Made by a program: the position numbers and the translations under genes
The notes under the pieces: generated by a model
Told to the model about the DNA's origin: nothing
Databases searched by the model: none
Seen by the model: only the letters and a program-made list of their open reading frames with translations
Shown here: positions 1-64,000 of the stretch, piece after piece
Position numbering within the stretch: the first letter of the stretch is position 1
Layout: each line of letters begins with the position of its first letter
Source: Hydrolagus colliei
Taxonomy: Eukaryota
Assembly (NCBI GenBank): GCA_035084275.1
Contig: CM068748.1
Coordinates: 9,672,001 to 9,736,000 of the forward strand
DNA length: 64,000 bases
Direction of reading: 5' to 3'

Positions 1-1217
1 AGTATAATTGCTGTACCTAAATGGTTTGCACATTCACTTTCAAATATGCAGTCAATACACCTTACAGCAAACAACTTGTCAAAATTAGAGGCAATGTATC
101 AAATGCAAGTAGTATTATATACATATGATTATTGTGATTCTCACTTGTGATGTTCACATATGAATCAGTGTACTGTAAAATGACTGGTCTTCTATCAGAT
201 TCTTCTTCCTTCCATTACCAGTCACTGTTGTGGGCAGAATGGAATTACCCATCTATTGGAATACGCACTGTACCTACAGGAATTAATGCTGAAACAGATT
301 CATTGCTGATCGCTATACATGTTTGAACTGTTGCATTGTAGGCGTGTTTAAACATAGAGATGACAGTGGCTGTTCTCCCACGTTTTTTCGATTTTGTTCT
401 TCCTCCATTACAGACACTATGCCCCACACATCTTTCCATATACTGGGCAAATGGCCAAGAAACAGTTGTGTAAATTCCCATACCAATATTGCAGTATTAC
501 TCATTCATCAGATAGCATTCTTGCTGTAGATTAAGATTTGTTGTTGGGTTTCCTCACCTTGTATTTAGGATTAAAAACTAATGCACTTCTTTTAAATTGG
601 TATAACATCTAAATTTACACTAACATTTACATATAACACAGAACTTAACTTACATCTGAATATTACGAAGTGAATGCTTCAATCCTTACATTGTCAAACG
701 ATACAATCTATATATTGATTTAGGATTATTAATTAATTACAGTAAACTGCTGATAAATTGTCAATTCAAGGAAAAGGACTCAATGATGAGTTATCCAGAT
801 TGGTGAGTTAGGCATATGTATAAATACATAAATAAATGTTATGATGATATTGACAGCATGGTGATTTAAGCGGTAGTGACAACTGAAGACAGGATCGGAT
901 TATCAGGACTTCACTGTATAATAAGAAGTTTGTTTTTGAAATTTTCTGAAGAATACCTCTCCAGACACTAAGGTTTGTGACTAGGTGTGTTTCACATACC
1001 ATTCCATACTATTACATTTTAGGACTTGCTACTGATTGTATTAATACATGCTGTTGCTGCTGCTGATCCACACACTGTCAACCCTGGCAATACTGCATCA
1101 TTCATTTACATGCCTAATAATAATCCGTCCAAAAAACCCCCTCACAATAATAAACAAAAGCAAAAGTTGCTGGGGAAACTCAGCAAGTCAGGCAGCATCC
1201 ATGAAGACAGGAAAAAC

Positions 1218-1252
1218 AGTCAACGTTTCGGGTCTACAACCCTTCGTCAGAA
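1218..1252 (-). ncRNA. Minimal type I hammerhead ribozyme motif (predicted, mirror copy)
   Basis: Reverse complement is identical to 1263-1297; 3-bp stem I GUU/GAC using flanking base 1253. Confidence 0.65.
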
Positions 1253-1262
1253 CGAAGAACCC

Positions 1263-1297
1263 TTCTGACGAAGGGTTGTAGACCCGAAACGTTGACT
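1263..1297 (+). ncRNA. Minimal type I hammerhead ribozyme motif (predicted)
   Basis: CUGACGA, stem II GGGU/ACCC, GAAAC-GUU with a loopless palindromic ACGU stem III; stem I weak. Confidence 0.65.
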
Positions 1298-1844
1298 CTT
1301 TTTCCTTTCTCCATGGATGCTGCCTGACCTGCTGAGTTTCCCAGCCACTTTTGTTTTTGTTTCAGATTCCCAGCATCTGTAGTATTTTGTGTTTTGCCCC
1401 ACAATAATAAAATTGGTCATTTCAATCCATGACTGTTTGTAGAACACTGCTGTGCATAATTGGCTGCCGCGATTCGCCCACAAATTTACAGTATATTCTG
1501 TATATTTACAGTATATTCTGTGAAGCACTTTGGGGTGAAAAGCGTTATTTCAAATGCAAGGATTATTATTATTATTAGATTGATTAATAGATCTATGACT
1601 GGGGAAAATCTTGTGAAATCGAAGGAACAATGAATATACATTCAAGAATTCCATTTCCCTTCCAGCATTACCAATGTGACATTGCATCAGTTGAGTACTC
1701 AGCCCTTCCCAAACTTCACAGTCTTGAGAGATTCAATTTACAGGAAAACTAGAGCAAGGGAGAGACTATGTATGTCATAGACTGTATACTGTGGGATACT
1801 AAACATTCAATATATTGAATACTAAACATTCAATATACTTGTAT

Positions 1845-2108
1845 TGTTCTATTTTCATCCTTCAGATAAAATGGTAAATTGAGCTCCCATCTGTCTTTTT
1901 TAGTGGATGCTAAAGATCCCATGGCACTATTCATAATTAGAAGGGAGATTCTTCAGTGTCCTAGCCCAAAATCCCCCAAATAACATTGGTCACTCACTCC
2001 ATGGCTGTTTGTGGGACATTGATGGTGCAATTTGCTGCCACATTTTACTCCACTGTACACACTCAATCCACTTTACAGTATATCCTATGAAGTGCTTTGA
2101 GACATCTC
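1845..2108 (+). mobile_element. Deu-domain SINE fragment
   Basis: GTGGATGCTAAAGATCCCATGGCACTATT is Deu-domain-like; followed by the shared 3' region. Confidence 0.6.
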
Positions 2109-2111
2109 GTA

Positions 2112-2424
2112 GTGGAGTCCTGTAGCTCAGTAGTTAGAGCACTAGCTTACAAGTGTGAGACCTGTGTTTCGAATCCAGGCAGGTCAGGGCGAAACCTTGG
2201 GCAAATTTCCTTACTCCACACTCCTAATAATCCCTCAAAAAAAACCACAATAATAAAATTGGTCATTTTAATCCACAACTGTTTGTGGGACACTGCTGTG
2301 CGCAACTGGCTGCCACATTTTGCCCACAAATATGCAGTTAATTCATTTTATAGTATATTCTGTGAAGTGCTTTGAGACGTCTAGAAATGTGAAAAGCACT
2401 ACATCAAATGCAAGGATTATTATT
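2112..2424 (+). mobile_element. Full-length tRNA-derived SINE (major family)
   Basis: tRNA-like head with A box (TAGCTCAGTAG) and B box (TTCGAATCC), body, L2-like tail, (ATT)n. Confidence 0.9.
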
Positions 2425-2669
2425 AATTCCCATATAACAGGTAGACAGAAATATATATAATCTATAATAACAATAATCCTTGCAGTTTCACAATCATAAT
2501 CCTCCCCCATCACTACCCAGAAGTATCAATTATGATCTTATATCCTTACATGGAGCTTGGACCCACAACCTTCTGACTCAGAGGAGAGCATCACTTACAG
2601 TCAAGCTCACAGCAATTATGGGGATGAATTCATCCAGTTGTGTTAGCATGTGACAGACAAGTCTCACTT

Positions 2670-2911
2670 TAGAACTCCATCCCACAATCCCTTCGCCTTG
2701 CTCCTCCCTTGCCTACTTTAAGGCCAGTCTCAAGACCGCCCCACTTTTCGACCGTGCCTCCCTCCTACCTCTCTGCTCTCCTTCATTCCAACACTGAACC
2801 CCCACTCATCCCCTAAACACCCCTGACCGCTGACTGTTCAATGCCTTGGGACGTCCTCCCGATGTGAAAGGCGCTCTTCAAATGTAATTTTGTTGTTGTT
2901 GTTGTTGTTGT
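2670..2911 (+). mobile_element. L2 LINE 3' end
   Basis: Homologous to the 25.2-25.9 kb copy; stem-loop tail plus (TTG)n. Confidence 0.8.
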
Positions 2912-3437
2912 AATACATGTTGATCATTAGCACTTTTTCCCCTTTTATTTGGGATGTTTTCTTTCCCAGCTTTGTTCCTCAAGTCAGTAGAAAAACATAC
3001 GTTTTACTAGTTGGTCCCAGGTCCCCACAATTGGAAGAAGGTCGATCATATTGTGGCCTCATATGATTTTGGCTTTTTAAAGAAACTAGATCACATATGG
3101 AGATGGGGTGAAGAGAAAGATTGAAAGGACACTAAAGAGAGATCACATAACAAATGGTTCATGGCTATCCACTGTTGTTCAGAGTCAGGCTTATTCAGAT
3201 ATACAAGTATCTTGGTGCAGGCCTTTCTTAATGTATAAAATGTTTCCTTTTCCCAACCCTCTCCTATCCTCACACCTGTCCATGACCAAGCAGGCAATAA
3301 TCGAAAATGGCAGGCAGCATTTTAGTTCAATCCTGAGGAACTTGGTTTCCGATTAAATGTCCCCATCATTATGCTTGCAAACTGTGGGGTGATTATATTT
3401 ATACTTTATTTTACCCAAAGGTTATATATTATATACA

Positions 3438-3770
3438 CAGTAAAACCATGATAATCCGGTACGGTTGGGCCCGCTCACCTCCCGGATTTCAGAGTTTGTC
3501 GGTGTTTACGAACCTACCTAGAAATGGCTGGGGAAGCCCTGCCCCATATACCTCGTGTGCTTAAACATAGCACAGAAGCCAAATAATGCCCGAGCTCCAA
3601 CCACAGCGCCGGATGACAGAACGGCCACACAGGGAACTACAAGCAGCTGTTCCAAACTTCAGGAGATTAGCTGGACATCGGAAAAAAAAATCTAATAATG
3701 TTGTATTTTGAAATCTTGCTGCTTTTAGGGAGTTGCCGGCTTTTGGAATGTTGGATTTGCGGTTTTACTG
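3438..3770. mobile_element. Tigger/pogo-like MITE
   Basis: TIRs CAGTAAAACC / GGTTTTACTG; TA on the right flank, CA on the left. Confidence 0.65.
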
Positions 3771-3826
3771 TACAGTATATAAAAATATTGAATAGAATTT
3801 CCATCCACCCGCGGAAGTGGTTTATA

Positions 3827-4414
3827 ATTTGACACAGCACCGTTCACATCAAAATGTCACCAAGTGCTTCACAGGATTTTACTGTAAAGTAAATGATTGT
3901 AATTGTAGGCAAAAGCAGCAGTCACTTTGCACATGGCAACATCCTATAGTCATAAGACAAATGACTAATCCTTTATTTCGGGAGATTGTTGGCCAGGACA
4001 TTGGAATAAATTCCCTTTTTGAACAGTGTCATAGGATCTTTTAGATTCATCTCAACAGGCAGATGGAACCTTAGTTTAAATTCGCACCTGAAGAACAGCT
4101 CCTCATAACATTCAGTGTCCACCCACCATTCAATCAGGACCAGTGGTGGTTAACTGTTTCAGTCGGCCAACTAAATAATTTTTCCTTTATTTATGGCCAT
4201 GCCATGGGTATCATGGCTCAGTAACTACTGAAAATACAGCATTGACTTGTCTGGACAACTGCACATGTACAACAGATCATTTCATGATAACCCCAAAGCG
4301 GCCAAATAGGTTGGCCACCACTGGTCTAGACGATGAGTTTTAAGTCACAATCTAGGGTTTGAACCCACAAACGTTTAAGAAGCGAGAGTGCTACCAATTA
4401 AGCCAGGTTCACAC
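3827..4414 (-). mobile_element. Deu-domain SINE interrupted by a hAT MITE
   Basis: Tail, Deu-like body and tRNA-like head (GGGTTTGAACCCAC...GAGAGTGCTACCAA) on the minus strand. Confidence 0.65.
4141..4323. mobile_element. hAT (Charlie-like) MITE
   Basis: TIRs CAGTGGTGGTTAAC / GTTGGCCACCACTG; degenerate 8-bp TSD ATCAGGAC / GTCTAGAC. Confidence 0.65.
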
Positions 4415-5009
4415 CTGATTTCATCAGAGTAGACATCTCAGACAGATTGAGGCACTTCCAATGTAAGTTACTATTTGCATAGCTAAGATTGATTATTAAG
4501 GAATCCCATTAAAAAATACCATAAATCAGACCCCAAACTCCATATTGATTTTAGCTCAGCTGACGCATAACCCAGATTTGGTAATAACTTTGCAAAGTGG
4601 AACAGCTTATTTGCAGCTGTTCACAATCTTTTGTCTGAAAGAAGCCTGTACATCTGCCAGCACCTCCAACATGTTTCATTACAGTGTTCATTGGAGAATA
4701 ACTTTAAGCCCATTTATGTGACAGCATTTTGATGGAGCCAAATTGACCCTGTCGATTAGAAATACAAGTCAGGCACAGATAATGGGGAACCCCTTATAGG
4801 AACATCAAGGTGTCTGAATGTTTGTACCGATGTGGATTTAATTAGGCTGCTGCCACAGAGATGGAATTTAATTGAAGCTCTGCCAATTGCTGAATAAAGT
4901 GATGATTAAAACAAAATAACTGGCATTATGAGGATGTTAAAATATTTTTACAATTACTCTTGTAAATGGAGCTCAGCTCACATTTCTCTCTAGACTTGAA
5001 GCAGTAAAA

Positions 5010-5850
5010 GGTATGCACCCACATATCTCTCCTAAATAGCATGAGAGCACGCCACAGGAACAAATTCATAATCAATACTGCTCACTCCCGCACAAGTAGG
5101 AATTTAGTGTGCCTCATCAGCTATAAGAAATGCACATAGTTGCTGTGTGGGGGAAACCGAAGGGCAACTGAAATCCTGTCTGAATTTTGTAGGCGCACAA
5201 TAAATATAAACTCGCTTCGGGCAGCACAATTCTGAACCAGTGATAAACTTCATCAGTAACAGGTCTCAAACAGCTTTAGTAATCACATGAAAAGAGAACT
5301 CAAAAACTCAGATTTATACAACTGTTCCACTCCATTACTTTCTTCGCATCAATATAATATGGTCTCTTTTGGTTACATTATTTGACTAAATTACTTATCT
5401 ATGATTTGCATTCATCTTTTGCTCGACTATTTTCTTTCCCAAATTTTCCCTTTGATTTCTTCTTTAGCCTACTGGCCCAGGTCATAAGCATCGACAGATC
5501 ACAATCTTAAACTATGATCTAAAAATAGCAGTCAGTCAATAAACTAAACTTTAAATTTAAAATACAAGCTTGGGTATTACCACTTTAATGTTGTTTGTAA
5601 AATGCAAATGTGGTACGTAAAAAGGCAGTACTTTTCACAATGCTCTCTGTCTTTCCACACCTCCCACGTATGCATAAATGTTCGCAAACTGTGCAGAAGT
5701 TACAGATGTGTTTGTCACAATGAAAGCCTTAAAGGTTGCAATGCAGTGGCAATTCCTGCTGGGACTGCCAGATTCTCATAGACTTGAATTCTGCACATTG
5801 CGCCCACACTCACAATGCAAGATAAAAAGCATCCTTTTGTCTTTGTGAAA
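5010..5850. promoter_or_regulatory. Candidate enhancer with EGR/Krox20 and SOX motifs
   Basis: Six EGR-like 9-mers and three CACAATG in non-repeat DNA; function inferred. Confidence 0.45.
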
Positions 5851-8500
5851 TAAGTGTCAAATACAGCAAGAGGATTATGCTGCAAGGCAATTAATCAGTT
5901 ATGGTGGTTTTCTACTTTGATCAGGTGAAGAACAAACAGAAGAAAATTGAACAGATTGCTAAACAAAGGAAGTTCCTTTATTTATAATAACCAAAATGCT
6001 GATAAAACACATTATACCAATCTACAGAAAGAAGTGCATAGTTTATGGCACAATCCTTCAGCAGCCTTTATTTATTAGTTCAAAGTAGTTATAATTTATT
6101 TGGATAAAGGAGCATATAATTCAATCGTAATATTACAACATAGATTTGGACAATATAAGCATTCTTGATTTTCCCAATTTTTTCAGAATCGACATTCGTT
6201 AGGTGCATAACAAGATGCTAAATATGCATTCTGTGATCAACGACTTACTTTGGGATTTCTTATCCCACAAACAGTATAACTTGAAAAAGGAAAGTTCTGA
6301 ATGGTATTCATTTTATACGCATTTTGTTAAGTTTGCTAAGTCAAGGGATGCTTTTGAAAAAGACATCTGCAATACATCAGCTACATTTCCTATTTAACAC
6401 TGATCTGAGTACATTTGAAAGTGGTTACATTAATTTGACCTCATCCCTGAACAGATAAGATTTGAGTCCCTTGGTAGTAGTGGTGGGAAGATTTATCAAT
6501 TGTGTTTCCATTGGTGAAAACGATAAACAGCAAAATGTTTAAAGTGACATTCTGGGCCTTCAATTAGCATTTGAGCTCATTGTAGCCCAATTTAGTCCAG
6601 TCATCTGGAGTGAAGAGAAACTTGTCTGGATGGAATTCCTTTATTGCAATCATTAAGTGCGCATCCTGATAGATTTGTTCAAGAAGTGGGACTGATACTC
6701 TCTTTGGATGTTATGCAGACAGCACCATCTCACTCTCATGGCTAAGGAAGATAATGTGGGAACAGGGGCTGAAGGGACAGAGGACGGAGAAATAAAGAGA
6801 AAAACTTTTGTGAGGAAGTCCTTTGTCAAAACATTACTCTGGTAGAGAAAGAACATATGGATACCCATCTGTCATTTCCCATTGCTGAGGATCAACAGCA
6901 CAAAAGTAATCAGAACACATGCAAACAATCAATAATAAACATTTCTAATACTGTATGAAGGTGTTTAGAGGTGACCAGTAAGAGAAAACGAGAAACACAG
7001 AAGCTATTTGAACAATCGAAACCAAATCATTTATCGGGGACCAATTAGTTCTAATAATTCCAAACTGAAAACCAAATGAAGAACAACCTTCAACAATTGA
7101 TGAAATGGAACAATGAATGCACAAAGACATGTCCTATCTTCTCTAGTCCATGACCCATATTGGTTCCACAGCATAATGCAGCCCTGTCAGAGGTCCACCC
7201 ACACCGAATACTTTCAAACCATTGAAGTGAGCATCTATATCCTTTGATTAATTGACACATGACTGCATTAATTACTTGAATACCTAAATGCCTATCCAAA
7301 GTATGTAGACTTGAATGAATTTCAGAAAACACTTTCTTATAATGCAACATTTGGAGCATTAGGACATTCTGTGTTTGAATTGCGCTTTGTTTCAGAAGGT
7401 AGAGAGTGATTTGTTTTGTTCAGGGGAATATCTTTGGTTCCAGAAAAGCAAAACTTTCTACCAATGTATTGGAAATACATTGACAATGAAACAAACTGAT
7501 TAAGATTGTGGAGAGCATTACAATGTTTGTAAATTCTGCACTGATTAAGTGCAGAAACAGTAATAGAGAAATTTATCCATTTGTAAATTCAACAATGCAA
7601 TATTTTTAACAGAGAGTAAAAGCTACTTTAATGTAACAGATCAATAAAAGCCTAGTGTAGAAAATCAAAAGTATAAGTGAAAATGCACATTTGAATAGAA
7701 ACAACTAATAATGAGAACCATCACTTAATATGAGGATCATATCATATTAATATCACATTGCATGCTAATCACATGAATACGGTTTTAGGATCATACTACA
7801 ATACTCTTATTAAATGTTATATCTGAGATGGAAACAAGACAGAAGATGTTGAGACTTACTTTTCATTGAATTAGAATTTAAGAATCTTTCTTCAAAAGCC
7901 CGAGGAATATCCAGAGATGTTTGAGTAACATCTTCACATCATTCTGCTTCATACATGATCACATTATCTTGTTTGATACAATCATGGTTCAGCAGTATTT
8001 ACGGATAGCTGCTATCCTTCTGGTGTAGAAGACAACTGTCCCACGACTGAACAAACTTTTTATTCAGCAGCGTACTGCAGTGAAGGAGTAGCAGTTGGAG
8101 ATTCCTGAAAAAACTCTCTCGAAATGAAGGAGTTCTTTCCATTTCATCCTATGTAACTGAAGTCTTGACATTGAAATTGTCATGGTAATTGACCTGCTCT
8201 GTACACCCAGGACTCCTTCCATTTCACAAAGAACAACTCCATTGTGATCAGGAATTGGAGGTTTGAATTTGAACACCAGAGTGGTCAATTTGTGGCTTGA
8301 TGGAAAGCACATTGTTTTGAACATAAAGAACCACTATCTGAAAGCTGCATCAGTGGTATATTCTACCCTAAAAGCTACAGAAGTACAACTCTTCAATTTC
8401 CACAAAGGGATCTTTAGAAAACTATGAAGCATCAACGTGTGCAAGAAGTAAGAATAAGGAAGACTGCTCTTTTTATCTTTAGCACAAAATTTAAAACATG

Positions 8501-8822
8501 AATAATAATAATCCAATTGCATTTGTTATAGTGCTTTTCACGTCTCCTAGACATTACAAAGCGCTTCACAGCATATACTGTGATACAATATAGTGAATGG
8601 ACTGTATATATGAGGGCGAAACGGGGCACCCAATTGTGCACAGCAGTGTTGCACAAACAGTTGTGGATTGAAATGACCAATTTATTATTGTTTCTATTTT
8701 GAGGGATTATTATCAGGCGTGTGGAGTAAGGAAAATTGCCCAAGGTTTCACCCATGCCTGGAATTGAACCCAAGTTTCTCGTTTGCAAGGTGAGCGCTCT
8801 AACCACTGAGCTACAAGGCTTC
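8501..8822 (-). mobile_element. tRNA-derived SINE (major family)
   Basis: Reverse-complement match to 2112-2424. Confidence 0.88.
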
Positions 8823-10667
8823 TTGTTCCAGGAGTCAGTTAGCAACCAGTGAAGAATGGAGACTGAAATTAACAGGGCACATGAGGGAGACCCGCAGGCT
8901 GGTAATGGCAATCTCACTATTGGGATCAGCCACCAGCTTCTCTTTCCCTTGCAAATTTTTGCACTTAAAAATAAGAGCAATTGCAGCTCAAGTATTAAAA
9001 TACCCCCTTATATACTTTAGTGTTAATTTTCTATATTCGATAGTGTTTTTCTCAAGCAATATATCAAAGACATCTAATGGAGAATCTGCAAATTTGACAA
9101 AAACTAACATAAATCTTAAAAGTATCATGACATGGTAACAAGTAAAGTACTGTACATTAAATTTAACCATAAGTACACGTATCCAACTTCCTTAGTAGCA
9201 AATTGGAGGGCTGAAATAGAAATGTTCTGCTTTCTTACATGCAGTCATTTATTCACATTTCACATAGTCCTGAGTGGTCCTGGCCAGCATGAATAAACTT
9301 AGCTTTTGTCCTCAAAGCATAAGGTTTTGCAGAGGTTTTGTAGATACATAAATCAACCAGTTACCAATGCAGTAATGATAAACCAATGAATTAAATATTA
9401 CTCTACATAGAAATACTCAGAATTCACTGGTGTTGAAGAAGGACACTATTCGTCTTCTCAGAGCTTAAGCTTGACTTTATATCCTAATTAGGCTAGAGAA
9501 CCTGATCTGGATCAACAAACTAAAGGCTCAAGAAACCTACTTGTTTCCTATGCTTAGTTAGGAAGACTTTGAGGGTGTGGAGAGGAAAGGGGTGAGTGAA
9601 ATGGCTTTGAGCACTTACCAGTCTTGAGAAACACTGCATTAGGTCCTTTTCAGTCTCATCAACTGATGCTTTCCTAAAGTTCCTTGAAATTTTTGGCACA
9701 ATTCCCGAAAGTCCTACACAAGAGGAACACACTCAAGGCATCAGGAACACTCATCCTTTACAGGGAAAACTTACAGGAATCACATGCAGATGTCCTCAAT
9801 TATTATAATTAATGACCATTACAAAGATTAATTGTGGTTTGCCCATATTTAACATTAGCTGGTAAATGATATCCTTGGGATAAGCACTGTTGCTGACCTT
9901 GCGCCTCACAATTCCATGCCTTCACTTGGGCTGAGGAGCTGCCTCAATGGCATAAATTAATCCAAAGAACATTCGAGTTTAGAAAAAAAATCAATACCAG
10001 CTGAAAGCTGTTGTGGACTCACCTGTTTCTTATTTTCCATCAAAGTTACCTCAGGTTCAACTTTCAGATAAGTCCAAAGGCAAATTCTGTATTTCTCTTC
10101 AGAGATACTCTCCAATATACCATTTACTCACATTTTTACAATGGATCTCTTGGAGGTTAAGAACACTATAACTATAGCCAGCAGGAGATGTTTAGTCAAT
10201 GTTTTGATATTATGTAGATGGTTGAAGTAATTTATACTGTGAATACTCGCTCTTATATTATTTTTCTCCTTCAAAGAAAAAGCCATTGTAAATCACTCGC
10301 TTCAGATCATTACCCACTTTATGTGAGGGAAAATATGAATTCTGAATACTATTATATGTTTCTTTTAATGTATTTTTCGTAAATGTTCAGATTTTTTAAA
10401 TTGCCAATGCTTTACTAAATTCAAACCAATATACATTGTTTTTAACAACAGTGATTGTAGTAAATCGTTTTATGTTCTGTAAAAAAATGGAAAATAGGAA
10501 TAGTATGCAGTTCAGTACTAATAATTAGCATTCCGGATAATTATCCCAAGTAGTTTAGCAACTTTTTTTGGATGTAACAATTCTTTGGATAAAGACAACC
10601 AGGGTCCCATTTCTGATTGCTATCTAATAATGCCCCATGTTAGCTTTGTGTGTGTTTGGCGATTGGG

Positions 10668-10977
10668 TAATAATAATAATAATCATCCTGTATTTGATTT
10701 AGTACTTTTCACATCTTCTAGACATCTCAAAGCACTTCACGGGATATACTGTAAAGTTAATTGACTGTATATTTGCGGGTGAATTGCGGCAGCCAATTGC
10801 ACACAGCAGTGTCTCACAAACAGTCGTGGATTGAAGTGACCAATTTATTATTTTTTTCTTGAGTGATTATTATCAGGTGTGTGGAGTAAGGAAACTTGCC
10901 CAAGGTTTTCACTCTGACCTGCTGGCAATCAAATCCAGGTCTCTTGTAAATCGAGTGCTGTAACCACTGAGCTATAA
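10668..10977 (-). mobile_element. tRNA-derived SINE (major family)
   Basis: Reverse-complement match to 2112-2424. Confidence 0.88.
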
Positions 10978-12645
10978 GTTGGGGTTTTGGCCCCTTAATC
11001 ACTCTTTCCCTCTCGCGCGTGTGCACATCTCAACACCCCCGGCAATATGTGTGCCTGTCTGTATTTCTTTCTTTATATATATATCTATATACATTCTCTC
11101 TCTTCTCTCTCACCCACTCCAACCTCAACCCAAACACTAATAAAGTATTTCCTGGTGTATATCTTTGTTAAGTCTGTATCTTACACCATTCATTCCCGCT
11201 CGGCAAGCAACAAACAACAAAGACTTAAGAGTAGGATCTGGATCATTTGCAACGTTCTTCCTCTTTCCCAGCGGTGGAATAACTTGCCAACATTGCCTGC
11301 ACATGTACGATAGCCATTTGGATGAGCCTACAGAAGTCTGCCTGACCCTTGGTAGGAAGAAATCGGAATGAAACAACTTCAGGATAGAAAGGGAGGAAAT
11401 TGGCAAAAGAGATCATGAATATCATTTAGAACGACTGCAGCTGATTTGAAAGCATTTGCGAAAATCTTCTTGCGTGTAACAAAAGTATTTTCTTTTTAAA
11501 GAAATTATCCTGGACATTCATAAGCTTTGCTAAATCAACAATTTATTTCATATTATCATGATGTCAGTTTCAGCACTGCTGAGCTTAACAGCATTTCATA
11601 CACAAATCTGACTACACACAATTAAAATTAGAACTCTGTTGGAACATTTGTATCACATTTCGTCACCATGATGTTGTTGGATGTCAACCCACGTTTACAC
11701 CTTTGACTGTTCCTTTTTATAGTTTAGGGTTCCATCTGAAATCAATTAGAAACTTATTCATAATAATAACAGCTAAACTATACACAGACACACGTGGTGC
11801 ACGTCTTTGGTAAGGAGGCGGTTTGAAACGATTTTCTGAGTGCACAGTGGAATAAATGCTATTTATTCAAAGTTCAAATGACATGATGGAAACAGGAAGT
11901 TTACTGCAAACAAAGATCCCTAAAATTAAACCTTTCAGTGATATCTGTTTGCGATTCAATGGAAGTCAGAATAAGATGCTGGTTTGAGCAGAAGTACAAC
12001 ATTAAGAGGTATATGGGTGAAATTAAATAAGCAGCAGATGAGTTTTACTAAGAGATGAACACATATTCCAAATGTTAAATTTATAATTGTGTTCAATATT
12101 TGTTAATAGATCTCAATCAAATATGATTATTAAATCTACATTTTTTTGTGGAATAATAATAATATAATATACCTTGCATTTGATATAGAACTGTTAAAGT
12201 AGAGAAGACATTTCTTCAACCATAGAATATTTGGCCTAAAAATTTTCAGGATATGTATAATAGCAGTATGGGAAGTGAGAGCCATGACTACACATGAGTT
12301 GGGGAGGTAGAATGTTTTTGTTTCTAAAACTAGGCTAACAGCATCATTAACCATTGACATTTTTATTACCTAGCACCACAATTATGATTAATGAATGGGA
12401 AAGTATGTATATATTTTACTGTTCATCTTATTGTACCCATTTCAATTACCTCATCAATAATTATACCAATTATCATTATTGAACTTGCAATAAAAATATC
12501 AAGGATTCACAAAAGAGTAAAATGCAAGATCGTTAAGTTGCATCACTGTACTTTGGTGGCTTAGTAACTGAAACAAATTTAACAGATACTTGTCCGATTT
12601 TCTACTTTTTCATGTTTCTTTTTCTTAAAGGTAGATTTATAATTA

Positions 12646-12929
12646 TAATAATAATCCTTGCATTTGAAATAGCGCCTTTCACATCTCAAAACACTTCACA
12701 GAATATACTGTAAAGTGAATTGACTATGTATCTGTGGGCTCAACATGGCGGCCAATTGCGCACTGCAGTGACCCACAAACAATCGTGGATTGAGTGACCA
12801 AATTATTATTGTTTGTTTAGAAAGTATTATAAAGAGTATGGAGTAAGGAAACCTGCCCAAGGTTTCACCCGGCCTGGAATCAGACTCAGGTCTCACGCTT
12901 GTCAGCTGAGTGCTCTAACAGGACTCCAC
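12646..12929 (-). mobile_element. tRNA-derived SINE (major family)
   Basis: Reverse-complement match; small deletion in the head. Confidence 0.85.
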
Positions 12930-13971
12930 AACTTACCTATGTTCATCAAAGTGAGGAAAGCTGGCTTGGAAGAATGTAATCTCCATTTTCGGTTAACCCA
13001 TTGGCTATCCAATCCGTTAATACCAGAAGGGTGCCTTAATCTATGCCTACATTCAATCATGCCGTCCTTCCTATAATATTGCTTGAAGAAGCAAAGGGAA
13101 AGTGTTAGGAAAGTTTGTGGTAAATTTCAGCCACAATAAGGGAAATAGGTATCACTTTACCAGAGATGTGGCAAGAGTTTCCTATTTGTGATATCTAATA
13201 GCAATGCCTGGTGGTGCAAGTCATTTTCTTCTAGTACTAAATGGGAGCAGTCAACTACTCCTTGTACTTAGTGAAAGTCAGGCAGGTTCATCATGATAAT
13301 GGGTAGTAACCTGACAGATGGCAACTCTTCTACACAGTATTTGCATTTTATTTTCCTAAGAGAGAAAGCTATGTCAATTGCCTAGACTGTAGTATGTTTT
13401 AGACACAGTGTTACAGTATTTGCCAACAGGAATTGTAGCGCACAGTCCATAATATTGTGGGTATAGCTCTCTGCTTGGGAAATCCCGTACTGCTGCAGTT
13501 AAAAAGCTGCTTCTGACAACTCAAGTTAGGCTGCGCTCAAGTGGTGCAAATCAATGGAACTAGATTCACATCTGTAGAGGCCATCATAATTTTCCATTCA
13601 CTAGTACTATATTTTTATACTGATGACCTTTTCCCCTTATTAGTCATCTTTATGTTGTATGTCATTAAATAGCAAATAAATTTCCCTTCCATGTATTAAA
13701 AAGGAAGTAGGTCACAAGGCACTTCGGATGAACAGGGCCTTTTGGGAAATGAGACATTTCATCTCATCCTTCTAGAATACTCAACCTACTGTACTCCTAT
13801 TAAATTGCTTTTTTAAAAGAATCCAGTATCCTCTCCTCAACCACACATCTTGGTAAACCATTCCAGCTGTTACTCTCTACTAAGAGAAACGTGTGCAATG
13901 TTTGTGTTGGATTCTGCATGTTTTAGTGCAAAATCTAGTTAAATAACCTTACCTTTGCAGCTGGTAAATCG

Positions 13972-14297
13972 ATAATAATAACCAATAATGATAATCTTTG
14001 TCTTTGATATAGCGCTTTTCACGTCTTCTAGACGTTGCAAAGTGCTTCACAGAATATACTGTACAGTGAATTGACTATATTTGTGGGTGAAATGTGGCAT
14101 CCAATTGTGCACAGCAGTGTCCCACAAACACTTGTGGATTTAAATTGAAATGACCAAATTATTATTATTTTTTCCGAGGAATTATTATCAGGCGTGTGGA
14201 ATAAAGAAACTTGCCCAAAGTTTTGTCATGCCCGGAATTGAATCCAGGTCTCTCACTTGAAAGGCAATTGGTTTACCACTGAGCCACAGGGCTCCAC
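13972..14297 (-). mobile_element. tRNA-derived SINE (major family)
   Basis: Reverse-complement match to 2112-2424. Confidence 0.88.
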
Positions 14298-17200
14298 AGA
14301 ATATTGGTAATAATTGAGGTGGAATATTCTAAATCAAAATAGTAATATTGGTGGTAACAGAAAGGGTAGTGTTTGACACAGTTACACCTTGGAACACTAA
14401 AACTTGGCATTAATCTTGGAGGGCAAGTTCGTAGCTGATATTGGGCAGCAAGAGATCTCAGGGTTTGCCTTCATATATTTATCAAGCATACCTTCAGATG
14501 TGGCAGAATTTTTTTTAAATCAAGGTATCTTTGGAAACACCTGTTGAAAGCTAGTTTTAAACGTTTGACGAAGAAAAGCAATCAGGATTTAGAGGAAAGG
14601 GAAATATGGCTAAAGTACAAAAATACAGCTTTTTAAATAATTTTGTTTAACTACATAACGGCTTTCACATGTGATAATGTTTTGAGAGCAAAAGGGCAGA
14701 TAGTAAAAAAAAGGTTAATATTCAATTAGTATAATTTTTAGCGCTACTTCTATTAATTGCTATTCTATTCCCAGAAGTGTAGGATAAAGTACTCTGTGGG
14801 TGGGGAGCAAAACTTTGTGTAGAATTTATATATACATACATCCTTTTTCTACAAGCCCTTATAATGCTTACCATGTTACTTATCTCAAACCATGTTATGT
14901 TTCAAAACCATCATGTAAAGATAACAAATACTTGTTATCTATACATGACAGTTTTGTAAGTAATGGGGTGTTATCGAGGACATGTATGAAAAAAGGATGA
15001 CATTTAAAGCGGAGCTCAACTAATATTTTTGAAATTCTAAGTGTTCTGGTGTGCATTCATGTAATGCTTTTCACATCAAATAGCTTGAAAATATGAGAAT
15101 ATAGAGTATAGAAAATATGGTATAGTTATTTAGTATTTCACCATTACATTAATATTAACCCAACATTTCTATTCACTGTTTCCATTCTTTACTGCGTTAG
15201 CATTTACTTTTGGAGAATTTTAATTTGATTACTGCCTTAGATCTACAACATTCCCTTCGGACCTAGTATTAATCAGTAGGCAATGATGTACTGATGCCCT
15301 TATAATGTTTTGATTTTGTTCCCTAAATTTAGTATTTTTAAAAGTAACAGGTAATTCTTCACTCTGTAAGCTACTGATTGGTGATTGCCAATAAGGATAA
15401 ATGAAAATACATTATGATCAATTACTGTGTTTTCATTTACTAATAATTTACTGCTATTACTAACTCAAATCATGGCTTTAAATGACCTATTTTCTTTTGT
15501 GGAATTAAACAAAAAGAACAATTGGAGTGCAATTTGAATTTGAAATAATCCAAATATTGTTACTGCAACATTTCTAACTGTTAAATTTCCAGTTTACCAG
15601 AATGTTTACCAGAATAATGTTGTTATTAACATTTATGAAACATATGCACCATAGTAAAAGTTAAAACCAGGAATTATTTTAGACCAGTGAATTTCCAGTC
15701 AATATAAGGTCTGTTAATTGTGAACTGAAGTTGTCAGCTCCTAGTATCAAGAAACAAAACAAAATGCAAGATGAGAGTCTCTGAATTGCATCTCTAAATC
15801 TGTATTTAATGTCAATTTTTATGAAGGTTGGATTGGTTCTGTCTGTAGTTTTACTGCTGAAATGCCCCCTCATTAGACATTCAATCAATCATCTTGTAAA
15901 TAGCACTTCAGGGATGAACCGTTTTTTTGTATATCTCTAAAGCATTTGAAAACCATTAAGTACTCGTGAACTTCAACCTACTTTAGTATTTGAGGTGTAA
16001 AACTGCTTTTTAATTTAACCCAGTTTTTATAATTAAACAGAATAAGTACAAGGCTCCCTATAATTCACTTATGCTATGAAAAATAATGTTCTTTTAATGT
16101 TTCTCTGAAGACTTGCCATCACTTTCAATTTAGAATTTAGTTATGTACTTTCCCTTAGGAATGACTTACCCTCTCTCAAACATGTCAGTGTCAGTCTTGA
16201 TTACTATCTTGGTAAGGTTCATTGCTGTCAGTATTGCCAATCCACATGTCAGATTACAGCTGCTCCTAGTCTACCTGCAAGAATTTAACTTGTCATTTGT
16301 TGATTGGTAGGTTTGTCACTTGCAAATGTTCTATACAGTACCTTAACATCACAGCACAGTGGCAGGTCTCCCTTGAGAGAGATTGAGGTTTAGGGATAGT
16401 CAGCAGTCATGGCAAACAGCAGGATTCCCCAAGTGACCATAGCTACTTCCTCCCACACACATCTTTGTTCAAATGCCTGTTCTCCATTAAGCTCAGATGC
16501 AACTGTAGCATTATCCTCAGGCAGATTTAGCATTAAAGAGGCTAAGATGCAAATGACTGGCCAAAAGATTGAGACTAAGTTTTATGGAACTGACCCAAAC
16601 AAAAAATTATTATGGAGTAATTTCCCACTAATTGCATTTACAGTGAAGATTTTAATATTAGAGCAATTACAAAGTGTAGTAATTTAAGTCTAATAAACCA
16701 AACTGGGAATTAAATTGATTTCAGCAATAATTTAATAAGTTTCACCACCGAAATAAACAAATGATCAAACTAGGAGACAGCTGTTGACAAATCACATGAA
16801 CATTACACTAGAGAAGGTCAAATGCATGACCCAAAGCTCTTTATGTTACCTAAATAAAGACAGTATAAGTTGTTTAACTATTTTTAACAGTTTCATTTCA
16901 TCTACAGAAAGGAAAAATGAAAACACAAAGCCTCAGCAGCAAGCCATTATCACTCTGACTGGGGAGAGGGGAACCACCTGCGGAAACTGCCCCTCTTCTG
17001 TTTTTCACCCAGCAGAACCTTCCAAATGATGATTAATCACTGAATAAACTCAGGGTCTGACAACATGATAATAGGGGACAGAAAGCAGGAATTGGGAGAA
17101 GCCAGTGGGTGCATGTGGACCAGTATGGGTGGGTGGAAGGCCAAAGAAGATGGATGACCCTATAAATGGCTTATGTTTAAGAACCTTTTCTTTTGCAAGT

Positions 17201-17843
17201 GAAAACTAACGTTCCTGACAAATCCAAGCACTTACTGCAACACGTGTCAAGCTGACACACGTCCCTGAGCTGAATGACAAAAGTTCTGCTAAGTAACTTC
17301 TGCAATACAAAACATAATTTATGTTAACGTTTGATACGTGGTAGTTTAAAAAAAAATTTGGTGCTGATTTGAGGGACGGAACATAACTGAGAGTTAACAT
17401 ACATAGTGAATTGAGAATAAATTATCAGTGAATTTCATATGACACTGCAATCCATTTTCTGCAATGAAATCTGTAGGGTTTACTGATTATAACATCAATT
17501 CATCCCACCATCTTCTGATCTAATTTGAAATGAAATGAATCATGGGATCTTAACACCACAGATGTGAAACAATTATACCATGTAGTGTTGTAAAAGATCA
17601 CATTTTCCATAGGAAGAAATCCAATAACTCACTTTGGGCCCCAACATTCCTAATTTCATAATAAAATAGGAGTAACGGCAATGTAACAAAATGAAATCAT
17701 ATCAGCACACAACATTTCTAATTTTTTTGTCAGAAATGAAATTTCATTTGCATTAATGAGAAATGGAGATGAAGTGGAGATGATGTGTTTGAGAAGGGAC
17801 CTGATAAAAGTCAAATTATGAGGTTCTCACTAAAGTGGACATG

Positions 17844-18241
17844 AATAATAATAATGATGATAATAATAAAGAATCCTTGCATTTGATATAGTGCCTTTTC
17901 ATGTCTCCAAGACATTTTAAAGCACTTCACAGAATATACTGTTAAGTGAATTGACTTATTTTGTGGGCGAAATGCAACAGCCAATTGCACACAGCAGTGT
18001 CCCCCAGACAATCGTGGATTGAGTGACAAGAATTATTTAAATTTTTAAAAAGTTTAAAGGGATTATTGGCACTGGAAAAGAGATCAGCCAATCAACTGAC
18101 AACTGGGTTCCTACTTACTGCTCGGTGGACAGCAGCATGCAGAATAAGGAAACATGCAACGTTTCACTCTGTTCGGGAATTGAACCCAAGTCTTCCTGCT
18201 TGCGAGGTGAGTGCTCTAACCACTGAGCTACAGCTCTCCAC
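17844..18241 (-). mobile_element. tRNA-derived SINE, long variant with extended CORE-like segment
   Basis: Same head and tail plus an extra ~70-bp internal segment (CCTACTTACTGCTCGGTGGACAG on +); a + strand tail fragment follows at 18246-18303. Confidence 0.8.
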
Positions 18242-19076
18242 ACACTGTGAAGTGCTTTGAAATATTCTCCCAATGCCACACTAAATGCAAGGATTATTAT
18301 TACTAATAATGAAATCCCACTTGAAAGAAGGTTCATTTATCCAAGCAATCTTGGACTTTAAGTGCCTAGAAACTAAAGTGGTTAGCTTAACTCTGAAAGC
18401 AGGTTTGCATCTAGTGACAAAATGGTATAAACTAGTTCTTTGAGTTCAACAGGATTGTATATAGTTTATTGCAGTGCCTTTCAATAGTAGGAAATTGTGC
18501 AAAACAGATTTTAAAACATAATACAATAGAGTATATAATAAAGGATCAATTGTAGGGGAGTTTAAGAGTTGTACGAAATGGTAAAATCTGCACTTACACG
18601 TTACCAGTTTTACAACAGTATATACAGAGAATAATTATGTGGCTGAGCAAATGTTCTCTAAATAAATATTCTCTTCAACTGGGTGATCTTGGTACAAAGC
18701 CAACAGCATAGACAGAGACAAGAGAAAAAAACAGAGCTATGATAATATGTATGGTGAAGCACAATGATCATGACAGAGCAGTGAGAGAAAAAGGATGCCA
18801 AACTATTATAATAAGCTATTTGCTTAAGTGAAGAATGTTGAATCGATTATATGACCCTTTTTAAACCCTTAGCCCATTGAATACAGATTTCTACTATGTA
18901 CTCCAAAGGATTTTCAGGTCTTTAGTGGCTGAAGGTTAATGGAATTATACGGTTGCAATGTCAGCAAGCAACAGAAATCGCTTTGTAACAGAATAGGTTC
19001 ACTATTATAATTCTGTCCAAATGTTGATTCAGCTGAATGAATAATACCTATTGCATTGAATGTGCTAAGTTAAGTA

Positions 19077-19390
19077 AATAATAATAATAATTCTTGCATT
19101 TGATATACTGCTTTTCACGTCTTCTAGACGCTTCAAAGCACTCCACAGAGTATACCATAAAGTGAATTGACTGTATATTCATGGGTGAAAAGCAGCAGCC
19201 AATTGCACACAGCAGTGTCCCACACACAGTTGTGGATTGAGTGAGAAAATTCTTATTATTATTATTTTTAGAAGGATTATTATCCCCGGATACGTGATCT
19301 GCCAATTGACTAACAACCGGTTTCCTACTTACTGCTAGGTAAACAGAGGCATGTGGAGTAAGGAAACTTGCCCAACATTTCACCCTGCCA
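19077..19390 (-). mobile_element. SINE long variant, 5'-truncated
   Basis: Tail, body and extra segment CCTACTTACTGCTAGGTAAACAGAGGCA. Confidence 0.82.
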
Positions 19391-20440
19391 TAAAACCAAT
19401 ACTACAACTTGCTAGTGTTTATCAGAATTAGGCATATTAAAGATGTAATAGGGTGCTATATCAAATCTAAGGACTGTTATGTAACTCATGTATTGTTGAA
19501 TTACAGCACACAGTGCGCCAAGTGACATCAAACTGGCATTGTGCTGTATTCTGTATTGATTAAATAAAATCAGATTGTTCCATAAGGCACAATAATGCAT
19601 CATATATCCAATTATTACTAGTAGAAATAGCCTTAACAATGTAAAATCTAAAAAGACTGACATTAAAGGCAAATCTGTTTAAAATTTCTTGATTTTGTAG
19701 AATTTTTAATAATAATAATAATGGTTTTAAACAATCACATATCGTGCAATATCAACAATGTTACTTCAAGCCCAGGATATGCTGCTGCTTTGTAAAATAC
19801 TATACTGCAATCTGTGTTTTGTATACATCAAGTTGGAGTTCCATTTTTTACCAGAGGGGAGACATGTTGTTCAATGGCAGAAAATTGAATCAAGTGATTT
19901 TTTTACAAGCAAAAATAAGGCTTCAATGCTTTCGTTTTGAAAACCTATCTTGTAAATTGATAAAAATTCTTGGAATGTAACTTTTATCAAATAAAGAATA
20001 ATGTTTACACATGTGTGTTACAAATAAACCTGTTCTGGTTAAGTTTTCTTAAAAAATTGCCTCCTTATATATCTCAATTGTTTCTTTTTATAATCTATCC
20101 AGCTCCCTCTTGAATTTGTCAAAATCCTCTATTCACCTCCAGTCCACTATATAAAGCAGTTAAATATTTTTAATCTTGTGTCCTCTGAACCTGATCTGCC
20201 TCATTGAGCTTGTGGTTATTTCCAAAATGTCTCTGGGATCAATATATTTATATGCCTTAGAAAGAATCAGTAAAACTAGCTATTTTTCTGCCCTGTCAAC
20301 ATTCTCTTTTAAAGCCTTATAATTCAGGTGCTTTCCGCAGCACCCTCTCAATGTCAGGCCATTCCGATGTAATAAAGTGACCATAATTGTACACCATGCA
20401 AATGATATAGTTCAACTAGTCACATCAGCCTGTCAGCCAT

Positions 20441-20930
20441 GGTAGCCCTCTCACCTCTGAGTCAGAAGGTTGTGAAATGAACTCCAATCAGGTCACTGAA
20501 CTCACTGAAGCGCAGTCCTGAGTGGGAGGGGGGTGGGGGAGGGGCTGCTTCCTTGTTGGAGGTGGATGATACCTTAATAGATGATATGTTAAATCAAGGC
20601 AATGTCTGCCTGTTCAGATAAATGTAAAAGATCCCATGAAGCTATTCAGAAAGAGGAGGGAGATTCTCCCAGTGTCCTGCTTAACAACCCCTCACATCCC
20701 TTGTAAAAAAAAGTACCATGGTAATGGTGGTAGGATCATGGTAGCACCACCATTACCATGGTACTTTTTTTTACAAGGGATAGAACACGTCAATCCCTGT
20801 TTTCATAAGTGTTAGCAGCATTTTGCTGCATTTACCTACAAAAATACACAGTACCTATACGTTACAGTGAATCCTGTGAAATGCTTGAGAAGTCCTTCAT
20901 CTTGAAAGGCAGATTATTATTGTTATTATT
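20441..20930 (+). mobile_element. Deu-domain SINE containing a palindromic MITE
   Basis: Head GGTAGCCCTCTCACCTCTGAGTCAGAAGGTTGTG; Deu-like GTAAAAGATCCCATG; decayed tail. Confidence 0.7.
20698..20779. mobile_element. 82-bp palindromic MITE (CCC...GGG ends, AT flanks)
   Basis: Perfect 36-bp inverted repeat 20696-20731 / 20746-20781, including the flanking AT. Confidence 0.75.
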
Positions 20931-21254
20931 TTAAGAGGCTTCTTCAAGGATGAGATAAAAGTAATGTTTCACTTTTATGCACTGAGTATTCTAAGAGTGG
21001 ACTAGATCCCCTAAAGGGCTCGGAATTGTCATGTAAAATGGGGGCATCAATTCATGGGGGATGCCAAAAGGTTTGGGTAGAAACTTGACTAAGAGCCCCA
21101 GGCCTTCTACTGCCTTTTCTTTCCTTTAGTTTGCTCGGCTCAACAACATTTCCAACATGATCCCTCAGAGTTCAATTGTGTTTTGCAATCAGTAGAACCA
21201 GTTCCAAAATATTTCCATGATGAATATTTGGATTGTCAAGTTTGTATGGACTCC

Positions 21255-21331
21255 ACTATTGTGAAGCGCTCTGAGATACCGTCTGGCATGGAGGGCACTA
21301 TATAAATGCAAGTTGTTGTTGTTGTTGTTGT
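21255..21331 (+). mobile_element. L2-type 3' tail (second family)
   Basis: Matches the tail of the 50.2-kb L2; (GTT)n. Confidence 0.65.
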
Positions 21332-21439
21332 ATGCTCCTTCATTCAGACCTGTTCAGTGATTACTCATCCCTCATTTTCCAATCAGTTGACTACTTCAAT
21401 AACGGGGTCGAAAATCTCACATTATTCTGCTTTTCTTCT

Positions 21440-21620
21440 AGGAACAAAGGAACAAGAATAGGCCATTCAGCCCCTCATGCCTATTGGGCCATTCTATGAG
21501 ATCATAACTGAGATGTACCTCAAACTCCAATCACTCACCTTTGCCCCATATTCCTCGATTCCCTTACCTGACAAAAATCTATCCATCTCAGTCTTGAACA
21601 TTTGAATGGATCCAGCAATC
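21440..21620 (-). mobile_element. CR1 LINE 3' fragment
   Basis: Encodes FKTEMDRFLSGKGIEEYG, similar to the CR1 ORF2 C-terminus; GGCTGAATGGCCT tail. Confidence 0.7.
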
Positions 21621-22225
21621 ATCTGGCAACTTTTTTCTGGAGCTGAACTGAACAAAGTTGAATTGATATTGCAACCTCTCTTTCCAGCAATTTCAGCCAC
21701 ATAAAAATTTGTGTGATTTCTTCTTTTTGTTTAAAAAAATGTCAGGAGCCATTCACAGGGAAACTCTGGAAATTTCCTGATTTCCCACATACCACGTCTG
21801 CCCTTTGAACTACTGTATATCAACAAATTCACTTTTATTTCTCTTAAGAAATTTTATCATCAAAAAACAGTAGAATTTAACCACGACAATTAGTAATTGC
21901 TCAGCATCTAAAAATATATTTTTTAAACTAATCAACTGCTGGCAGAACTTGGGAAATAACAGTCCTGCCATTCTTTTAGGTTTTCAACTTCTAATTCAAA
22001 CACTATGATGCCAAATTAAACACTTTAAATTACATTAATAAAGCTACCCAAATGTCAGGGAAACTGTAATCTAAACCATGAAAATAAACAACAAAAATAC
22101 AATTTAACAAATCTGTTCACTCCCACCTCAACTTTAAGGGATCAATAAGTCCCTTAAAGTTGAGGCTGAAAATTACAATAAATAAATCAAATTGTAAACA
22201 TTGCATCAATTCGAAAAGCACAACT

Positions 22226-22391
22226 AATAATAATAATAATCTTCACAGTTGATATAACGTATTATCACCTCTTTGAGGTGTCTCAAAGTGCTTCACAGAA
22301 TATACTGTAAAGTGAACTATATTTTGTGGGTTAAACGCAGCAGCCAATTGCACACAGTCGTGTCCCACAAACAGTCATGGATTGAGTGACT
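22226..22391 (-). mobile_element. SINE 3' half
   Basis: Tail and body match the major family. Confidence 0.8.
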
Positions 22392-25250
22392 TTTTTTTCA
22401 CACAACTTTGATAAGATTGCACTTTACTTTTGTGGTTTATTGCATCATCTGAGGCTTTCGACTGTGTTTACCTCCTCATAAATCCTGTCTACTGTATCTA
22501 TCAATTACTCAGTCAAATGCAAGCCCTTTGACTATGCAAATTATAAAACCAATTATTTTATTGTATTGCATTCATAAAGTACTGACATAAACCTGCAGAA
22601 AAAATGATGAATACACTCTATATAGTCAGCATCTGCTTCCTGTAATCTAAGTCTTACATACTGAATGTTACTGGCACAGGCAGTTCTGCCCTCTCTATCA
22701 TAAATCACAGCTCATACTTTTCCAACTTCTCTTATTAATCTGCAGTTTCGGTTAAAGAATGGTATTAGCCTAGGAAAGGCAGACGCAAGTATCCATGTAA
22801 AGTAAATGTTTTTGATGTGTTCGGGGAGTGCATGCTTCTTTCTACTTCTCCCAGGACACTTGGGTAAATGTTTAAACTTTAACTGTTAATATTCAACTAA
22901 GCTGAAGCATTCATCATTTTGTCAACTTAAACATTCTGGTCTTTTTCATCTACACATGTACTTTCCTTGTAACCTGCCTTGTCCAATTAGTTCTTCAGGT
23001 ACTCCATCTTCATCCCTGATCTATCACAGCACCAGGGAGGTGTGCCCAGTCACTGTCACTGACCATGACGAAGCAGCACATAATTGTGTAGCACAAGACA
23101 TCCTGTGGACTAAGTCCAGACAACTTTGACTAATAAACAACTCAACAGCCTTTGAATGGCAATTTTAACCCTTACTCTGCTAAATAAACAGGAACTCCAT
23201 ACAGTTAGCACGACAAATGTTGTGACTGGTGTCTTAAGTATTGAGTGAGTGGTCACAACATCTTCTTAATAGAAAGGCCTCTGATCAGACAAAAAGGCCA
23301 AATGATCAGCTGATACAGCAAAAGAGATTTTCTTTATTTGAGTATTTTCATGTAGATCATCAGATTTTTCTTACCTGAAAACATACGAATGTTTTGACTC
23401 TGAGTAATAAAGTTACAGCACGTGGAACGTTATGATACTCAGTTCAAGATTATTATTTCAATCCCCAAATGGCCTCATAATAGCTCAGACCCAGAACAAG
23501 GATGTTAGCCTTTATAATCCCCTTACCAGGTCCATATGACCAGTTACACTAATTAATTAGCTGTAAAGGACTGTTATGATCTGATAAAACATTATGCATG
23601 AAATATTGCTTGATAGTCAACTCAAAGCAAAAGAAAAAAACTAATACAGCTTGATGCTGGAATTTTTTTAAACAATATCATTCCCTGGTAGGTCTAAGCA
23701 ACATTAGTTTTGCTTGCTTTTGATTTATTGTCTGTACCTTAATTGTTTTTCTTTGCACTACATACTTTTCTTATGTTTTGTTTATTGGAAGTGAGATTTA
23801 CTGAAATTTACACTTTGAGCTGTTGATACAAAATGCACAGCCTTAAAGAGAGGATTAATATTTACTTTATAATGCATCAGTGTGCAGAAAAACAATAAGA
23901 AATAATGATCCAGTGTAATTTGGGGGATGTCTATCAGGTAGGAAGGAATAAGGTGTTTCTCGAACAGATGGTTAATTGATAGAAAAGCTGAGAAATGCAG
24001 GTCTGGTGCATTCCTGCAAAACAACCCTGGTAATCCCATCTTTTAAAGGATGAAATTATTTAGCAACCTGATAGAACCACAGTTTACTTTGATGCCTAGG
24101 CACACTGACATTTTTAAAAACAATGTTACCAAGCCTATTTCAGCATTTCAGCACTGTCACCCATAAGAATAATTAGTTTCCATCAAAGCAGCAGATTATC
24201 TGTTCATGTCATCCACAGGGTCATTACGATGAGCTACCAATAAAGATGAATTATGTCTAATCTTTCCTTCACTTCTGTCTGCCTGATTGATGATTATAAC
24301 ATCTCCAATATTACAAAGCAAAAAAAAATTACACTGACATTTAGAACCTAAGGATCTGACAAATAAAACTGAGTACAAAGTATGTTCAATGGTGGAACAA
24401 CAAGTAAAGACAAATAACACTCAAAACAGAAAGGCAATTAGACAGCGTATGAATTATAGAATGTGTATACCTTGTGGGTGGAAGGTAACCCAATCAATTA
24501 TAAAGCAGAAGGGGATCCCAAACATTTCCCCATGACACTTTATTATCAAGTATATTGACTTAATGTGCCTTGCATTTCCAGCAGGAAGACAAAAGGCTCT
24601 CCCAGGTATTCATTGGTTACTAAGCAACACCTTAAGACTCACTAAAATCAGTAAATAAAAACCCAGGCATTTACAGTTTTGGGGTGTCTATTTTGCTGCC
24701 CCCATAATGGAAAAGTCCAGGGGGAAAATGTAACACTAAAATACCTGGGTAAACTGGATGAAAATAAAGATTTATTTTGGAATAAATAAACCCACTTAAA
24801 CGTGACGTGAAAGGCGCTATACAAACGTAATTTGTTGTTGCTGTTGTTAAAGGTGCCTGGATATTCCTGCAACCAGTTCCTTTTCCTACACATTTGATGG
24901 CATGTGCAATTGGCAGTGAGGCATGTTACGGAATGCATGCACACCATAAAGGATGCCAAACAAACTGTGAGATTTTTTAAGAATGAAATTCAGGTAAAAA
25001 TTATTCAGCGCCGATTGAGTTTAAACCCAAAATGAATATTTATCATTGAAAATCTGTAAAAACAATAACAGAAAAATTACATTTGTATAAAGGCCTTTCC
25101 AATAGTTCTTACCTTTTACCCATAGACAGAAATATGCCACAATCATTTATCCAAGCAACTATCTTTGAACACAAAGAAACAGACCTGCAAGTCACCTGCG
25201 CAACATTGCCAGGCTCCACAATTATCTCACCCCCCGCGCTGCCGAAACAC

Positions 25251-25871
25251 TCGTGCATGCATCATCACCTCACGGCTGGACTACGGAAACTCTCTCCTCG
25301 TCGGCCTCCCCAGTTCCTCCATTCACGGGCTGCAGGTCATCCAAAACTCTGCAGCCCGTGTACTATCCCACACCTGCCTCCGCGACCACATAACCCCCAC
25401 CCTCGCCCGTCTCCACTGGCTCCCCATCCTCCAGAGGATCGAGTTCAAGATCCTCGTCCTCACCTACAAGGCCTTACACGGCCTTGCCCCGCCCTATCTA
25501 ACCGATCTACTCTCCCCCTACACGCCCACCCGGATCCTCCGTTCAACAGGACTTGGCCTGCTCCAAGCCCCCCGCCCGAACCGCCCCACCATCGGAGGCC
25601 GGGCCTTCAGTTTCTCCGCTCCCACCCTATGGAATGCCATCCCTCAATCCCTCCGTTTCGTTTCTTCCCTTTCCTCTTTCAAGGCTGAAGACTTTCCTCT
25701 TCGATCGTGCCTTTTGTTCCACCCCGAACTCTTTTACCTCACCTTCGTGTTTCACCCCTTCCCAACCACTCCCCTCTCAGCTCGGGTCACATGCCTCCTG
25801 TGCAGCGCCTTGGGACGTCCTCCCGACGTGAAAGGCGCTCTATAAATGTAATTTGTTGTTGTTGTTGTTGT
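25251..25871 (+). mobile_element. L2 LINE 3' end (ORF2 C-terminal fragment)
   Basis: [14 protein letters not shown]...IQNSAARV...[14 protein letters not shown]...[17 protein letters not shown] is typical of the L2 ORF2 C-terminus; stem-loop plus (TTG)n. Confidence 0.93.
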
Positions 25872-26059
25872 CACAAGCAAACCCTGGTGCATTCGTGTAA
25901 GGTGGAGTGAATTACTAAAAGCTTTTTGGGGGTTGCTGAAAGAAGTTACAGATGGATATTTTAATTCAAAATGTTTGGAAAGAAGTACTTGTTGAATATG
26001 ACAGGTTACATTAGGATGATATTTTGATGTGAAGTAGCAAGATGGCTGTAAATGTATCA

Positions 26060-26320
26060 CCCAATAAAATTACAGTGTCTAATCAGTAGATTGGGTGCTC
26101 CATGACAGCATTGTTTCAGAAGCCTGAATTCCGGTTTTATTGCCTGACAGTTAATCATGTGTTTTTAGCAAATATTCAGTCATTGTACGCATTATAATGG
26201 AGTTAGTAAATCAGAGAGGAAACATTGCCACTAAACTTACGAGAAATGATTTATTGTGTAATTATGTGATCATAAAAGGTACTTTCACATGACAGTAAGG
26301 CAGTTCCATTAGCAGGATTA
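26060..26320. promoter_or_regulatory. Candidate PBX-HOX/MEIS enhancer
   Basis: Three TGACAG and two TGATTTAY within 200 bp; function inferred. Confidence 0.45.
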
Positions 26321-27330
26321 CATGTAAATAACTTGGGCTACCTCTCATTCCTGCTTTCATGCACCAATTCTGAAAAGAAGGTTGCCTGCCTGTAAGTAAA
26401 ATGTCTCAATCATTATAGAAAACATGACATTACATTATGTTATGTTCCTTGGGTTATAACTGAACCACAGAGGATACTGAAAAGGACAAAGTTTCTCCAT
26501 TTAATGATCACTTAAAATTTTAACACTCAACCAAATTTATGCAATATATTTTACAGATATGCAGAATAAATGCATTAGGGAATGTATCATTAGATCTGTG
26601 ATCGTCAGTAAAGCAGTACTACAATTAAACATCAATTTTTGGAAGCTGTGTTGAAATTCATAATTATTTTATTCCCCTGATTTATTATCAGAAATTCATC
26701 TGTTTACCGAGTTATGACAGTGTTTTAGATATTTCTAACACACATCTTCCAGTAATGAATTAGGGGATATTTAAATGGCCTGAAGGATAATGTTTGAATA
26801 ATGTAGTATTTCAAGATTTGAGATTTCTTCGGAGATCATTCTTCTGCAAGCTGTAATAAGTTGCTGCCATTCCCAACAAAACAAGTTCAGCCACCTGTGC
26901 CTCAAATTATTGTACTTTAGGAACCAGTGATGGTAGGAGTGACTGTATTGATGTTTGCCTTTCTTTAAGCGCTCTGATTAATAAACCACAAAAATCGTAA
27001 GCCCTAAACATAATGTAGATTAACAGTCATATCATGAAGCAGTTAACCAATTCTATTCAATTCAACTGCTAAATCAATCAAAATGAAATTATATTGAGAA
27101 TCATTAATAGCGAGGATTGACTCTAATGGGGTTATGCTGCACTGCCACACAGAGGATCTAGGCTTGATTTCAAACCTCGACTAACATTTAGTCTCATCTA
27201 ATCTCTATGGTTGTCTCTCAGTGGCTAATGACCAGACTATCAAATGAATGGCTTCATAATCATGCATAAAATCATTGAAAAGGGCAAAAAACTGTTGTAA
27301 ATGATAATCATTTATGTATCACAAACACAC

Positions 27331-27365
27331 AGATATATATATATATATAGATATATATATATCTA
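27331..27365. repeat. (AT)n microsatellite
   Basis: Direct reading. Confidence 0.8.
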
Positions 27366-29337
27366 GAATATCTAGAGGATACTCAGAATGTAACTAAGGA
27401 ACACTATGTTTACCCCAGTAGTACAGAAATCAAATAGCAAATATGTATTTACTGTTCTCTTAAATAAATTCAAGAGAAGTTAGTTGATTTTGAAAACCAA
27501 TTCTACTTATTTTTAGTGATAATTACCTGTATTACAAAGTGTAAAGTATGGTTTGATCATTTGTAGCCATCAGTAGAATTAAAAAATAGACAACAATTTC
27601 TTGAATGTATTGCAATAATGCTATCTATAATGCTATCACCTAAGATTGTTATTCTAATTCTACAATATAATATTCAGCAGAAGCAAATTGCCATCAGCAT
27701 TACTACATTAAGTGCTCTGAGACACTACTCTGCATGGAAGGCGCCACATAAGTGCAAGTTGTTGTCATTGTTGTTATTAAATAAATGAAAAGGAAGCAGG
27801 TGTTCTAGAAATGAAAGTGTTATACTTCCAACAATATTTTGACCTCTCTTCAAACATAGATCTGTCAGTGATCGATTTTTATAGTCAGTGTATCACTGGC
27901 TGCTTTTATGGGTAGTGAACTATGGCTATCTGTTATAAGTTTTAGTTCTACAAGTCAATATGTTTAGTGTAACATTTAAAACAAGGCTGGAAATGTTTGA
28001 CTTGAAGCCTAGCAATATCCATTAGACATTACAGTTACATTCACAATTGATTTTAATCTGGCATTTGAAAATATTATGTGTATATTACTGAACTAAACAA
28101 GCTAAACATTTAAACAAGGACTGTGATCAATTTTTAAAATGCATTGTCTTGTTAAGGCAAAAATTGTTGAAAGCGGTTGTAACTGCAATTACAACCAATT
28201 CAACCAATTCATAGAAGTCAGTTCATAATTATACAATAACATTAACTGTAAGTAATTCCTAATTTCACCTATTAAAATAAACCATATGCATAGACATATA
28301 CATTGGTTTCCTTATATGAATCAATATTAATGACGTTTCAGATCTCGACAAAAAATCAAAACTTTAAAAATATACACAGCGGTTAGAGCTTAAGTGACTG
28401 GATGACATTCAATTAAAACAATATTAGCACTTCAAGATAAATTTTGTTCAATTTACTCCTACTCAAATGTAACATTAGTGACTTTTTTTTAATTGGATCA
28501 TAATGTCTGACTCCTACACAAATGTAACTAAATGAAAGACTTTGGGGGTTGAACATCGCTTAATTTACTCCTTCTCATCTGTAATAACATTAAATATGCT
28601 TTAGGGTAGATACTGTTTCCCATCAATTTTATTTAAAAGAAACCTGAGATTTCAGACAGAGTTATTCTAGAACATGAAAATCTCATATGTAGATTTTTTT
28701 CTTATCCAGGAGAATATTAATTTTCTATATTTTAAAAAGTAAACACTGCTGAACCTGTCAATTAAAATCCAGCATGAAACAATAGATGATGCCACTACAT
28801 CTCCATTACTCTCATATATTATAATATTATTATTAAAGACAATGCCTGATTTGCATGGCATTTTTATAGGTTATCAATCTTTCTGGGACTACATTTGGGA
28901 AGAATGCTCACTGGAAGTCATATTTTTAACGATGATTGTTAGTCATGTTTTCAATCATTATTATGTTGTCAAGTGGGCTCCACAAAGTGGTCTTATTACT
29001 AGTTCCAATCCTGTTAATATGATGATATGTGCCATAAACTGATAGCAAGTCAACACTTTGTGCAATTCACGTCCTGGTTTCAATCAAATTCTACAACACA
29101 CAACGCTCATGAGAAGACTGCCTGGCAGCTCGTGGGAATCCACCAGACTTTTCTCCAAGAGTCAAACATTGTTGCTCTCAATGGTGTGTTTTGGTTGTTT
29201 TTCACTGGGCAGTGAATGGAATCATCTGCTTTTGGTGGCAAAGCGTATCCAAATCAGACCAAACTATATAAGATATAATTATAAACAATATCCCATCAGT
29301 CAATCACATAGCAGTACTATAGTCTTAATATCAGAGG

Positions 29338-29660
29338 GGCTCCCCATCACCCAGAGGATCCAATTCAAGATCCTAGTCCTCACATTCAAAGCCCTCCGTT
29401 GTCTTGCTGCACCCTACATCTGCAACCTCCTAACCCCCTACCAATCTCTCTGTCCCCTCCACTCCGGCCTGTTCCACGTCCCCCGACCCACCCGCGCCAC
29501 TATTGGCGGGCGAGCCTTCAGCCATTGCCCCCAACCTCTGGAACTCCATCCTGCAGTCCCACCGCCTCGCACCCTCCCTGGCCTCCTTCAAGTCCCGCCT
29601 CAAGACCCTCCTCTTCGACGGTCCCATCAATTTGGGTCACCCCAATTCCCCCACTTCCCT
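29338..29660 (+). mobile_element. L2 LINE fragment
   Basis: LPITQRIQFKILVLTFKAL...IGGRAFS. Confidence 0.88.
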
Positions 29661-30150
29661 CCACGTCTCCAAAATGTTTTATATATAACATATTTGGCCA
29701 TTAACACTGCATGACAAATAATTGTCTTTCCATAAAAGTGGGACACAGAATTTCTTCGCATATGTAAGAAACCTACCCAACCAGAAGTAATTTTCCACTT
29801 GCAGCAACTGTTACCATAGCAGCCAACACCTAATTGTCCTACTTCATAATACTTATTCTGCTTTAAACAGACAAAACAAAATCAAAAGAACATGTGACTG
29901 GAACGGTATATTCTATAAAGGAAACACTGCAGCCTGAAGCTGCTAAAAACAATACTTATTGTGTAGACATCAACAACAACAAAATTACATTTGTAGAGCT
30001 CCGTTCACATCAGGAGGACGTCGCAACGTGAAAGGGAGGACATCCCGACATGACTAACTCCTAACTTGCTCATGTCTTATGTATGCAGCCTTAATCACAT
30101 GTGTAAACATATATTTAACAATTTCTTGCCATTTAAGTATATACTGTATA

Positions 30151-30471
30151 TAATAATAATCCTTCCAGTTGATATATCGCTTTTCACGTCTTCTAGATGT
30201 TTCAAAGCACTTCACAGAATATACTATAAAGTGTATAAACTATAAAGACTGTATATATGTGGCCGAAACGCGGTAGCCAATTGTGCACAGCAGTGTCCCA
30301 CAAACAGTCATGGATTCAGTGACTAAGTTATTATTCTTTTTATTTCTTGAGGGATTATTATCATTTGTGTGGAGTATGGAAACTTGCCCAAGGTTTCACT
30401 CTGCCGGGAATCAAACCCAGATCTCTTGCTTGCAAGGAGTGTGTTCTAACCATTGAGCTACGGGACTCCAC
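30151..30471 (-). mobile_element. tRNA-derived SINE (major family)
   Basis: Reverse-complement match; further tail fragments at about 30589-30660 and 30878-30975. Confidence 0.87.
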
Positions 30472-31146
30472 TCTAGATATATGTATATATAGGACTCTAG
30501 ATATATGTATATACTGCACTCGACTTCTACAACTAACATTTAAAAAAAGTTTTGTTGAAAGTGAACTTACATGGCCTTTCGAATGGCTTAATAATAATAA
30601 TCCTTGCGGTTTGATATAGTGCCTTATCACGTCGTCAAGATGTCTCAAAGCATCTTACATGAACAGTTAATGAAGTACATGTCATTTCACTGTGAATGAA
30701 TACATACATTTATAATCTTACACACTGCAATTCTGCTATGTAGCAAAATCAAAAAGTAGGACATATGGATAGCATATTAGGAGAATATCAACACCAAATG
30801 TGCATAGGTTATTCCTGGATCCCATTGATATAGAAGCATATGCCCAATACTCATGAAAGGATCACAAAATCATCTAAATAATAATAATAAACCTTGCATT
30901 TGATATATAGCATTTTATGTCGTCTCAAAGCATTTCATATAATATCCTATAATGTGGATTGACTATGTATTTGGTGAGTTAAACAAAACTATCGTATCAT
31001 GGCGAAGGATCACAACACCTGCAATTTGTTTTGTGTAATGTGTTGAAATGAAATCTGGTTCACAATTTATTTTTCAAATCCTAAATCATTTTGGGGCATT
31101 GAAAGAATCTATAGGTTTTGCGAGCAGGAAATGAATAGTAAGGAAC

Positions 31147-31325
31147 GTGGAGTCCTGTAGCTCAGTGGTTTGGGCACTTAGCTCGCAAGCGAGATGACCT
31201 GGGTTTGATTTCCAGGCACGATGAAACGTTAAGCAAGTTTCCTTACTCCACACACCTGTGTGCGTTTTGCCTACAAAATATACAGTCAATTTACTTTACA
31301 GCACATTATATCCTATGAAAAGCTT
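31147..31325 (+). mobile_element. Internally deleted SINE
   Basis: Head GTGGAGTCCTGTAGCTCAGTGG joined directly to the distal body. Confidence 0.75.
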
Positions 31326-31450
31326 CAACATTAGAATGAACTTTGAAACCGAAGCTTCAGTGACTAGCAGAAAGGGTAACAATGTACAAAAGATTCAGAG
31401 AAAACTAAGACAAGTAGAAACAAACAATAAGAATAAGGCAAGTGGAAGAG

Positions 31451-31543
31451 TTGTGACAAAGGGTTGTAAGCCTGAAACATTGACTCACTTTCGTTTCTCC
31501 ATAGATGCTGCCTGAATGTTCCCAGCGATTTCTGTTTTTGTTT
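31451..31543 (+). mobile_element. Decayed Penelope-like mini-element
   Basis: GTGACAAAGGGTTGTAAGCCTGAAACATTGACTCACTTT...ATAGATGCTGCCTGA; core mutated. Confidence 0.65.
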
Positions 31544-32647
31544 AAGAACAATAAGGGTTACCTTTACATAGAATTATAAAAAAGGGATGCAGCTTCAGAG
31601 AACAAAGGATGATATATATATTTTACAAAGATTTCATCCTCACACTGTTCAAAAAATCTAAATTTAGAAATGTACAAAATGTTCCTAGATAGCAAATAAG
31701 TTAAAACTATCAGCTTTTAAAATTTTGTTTGGTTGGTTGATAATATTCCACATCTGCATGCCCTTTTATGAATAACATACACTTGAAACACATGAATTTC
31801 AATAAATTGTAGTGAAAATTAAAATGCTTGTCAGTAATTAACAAACAAAGCAACTTTCAAAGACAATAATGGCACAACATGAATTTAATGTCTATACTTG
31901 ACGTGTAATATATCCTTCCAGGCAATTATGCTGCATATGCTGCATATTAAATACAGAAATTATTCAACATGGTTTTTGGAAGAGACATTCAACTGAGGTC
32001 TTGTCTATCTAAAAAGACAATCTTACACAATTGAAATAGAGAATGGAATTTCTCCTGCTTTACTGGCCAACTGTCCTCCAGATAAAATGGTCCTTCATCT
32101 CATGGCTGCTAGTTGTTTGTTTCTTGTAAATCACTGTCTTTTACAGCATTATTACATTATGGGAAACATATTAGATTTTCTTACTTGTACAATACTTTGA
32201 AAAGTATAACTGCAAGGAGCCTATAAGCTAAAGAAAATAGCAAGTTGAAATATTAATGGAACTTAACTGGATAAGTTACTGCAATGATAATAATACTGTA
32301 TATTGTAAATGAGCATTTGAAAATGCACTAACTCCTCAATTAAACTAATCTTGCATTTGTTACATTACTGTGAAACTCATGACCTCTGAGTGAATTGTGC
32401 CATGCTATTTGGAGAATAGTTAATATCTTGCAGATAATAAAAGCACACCAGTTTACATGGTTTAGCATGACACAACAGCACAAACAAGTAATAAAGATGC
32501 TGTAATTTTTTTATTTAAAAATATTGCTATTTTGAGTAGATCTTCAGCCCTGGGCTGCAATGTCACAAGTTACAATAGCTTTTCTGCTTGGCATTCCTGT
32601 TTGCTCTGTAGTTTTTAGATTTAGTGTCATATTATTCTGCTCTAGCT

Positions 32648-32728
32648 CCCAGCGCCTTGGGACGTCCTGCGCCTTGGGGCGTCCTGCTGACTTGAAAGGG
32701 ACTATACAAATGTAATTTTGCTGTTGTT
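32648..32728 (+). mobile_element. L2 tail fragment with internal duplication
   Basis: GCGCCTTGGGACGTCCT occurs twice (second copy with one change), then AAATGTAATTTTGCTGTTG. Confidence 0.65.
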
Positions 32729-35700
32729 CAGCTGAAGATACACACATGTATAGGTTAAACAACACTTCTGCAAGAGGAATATAAATACAGTACTGTATAC
32801 TGAAAATCAGTATAGGGAGAATAAATACACAAGATTACCATATCACTGTTTTTACAATCTTTGAGGTGTGCTAAACTCCCAGCACAGCTTGTCACAAAAG
32901 CTATAGAATCCATGGAAATAGTACTATACAATAGTACCAGAACCACAAGCAAACAGTCAAAGCAGCTGAGAAAAGCTACTAACAATTAAATTGTTTTGTT
33001 TGATTGAAAAAGTACTATTATATGTATTATTCTAATTATTGTGAATAATAATAATTACTGTGAATGTATGATTTTTCCCCCCAAATACTAGTATTTATAA
33101 ATTTAACTTACAGTTGAATGGTATACAGTATATTATTTGGAAACATGGAAATTGTATAGATGATTGTTTTAATGTGTGTGTGAAAACAACTTGCCTAATA
33201 TAATTAACCAGAGATTTAACTTTCAGTGAAAGAACTCTTAGTAGCAGTAGTACTATTTGGAAGTAGCCAACCTGACAGTTATGGGGATGCTGCTGCTGTA
33301 GAATGACATCAGTTGAAATGTTTGTTAGATAGAATACTGTAAAGCTTAATCCTTCCCACGTAAGGAAAGGACCATGTTCTCTCTACCACTGGAGCAAACC
33401 CGTTCAGATACGCTGGAGTCTTGGTTCTGAAAACTGCTATTGATACATAGGATTCTAATAAAATGACCTGTGATAAGTTGATGAATTAAATTAGTCATTC
33501 TACTCTGACAGAATGTGTTTAGTCACAATAGAAACCCTCTATCTGTAGCTTACTTGGTGCAGAAGCTTCTGTATAAGTGGTTGTGCAATTCTTTTTGACA
33601 ATTATGTAAAGCTTATAGTACTGCAGAAAATAATTGCTGAAACTATTTTCAGAGATCAAGACACCACTTGTTTCCACCTTCTTAATTCTTACCTGAAAGT
33701 AAAATTGGACGTGGGAAATCTCTTCCTTGGTTAGAGGTATAACTACAGTGTGAAATAATGTAACAAGGAAGGCTTTTTTTCTGTAAACTTTATTTTACAC
33801 CTAACTTGTCAAATATATCCATGACACAGCTTGAATGATGCATCACATACAAACAGAACAAAAAAAAATCGACAGTTAGAAATGCTAAACAAGAAGCACA
33901 CATCTGTGAAAAAAAACCAAGCCTCTTTAGTTGAAAAGAATGAATAATGATAGTGTGTGGGTTGCACTTTCTATACAGCAGCCACTGGTAAGACCTTTCT
34001 ATAAGCAGCTATCCAATAACAATTGAAGAGCTATTGCTGTTCTAATTCACCACCCACAGCCATTTTGAATGAGCTGCATAGCCTAAATTCTGAAAGCAGG
34101 AATTGCATTCCCTATTCAAGAATTCAGTTGGTTTTATTTAATTGGAGGATGTTAACATCCATTTATTTGATGCTAGTAAGAAAAGGCTGGAAAATTCTTC
34201 AGTTGTTCATACATTTTGTGAAGGTAAAATCAATTGAAACAATATTTTAATTAAAAATTGGTGCCTTTTATGAATGTTAAATAAAAATCTGAAAGAGTAC
34301 AGTAGCATTTGAACAGCCAAACACATTTTTTGTGAGTACTGAAACTGCTTTGTAATTGAACTGCAGTATGTTTTGTGGTGAGGCCCAATAATAACTTCTA
34401 AACAATAACTTTCTCTTGTTCAGCTGTAGTATTTCTTCAAAGATACAGTATCTGTTTAAGTGTTAGATTAATGATAATTTAAAAAATATATACACAGTCA
34501 CCCATTCGTTCACATACTATTTCTTGCTTCATATCACCCCTCACCCATCCAGTTACTTGTCTAACCCATTCTTTCATAGAATATCACCCATGTAGTCTCT
34601 AACCAATCCATTTATCAACTTTGAACCAATGAACCACCTTCTCACCCATTCTATCATATGATCTCATTGCAACATAAATTTTAACCCACTCAGTCGTGCT
34701 CATCATTTCTTCCATGGAATTGTACACAAAATATGAAAGTTTTATACAGGATGAGTATGAGTTCAGGGGCAAAAAGAAAATGATTTGTGTTGTGAGAAAT
34801 GAACGTTCACTGAAAACATCCCATCAAGCTGTTATCAACAAAAAAAACACTCAAGTACTCAGATGCCTTTTGAAGTTTAATCCACTTTTTTTTTACCTCT
34901 ATCTCCTCAATAAATGTGAGTACATTTGTACTGATCTATACCCCATTGCTTCCAAAATGTTACCAACTACATCTTATGGCCTCTTCTCTTTTTAGGTGAA
35001 CACTGTTGTTTCATGCTGGACTGTTTTCATACCACAGATGTTAGGCCATCATTCCTAGTTAAGGATCTCTATCTTAATTGTTCTGGGTTCTAATCTGGGC
35101 ACACCATGGCTGTTTGTGGCACATATATTGCTGAATAGTTGAAATCAGCGAACTCATCATAAATTAAGGTTACATTTTGCTGCTGTTTAAGATGCAAGTA
35201 TGCACTGTGTGTTCTATTTACCTATCTCTATAAATGGAAAAACTAAAATGTTTAAGAAAAAAGGATAAGAAGGATTCATTTCAGTTAGAATGTAATTTCT
35301 TTAATGATAAAATACAAAATTACCATCTGGAGTAACAGTCTGTCACTGCATCTGTTGGTGTTGAAACATAATAAAACGGAATGTAAATATCCATCTCATT
35401 CAAGTTGCAGCCATGATTTCCAATGCTAATGTGCAATTCAGACCAAAATATTGTTTTTAATTCTAATGGTTGGGAACAATATTTTCAAAGAAGGTAGCTA
35501 TATTGCTATCATTACCAGGAAAATCATTCCAATATTAATAATTGATTTTTCAAGTTAAGATATCTAATTGTACAGCTGCATTACAAAATACTGGCAAGAA
35601 CAGATACGGATGTTAAACATAGAATTGTGAATGCCAGGTTATGTATATTCACGTTTTAAACAGTGTTTTGCCAAATAGGATGAACCACTCAATTGCAGAA

Positions 35701-37671
35701 TTATACAATTCACATTATTAATTATGGTTCTGGAAACAAATGGCCATTTCAAAACAATAATATTAATTGTCAAAAGAGATGAACATTACATTATATTGCA
35801 CAACAGGCTTATTTGTACTGCCTGGAATTGTCCATTGTACACGCGTTTGAAGGGTATACAATCTGTGTGCTTTCTCATTTTCATACATTGAACATTATTT
35901 GCATCACATTATTTATAGCCTTTCTGCAATGTTTCCAACTCATAATGTATTATCAGAACTGACTTCCATTAGCTGTTCTTTAACTGTTCCTTGTTAATCT
36001 CTATTTCAGCCTAGAACATAATTTCACTGGGGCACTTGAAATAACACATATTTCATTTGTAGAACCTAGAGAGTCAGGTGGAAAGAAATACCTCAATGTA
36101 ATTCTAAAGCTTGATACTCCTTTTTCACCATTCCATCATCAGTTAGTAACAGTGTCCACTATCGACGGGACGTAAGCAGCTTGATTAAAAACACAGTAAA
36201 TTTAAAAGTAAATCCCAAATATTCATATATGAACAAATGCTTGCTAGGAAGCAAGACAAAGTGGATTTATTAATATATGTTCATTCAATGAATAGAGATG
36301 CTTTCCTGAGTATTCCACTTCAGGATTATTCTAGTCTTAGGCATCACTTAAGACTAGAATGAGAATGAAAACAGCATTCGGTGAGATTTAGCATTTTTTG
36401 CTGTAGAAAACAATAATGAAGAGCAATTTTACTTTTGCATTAATTAGCATTGATATGCTTATGTAAAACGGGACCAAATTAACCTTTTATAAATACCCAT
36501 AGCCAAGATTGATAGCAATAATTCTACTTGTCACAATGTGATATAGACTGCATTTTCGATAGAAGATTATTTCTACGCTTGGCAAAAAATACAACATGGC
36601 TTTAACTCCTGGCAGACCTTCGAATTCTACACACAACATCTGTAGAAGGACATGGCTGTCCTTGGCAAGAAAAAGACATTACACAGAGACTGACCAATGT
36701 CTCCTGTGTTCTCCTGTAAATCAGAACCATATTTAAACTCCGGCTCATAAATTGATGAATTTCATAGTATTCATTGGTATTGGTGAAGCACATTTCTTTT
36801 GCATTTAGTCCAATCATTTGAAGACATAAGCAATAACTTCCCTTCATTAAATTCTCAATGTTTTCCTAGTTAATTGTTGGTATGATTAATTTTTTTAAGA
36901 AAGATTAATTTATATGGATTTTATACAGTACCAATAATTATGCCTCCTAAACCAAACAGATTAATGCCATCCCTTACTGTCTATTATAATAACATGTTGG
37001 TGTGTTTTAAACTAATTAGCATTTAAAGAGTTCATAAATCTTCTCTGAACACAAATACCTCTCCAGGGAGATCATCAAATGGCAAATAAATAAATTCTGG
37101 GAAATAAGTTTTGAGAAATTCTATCAAGAAACTTCACAATAGATATCCTTTTTCCTTTGGGAATAAGGAATATTGAAAATTCACCAATATTGAAAATAGA
37201 TTTCTGTTCTTTTATCCCTTCTCGTATAGATTAATGAAATGAAATGAGTCTGATTTTCTATTAGGTGTGGCACAAGCACCAACTTGTCTCCTAATGTGCC
37301 AGATATGGTCCCATTTTGCTTTGTTATATTTTATTGTGAAAGACTCCAGAGTGGTATACGTAAATATCAATTTCCATTAGGTACCAGTATGTCAAGGCTG
37401 GCACTGGTAAGGAATGGTAAATGCCCATTGCTCAGTAAATAGAAATAAATAAATGTGTTAGTGTAAACCTCATTTTTTGTCCTTTGGACCAGTTTAAAAT
37501 CTGGTAAATTGACACAATATTCAGTTTTACTCTGGTGGAAATAATATATATTAAATAAATCAAAACCCTTATCAACTGTGCTTAAATGTCATAAAGAACA
37601 TTATTGTTGTATATGTTTACTATAAAAAGTAGGGGATTGGCTGATGGAATAAACATGCTGAATTTCTATAC

Positions 37672-37990
37672 AATAATAATAATCCTTACATTTGATCTAG
37701 CACTTTTCATATCTTCTGGACATCTCAAAACGTTTCACAGAATATACTGTAAAGTAAATTAACTGTATATTTGTAGGCGAGACGTGGCAGCCAATTGCAC
37801 AAAGAATGTTGTTGTTGTCCCACAAACAGTCATGGATTGAAGTGACCAATTTATTGTGGCTTTATTTCATAAGGGAATAATATCAGGCATGTGGAGTGAG
37901 GACCATTGCCTAAGGTTTCACCTCCCCAGGAATCAAACCCAGGTCCCTTGCTTGCCAGACAAGTGCTCTCCACTAAGCTAAGGACTCCAC
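37672..37990 (-). mobile_element. tRNA-derived SINE (major family)
   Basis: Reverse-complement match. Confidence 0.87.
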
Positions 37991-38002
37991 AAATTGCATA
38001 TT

Positions 38003-38575
38003 TAGAATCATAGAATCTTACAGCACAAAAGAAGGCCATTCAGCCCATCGAGTCTTTGAAAAGAGCAATTCAATCCCTCTCCCCAGCTCTCTCCCCATAA
38101 AAACCCGTTCTCCCCGAATAAATGTCTATCTCTCTTTTAAAAGTTGTTATCGAATTGGCCTCCACCACCCTTTCAGGCAATGCATTCCAGATTCGAACAA
38201 CTCGCTGAGTGAAAACATTTCTCCTTACCTCTCTGCTTCTTTTTGAAACTATTTTAAATCTGTGACCACAAGTCACTGATACACCCACCAGTGGAAACAG
38301 TTTTTCTCTGTTTACCCTGTCGAATCCCCTCATGATCTTGAAAACCTCTATTAAGTCTCCTCGTAACCTTCTCTGTTCCAATGAGAATAAACCTAGTCTC
38401 TCTAGCCTTTCCTCATAACTGAAGTACCTCATTCTTGGTACCATCCTCTGCACCCTTTCCAATGCCTTGACATCCTTCCTAACGTGTGGTAACCAGAATT
38501 GAACACAGTACTCTAGCTGAGGCCTAACCAAAGCTTTATAGAGATTAGGCAGAACTTCCTGATTGTTGTACTCTG
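38003..38575 (-). mobile_element. CR1 LINE 3' end (ORF2 C-terminal fragment)
   Basis: VRPQLEYCVQFW...LERVQR...YEERLERLGLFSLEQRRLRGDLIEVFKIM...WNALP is characteristic of CR1; (ATTCTATG)-type tail. Confidence 0.93.
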
Positions 38576-39383
38576 TTGTACTTATTTCTCACAACAAAGT
38601 GGCCCAATGTTCATAAATTATTTCTTAAAATGCATTTGCACAATAGTAAAGCTGGTGATTGTGTTGACATTAATTGGGAGAATAGGTGATACAATGACTC
38701 AACTCAGTTATATTGCTGTGGCCGTCATAAGTTCTGGAACAGAGTAAATAAAAGCTCACTTTAAATTTGGGAATGCTGTACCAATGCTAGATGTGTAACA
38801 AAACACAAATATAATTCCCCATCACTAAAGTTGAATAATAAGCAGAAATATTTACTGAAATGTATTTTCTTAGCATTTGGGAATTTGGCAAATTCAGTCC
38901 GAATTTTGAAGGCAATGTTCTGTAAATTGTTTTTAAAAACTACAGACCCATTCATCAAAGATTAGGCTGAATTCAACAATTTGTCAAATTATGGATGCTG
39001 TAAAATGTTAAATAGTGAAAATCTAGACCCAGGTTGAATGTCTTCTCCAGTATTTCCAAGAATCTTCAAGAATGTGACTCTTATCCAGCTTTGTGGTGTA
39101 TTATATGGCAGAATAGGTGATCCATTGCATGGATGCTGTGAGGGAAGGTGAGGAAAGAGAAGTCAATGAATCTGGTCATTCGATTCATTGAAGACAATTT
39201 TCAAAATATTTAATCAAGGATACATATAAAAGAGCAAGTGAGACACTAATAGCTGATAGCTATTTCAACAGCTATTCATTTCAGGATAGTCTGACATTAT
39301 TATACTTTGATAATGCCTACAGGTCAAAATCGACAACAACAATAAAATTACATTTATAGAGCACTTTTCACATCGGGAGGACA

Positions 39384-39698
39384 CTGTAGCTCAGTGGTTA
39401 GAGCACTCGCCTTACAAGCGTGAGACCTGTGTTTCGAATCCAGTCAGGTGAGTGTGAAACCTTGGGCAAGTTTCCTTACTCCACATGCCTAATAATAATC
39501 CCTCCGAACAAAAAGCAATAATAAATTGAACATTTTCAATCCATGGCTGTTTGTGGGTCACTGCTGTACGCAATTGGCTGCCGCGTTTCACCAACAAATA
39601 TACAGTCAATTCACTTTACAGTATATTCCGTGAAGTGCTTTAAGATGTCTAGAAGACAAGAAAAGCGCTATATCAAATGCAAGGATTATTATTATTAT
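39384..39698 (+). mobile_element. tRNA-derived SINE inserted in an L2 tail (39333-39720, minus strand)
   Basis: The L2 tail CATCGGGAGGAC...CCCAAGGCGCTG is split by the SINE. Confidence 0.87.
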
Positions 39699-42600
39699 CC
39701 CAAGGCGCTGGAACAGTAAATAGGAACAGTAAATAAGGCAAACATTTTAACATAAAATGGAATAAAAGCTAAAGGTTCATATGGTCTCAGATGAGGTCAG
39801 TCACAGCAAACTAAGCTTTCTGAGTAACCGAATCGCTGTGCGTGGTGGGCACTTTCATCTTTGTACAATAGTACAGTACATGAAATCAAGAATACAATCC
39901 ATTTCATGGCATTAACTTGATCAAATTCAAGACTTCAATAAAGATGATATGATCGACTGACATCAGGTCTGCTGATTCCCATAGAGCATATCTCCTACTC
40001 AGAATCGATTTCATTTTTAAAAAGAATCTTAATTCCCGCAATCACTCTATGGCTTCCCTTGACTCCACCCCACCCTGGCAACGTCATGCAACCCTTCTCT
40101 CAGTGAACCTTGAGACAGACTCAGGCAGACCTTCCATAAGATCGCAGTAGACAACATCTGTATTTCTTAACAGAAACGGCATTCAATTTTACAATGATAC
40201 ATGCAATCAAAAGAAAGAAAAAGATTGAATAAATAAGTCCTTGGAACACATAAAGGGTAAATGCCTCAGAGTAACGTATTGATCAACAAGGAGCTACTTT
40301 CTTCTCTACAAAGATATCAACTGAATTTACAAATTTCCTTTTCCTCTTTAAGGAAACAAGACAGATTGGGTGATAAAGTGGGTTAGCACATATTTCTTTC
40401 ATCCCTGAGACCCCTGCTGCACAACACAGTGAAATAGAAAGTATTTTTAATACATCATGTAATTCTTTAATTGTACCCAAAACAAAGAGTAGTGCTAAAT
40501 ATGAATCATATATTTATTGATGCTATCATCGAACAATCTGCCACTATTTAAATAATTCTACATTTTAGTAAAATTCCTGAATGAAGAGATATAAAAAGAA
40601 TTCTTGGTTTAGAGAGAGGTTTGTTGCACAATTTAGCTACATTTGGTTTTGGTCTGGGTGATGCAGGTACTGATGGACTGAAGTGGAAAGTGTTCTATTC
40701 TTCAACATTGATATAACTTATCTATCACTTATCACTATGAATCATAAATTTAAGAAACATGCAAACAACATCACAACAACAAAGACTGCAACACTGAAGA
40801 TTGAAGCAAAAAAGATTGCAACCTTCTGTCAATATAAATAGAACTTTTCTAGAGTTTGTTAGTTTGTGAAAAATACATTTGATGGCTATGAAACAAATTG
40901 TAGATGAATCATAAACAATAACACTGATCGTTTAACAAATTATTAAATATTCCTATTTTTGTGAGGCCTGAAAGGATCATTGTGTCTATAATTGAGACGA
41001 ACAGCCATAATATCTCACTTATGAAGATGAAATTTACTAGAGTGATAGATCATCTTAAAAATTAATTGGCATTAAATTTGATGCCTTCAAACATTAGGAT
41101 TATAAAAAAAACTTACGATTGAAAAGCCTTAGTGCCAGAACTGTGGCTAAATCTTCAAGCTTTAATCTTCCATTTATACTTTAATCTCTCATTCGGAAGC
41201 AGTAATGTTTGGACTTCTATTCATAATGTTATTATGTCAACAAATATTTTTCACATTTTATATTACTTTCATAACTCTTGATGACTGGTTTACTTATGAG
41301 ATCATTTAAATAGAAACATTAACCTATGCATTTAAAGCAAATTCCTTCCTGTACGTAACTATACATAGGTTAAATAAATCACGTCTGCTATTAAACAATT
41401 GTGCCTGAATATGCAGAATGATGTTGGTGGAGTTTTTCTTTGCATCTCTACTACTAATTACAGTATTAGCAATTGCTATGGGTTCTTGAGAAGATGCATT
41501 TCTTGGATGAAGCATTAATTTATATCCTGGCAAGATGTTTTTAAAAATGCTGGATTCACTTTCATTCCAAGAACTTGCAAATGTTATCATTGATCTAAAA
41601 ATGTGTTGTCCAAACTAAACTTTTTAAGTCACTTGTTTCATCCTGACAATGAAGAAATAAAATTGTAGTTCCATGCACAATGACACAGTTACTATTCCCA
41701 CATAATAGTTGATGCAAGTGTAGGGTTACAAATAGAATATTTCAAGGGTATTTGTGTGAAAGAAGTTTAGTATCAACTTATAATGTGGCACACAGACTTC
41801 CATCTATACAATTTATCATCCTGCAACTTTATGGTAAGATGTGTGAGTTGCATTAAAATACAGTTAAAAGTAATAGATTTATGAATATACAATAAGACAT
41901 ATTTAATGGATAGTTCAATGAAGAAACTATTTCGGCAAAACTCTCTAAGATTGTTAGCTTTTCAGTAGACCTGATCCATGTTAAAAGACATGCTGTTGTT
42001 CCAGGAATCTAATGATCCAAAGCATCTTTATTCAACATTGCTGCTTATTCAACTACTGTTCACGTCAGATTCAACCAGCCAACTCAACTCCCTTGATATA
42101 ATTTGGTGCTCCATCAAAGCTTCTGCGGTTTCACCTGTGATTTTATTCAAGACAGTACTATTTCAGTTGCAATTAAAGAAACATATATATAATATATCTA
42201 TGTATATAATATATAGATTATATACAGAGAATAATAATACCTTTATAACTTGTACACATATATAATCTGTGCAAATATTTAACAGCATGCTTTTGATTCT
42301 AGTTCAGAAAAAAACAATTATTTGAGTTGAGGCTTTAGAAGTTCAAGTTGTGATTGTTCAAAAGATGTTCAAAACAAGGACAAGATTGATGCAAATCCAT
42401 CAAAACTACCATGGATGTAGAATACCTGCAAAATATTTGACATCTTGGACAGATCATATAGGAGGGGGACAAATCACATTTTCCCAACCAAACAGTCTCA
42501 GCACCTAAGGATTTAACCATACTAACTCTTTGAAAGCCTGAAAAATTGTTGAAAGTGCCAACACTATCTAGAGATTTATGAAGTACATATCGATTTGGGT

Positions 42601-42702
42601 ACTGTATTTCACTAGAGTAAAACTCAAATGAATTGTATCAGTTGGGAGGATAACATTTTATATGAATTAAGCAAAGTCCAAGTTGCGGGCAAATTGTACA
42701 AG

Positions 42703-42822
42703 TAATAATAATAATCCTTGTATTTGATATAGCGCTTTTCACGTCTTCTGGACGTCTCAATTCACTTCGCAGAAAATACTGTAAAGTGAGTTGATTGTAT
42801 ATATGTGGGCGAAAGTGGTATA
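42703..42822 (-). mobile_element. SINE tail fragment
   Basis: Matches the major-family tail. Confidence 0.78.
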
Positions 42823-42879
42823 AAATTCAATTTAATCACTAATCAGCACTGCACGTAGGCAATTCAATGCAGCCTGTAC

Positions 42880-43050
42880 AAGCACATGTGTGATGGGTCA
42901 AGACTACATTTCCTGTGAATTCTGGATAGTCTGAAACTTATGTAGGGAAGAGCTGGGGAATCCAGTGAGCAGGGCCTTCTGGTAATCAAGCCTGGAGCAT
43001 CCCAGGGGAGAAATAATGATAGAGGAGAGTGATGTTGCAGAGGTGAGGGA
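42880..43050 (-). mobile_element. Old L2 fragment
   Basis: SRLDYQKALLTGFPSSSLHKFQTIQNS. Confidence 0.6.
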
Positions 43051-46000
43051 AAGACTTTTGTAGGTAAACGTAACATTACAGTTACTTAGATACCGTGCTG
43101 TGAACTTTACATCCTCGATAAATAACAAATTTTACCTAGTTTGTTATCAAAGTTTCATAAAACCATGAAATAATGATTAATGTTTTTAGTTAGGTATCAA
43201 TGAATTCAGAAAATATTTATTGTACTGTATTGCCGCAGCCAGAGAAGAAAGTGCTAGAACAGTCACTCACTACATACTGCCATTTTTTTATATAAACACA
43301 TACAAATATAGGTTTCATATATATACACATATACCATTTTACTGCGACTGTCTTGCTGGACAATTGCAGACACTTTTTTCAAAACTAGAAATGTTAACCT
43401 TGCAAATCAACTAGTTTTCAGTGGCATCTGCATCACCAGTTTCAGCAGAATCCCACCAGTGTGCTTCTCTCAAAATGATTTGCATAAAAATATTGCCCTC
43501 CAGACATGAATCAATGCAATAAACTCATTTTTGTCATGTGACCACCTGGTAGCCAGTCAAATTAAATTCCCTAGCCCAAGGTTGTAATAAATCTGAACAT
43601 ATTAGGCTATTCCAATTTTAAAAAATTGAGATTACAAAGCTGTATACATTTTGAGTTGCATTTTAAAAATATCATATTATCAACAATACTGTATATCTCC
43701 ATTATTACCTTAAATTTATTTTGTGTCATATATATGAAAAATGCACGGCTTCTTTACCACTATAAATGCAATATTAAAGTGTTTTTGCAAAATAGATTTT
43801 AAAAAATTAAGCAGAATTTTTCCCATTGGTTTGATACTCAATACAGACAGAAATCACCACAAGCCCAAGTTTATCTTTTGAACAGGAAAGGGAATTATTT
43901 GTAACATTTATAAATTTATTTTAAATACGTCAATAATTTTGCTTCAAGCCTATATTATCATTTGTATGGAAGTTTGAAAATTCATAATATGCAGATACGT
44001 TTCTTGGTTATTTGAAATAATTTACTTTGGAGTGATAACTAATCTTACACCACAGTTAAGATGTTGAACTAGTTCTGGATTCTACTGGCACTATAATTTT
44101 GAGAATCACATTCTGTTTCCAAAAGCTTATGGTGTGGGTGACACAATTGCAATTGAAATACTATCAACAAGATTTTCAAATCTTAGGATATAAAGAGCAA
44201 AATAAAAGCATATACAAATTCATAATGCTGTGTATTGACTCACGGTGTGTTGATACTGAATGTTTTGTTGTGAATCACTCCCATTCTTTTGGTTATTTGC
44301 TATGAAACCTCTGGCATAAATCAGAGAAAAGACCCATTCCTTAGACCAGCTAGAGTTGATTTCAGAATCACCCAATTGCATTATAAATATAGCAAGAGCG
44401 AATCAATATCAGCTCCACTGCCTCTCACTTTCCCATGATCTCCTTAACGTTTCTTGGAAGTTCTTTAGAAAGTCCAAGCACTTTAATTGAACTGATTTTT
44501 TAAAATGTTATTACGTTGTACACTTGTGCAAGCATCTCTTTGAATTTAAAAACCAACATACCGTTTTCAGAATTCGGCACATGTGCTAAATTTTACTTGC
44601 ACAAAACATTGTTTTTAACAATCTCAACCTAATGTGGAGCAAGTGATATCAATCTATCTACACTGGTTTACTCCTGGAAGTGATATTGCTTTGTTTTCAG
44701 AGTGCAAATGTGTCCCTTTACTATTTTTAAAAACACAAAACATAATTATTATGTTATAAAATTAAATGAACTTTAATAATAATAATCCTTGAGCTTCATC
44801 GCGTCATTGTAATAATAATCCTTATGCTGCATTGAGACATCTCAAAGTGCTTCACAAAGTTTTACCTCGCTGGTCGCTTGGTGTTACGAGCTGCAGTGTG
44901 GAGAGTTCACTGCCTTATTATTGCCCTCTATTTACCTAGCAGTAAGTAGGAACCCGGTTGTTGGCCGTACAGTCAAAGAGGGGAGTGAGGAGGTCAGAGA
45001 GGTAGGGAGGCCAGAGACTGAGTGGACTGGAACAAAATATATAATAACAAGTATGAAGAAATGTAAGCTATGTGGATGAAAAAAGCAATTAAAAGATACA
45101 TAAAAGATATACACCCAACTTTTAATTTAAAAAATGAAAGTGTAATACTTCAAAACGGTGCCATGGAGGCTAATTTCTTTGGGTGTTGTGCACCAAAATG
45201 TATGGCTTTATCTCCCATGTGTAATCTCATACTGCATTGACAAATAACATAAACTGGTGCAATGAACTTTAGTTTTGTTTAAAATGATTTGCTCTTGGGT
45301 TTTGTAGGTGTGTTGTAATATTTAATTATTAGAATGTTTAGCATGATTAAAGTAAAGAATAACTTAGGAAGAATAAAATAACTAATTTAATGCAGATAAT
45401 AGATAGCTGTACTCTGTAAAATGACAAGTGATTTAGGAGAAATGATTGAGAACAAAATGTGGTGTTTGACACATTTATCTAACCATGTCAATTACTGCGC
45501 AATTGGCTGTTACAGCAAGTTTTGTGTGCTGATTTAGAATTCAATGAACCATGGCAAGCAGCACTTCAAAGATTTAATGCTGAACTAATTATTCCATCAG
45601 CCATCTCAAATAATCACTTAAAACCATCAATTTTTACAGCACTTGTGAATTTATTGTCCTATAGTACAATTTCTATAACATATGTTATTTTGCAATATCC
45701 CACAATTGCTGCCTTTTACATTTTTGGAAGCAATTATCTCTCCCTACCTCCCACCTCCTCTACCAAAGATGTTGATTTTTAAGAGGGTTCAGTTCCACAA
45801 GCTCTCTACTATTTCATCCAACATGGGTTCAGTTATAAACAGTATAAACAGTGAGTGTCAGAAGATTATTCAATCATAGAGGGCATTCAAGGCAATCATA
45901 TCTTCACAGAAATGACTGAAAATAAAATGTAATGCAAGTTCCAGAAGGCATTAGCGCATAGCTATGATGAGCAGGACTAACTGATTTCCTATTCCTAACC

Positions 46001-48719
46001 TGGGAATGCTTAACCAACTATAGTATATCACCTCAACTGCTGCTCTAAATGAGCAACAGACTGGAAATCAAACCTGTAATCTTCTAGTACTGTATATACA
46101 CCTTAGACCAGAAAGGCTTTCATCCACTAGGCCATATTCAACCCTGTAAAAATTTAATCTGAAAAAGTCTAATATAGAATTATGCAAGATAGTATTTTGT
46201 AAACAATGTAAATAATGCAGCTACTGTCCTATATTTATAGTTTGTAGATACAACATTGCACATTTTAATTCTAAAGTGAATATTAAAAAAACTTGGTTCA
46301 GAATCACAGCATGTACAATAGGCAAAATAAAGGCATTAATCTTTTTACTTGTGGGCGGAACACCTTAGAAATGGAGATGGACATATAATGGTCTAATAGT
46401 TTTACATGTGTAGTGGTAAGAAATAAATAATTGTCAAACAGATCAAGCCTCACTGGGGATCCCTATTGTTTGAAAGGATTGCTTCAAAGGAGTTGGCATT
46501 CCTTTTCCCCTTTGAGAAAGACCCTGTGTGGGAGGCTATGTGAGCTTTCCTATCATGTCAAAACTGGTCTGCCTTTAGCTAGAGCATAACTCAATCGCAC
46601 AAACTAGGCAGATCTCTAAAACACAAAGGATAAATAAAAGCAACTAAGTGCTAAGCAAAAGTGTGGGCTGAAGAATTTTATCTCCTGGGGAGATGACAGC
46701 TAAGGGAAGCCAGCTCATCACAACCCTTTAGCTGCCGTAGACAGGTAAGTCACAATCACATCTCCCTCCTCCTCATGAAAGCTATTTCTACACAGTACAA
46801 ACTGTGCTGCCGTAGTATGCAGTTGTGATGAATTTAAGCCTTTTTACACGGCAATAAAACAGGCAAGACTGACACAGTAAATAACAGATTGGTAATTAAT
46901 TACATTGATTTGCATAATCTTCTAATGAATTATAGAACAATGAAAGCAAGAAGTATTAATTTAATAAATCTGAAAAAGAGAAGTAGATTGGATCAATTGT
47001 TCAGATTATTTCTATGTTTTGTACATTCTACAGAAGCACACATGGTACTTTTTATCACCGTCCCTGATTATACTTTTAAAGGTCACAGCTAAACACAATC
47101 TTATCGAAAGATTTAAAAAATGTACATATACTCTACTATTTTCTGATGCATTAGTTGACAATTTCTGCATGTAAGCTAAGATTGCAGCAAAACGTTTTCT
47201 AATGTTCTTACAGAATTTTAAAATGTTGTCATACAAGCAAGTTCACTCCTTGTATGTCTGAACCAATAATCAGATCTGTTCATCTAATAGATGTTGACTG
47301 ATAAAAACATGCACTGCATCCAGTTTAGCCAACTTCAATAATGTGATAGAGCAAATAAGGAAAAATACATGGGTCTTTCACTTTAAAATTAAAATGACTC
47401 AAAGTAATTATCACCTGGCTTTTGTGACAGTCTGCATTAGCTGTTGAGAACCAAAGTGGGGGTGGGAGCTCCTTGGAGCTGAACTGGCTCCAAGGTGATA
47501 TGTTTGACAAAAAAATGTTAGGATCAAGCCAACCGTCTGAGTCATTCTTGGTAGTCCTGTACCTGAACCAGGCAGGTCTGCAGTACTCCAAGGCACTGGT
47601 GATGACAGCTCAGCCAGCCTGGTCATCAGCAGATCGTGGAAGCTGGGGCCATGGAATCTTCCCACTCAGCTCCTGCTAACCATGCAAGCCAAAGCTCTAA
47701 TGGGTAGGGTGGTCCTACCTGGACAAGCAGTGAGAAAACTTGTCAGACAGTGCTTCCAATGGCAAACTACTGTATATAGTTAGACTCCAGTAGTACCCCA
47801 ACTACTGGGGTTCTGAAGCTTTGGTTCTCGCCGACCTGTGCCTAATACTTTGTGGAATTAGGGAAGCAAGATGCTCCCTCTAGGGAGAATGCGCATTCCA
47901 TTCCAACAATTTATCTCTGGAATTTTCATGTGTAGGTGGGATGCATAGAATTCAGTTTGGTTTGGATACTCTGTAAGCATGGTGATGGGTTTCCGCATAT
48001 GTCAAATACCCGGTTGTCTGAAAAAAAACATGGTTCCAAGATAAACCTTTTTTTTAAAAAAATACAATGGTGCAGTTTCTATTTTAATGTAAATTTCTAG
48101 AAAAATAAGATTTTGTATGAATATATTGTTTGTTTTAAACTGGTGACTTAAACAATAGACATGCTTATTTAAAAGCTTCAGATCAAATATTTGCACTTTG
48201 AATTTACTGCAAATATATTTGTGCGGTTTGTTTGAAAAAAGATATTTAGATCACAGGGTAGTGTGTGGGCCATTTAGAATAGTAATCCTTTTGTGCTATT
48301 CAGAGGCAGAATGTGTTATTGTACTTACACCCTTCGCTCCCAGCATTCTGCCAACGCAGAAAAAGCTTCTGCACAGCTCTACGTTAAAATACACTATTTA
48401 TTGTTGCATGCAAAATAACACAAGTTGCAAGATGACAGCAAAACTCAGCCAGAGCCTCATAGTGAAGAATCTTCTCAATCACTAAATAAGGCAAACATTT
48501 TCAACCTGGTTTAGCTTTTAGCCTTACTAAAGTCGTTGCTTTGGAAACATAATAAAAATGCCAATTGAGGTTGAATAACTGCTTAAATGTTTAAGAACCT
48601 TTGGCCAGTTTTAGAAATAATAGTGCAATATTTCCTTCAGTTAGCAATATAATTCTTCTGCCAATGAAAAGTGAAAGATCTGAGTTTGTGTTCCATAACG
48701 TACAAAACAAATTCAACAT

Positions 48720-49218
48720 TAATAATAATCCTTGCTTTTCATATAGCACATTTCACATCACATGGACGTTTCAAAGCGTTTCACAGGATTTACTGTAAAG
48801 TATAATGACTGTTCTGATGAAGGGTCGTGGACCCGAAACGTTGACTCACTTTTCTTTTCTCCATAGATGCTGCCTGACCTGCTGAGTGTTCCCAGCAATT
48901 TCTGTTTTTTAATGACTGTGTATTTTGCAAGTGGACATAGCAGCCAATTTGCATCCAGTGTCACACAAACAACCGTGAAATAAATGATAATTTTATTTGG
49001 AGAATTATTTGTCAGGTATCTTGGAGAAATTGCTTCGGTTTTCAATTAGCACCACAGGTTCTTTAATGTCCACCTGAACTGCCAGACATTACCTTGGTTT
49101 GTCTCATTTGAAGGACAACATCTCAAGCAACGCAGCACTATGTGATCTCAAAGTCCTGATGTGGGGTTTGAATTCATAACCTTCTGACTCAGAGGCGAGA
49201 TACAACCAAGCGAGTCAT
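48720..49218 (-). mobile_element. Deu-domain SINE hosting a Penelope-like insert
   Basis: Tail, Deu-like TCTTTAATGTCCACCTGAAC, head AACCTTCTGACTCAGAGGCGAG. Confidence 0.72.
48813..48909 (+). mobile_element. Penelope-like mini-element, single arm with intact hammerhead core
   Basis: CTGATGAAGGGTCGTGGACCCGAAACGTTGAC plus the same downstream sequence as the 1.3-kb copy; 10-bp TSD TAATGACTGT (48803-48812 / 48910-48919). Confidence 0.8.
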
Positions 49219-49345
49219 CGTCCATTCAAAGGGACAACAGCAAACCCACTTTTGTGATCCATATAAATTGTTACACCACTGATTGTATACTTAAAATACT
49301 GTATAAAACAGAAGTATGATATTATTAGCCCTGAGAGTTTCCGTT

Positions 49346-49659
49346 ATAATAATAATAATCCTTGCATTTGATATAAAGTTTTTCATGACTTCTAGACGCC
49401 TCAAAGCGCTTCATAGAATATACTGGAAAGTGAATTGACTGTATATTTATGGACGAAATGTGGCAGGCAATTGCGCACAGCAGTATCCCACAAACAGTCG
49501 TGGATTAAATTGACCAATTCTATTATTTTTTGGGGAGGGATTATTATCGGGCGTTTGGAGTAAGGAAACTTATCCAGTTTCACCCTCATCTGCCTGGATT
49601 CGAACACAGGTCTCACGCTTGTAAGGCGAATGCTCTAACCACAAAGCTACAGGACTCCA
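49346..49659 (-). mobile_element. tRNA-derived SINE (major family)
   Basis: Reverse-complement match. Confidence 0.9.
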
Positions 49660-50207
49660 TTGGGACCCAGCAATGTGTATTAATCAATTTACTCCTACAG
49701 CAATTGCTGATGAAAAAATATTATTCCCTTGTACTATACCATTCCTTTTCTAAAAGATTCATAGCAGAAGTATTCACATTAATATTTGGATTTCAAAACT
49801 TCTACCAAGAGTCTAATTTAGGTACATGTAGTCAGAAAGCGAAGGCAGAATATTTCTGAAATATTTTGCGGGCTCCATAATTATTAAGAAATTACAACCG
49901 AAATTGAAAAGAATACTGGGAACTATTTTATTTTGACTTTGACAATAAACCATTGTATTCTTAGTTTCAAATGTAGGTTGTATTTGCTCCCTTTCAGAGC
50001 ACAGTTGCATGTCAGTAAATTATTTGCCTAGCTTTAATGCTAAAATATGGGGTTTGGTTGCAAATTTGCCACAACACACCATGTTGAACTGAGTAGCAAG
50101 ATTTTCCATTTAGTAACCCAATGAAACCAATTATCGTTGGTAGACTCACACTTGAATCAGCGCTAATTCTGTATCACTCATACTTGACTCAGCCCTAGTT
50201 CTGTATT

Positions 50208-50765
50208 ACAACAACAAGTGCGATTTATATAGCGCCCTCCACGCCGGACGGCGTCTCAGAGCGCTTCACAGTAGCGGATCCCGGGACCGAGCCAGGGGCA
50301 GGGGACAGAAAGGTGACCAAAAGCTCGGTCGAAGAGAAAGGTCTTCAACTGTGACCTGAAACTGGGAAGAGAGGGGGCAAGGCGAAGGGAGTGAGGAAGG
50401 GAGTTCCAGAGCCTCGGGGTGTAGTGGCTAAAGGCACGGCCGCTGAGGGTGGAGCGGAGGATTCGGGGGACATGGAGGAGGCCAGACCCAGAGGAGTGAA
50501 GGCAGCGGGTACTGGGTTGTGGGGAGAGGAGATCAGAGAGATAGGGGGGGGGTGCAGAGAAGTGGAGAGATTTGAAAACAAGGGAGAGGATCTTGAAGTC
50601 GATCCTCTCTGGGATAGGGAGCCAGTGAAGTCTGGCAAGGACTGGGGTAATGGGGGAGCGAAGCTTAGAGCGGTGAAATATGCGGGTGACAGAGTTTTGG
50701 ATAAACTGGATTTTGTGGATTGTGGTGGAGGGGAGACCGGCGAGGAGGGCGTTGCAATAGTCCAG
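50208..50765 (-). mobile_element. L2 LINE 3' end (second family)
   Basis: LDYCNALLAGLP...IQNSVTRI...[13 protein letters not shown]...GRAFS...LWNSLP...LKTFLF. Confidence 0.93.
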
Positions 50766-52572
50766 CAATAGCCATAACTTACATGTTCTGGATGCATAGT
50801 ATTTAAACACCGTGAAATCTAGATGTGCCAGCTGAATAAATGTTGTTCCAATTGTGCAATATGCAATAATTTTTTTACAACAGCACTGTTGGGGTAACAA
50901 TTCTGCCTTTACTACACATTGCTGATTCCCAGTTTTACAACAGAAACTTTCTGTGCCATTATCTCCATCCCAAAACTGCTATCATTACATTGTATTGATT
51001 GTGTTTAGCATGTTGTTTCATATACAGTACCTATGTATACAGTATTGATCTATCAACACAGAATTCAATAAGATACCATTGAAATACATTGTTGCATCAC
51101 CTTTACCTGATGTCATTGCTACAAAATTGACACGGCTCTTATTCCATTACAACAAAAATACCTTTGCCAAACAATTATCATGAAGGCAGTGCTGGTAATT
51201 GAAATGCTTAGTTTAGGGAGTATTTTGGTATTGATCTTAAAAAAGATGTTGAACCAGGATGTTTCAAGAACTGATTTAGCAGTCTTTGAAGCCACCTAGA
51301 GAATTTAATTTGCAACTGCAACTGTACTCTGAAAGGGAGCAAAGGTTATTTGAAAATACTATGACACAGAAACAAGTTGGACAATGATGCTGTTTTGAAT
51401 TTGATTTATTACATTTCCTGAATACAACTTTTATGCAATATATTTCATGAAAGAAATGTAGATTACACCAACAACTTGCATTTATTTCATGCAGTGTCTC
51501 AGAGCATTTAACATTGGAGGAACTTGACGTTGAGCAAGTGAGAGGTTTACATGAGGTAAACACGTGTCAAAATGTTTTATTATTTTGTACCTACAATCGT
51601 CAAAACTAATTTATTTTCATACAAATCTAGGACAAAGGCCATTGATAGTTATAATGCAATTAGATGGGAGCCTTTGTCATGATGGACGCCTTTCTGTTCA
51701 CAGGACAGGTGACAGTGCACATGACCGTGTACTGCAGTTTAACTATGGCATTTGATATTCACAAATCATAGTATTTATTTACGATTTTGAAGTACTGTTG
51801 GCGATTGTACCATTTATATAGATAAGATTTATGTAAATTTAACTAAAATGGCTTTCACATCAGGAATCTCTGTGTATTCTGTATAAAATCATAATAAAAT
51901 AAGTCCAGGCCAAGTGGAATTTATATTTGCAAATGCATAATTTTATTAAGGCAAATATCTTAATTATGGCTTCTGAAATATGGATGAAATTATTGGTACA
52001 GCATAACCTCATTATAATGTGGGGTTAAATAGCTCAGAGGCCATATCATACATAAAATGCTAATTCAACAACATCCATAGTTAATAATATATTATTATTT
52101 CAAATCTAACCTTCCTGAGCAATCCAGATTTTGTAATATTACATAATTATATTTGTTTTAGTAAATAAGTACTCCTATTGAAACTCAAATACAGTCCATT
52201 GCAGCACTGTACACAAACATGTTCTTCTAGCTTACATACTTTACTCTGCCCTGCGTTAATCACTTAACTGACTTATCCATCACAAAATATGGCAAGTACT
52301 ATATATACTGTATAATTAAATTCAACTCTGTATCTCTTGCAAAATATGATGTCAATCCCATTATACTCAACTCTCTGGCCGATAGATCCAGGATTTTGTT
52401 TCCAAAGTGTTTGCATGGTAATAACTGTTCTCACATCTGGATTCAATATCCTTTGCTAGAGAAAGGGCAGAACTACTAAAGAGTTTGGGGGCAGAAATCT
52501 GGATGTGGTGTAGGCTCACTTGTATTGACTGAGGCTGATAGCTCCTTAATCATCTCACAAACTGTGGATATT

Positions 52573-52881
52573 ATAATAATCCTTGCATTTGATATAGCCC
52601 TTTGCATGTTTTCTAGAAATCTCAAAGCGCTTCACAGAATATACTGTAAAGTGAATTTACTGTATTTTTGAGTGAAACGTGGCAGCCAACTGTGCACAAC
52701 AGTGTTCCACAAATAGTCATGGATTGAAATGACCAATTTATTATCTATATATATATATTATTTTTTTTTTGGGGGGGGGGGATTATTATTAGGCATGTGG
52801 AGTAAGGAAACTTGGCCAAGGTTTTGTCCTGCCTGGAATCGAACCCAGGTCTCTCACTTGCAAGGCGAGTGCTCTAACCAC
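52573..52881 (-). mobile_element. tRNA-derived SINE (major family)
   Basis: Reverse-complement match. Confidence 0.87.
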
Positions 52882-54896
52882 CTAATTACATTGGACGCTA
52901 TGGACAAAACAAAAAGCAGTGTCAATTTTGTGGTGTTGGGAGGATAAAATATTTGAATTAAACTTTTTGAAGTTTTTAAGAACAAGCATATGTGAAAATG
53001 CATGAATAGAAAAGATTTCCTATGTTGAAACTAGTTCTGCTATGGTTGAATTCTTTTCTTTCTATTTTTGTCCCCAGTGGTGCTAAAGAACACAGAAAGT
53101 AATATTAATAACAGCCTTTAAGAGTGATAGCTTATTTTGTAAAACGTTAAAGCAACATTACAGTTCTTAAATTACTTCTGCTTATTTCGGGTTAAATACG
53201 GAACAATATGCAAACAGCGCTTAAAATACATTATATAGAGCAATTACTATACCACGAAAAGCATAATACTTTTTAAAATCTTCACATGGCGAATATCTGG
53301 TAACAAGATTTACCAGTCATTCAGTGATGTTTTACTTTAAAACAAATTGAGTGAACTGAACTTTTAGAATGATGAGTTCATTTCCTTCTGCTCTAATATT
53401 TTATTTTCTGTTTCAGGACATTTAACAATCTTGGTAGAACCTGCAAATAGTATAATTGAGCAAAGCCAGCAGCTTTACTGATAAATGAAATTTCTTGCCC
53501 AGTTCTAGATAAAGAGACTTTTGTAATGAGATCAGAGCTGCTGATGATCAATTCGAATAATCTAATGTGTGGTCTAATTTAAAAGAACATTTGGTTTCAT
53601 AATTTTTTTCTCTTCAGAAACAAGTAGCAAATCAAATTGCATTCCTATGTACCAGAGTACTTTAGAAACATGAGTTATCTATTGTAGTAAAATGCTATTA
53701 CATGAATTTATCACATTTATGAGAATCCCTTCCTCAACCTGTATCAAAGTAATTTAAGGGGCAAAGGGACTCTTGGTGCTTTGTGGAAAGCAGAGTTTTG
53801 AATTTCTTATTTTAAGAAATATATTATCAGAAATATAAACTGTATTAGCTAACCCTTGGGTTTGATGGAAACCAGGCTCACAAGCAACAGGACACATTTC
53901 AATGATATGCTTACTGCCCTGCAATTCTTTATCTCTTAGTATGTACAACAGGATGATAATCATACACATACTTCTTGTCATCATCGTTGTAGACTATTAC
54001 ATTCTTACCCTGGGGATCTAACAACACCATCTCCTAATTAAATGTAGAAAAACAATTGTGATTGTTTCATACTTAGGTGAATGAAACAGTATTTCTTAAA
54101 CCCCCCCAAAAGTTTCTAATTCTTAATTTTACAAGATCAACACAACAACAAAATTGAATTTGTAAAGCACCTTTCACATCCCAAGGCACAGGACAGTCAA
54201 TGTTTCAGACCCAATATGGTATGTAGTGTTTCAGGGCCAGACTGATTCCAGCCCCTGGGCCAACTGGTCACCGGGTCGGGAGGGCGTGGAGCCGACTCAT
54301 TCCTGCTCCAAGCTGACTGCAAGCGAAACAAAATTCTTGCAGGTTTTTTAAAATATAAAAACAAAATAGACAAGTATTCACATTGTCTCAGTATCAAAGC
54401 AATAAATAAGTAAGATTTCAAGTAATCCAATGTTATTTCAAAATAAATTTTCACAAAGTCTGGAAGCAGAAAGAATTTCTGACTGAGAAGTGAGGTCCCA
54501 GTAGGGACAGAAATTGAACTAAACCAAAAAATAAGGGAAACTGAAGAGTAAAATGGAAGGAAGAATGAGGAACAATTTACAAACAGCACAACTCTGTCTT
54601 AGACACTGGAGGAAACAGGTTCATCCACCACACCTCAATGTGAAATTTAAGTAAAGGGTAATAAATTGTGTTCACAGTTTTACTTAATGACAATTTTTAA
54701 TTAACAACGCAGTATATACTGGAAAAATCCTACTAAATAGAATGAAGTCAATATGCAAAACAAAATACCTTTATTTGCATTAATTTATAAAACGAATTTA
54801 CAAAAAAAATTGGTCATTTATTTCACAGTTGTTTGTGGGTCTCTTCTGCTTCAAAAGAATGAGTAATTGCTTAAAGGTTTTTGTATTCATCTTATT

Positions 54897-55376
54897 TTTC
54901 GCGACCACATCACTCCCACCCTCACCCATCTCCAATGTCTCCCCATCCCCCAGAGGATCGAATTCAAGATCCTCGTCCTCACTTTCAAGGCCATTCACAG
55001 CCTTGCCTCCGCCTATCTCTCTGACCTACTGTCTCCCTATCAGCCTGCCCACCAGACTCAGGCCTGCTCTTTGTCCACCACCCAAACCACCCAACCATCG
55101 GCGACTGGGCTTTCAGCCTCTCTGCTCCCACACTGTGGAACTCCATCCCACAGTCCCTCCGCCTTGCTACTCCCTTTCCTCCTTCAAGGCCGGTCTCAAG
55201 ACCTTCCTCTTCGACCACGCCTTCGGCCTCCCCATTAACTTTTCCCCCCACTAACTCTTGCCCCCCTCCCCCCCCCCCCACACACTCGCTCTGGTCCCGA
55301 CCTTACTGTTCAGTGCTTTGGGACGTCCTCCCGACGAGAAACGCACTATACAAGTGTAATTTTGTTGTTGTTGTTT
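54897..55376 (+). mobile_element. L2 LINE 3' end
   Basis: [31 protein letters not shown]; tail plus (TTG)n. Confidence 0.9.
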
Positions 55377-56003
55377 TAAATCAATTATCATGAAAAGAAA
55401 CAAGTTCTTGTTTATTACTCCTGTTTATTATGGGTAGGCTGACTAAGAGTTACAGCTGTTATGAACTTACCCTGACAACAAAATTAAATTTGTACTGTAA
55501 ACAGTATAGTCTTTCATATCAGGAGAACATCCCAAGGCACTGGATCCATCTAGGAAGTTACAACATAATTTGTCCAATGTTATTTATAGGTATGAACAAA
55601 AAAAAGAAAAGCATTTGTTTGCCAATCGGGTGAAAATTAGTACAGTACTTAGGAAGCTAATGAAATAAATCCTAGCTACAAAAGGGGTCTGATAGAAGGA
55701 CAAACGTGAGGAGGAGCAAATAGGATTCGAATAGATAACTGCAGTGGAGGAGACACTATGAGCCAAATACCCATGTTACCATCTTCCTGTTGGTGCAACA
55801 TGGTGTTTTTTTGTGATGCCAGTGTCCCAGTCTGAGCCAATCGATGCAGTATCTTGTTCTCAACCCATCTTCCCAGTAACCTGTTAATTACCCTTTGAGC
55901 AATAAAAAAAACTACCTGGTGTCTATCCACCTATGTCCTCTTGTTTTTCATCCAGTGCATCTTTTTCAACCTCATTTAAAAAAGGGTATACACCTCTATA
56001 CGT

Positions 56004-56047
56004 CAGGGCAACCATACGTCCCCAATTCCGGGACAGTCCCTGAATTA
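56004..56047. mobile_element. Possible hAT-Blackjack-like terminus
   Basis: CAGGGCAACCATACGTCCC...CCGGGACAGTCCC resembles Blackjack termini; no partner end found. Confidence 0.3.
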
Positions 56048-56316
56048 GGTATTGCGTCCGTACAGCCAAATTTCTTCTGACTTGAGTTCACCAACAAGCT
56101 GAGCAACACAATCTGAAACAGATACACTCGTAAGAGAAATACAGCAGCAAATCCAATCTTTTCCAGTAACTGGTACAGTAGTATCCAAAATTGTGCTGAG
56201 TTCAGTTTTTTTTACACACACACATACACATATATGCCCCCCGATTCGCTTTACATAATATGGTCACCCTAGTATAATATATCTGCAGCATTTCCTCTGG
56301 GTTATCATCTCTTATT

Positions 56317-56765
56317 AACAATAATAATCCTTGCATTTGATAAGAGCGCTTTTCACGTCCTCTAGACATCTCAAAGAGGTTCACAAAATACACTGTGAAG
56401 CAAATTGACTGTAACACAAACACAAAATACTGCAGATGTTGGAAATCTGAAACAAAACCAGAAACCGCGTTCGAGGAAAGGGTCATGGACCTGAAACTGC
56501 ATTCAGATGGAAGGAAAGTGGACCTGAAATGTTGACTCACTTTCCAATTTCTCCATAGATGCTGCTTGACTTGCTGAGTGTTCCCAGCGATTTTCTGTTT
56601 ATATTAGCGAATTGACTGCATATTTGTAAGGGAAACACTGCAGCCAATTGAGCGCAACAGTGTCCCACACACAGCCTTGAATTGAAAATGACCGAAATAT
56701 GATTTATTTTTGGAGGGATTATTATCAGACGAGTGGAGTAAGGAAACCTACCCAAGGTTTCGCCG
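56317..56765 (-). mobile_element. 5'-truncated SINE hosting a Penelope-like insert
   Basis: Tail and body on either side of the insert; an L2 tail (+) follows at 56770-56869. Confidence 0.8.
56414..56605 (+). mobile_element. Penelope-like mini-element with partial inverted arm and two decayed hammerhead-like units
   Basis: Shares GTTGACTCACTTT...CTCCATAGATGCTGC...TTCCCAGC; imperfect 15-bp TSD 56399-56413 / 56606-56620. Confidence 0.72.
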
Positions 56766-56869
56766 TCATCCTCCCCCCCCACCCGCTCGGGTCCCGACCT
56801 GATTGTTCAGCTCCTTGGGACGTCCTCCCGACCTGAAAGACGCTCTATAAATGTAAATTTGGTGTTGTT

Positions 56870-57500
56870 AACCTCGGCCTGAGCCAGGCCCCGTCACCAC
56901 GGCAACCGCCAGCGGGGCAGCAGCGGGCGAGCGATCAAACATCGCGAGATCACACTGCTGGCTGGCGCGGGGTCCAAGGTCACGGAGCCAATCGACGCAA
57001 CAGGGGCCGCGGTGCTGTCGTCAGCCGGGGCTGGAGGGAAGGAAGCGGAGAGTGGCTGCTCTCCTTCTCCTCCCCCTCCCTCCCTCCCCCCGCTGCCATC
57101 AAGGAGAAACAGCCTCAAACTGTAACACACCAGGTCCCCGGTGTAACCGGGTGCCGGCCAATAGGCCGGCGAAATACACCCTGTCGGGAGCCCCATGTTG
57201 CCGGGACCGAGCTGAGGTGTCGGATGCGGCGGTTGGGTCAGGAAGGACCCGATGGACGTTATGGAAAGTCCATTGAATCTGGTAAGTTTTTTTTCTTCTC
57301 GGTTTCTTCCTTTGTTTGGAGACACAAAGAAAAGGAGCGGTAATGGGTGTAACGGCACGGGTGGGGGTGGTGGTCAGAGTAAATAGCCCTCCATTATGCA
57401 CCCACCCCCTGAGAGCCACACCATGTTCCCGTTTACTTGCCTTGTGTCCGGTGGGAGGGGGAGGGGGGTTGGTGGTGGGGGGGAGGGGGGAGGGGTGCAG
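56870..57500 (+). promoter_or_regulatory. CpG-island promoter and 5' UTR of NRBF2
   Basis: The main non-repeat GC/CpG-rich tract in the window, surrounding exon 1; CCAAT at 56988 and 57158; X-box-like GTCACCACGGCAAC 56893-56906; CATCGCGAGA 56940-56949. Confidence 0.85.
57252..57281 (+). CDS. NRBF2: NRBF2 coding exon 1 (MDVMESPLNL)
   Basis: ATG at 57252 inside a CpG island; 30 nt followed by a GTAAG donor at 57282; the peptide matches the vertebrate NRBF2 N-terminus (human MEVMEGPLNL). Confidence 0.93.
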
Positions 57501-58474
57501 CACCCATCACAGACCTGAGACTTCAAATTATATAAAACAATTAAAGACTTGGTTTCTGACCAAGAAAAACAACAACTCTGTAACAGCCCACAGTGAATAG
57601 GTTAAAACGTTCCCCCAATTTATATTTAAAATTACAGATTCAAACGGCAGTATTCCAACTGATCTTTTGTTATCCAGGGTATCATGTTTGGCCAAGCTGT
57701 TGGTTGTCATTTGGGGATAACCTTACTTTCACAAAGTTTTAAATAAGTGGGAAAAGCGATTAGTTTAAGCTGGTTGAAGTCAGCTGGTAAAAAAGAGGTT
57801 GACGTTTTGGGGAAGTTCCTTCAATCCAAACTAACAGTTGGATTGGAGAATCCGGTTCACAGTGATTGAGATGTGAGATAGGGTTTCAAGTTACAGTGTT
57901 CATTTCTGAAGTTTATGTTGAGTTTAGGTAGTGAACTGGAAGAACAGATAGAAGCAAAGGGTCCGCTTGTATTTGCATAATACATTTTCTGTTAAAAAGT
58001 TTAGCAAATAAATACTAATCATAGGAACAGTTATAGCTTTGTGACAGCCATTTGCAATAGTGAGGTCTCTAAAACACCCATGAGATGACTAATAATGGCA
58101 GTACTCATTGATAACTGCATTGGAATGTCAGCCTCAACTGTGAGACCGAAGCCTGATCCAGAGGTGAAAAGGCTCCCAATTGAGGTAAAATGATTGAGAC
58201 AAAAAGAGACTAAAGATTGGTCAGAATGTGATTTCAAGTGCAGAGCCATTATATTTCAGATTTGTATTTCTGGTTACAATGAAGACATCCACAATCTGAT
58301 CTGTGTTGGCTTTACAGATGTAGGTGTAGTTATTTGAAATGAAATGATAACAACAACAAATTACATATGTCTAGTGCTGTCGGGAGAACATCCCAAGGTG
58401 CTACACCAAGATCAGAGGATAATCAACAACTGGAACAGGTGACCAGAAAGGTGGTAGTACCCAGGACTCTGGAA

Positions 58475-58830
58475 TCATATCAAAAGTTGCTTGATCCTGT
58501 GATGGAGGAACAGTATAACATCCTTGTTCTGCAAGGATGAGATCAGAAGGGCCAATCCAAAACAATCTTATGATCATGCCTGCCTGTTCAGGTGGGCAAA
58601 AGAAATTTCATCACACCATTTAGAAAGAGAAGGGTTTTTCTCCTAGTTTTCTGACCAACAATTCTTCAGATAAATTAGTCATTTACCCAATGGGTCGTTG
58701 TAGGATATTTGCACCTGCATGCAAATTTCTTGCTGTGGTTGCCTATAGTCAATGTACTTAGCAGCAATCCCTGTGAAGTGCTTTGAGACATTTCGATGAC
58801 ATAGACACTTAATGCGAGAATTATTTTATA
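58475..58830 (+). mobile_element. Old Deu-domain SINE in NRBF2 intron 1
   Basis: CTGCCTGTTCAGGTGG... and GTGAAGTGCTTTGAGACAT tail. Confidence 0.55.
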
Positions 58831-58939
58831 CCATAATGTAGGATGTGGTGGTGTCCTGCAAATCGTAAACCAGTTGACTAAACATTAATTTTATAAAGTG
58901 AACACAATTCAAAATCAAACTCCTATTATAACATTGATA

Positions 58940-59340
58940 ATAATTCTCACATTTGGTGTAATTCCTTATCACATTGTCAATATATCGCAGAGGACTTCAC
59001 AGGATATTACTGTAAAATGGATTGACTGTTGTGGGCGATTGGGCTATTTTATGGGTGAATGGAGCAGTCCGTTTGCGCACGGCAATGTCTCAGAAATAGA
59101 GCGAATGACCAATTTTATTTGGAGGATTGTTGGCCAGGACAGTCTTCCTTCTCTTTTCAAATAGTGCTATGGGATCTTCAATATCCACCTGAATAGGCAG
59201 AGGAGACTTTGGTTTAACATTTCATCTTAAGGAAGCCGATAATACAATCCCCCACCCGGCACTGCATTGCGGTGTCAGCTTAGACATTATGATTTCAAAT
59301 CCTGACACAGGCGAGAGTGCTACCACTAAGCCAGGCTGAT
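58940..59340 (-). mobile_element. Deu-domain SINE in NRBF2 intron 1
   Basis: GGGATCTTCAATATCCACCTGAATAGGCAG; head GGCGAGAGTGCTACCACTAAGCC. Confidence 0.72.
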
Positions 59341-59388
59341 ACATGATGCTTTGGGTATTTTTCTTTCAAGAAGCATCATTTCTTTCAG

Positions 59389-59473
59389 GCTCATCAGCAG
59401 AGCAGAAAGGCAGAACGTATGCTTGCAGCAGGAAAGTATGCTGAAGCTATTGCTTGCCATGAAAAAGCTGCAG
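59389..59473 (+). CDS. NRBF2: NRBF2 coding exon 2, MIT-domain part (AHQQSRKAERMLAAGKYAEAIACHEKAA)
   Basis: tttcag acceptor and GTCAG donor; 85 nt; phase fits exons 1 and 3; matches human AHQQSRRADRLLAAGKYEEAISCHKKAA. Confidence 0.96.
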
Positions 59474-59834
59474 GTCAGTAAACTTTTTCTAAAGTATAAA
59501 ACTAATGCTTAAAAAATTTGAAAGCTTTACATGGTTATGTAAGGAAACAACAAATCTGTATGTTTAGTGATGGTCTTTATGATTGAATTTCACCTGTTTA
59601 CTTCCCCATTGTCAAACAATGATGTGGTACTCAGGTGGAGGGAAATTGGCTGGGATTCCACTTGTGGTGTATTCAATGTCCCTATTGGTTTGCTTACAGA
59701 GAATCAATTCTAAAGGCCAAGGAGATTTCTGTTGTAAGCAGTCTCTCCTCTTAAATTTAAAATTTGTGGGACTCATGGAGCTGAAGGCCAAGACTGCACC
59801 TTAAAATTGCGAATCTTTTATCGTAATCACACAC

Positions 59835-60330
59835 CTCTATCATCCAGAACTCTGTAGCCCATGTCCGCTCCAAGCTCCACCATCCTATCACCCCCATTCT
59901 TGTCCGACTCTACTGGCCTCCCATCACCCAGAGCATTCAATTTAAGATCCTGGTCCTCACCTTTTAAACCCTCCGTGGCTTTGCCCCACCCTACTTCTGG
60001 CGATTTCCTAACCCACCACCAACCTGTCTGCTCCCTCTGCTCATTGGGCTCTGGCGAGCTCCATATCCCATAACCCACCCACCCCATCATCGGCGGGCGA
60101 GCCTGCAGCCACTCTGCCTCCAACCTTTGGAATTCCATCTCGCAATTCCTCCACCTCGCCCCCTCCCTAGACTTCTTCAAAACCTGCCTTTCATCTGTGC
60201 CATCAGTCACCTCCCTTTGCTCTACCCTCCCCGATCCTGGCCCCAGCTCAGGTCTGAAACACTGCCTGTCCAGCACCTTGGGATGCCCCTTCGACGTGAA
60301 AGGCGCTATAAAAATGTAATTTTATTGTTA
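59835..60330 (+). mobile_element. L2 LINE 3' end in NRBF2 intron 2
   Basis: Homologous to the 25.2-kb copy, with frameshifts. Confidence 0.87.
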
Positions 60331-61653
60331 TAGTAACCCGATAATTTTTTTTTAAACTGCAAAGTTAATAACAATTATTGATAAATAACCTACAGGGATG
60401 GAAGGGACTTTGAGTCATATGCATTAGGTGTGTATTTTATAGAAAAACATTAATGTACATATATTTTCAAGGCCTACATTTGTTATGTTTGACTGATATT
60501 ATTGTTAAATCAGACGTTAATGTTCAATGGTGTGTTTTACTGCTGAAGATACTGTAGAGGGAGGAATCGTTTTTGAAGAAATTATTAGCAATTCCACTGA
60601 ATGGCAAGCCATTGTTTCAGTCTAGATATGTGGGAAAAGGTATGACAATTTATTTGAAAGCAGAAAATCCAGTTTATTGCACCGTTTCAGATTCATTTGT
60701 ATTCATCTTCAATGCTTGTTGAATGTTGACCAACATATGTATATGTGGTAACACTAATAAAATTCAACTGATTGTGGATGACCAACTTGAGTGAGAGGTA
60801 GTAATTACACCCAGATAACAGGACTTCAACTTGAGCACCATTGAAGACAAATTAATCAAGGGCAAATTATTTTATTTTGAATGTTTATTTTAAATGTTAA
60901 AAGTGACATTCAGTTCAGTTTCAATCCTTCAGTAAATGACTGGTTTCTACAATGATAGTCACATTTAAAATCCAAATGAAATTGATAAGTCTTTGCTTGA
61001 TTCCATAGATGGAAGCTGCTTTCAGATAGTTTTTGTAAGTTATTCAACCATGTGAGAGCAATCACAACTGAGTCCAGTCTTGTCCACATGCATTTCCAAC
61101 AGGAGTCACGAGACAGAAAACTGGTTCTGAAACCCCGACCATTAACTCCCACCCCTTCTTTCCTAGGCTAGGCAGGATGTGGCCAATTGCAACCCTTCCT
61201 GGGGCTGGCTAACTCACTGCAGTCTTGCAGGATATTCAAGATTGTCTTTGGACTCCGGTAAGGAGTTCACATGATGTTATTCAAACACTCCCTGCTCTCA
61301 TAGTATTTAACATAAGGAATCCTTGCATGTATGAACCAAAGGTACGAGTGGCCAATACCTGTTCTATTTGACAATTAACAAAGAATATAGTACTCCAAAT
61401 TATGTACGTAAATAAAACCTTACTAGTTGTCCCAATTTGTAAGCCTGGTTTAGTATTCTATTCTGAAATACTTATTCCTATTGTGAGGCTGATCAATGAC
61501 CATGGTCTGAATCAGTACTCTATAATTTTGTAATCCTTTTGATACTTGTTGGGGTTTATTCATATGGAATGCTACTTTGGGAATCTGGTCAAATAGTTGA
61601 ACTGTATATATTGTAATATATGGTTAACTGATTGGTTTCATTCTTCTTTTTAG

Positions 61654-61694
61654 ACCACCTTGGGGAAGCCATGAAACTAACACAGTCAGAACAG
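61654..61694 (+). CDS. NRBF2: NRBF2 coding exon 3 (DHLGEAMKLTQSEQ)
   Basis: Polypyrimidine tract plus tag acceptor, GTATGC donor; 41 nt restores phase 0; matches human YLSEAMKLTQSEQ. Confidence 0.95.
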
Positions 61695-62570
61695 GTATGC
61701 ATTGTGATTAGAATGCACAGACTTTAACTGAATCACTTTGTGTTGTTTAGTGTGGAATCTGACAAAACAGCTGCATCCTTAAAGTAGCACTGAGCCATGT
61801 GTATATATAGTATGTTGTAATTCTATGGTGCACTGTAGCTTCTAAACCATGAATACCTGGTTTCTTTAGTTTGTTCCGCTTCTCTGTTGACAACGATATG
61901 ATTGCTTGGGTACAATCTGATTTTATTTATTACTCATCTTGTAGACATGAATGCCCAATATAACATTCATACAGTTTGCCTCTGAGATCAGCTAAATACA
62001 GCACAAACCAGGTCTGGTTTGTATAGATCAGTACCACACCATACAGTCCAGTTGTTCACTTAGTTGTCATATCAGGTGTATATTGATATATAATACTGTA
62101 CATAATATAAAGAGAATTGATTATGCAACATTCATTTGCTAATTAGTTTGATACATTCTGTACTGGAACATTTAGTTCTTTATTCTAGAAATATGGGCAC
62201 AAAAATATGCCATTCAATCTGTTATACCTGTGCAGTGCTAGTTCACAAAATTGATTGTTTATTTTGTTTTAAAACAATCATTTGTGCTTCAATTTTCAGC
62301 AGTCCTAACAAATGTAAATCTACAGCCATGTTAGGCTAGGTAGTCGTTGCACTTCCCTAACAGCCAGGTTAAAATTAACATTGCAACAGAAATGATGTTT
62401 GGCACAGTGCCGAGTTCCTGGGCATGCAGTGGAACAGTTGTTGTTTCACCTGTTTATGAAGTTCAGGACCAAACTGTGAGGTAGATTTGTGATTAAAAGA
62501 GGAAGTGGCTCTGGGGAAGCAGGGCTGTAGGTTACACTGATAGATTGCTGAGTACCCTGGAAGCAAAGTT

Positions 62571-62840
62571 AATAATAATAATAATCCTTCCATTTGATAT
62601 AGTGCCGTATCACATCTTTGTATATTTGTGGGCAAGACACGGTAACCAATTGCGCACAGTGTCCCACAAACAGTCGTGGATTGAGTGATCAAATTATTAT
62701 TATGTTTTGTGAGGGATTATTATCAGATGTGTTTGTGGAGTAAGCACTTATCCAAGGTTTCACCCTGACTTGCCTGGAATCGAGTCCAGGTCTCTCGCTT
62801 GTCAGGCAAGTGCTCAAACCACTGAAGTACGGGCCTCCAC
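62571..62840 (-). mobile_element. tRNA-derived SINE in NRBF2 intron 3
   Basis: Reverse-complement match with an internal deletion. Confidence 0.85.
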
Positions 62841-63486
62841 AAAGTTGGCTTCATAGCTGCCATGTCTATTTGCCAAAGCCTCAAATGAGGACCTAGTTTA
62901 AGCAGTTGATATTTAGTAAGCAATATTTAAATAGTATAGCTAGAATCAAGGTAGTTGACTAGGGATCCAATTCCAATACTGCTTATGAAACCAATTGTCT
63001 GTGTAAAAATCCTCTGCACAGTATAAAGGGCAAATTCAAGTGTACGTTGAATAGCTGATGAAGAAACTCTGAGGCTTGGGATAACAGCTTCTGGAAAGCT
63101 ATTATCCCAAGCTTTCAATTAGCTTTGTGAACACATTCCTATATGCAATACTTGGTATTCATTATTAGTATAGAGAGAGTTAAAAAATTGCTGCTGAAGC
63201 TCTGCATCTCCCAACAGGTCGCGCAATGGAATTGTGGACAGGGAATCCACCCAGTCATATACCTAGAAATTATACTTATCTGTTGCCAAAATTAAATCTT
63301 TGGGTGGGGGGTTTAATCAGGATTTGTGGATTGCAGTTGAGCAAACAGCCACCAGGACATATTAGCATTGCATTATTTACTGTCTTAATAATTGTTGCAC
63401 ATTAACATGATTTATATTGATCTAATCAATTAATGTTTAAGTAATTTCAGGTTGATGCTAATAAAATATTGTACTTTAATCTGCAG

Positions 63487-64000
63487 GCATTATTATCATT
63501 GAAGCTACAACGGGATAGCCATATCAAACATCAGCTCCTAATTGAGGAGAGATGGAAGCGGGCCAAGAGGGAAGAAAAGCTAAGGGCTCAGATACACATG
63601 ACAACTGTAGAAAAGGAAGTTGAATCCCAGTTATCTGTTAAACCCTCCTTTGATGAACCTGATAGTCAAAAAACACTTTCCACAAGTGTGGAAATGAGTA
63701 GCTCTGATCGGGATGAATATCTGAGGCAAATTCGAAACTCTTGTGATCGAGAACCAGATACACTTCTCTTTCTGCTAGAGAAAAAGGAAATGCCTTTAAA
63801 GACTTGTACAGGGAGTAAAACTCTGAAGGATGACAAGACAAGGATAGAGGAACAAGAAATGAAAATTGCAGAGCTAAAAAGACTTGTTGATCTACTCGTA
63901 GCTGAGAATGAGAGACTAAAGAAGGAGAATAGGCAGCTGAAGGCAGAGAATGCAAGACTTAGGAAATTCCCATCAGAGAAGGAAGTGGATGTAGCTGCAG
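63487..64000 (+). CDS. NRBF2: NRBF2 coding exon 4 (partial, runs off the window): end of MIT region, LxxLL motif, coiled coil
   Basis: ctgcag acceptor; open frame [32 protein letters not shown]...[11 protein letters not shown]...[10 protein letters not shown]...[22 protein letters not shown], recognisably NRBF2; LLFLL at 63763-63777. Confidence 0.96.

What the first reader, a model, noticed from the sequence alone, without database searches (positions are those of the whole stretch)
1143..1411. Palindromic mini-retroelement with a hammerhead ribozyme core on each strand
Seen: ~100-bp inverted arms (1152-1252 / 1263-1362) with a 10-nt spacer. The inner 35 bp are identical between arms and read TTCTGACGAAGGGTTGTAGACCCGAAACGTTGACT, i.e. 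CUGANGA, stem II, then GAAAC/GUU. The outer ~65 bp carry about 7 differences. The unit sits in a SINE, flanked by a 9-12 bp duplication (CACAATAATAAA). Known: Penelope-like elements carry minimal type I hammerheads whose loopless palindromic stem III (ACGU) forms by dimerisation, and they often produce inverted terminal repeats. Inference: this is a non-coding ribozyme-bearing mobile unit. Transcription in either direction yields one core, which competes with a long dsRNA hairpin. The extra identity of the inner part may reflect conversion or selection.
Basis: partly seen in the sequence, partly recalled or inferred. Interest (0 to 1): 0.72.

Follow-up and report, generated by a model that had tools for sequence, protein, structure and literature searches.

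The report
Twin-primed Penelope retroelement palindrome stub
This 240-base mirror-image insertion is two back-to-back stubs of the ribozyme-bearing end of a common, decayed Penelope-type jumping gene; it was likely built once, at this site, by copying the element's RNA onto both cut DNA strands, so it is a known footprint rather than a new mobile ribozyme element.

Summary
The palindrome, the hammerhead-like cores and the target duplication are real. The arm is the terminal repeat (pLTR) of a ~3.1-kb Penelope-like element (RT, Cys linker, GIY-YIG) with thousands of copies; no intact ORF was found among the copies scored. About half of sampled insertions are two-armed. Of 100 compact pairs, 94 join a tailed to a tail-less arm and none has two tails. 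Junctions differ, either arm can be longer, and arms share subfamily alleles. So the palindrome is likely made afresh at each insertion by priming both target strands; it does not move as a unit. Extra inner identity is chance: across the family the inner part is less identical (11% vs 4% mismatch), and the core decays at CpGs. 5' ends pile up just before the hammerhead, not at its cut site, so the template was likely uncut RNA. The architecture is published (inverted pLTR, tail, TSD), and the scan noted it before in other genomes (191 notes, at least 29 genomes). The tail rule and end map are modest mechanistic additions.

The parts
1140..1154 (.). Left target-site duplication (15 bp, 1 mismatch to the right copy; 12-bp exact core 1143-1154). 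Its last three A's also fit the arm end (microhomology).
   Evidence: (D15); single copy of the site in the paralogous SINE
1155..1253 (-). Tail-less inverted arm: 5'-truncated copy of the element's pLTR, from -3 to +95 (0 = C of CUGA)
1219..1253 (-). Minimal type I hammerhead motif, stem I reduced to 3 bp; predicted cut after 1222
   Evidence: sequence; definition from PMC4209133; cleavage not tested
1254..1262 (.). Junction insert made of snippets templated from the two arms (repair-type scar, inferred)
   Evidence: 15 of 31 inserts of >=7 nt carry a 7-mer of their own arms; shuffled inserts 14.7%
1263..1362 (+). Tailed arm, body: 5'-truncated pLTR copy starting at -2
1263..1295 (+). Minimal type I hammerhead motif, stem I reduced to 2 bp; predicted cut after 1293
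   Evidence: sequence; cleavage not tested
1363..1396 (+). 34-nt PLE 'tail' (stretch between the two inferred reverse-transcription start sites); continues into the next unit's 5' region in near-full-length copies
   Evidence: PMC11167929
1397..1411 (.). Right target-site duplication
1021..1572 (+). Host tRNA-derived SINE, interrupted by the insertion (bounds approximate)
   Evidence: alignment to the SINE copy at about 2140-2430; tRNA-like heads elsewhere in the window
48812..48909 (+). Single tail-less arm of the older subfamily with a short duplication
31451..31547 (+). Decayed single tail-less arm
56418..56600 (.). Older two-armed copy: inverted tail piece (56418-56463) plus a forward tail-less arm (56510-56600)

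Best explanation
The 1155-1396 insert is a pair of short, head-to-head copies of the terminal repeat of an endonuclease-positive Penelope-like retroelement with a Neptune-type Cys linker, likely written at this site in one insertion event by reverse transcription primed from both nicked target strands. Shown: the arm is the element's pLTR; two-armed copies nearly always join one tailed and one tail-less arm between 11-17-bp duplications; junctions differ between sites; the two arms share subfamily alleles; 5' ends pile up 0-6 nt before the hammerhead and not at its cut site. Inferred: the GIY-YIG domain cuts both strands about 14 bp apart. One 3' end primes at the U-rich site near +132 and the other at the similar U-rich site near +97, on the same RNA or on RNAs from the same source. 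Both cDNAs stop early, most often at -6..+1, likely the RNA's 5' end, on a template the ribozyme had not cut. Host end-joining then seals the two cDNA ends with microhomology or templated snippets. After insertion the copy decays neutrally. This copy's ribozymes have lost part of stem I and are predicted to be inactive or weak.
For: Arm lies 115-472 nt downstream of GIY-YIG on the same strand in 23 of 25 loci. RT PF00078 E 4.4e-6 and GIY-YIG E 0.0022. Near-full-length copies L299 and L302 have the arm at both ends in direct orientation, with TSDs. Long copies L161 and L077 carry the same inverted partner. Two-armed: 45 of 83 and 40 of 87 loci chosen without regard to palindromy. In 100 compact pairs: 94 tailed + tail-less, 0 two-tailed, 2 tail-less on both sides, 4 intermediate. 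TSD >=10 nt in 78 of 100 against 0.9% of shuffled flank pairs, mode 14. Among 66 pairs the tail-less arm reaches >=10 nt further 5' in 26 and the tailed arm in 14; 5 tailed arms are tail only. Allele concordance 58/63 at +87 (53% expected), 29/31 at +59, 31/32 at +58, 45/57 at +34. 5' ends: 35 of 112 arms at -6..+1; 4 at +27..+31 against 5.1 expected. In vitro, an anole PLE cleaves and extends both strands, starts at two adjacent internal sites, and uses uncut RNA (PMC11167929).
Against: Both Pfam scores are under the curated cut-offs (27 vs 29.6 and 18.7 vs 22.6 bits), and Rfam has no hammerhead hit. PMC11167929 saw no strand preference between the two start sites in vitro, which alone would predict two-tailed and tail-less pairs too. 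Some pairs differ at both linked sites +58/+59 (L016, L030, L060), which a single template does not explain without later ectopic conversion. Concordance at +42, -1 and +15 was not significant. The RNA-start reading of the -6..+1 pile-up is untested: a cap-G signature was inconclusive and polyA reads showed no place where many molecules begin. The three longest copies start at +38, +56 and +84 of the upstream repeat, which also fits ribozyme-cut RNA (n = 3). Sampling was mostly from the first listed matches on contig C1.
Confidence: 0.8

Rival explanations
1. The palindrome is a self-contained non-autonomous element (MITE- or retrozyme-like) copied as one unit from palindromic masters, with its two ribozymes kept by selection or conversion.
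For: All 40 scored candidates of the palindromic query are near-full-length palindromes 86-100% identical to it. Four junction signatures recur (12 of 100 pairs). One head-to-head junction of the family is present in polyA RNA (45 reads, 27 starts).
Against: ranks by likeness to a palindrome. The recurring junctions carry no insert, so microhomology can recreate them. 92 of 100 junction signatures are distinct. Arm lengths vary continuously from tail-only to over 1.3 kb. Inner parts are less, not more, alike, and private variants are rarely shared (12/197).
Confidence: 0.05
2. Snap-back self-priming: one cDNA (or an antisense template) folds back and copies itself, making the second arm; the endonuclease then resolves the hairpin, leaving the tail on one side (PMC3846280, PMC8557442).
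For: Explains allele concordance and the lack of two-tailed pairs. Many junction inserts are templated from the arms.
Against: A fold-back copy cannot reach further 5' than its template. The tail-less arm does so in 26 of 66 pairs, and 5 tailed arms are tail only; the tailed arm cannot be copied from a tail-less one (L161, L077).
Confidence: 0.08
3. Same twin priming, but the -6..+1 pile-up marks where the RT loses hold of the RNA once it has copied through a protein-bound hammerhead region, not a transcription start; the short arms come from the 3' repeat of long RNAs.
For: The anole protein's binding site is proposed to lie in the region that holds the hammerhead, and cleavage there is protein-assisted (PMC11167929). 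23 of 112 arms do pass -6. No RNA start was seen.
Against: The stop is sharp (about 8-fold the rate just downstream) and falls at an initiator-like CCAGT (motif recalled). Read-through copies are expected anyway from the 3' repeat. Single-cell polyA reads are not made to show 5' ends.
Confidence: 0.3

Closest known systems
Insertion units of EN+ Penelope-like elements with inverted 5'-truncated pLTR, 30-40-bp tail at one end and TSD (Pen2a_Av and others, PMC3846280; general scheme in PMC8557442; passages read)
   Same: Head-to-head inverted repeat, 34-nt tail on one side only, TSD, RT + C-terminal GIY-YIG parent, hammerhead in the pLTR
   Different: Here both arms are often cut to about 100-135 nt, so the unit looks like a mini-palindrome; TSD mode is 14 bp against 8-10 bp quoted for Adineta copies; the tail asymmetry is near-absolute in two-armed copies (0 of 100 two-tailed)
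Poseidon element of Anolis (PAc), two internal RT start sites (PMC11167929; parts 1-2 of 4 read)
   Same: Two start sites about 35 nt apart define the tail; both strands are cut and extended; uncut RNA is the template; AT-rich targets (TSDs here 69% AT)
   Different: This family has the Neptune-type Cys linker; in PAc the ORF starts inside the hammerhead, whereas here a 5' region follows the tail before the long coding frame; PAc showed no strand preference of start sites in vitro
Minimal type I hammerheads of metazoan PLEs (PMC4209133; parts 1-2 of 4 read)
   Same: CUGANGA, unpaired base before stem II, G-C closing pair, palindromic loopless helix III, 4-bp helix I in less truncated copies; the paper also notes pairs 100-700 bp apart on opposite strands
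   Different: Helix II is 5 bp (7-8 bp quoted for Schistosoma); this copy's helix I is truncated; cleavage untested
Animal non-LTR retrozymes (10.64898/2026.07.22.740005; part 1 of 5 and passages read, supplements not seen)
   Same: Non-coding, hammerhead-bearing, PLE-derived pLTR sequence
   Different: Retrozymes are defined by head-to-tail tandem units with two consecutive hammerheads; this is head-to-head and dispersed
L1 twin priming (recalled; papers seen only in the search listing)
   Same: Two primers from the two target strands give a 5' inversion
   Different: In L1 the two segments are adjacent parts of the RNA (recalled); here the same about 100 nt is usually copied twice, and only the 5 tail-only cases look like the L1 geometry

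Membership tests
EN+ Penelope-like element | Parent ORF with RT followed by C-terminal GIY-YIG endonuclease, linked to the arm | tested here: met
   L050, L098, L100 translations; Pfam RVT_1 E 4.4e-6 and GIY-YIG E 0.0022, both under the curated cut-off; arm downstream in 23 of 25 loci; relatives carry the same domains
EN+ Penelope-like element | pLTR: same terminal repeat upstream and downstream of the ORF in direct orientation | tested here: met
   L299, L302, L297
EN+ Penelope-like element | Inverted 5'-truncated copy, 30-40-bp tail at one end, TSD | tested here: met
Neptune clade | CX2-5CxxC Zn-finger-like linker between RT and EN (PMC8557442) | tested here: met
   C-X4-C-X2-C before the GIY-YIG domain in L098, L100, L101; the paper says Nematis has it too
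Neptune clade | RT phylogeny groups with Neptune reference elements | not tested
   No named reference PLE proteins were held; best named relatives are uncharacterised shark and ray proteins
Minimal type I hammerhead | Core CUGANGA / GAAA / NUH with helix II and palindromic 15.2-16.2 positions | tested here: met
   sequence; 2528 genome matches to a core descriptor against 4 for the reversed control
Minimal type I hammerhead | Helix I of 4-5 bp | tested here: not met
   2 bp (+ arm) and 3 bp (- arm) in this copy; 4 bp in L072 and L106
Minimal type I hammerhead | Match to an Rfam hammerhead model | tested here: not met
   none at the gathering score or at E<=10
Minimal type I hammerhead | Covariation in helix II | tested here: inconclusive
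   Two subfamilies differ by U-G versus C-G at the loop-closing pair and in the loop; one-sided change only (100 listed matches read by eye)
Minimal type I hammerhead | Self-cleavage as a dimer | not testable with these tools
   No genomic trace either: 5' ends are not enriched at the cut site
Non-LTR retrozyme | Head-to-tail tandem units with two consecutive hammerheads | tested here: not met
   Arms are head-to-head; the classes found in 87 and 83 loci were single or inverted
MITE-like palindromic unit | Copies share one internal sequence and symmetrical fixed ends | tested here: not met
   92 distinct junctions in 100 pairs; one-sided tail; variable arm lengths

The most novel reading that the evidence does not exclude
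One Penelope RNP loads its two protomers at two fixed U-rich sites 35 nt apart on an uncut RNA that begins about 4 nt before the hammerhead, and primes both target strands in a coupled way. This one rule would explain the tail, the inverted pLTR and the short palindromes. Intact solo arms with their own internal promoter could then act as SINE-like masters, and the rare pairs with mismatched subfamily alleles would record events in which two RNAs, perhaps paired through the palindromic stem III, served as templates.
Probability: 0.35. Interest if true: 0.55.

Novelty: new member of a known kind. Interest (0 to 1): 0.3.

Why it matters
As an object it is ordinary: one of thousands of decayed PLE stubs in this genome. 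Its use is as a natural data set on a retrotransposition mechanism that is still open. The copies argue for coupled priming from both target strands at two sites (0 of 100 two-tailed), against snap-back copying, and for an uncut template, which extends the in vitro anole results to a Neptune-type family in vivo. About half of the insertions also plant a 100-bp perfect hairpin, a possible source of dsRNA when host transcripts run through them (untested).

Tried and rejected
Rfam scans: no hammerhead hit. A genome search with Pfam GIY-YIG found a different family (783-aa ORF, near contig ends) with no match to the arm, so it is not the partner. A search with a further Pfam accession could not be run because the library lacks it. 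Search for an intact parent: among 154 RT matches (150 of 629 candidates scored) no frame of this family exceeded 603 aa; six long copies checked had stop-free frames of 307-517 aa. Cap-G or shared first-exon signature at 5' ends: no shared upstream sequence in 36 single arms; G excess inconclusive. The comparison of read-through between single and two-armed copies is biased by the compact-pair definition and was not used. Sequencing runs: no RNA holder of this locus listed. Contigs of four runs laid at 80% were too thin over stem II to test covariation. PolyA reads of run X21 (organism not known to be this one) cover the family arm on both strands with no start or end pile-up, and the A>G sites are also in the DNA-like runs, so no editing is shown. 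No recognisable host ORF by eye in window 100-1100; not scanned further. Look-up of earlier findings by sequence returned nothing. Literature searches listed no paper on this family or on a counted tail rule; the library lacks most subscription papers and Repbase, and bioRxiv supplements were not seen, so this does not show absence from print.

Full report
Observation. Arms 1152-1252 and 1263-1362 align over 101 columns with 6 mismatches and 1 indel, none in the inner 35. The hairpin folds at -171.1 kcal/mol, z -20.5. Each arm carries CUGACGA, an unpaired A, a 5-bp stem II and GAAAC-GU-U, the layout of the minimal type I hammerheads of metazoan Penelope-like elements (PLEs) in PMC4209133 (parts 1-2 of 4 read). 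Rfam has no hammerhead hit at either threshold. The insert interrupts a tRNA-derived SINE whose paralogue has the site once. The duplication is 15 bp with one mismatch. The right arm carries 34 extra bases (1363-1396). Below, position 0 is the C of CUGA (window 1265 on +, 1250 on -); the predicted cut is after +28, the tail-less end is near +97 and the tail end near +132.

It is a large family. The palindromic query gave 2142 first-look candidates in the 1.0-Gb own genome; all 40 scored are near-full-length palindromes. The 30 fetched copies share the right end and a left end about 35 nt shorter, each with its own duplication and centre (two of them, L005 and L011, share flanks and are one duplicated site). 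Exact patterns count 514 copies of the 34-nt core, 2319 of a 27-nt mid-arm stretch and 2528 of a core descriptor, against 4 for the reversed control.

The arm is the terminal repeat of a PLE. Walking 5' from L050 led to a GIY-YIG frame. Of the 25 best loci for that protein, 23 have the arm on the same strand 115-472 nt downstream, one has it only on the opposite strand and one lacks it. L098 carries an RT (PF00078, E 4.4e-6) and a GIY-YIG domain (E 0.0022), both under Pfam's cut-offs, with a C-X4-C-X2-C linker that PMC8557442 (passages) gives for Neptune and Nematis. The best named relatives are shark and ray proteins at 59-66% identity, so the host is likely a cartilaginous fish (inference). 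Of 20 long loci, L299, L302 and L297 begin inside an upstream arm (+38, +56, +84) and run through the tail into a shared 5' region and the ORF to a downstream arm; L299 and L302 have TSDs. The unit is about 3.1 kb and the arm is its pLTR. No intact ORF was seen.

The palindrome is made at each insertion. I sampled loci by pattern, without regard to palindromy: set A, 87 loci holding 90 of the first 100 listed core matches; set B, 83 loci holding the first 100 listed mid-arm matches (the sets share 10 insertions). 40 of 87 and 45 of 83 have an adjacent inverted arm. After dropping 10 duplicate loci, 187 loci gave 100 compact pairs (28 from the similarity-ranked set, 72 from A and B): 94 tailed + tail-less, 0 two-tailed, 2 tail-less on both sides, 4 with a partial or interrupted tail. 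TSDs of >=10 nt flank 78 of 100 (shuffled flank pairs 0.9%), mode 14. 92 of 100 junction signatures are distinct, and the recurring ones have no insert. 15 of 31 inserts of >=7 nt hold a 7-mer of their own arms (shuffled 14.7%), as the window's does. In 66 pairs of A and B the tail-less arm reaches at least 10 nt further 5' in 26 and the tailed arm in 14, and 5 tailed arms are tail only. So in those 26 pairs neither arm can be a fold-back copy of the other, which counts against the self-priming reading in PMC3846280 (passages). The arms share subfamily alleles far above chance at +87 (58/63 vs 53%), +59 (29/31), +58 (31/32) and +34 (45/57), weakly at +82, and not significantly at +42, -1 and +15. 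Three pairs differ at both +58 and +59. This fits one RNA or one source for most events and a second template, or later ectopic conversion, for a few. PMC11167929 (parts 1-2 of 4) shows an anole PLE cutting and extending both strands and starting at two internal sites that define the tail. It saw no strand preference, so the coupling seen here goes beyond it.

No conversion or selection on the inserted ribozymes. In set B the inner 34 nt mismatch between arms at 66/598 (11.0%), the outer part at 82/1997 (4.1%); the similarity-ranked set gives 9.8% against 4.6%. Only 2 of 43 pairs are identical inside, the window's being one; its pattern has P = 0.045 by chance. Private variants are shared by both arms in 12 of 197 sites. 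Core CpGs diverge at 51/333, non-CpG core at 10/607, like flanking sequence at 28/1475; 22 of 57 arms keep an intact core. In this copy stem I is 2 and 3 bp against 4 bp in less truncated copies, and the lowest-energy folds of the single arms are not the hammerhead fold (-9.9 and -9.7 against -3.0 and -6.4 kcal/mol).

Where the copies stop. Of 112 arms in 73 set-B loci, 35 end at -6..+1, 50 at +2..+50, 23 further upstream and 4 beyond +50; the stop rate at -6..+1 is about 8 times that just downstream (binomial p 9e-10). Only 4 end at +27..+31, where 5.1 are expected. So short copies came from uncut RNA, as in the anole assay. I read the pile-up as the RNA's 5' end (an initiator-like CCAGT lies there; motif recalled), with RT drop-off past a protein-bound hammerhead as the rival. 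A cap signature was inconclusive and polyA reads showed no start. The three longest copies start downstream of the cut site, so cleavage of long RNAs is not excluded.

Comparison and verdict. Inverted 5'-truncated pLTR, one-sided 30-40-bp tail and TSD are the published architecture of EN+ PLEs. It is not a retrozyme as defined in 10.64898/2026.07.22.740005 (part 1 of 5 and passages), which needs tandem units. Earlier notes of this scan report the same kind of object in at least 29 genomes; they agree with a reading I had recorded before seeing them, and one of them claims an end signal at the cut site that is absent here. The finding is a new member of a known kind, with some value as evidence on PLE insertion. 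Interest 0.3.

Noticed in passing
L031-L045 (e.g. G000:C38:26699-65664, C21:18685835-18705966, C2:137375030, C20:20457): A second PLE-like family with many identical stop-free 783-aa frames (GIY-YIG; RT 37% identical to this family's), in tandem arrays 5.5-6.6 kb apart, mostly near contig ends, followed by degenerate telomere-like repeats; no hammerhead core by a simple pattern in three loci. Possibly an active, telomere-associated EN+ PLE.
   Followed up: partly
window 1323-1366: The arm holds a branch-point-like CTGAC, a pyrimidine tract and a CAG at about +101, a splice-acceptor-like signal (consensus recalled) next to the tail-less end; 1309-1338 is also the best-covered part in four runs labelled as four different organisms.
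   Followed up: no
arm positions +90..+98 and +125..+135 (window about 1354-1362 and 1389-1396): Both inferred priming sites lie in similar T-rich motifs, and TSDs begin with T at both nicks in about half of cases (33 and 27 of 58), suggesting short A:U pairing of primer and RNA.
   Followed up: partly
L016, L030, L060: Two-armed copies whose arms differ at both linked subfamily sites +58/+59: two templates or ectopic conversion.
   Followed up: partly
arm +8..+19 (stem II): Non-CpG stem II positions diverge more (28/592) than the core or the nearest flank, with several G>A changes; cause unknown.
   Followed up: no
G000:C38:4151392-4331068 and C30:3238051-3710175: Fragments of this family's RT recur at intervals of about 22-33 kb (C38) and about 100 kb (C30), likely segmental tandem duplications.
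   Followed up: no
window 8749-8820, 18168-18233, 37926-37980, 39380-39434, 49590-49652: tRNA-like Rfam hits that look like SINE heads; the host SINE's body resembles the Deu domain (recalled, not tested).
   Followed up: no
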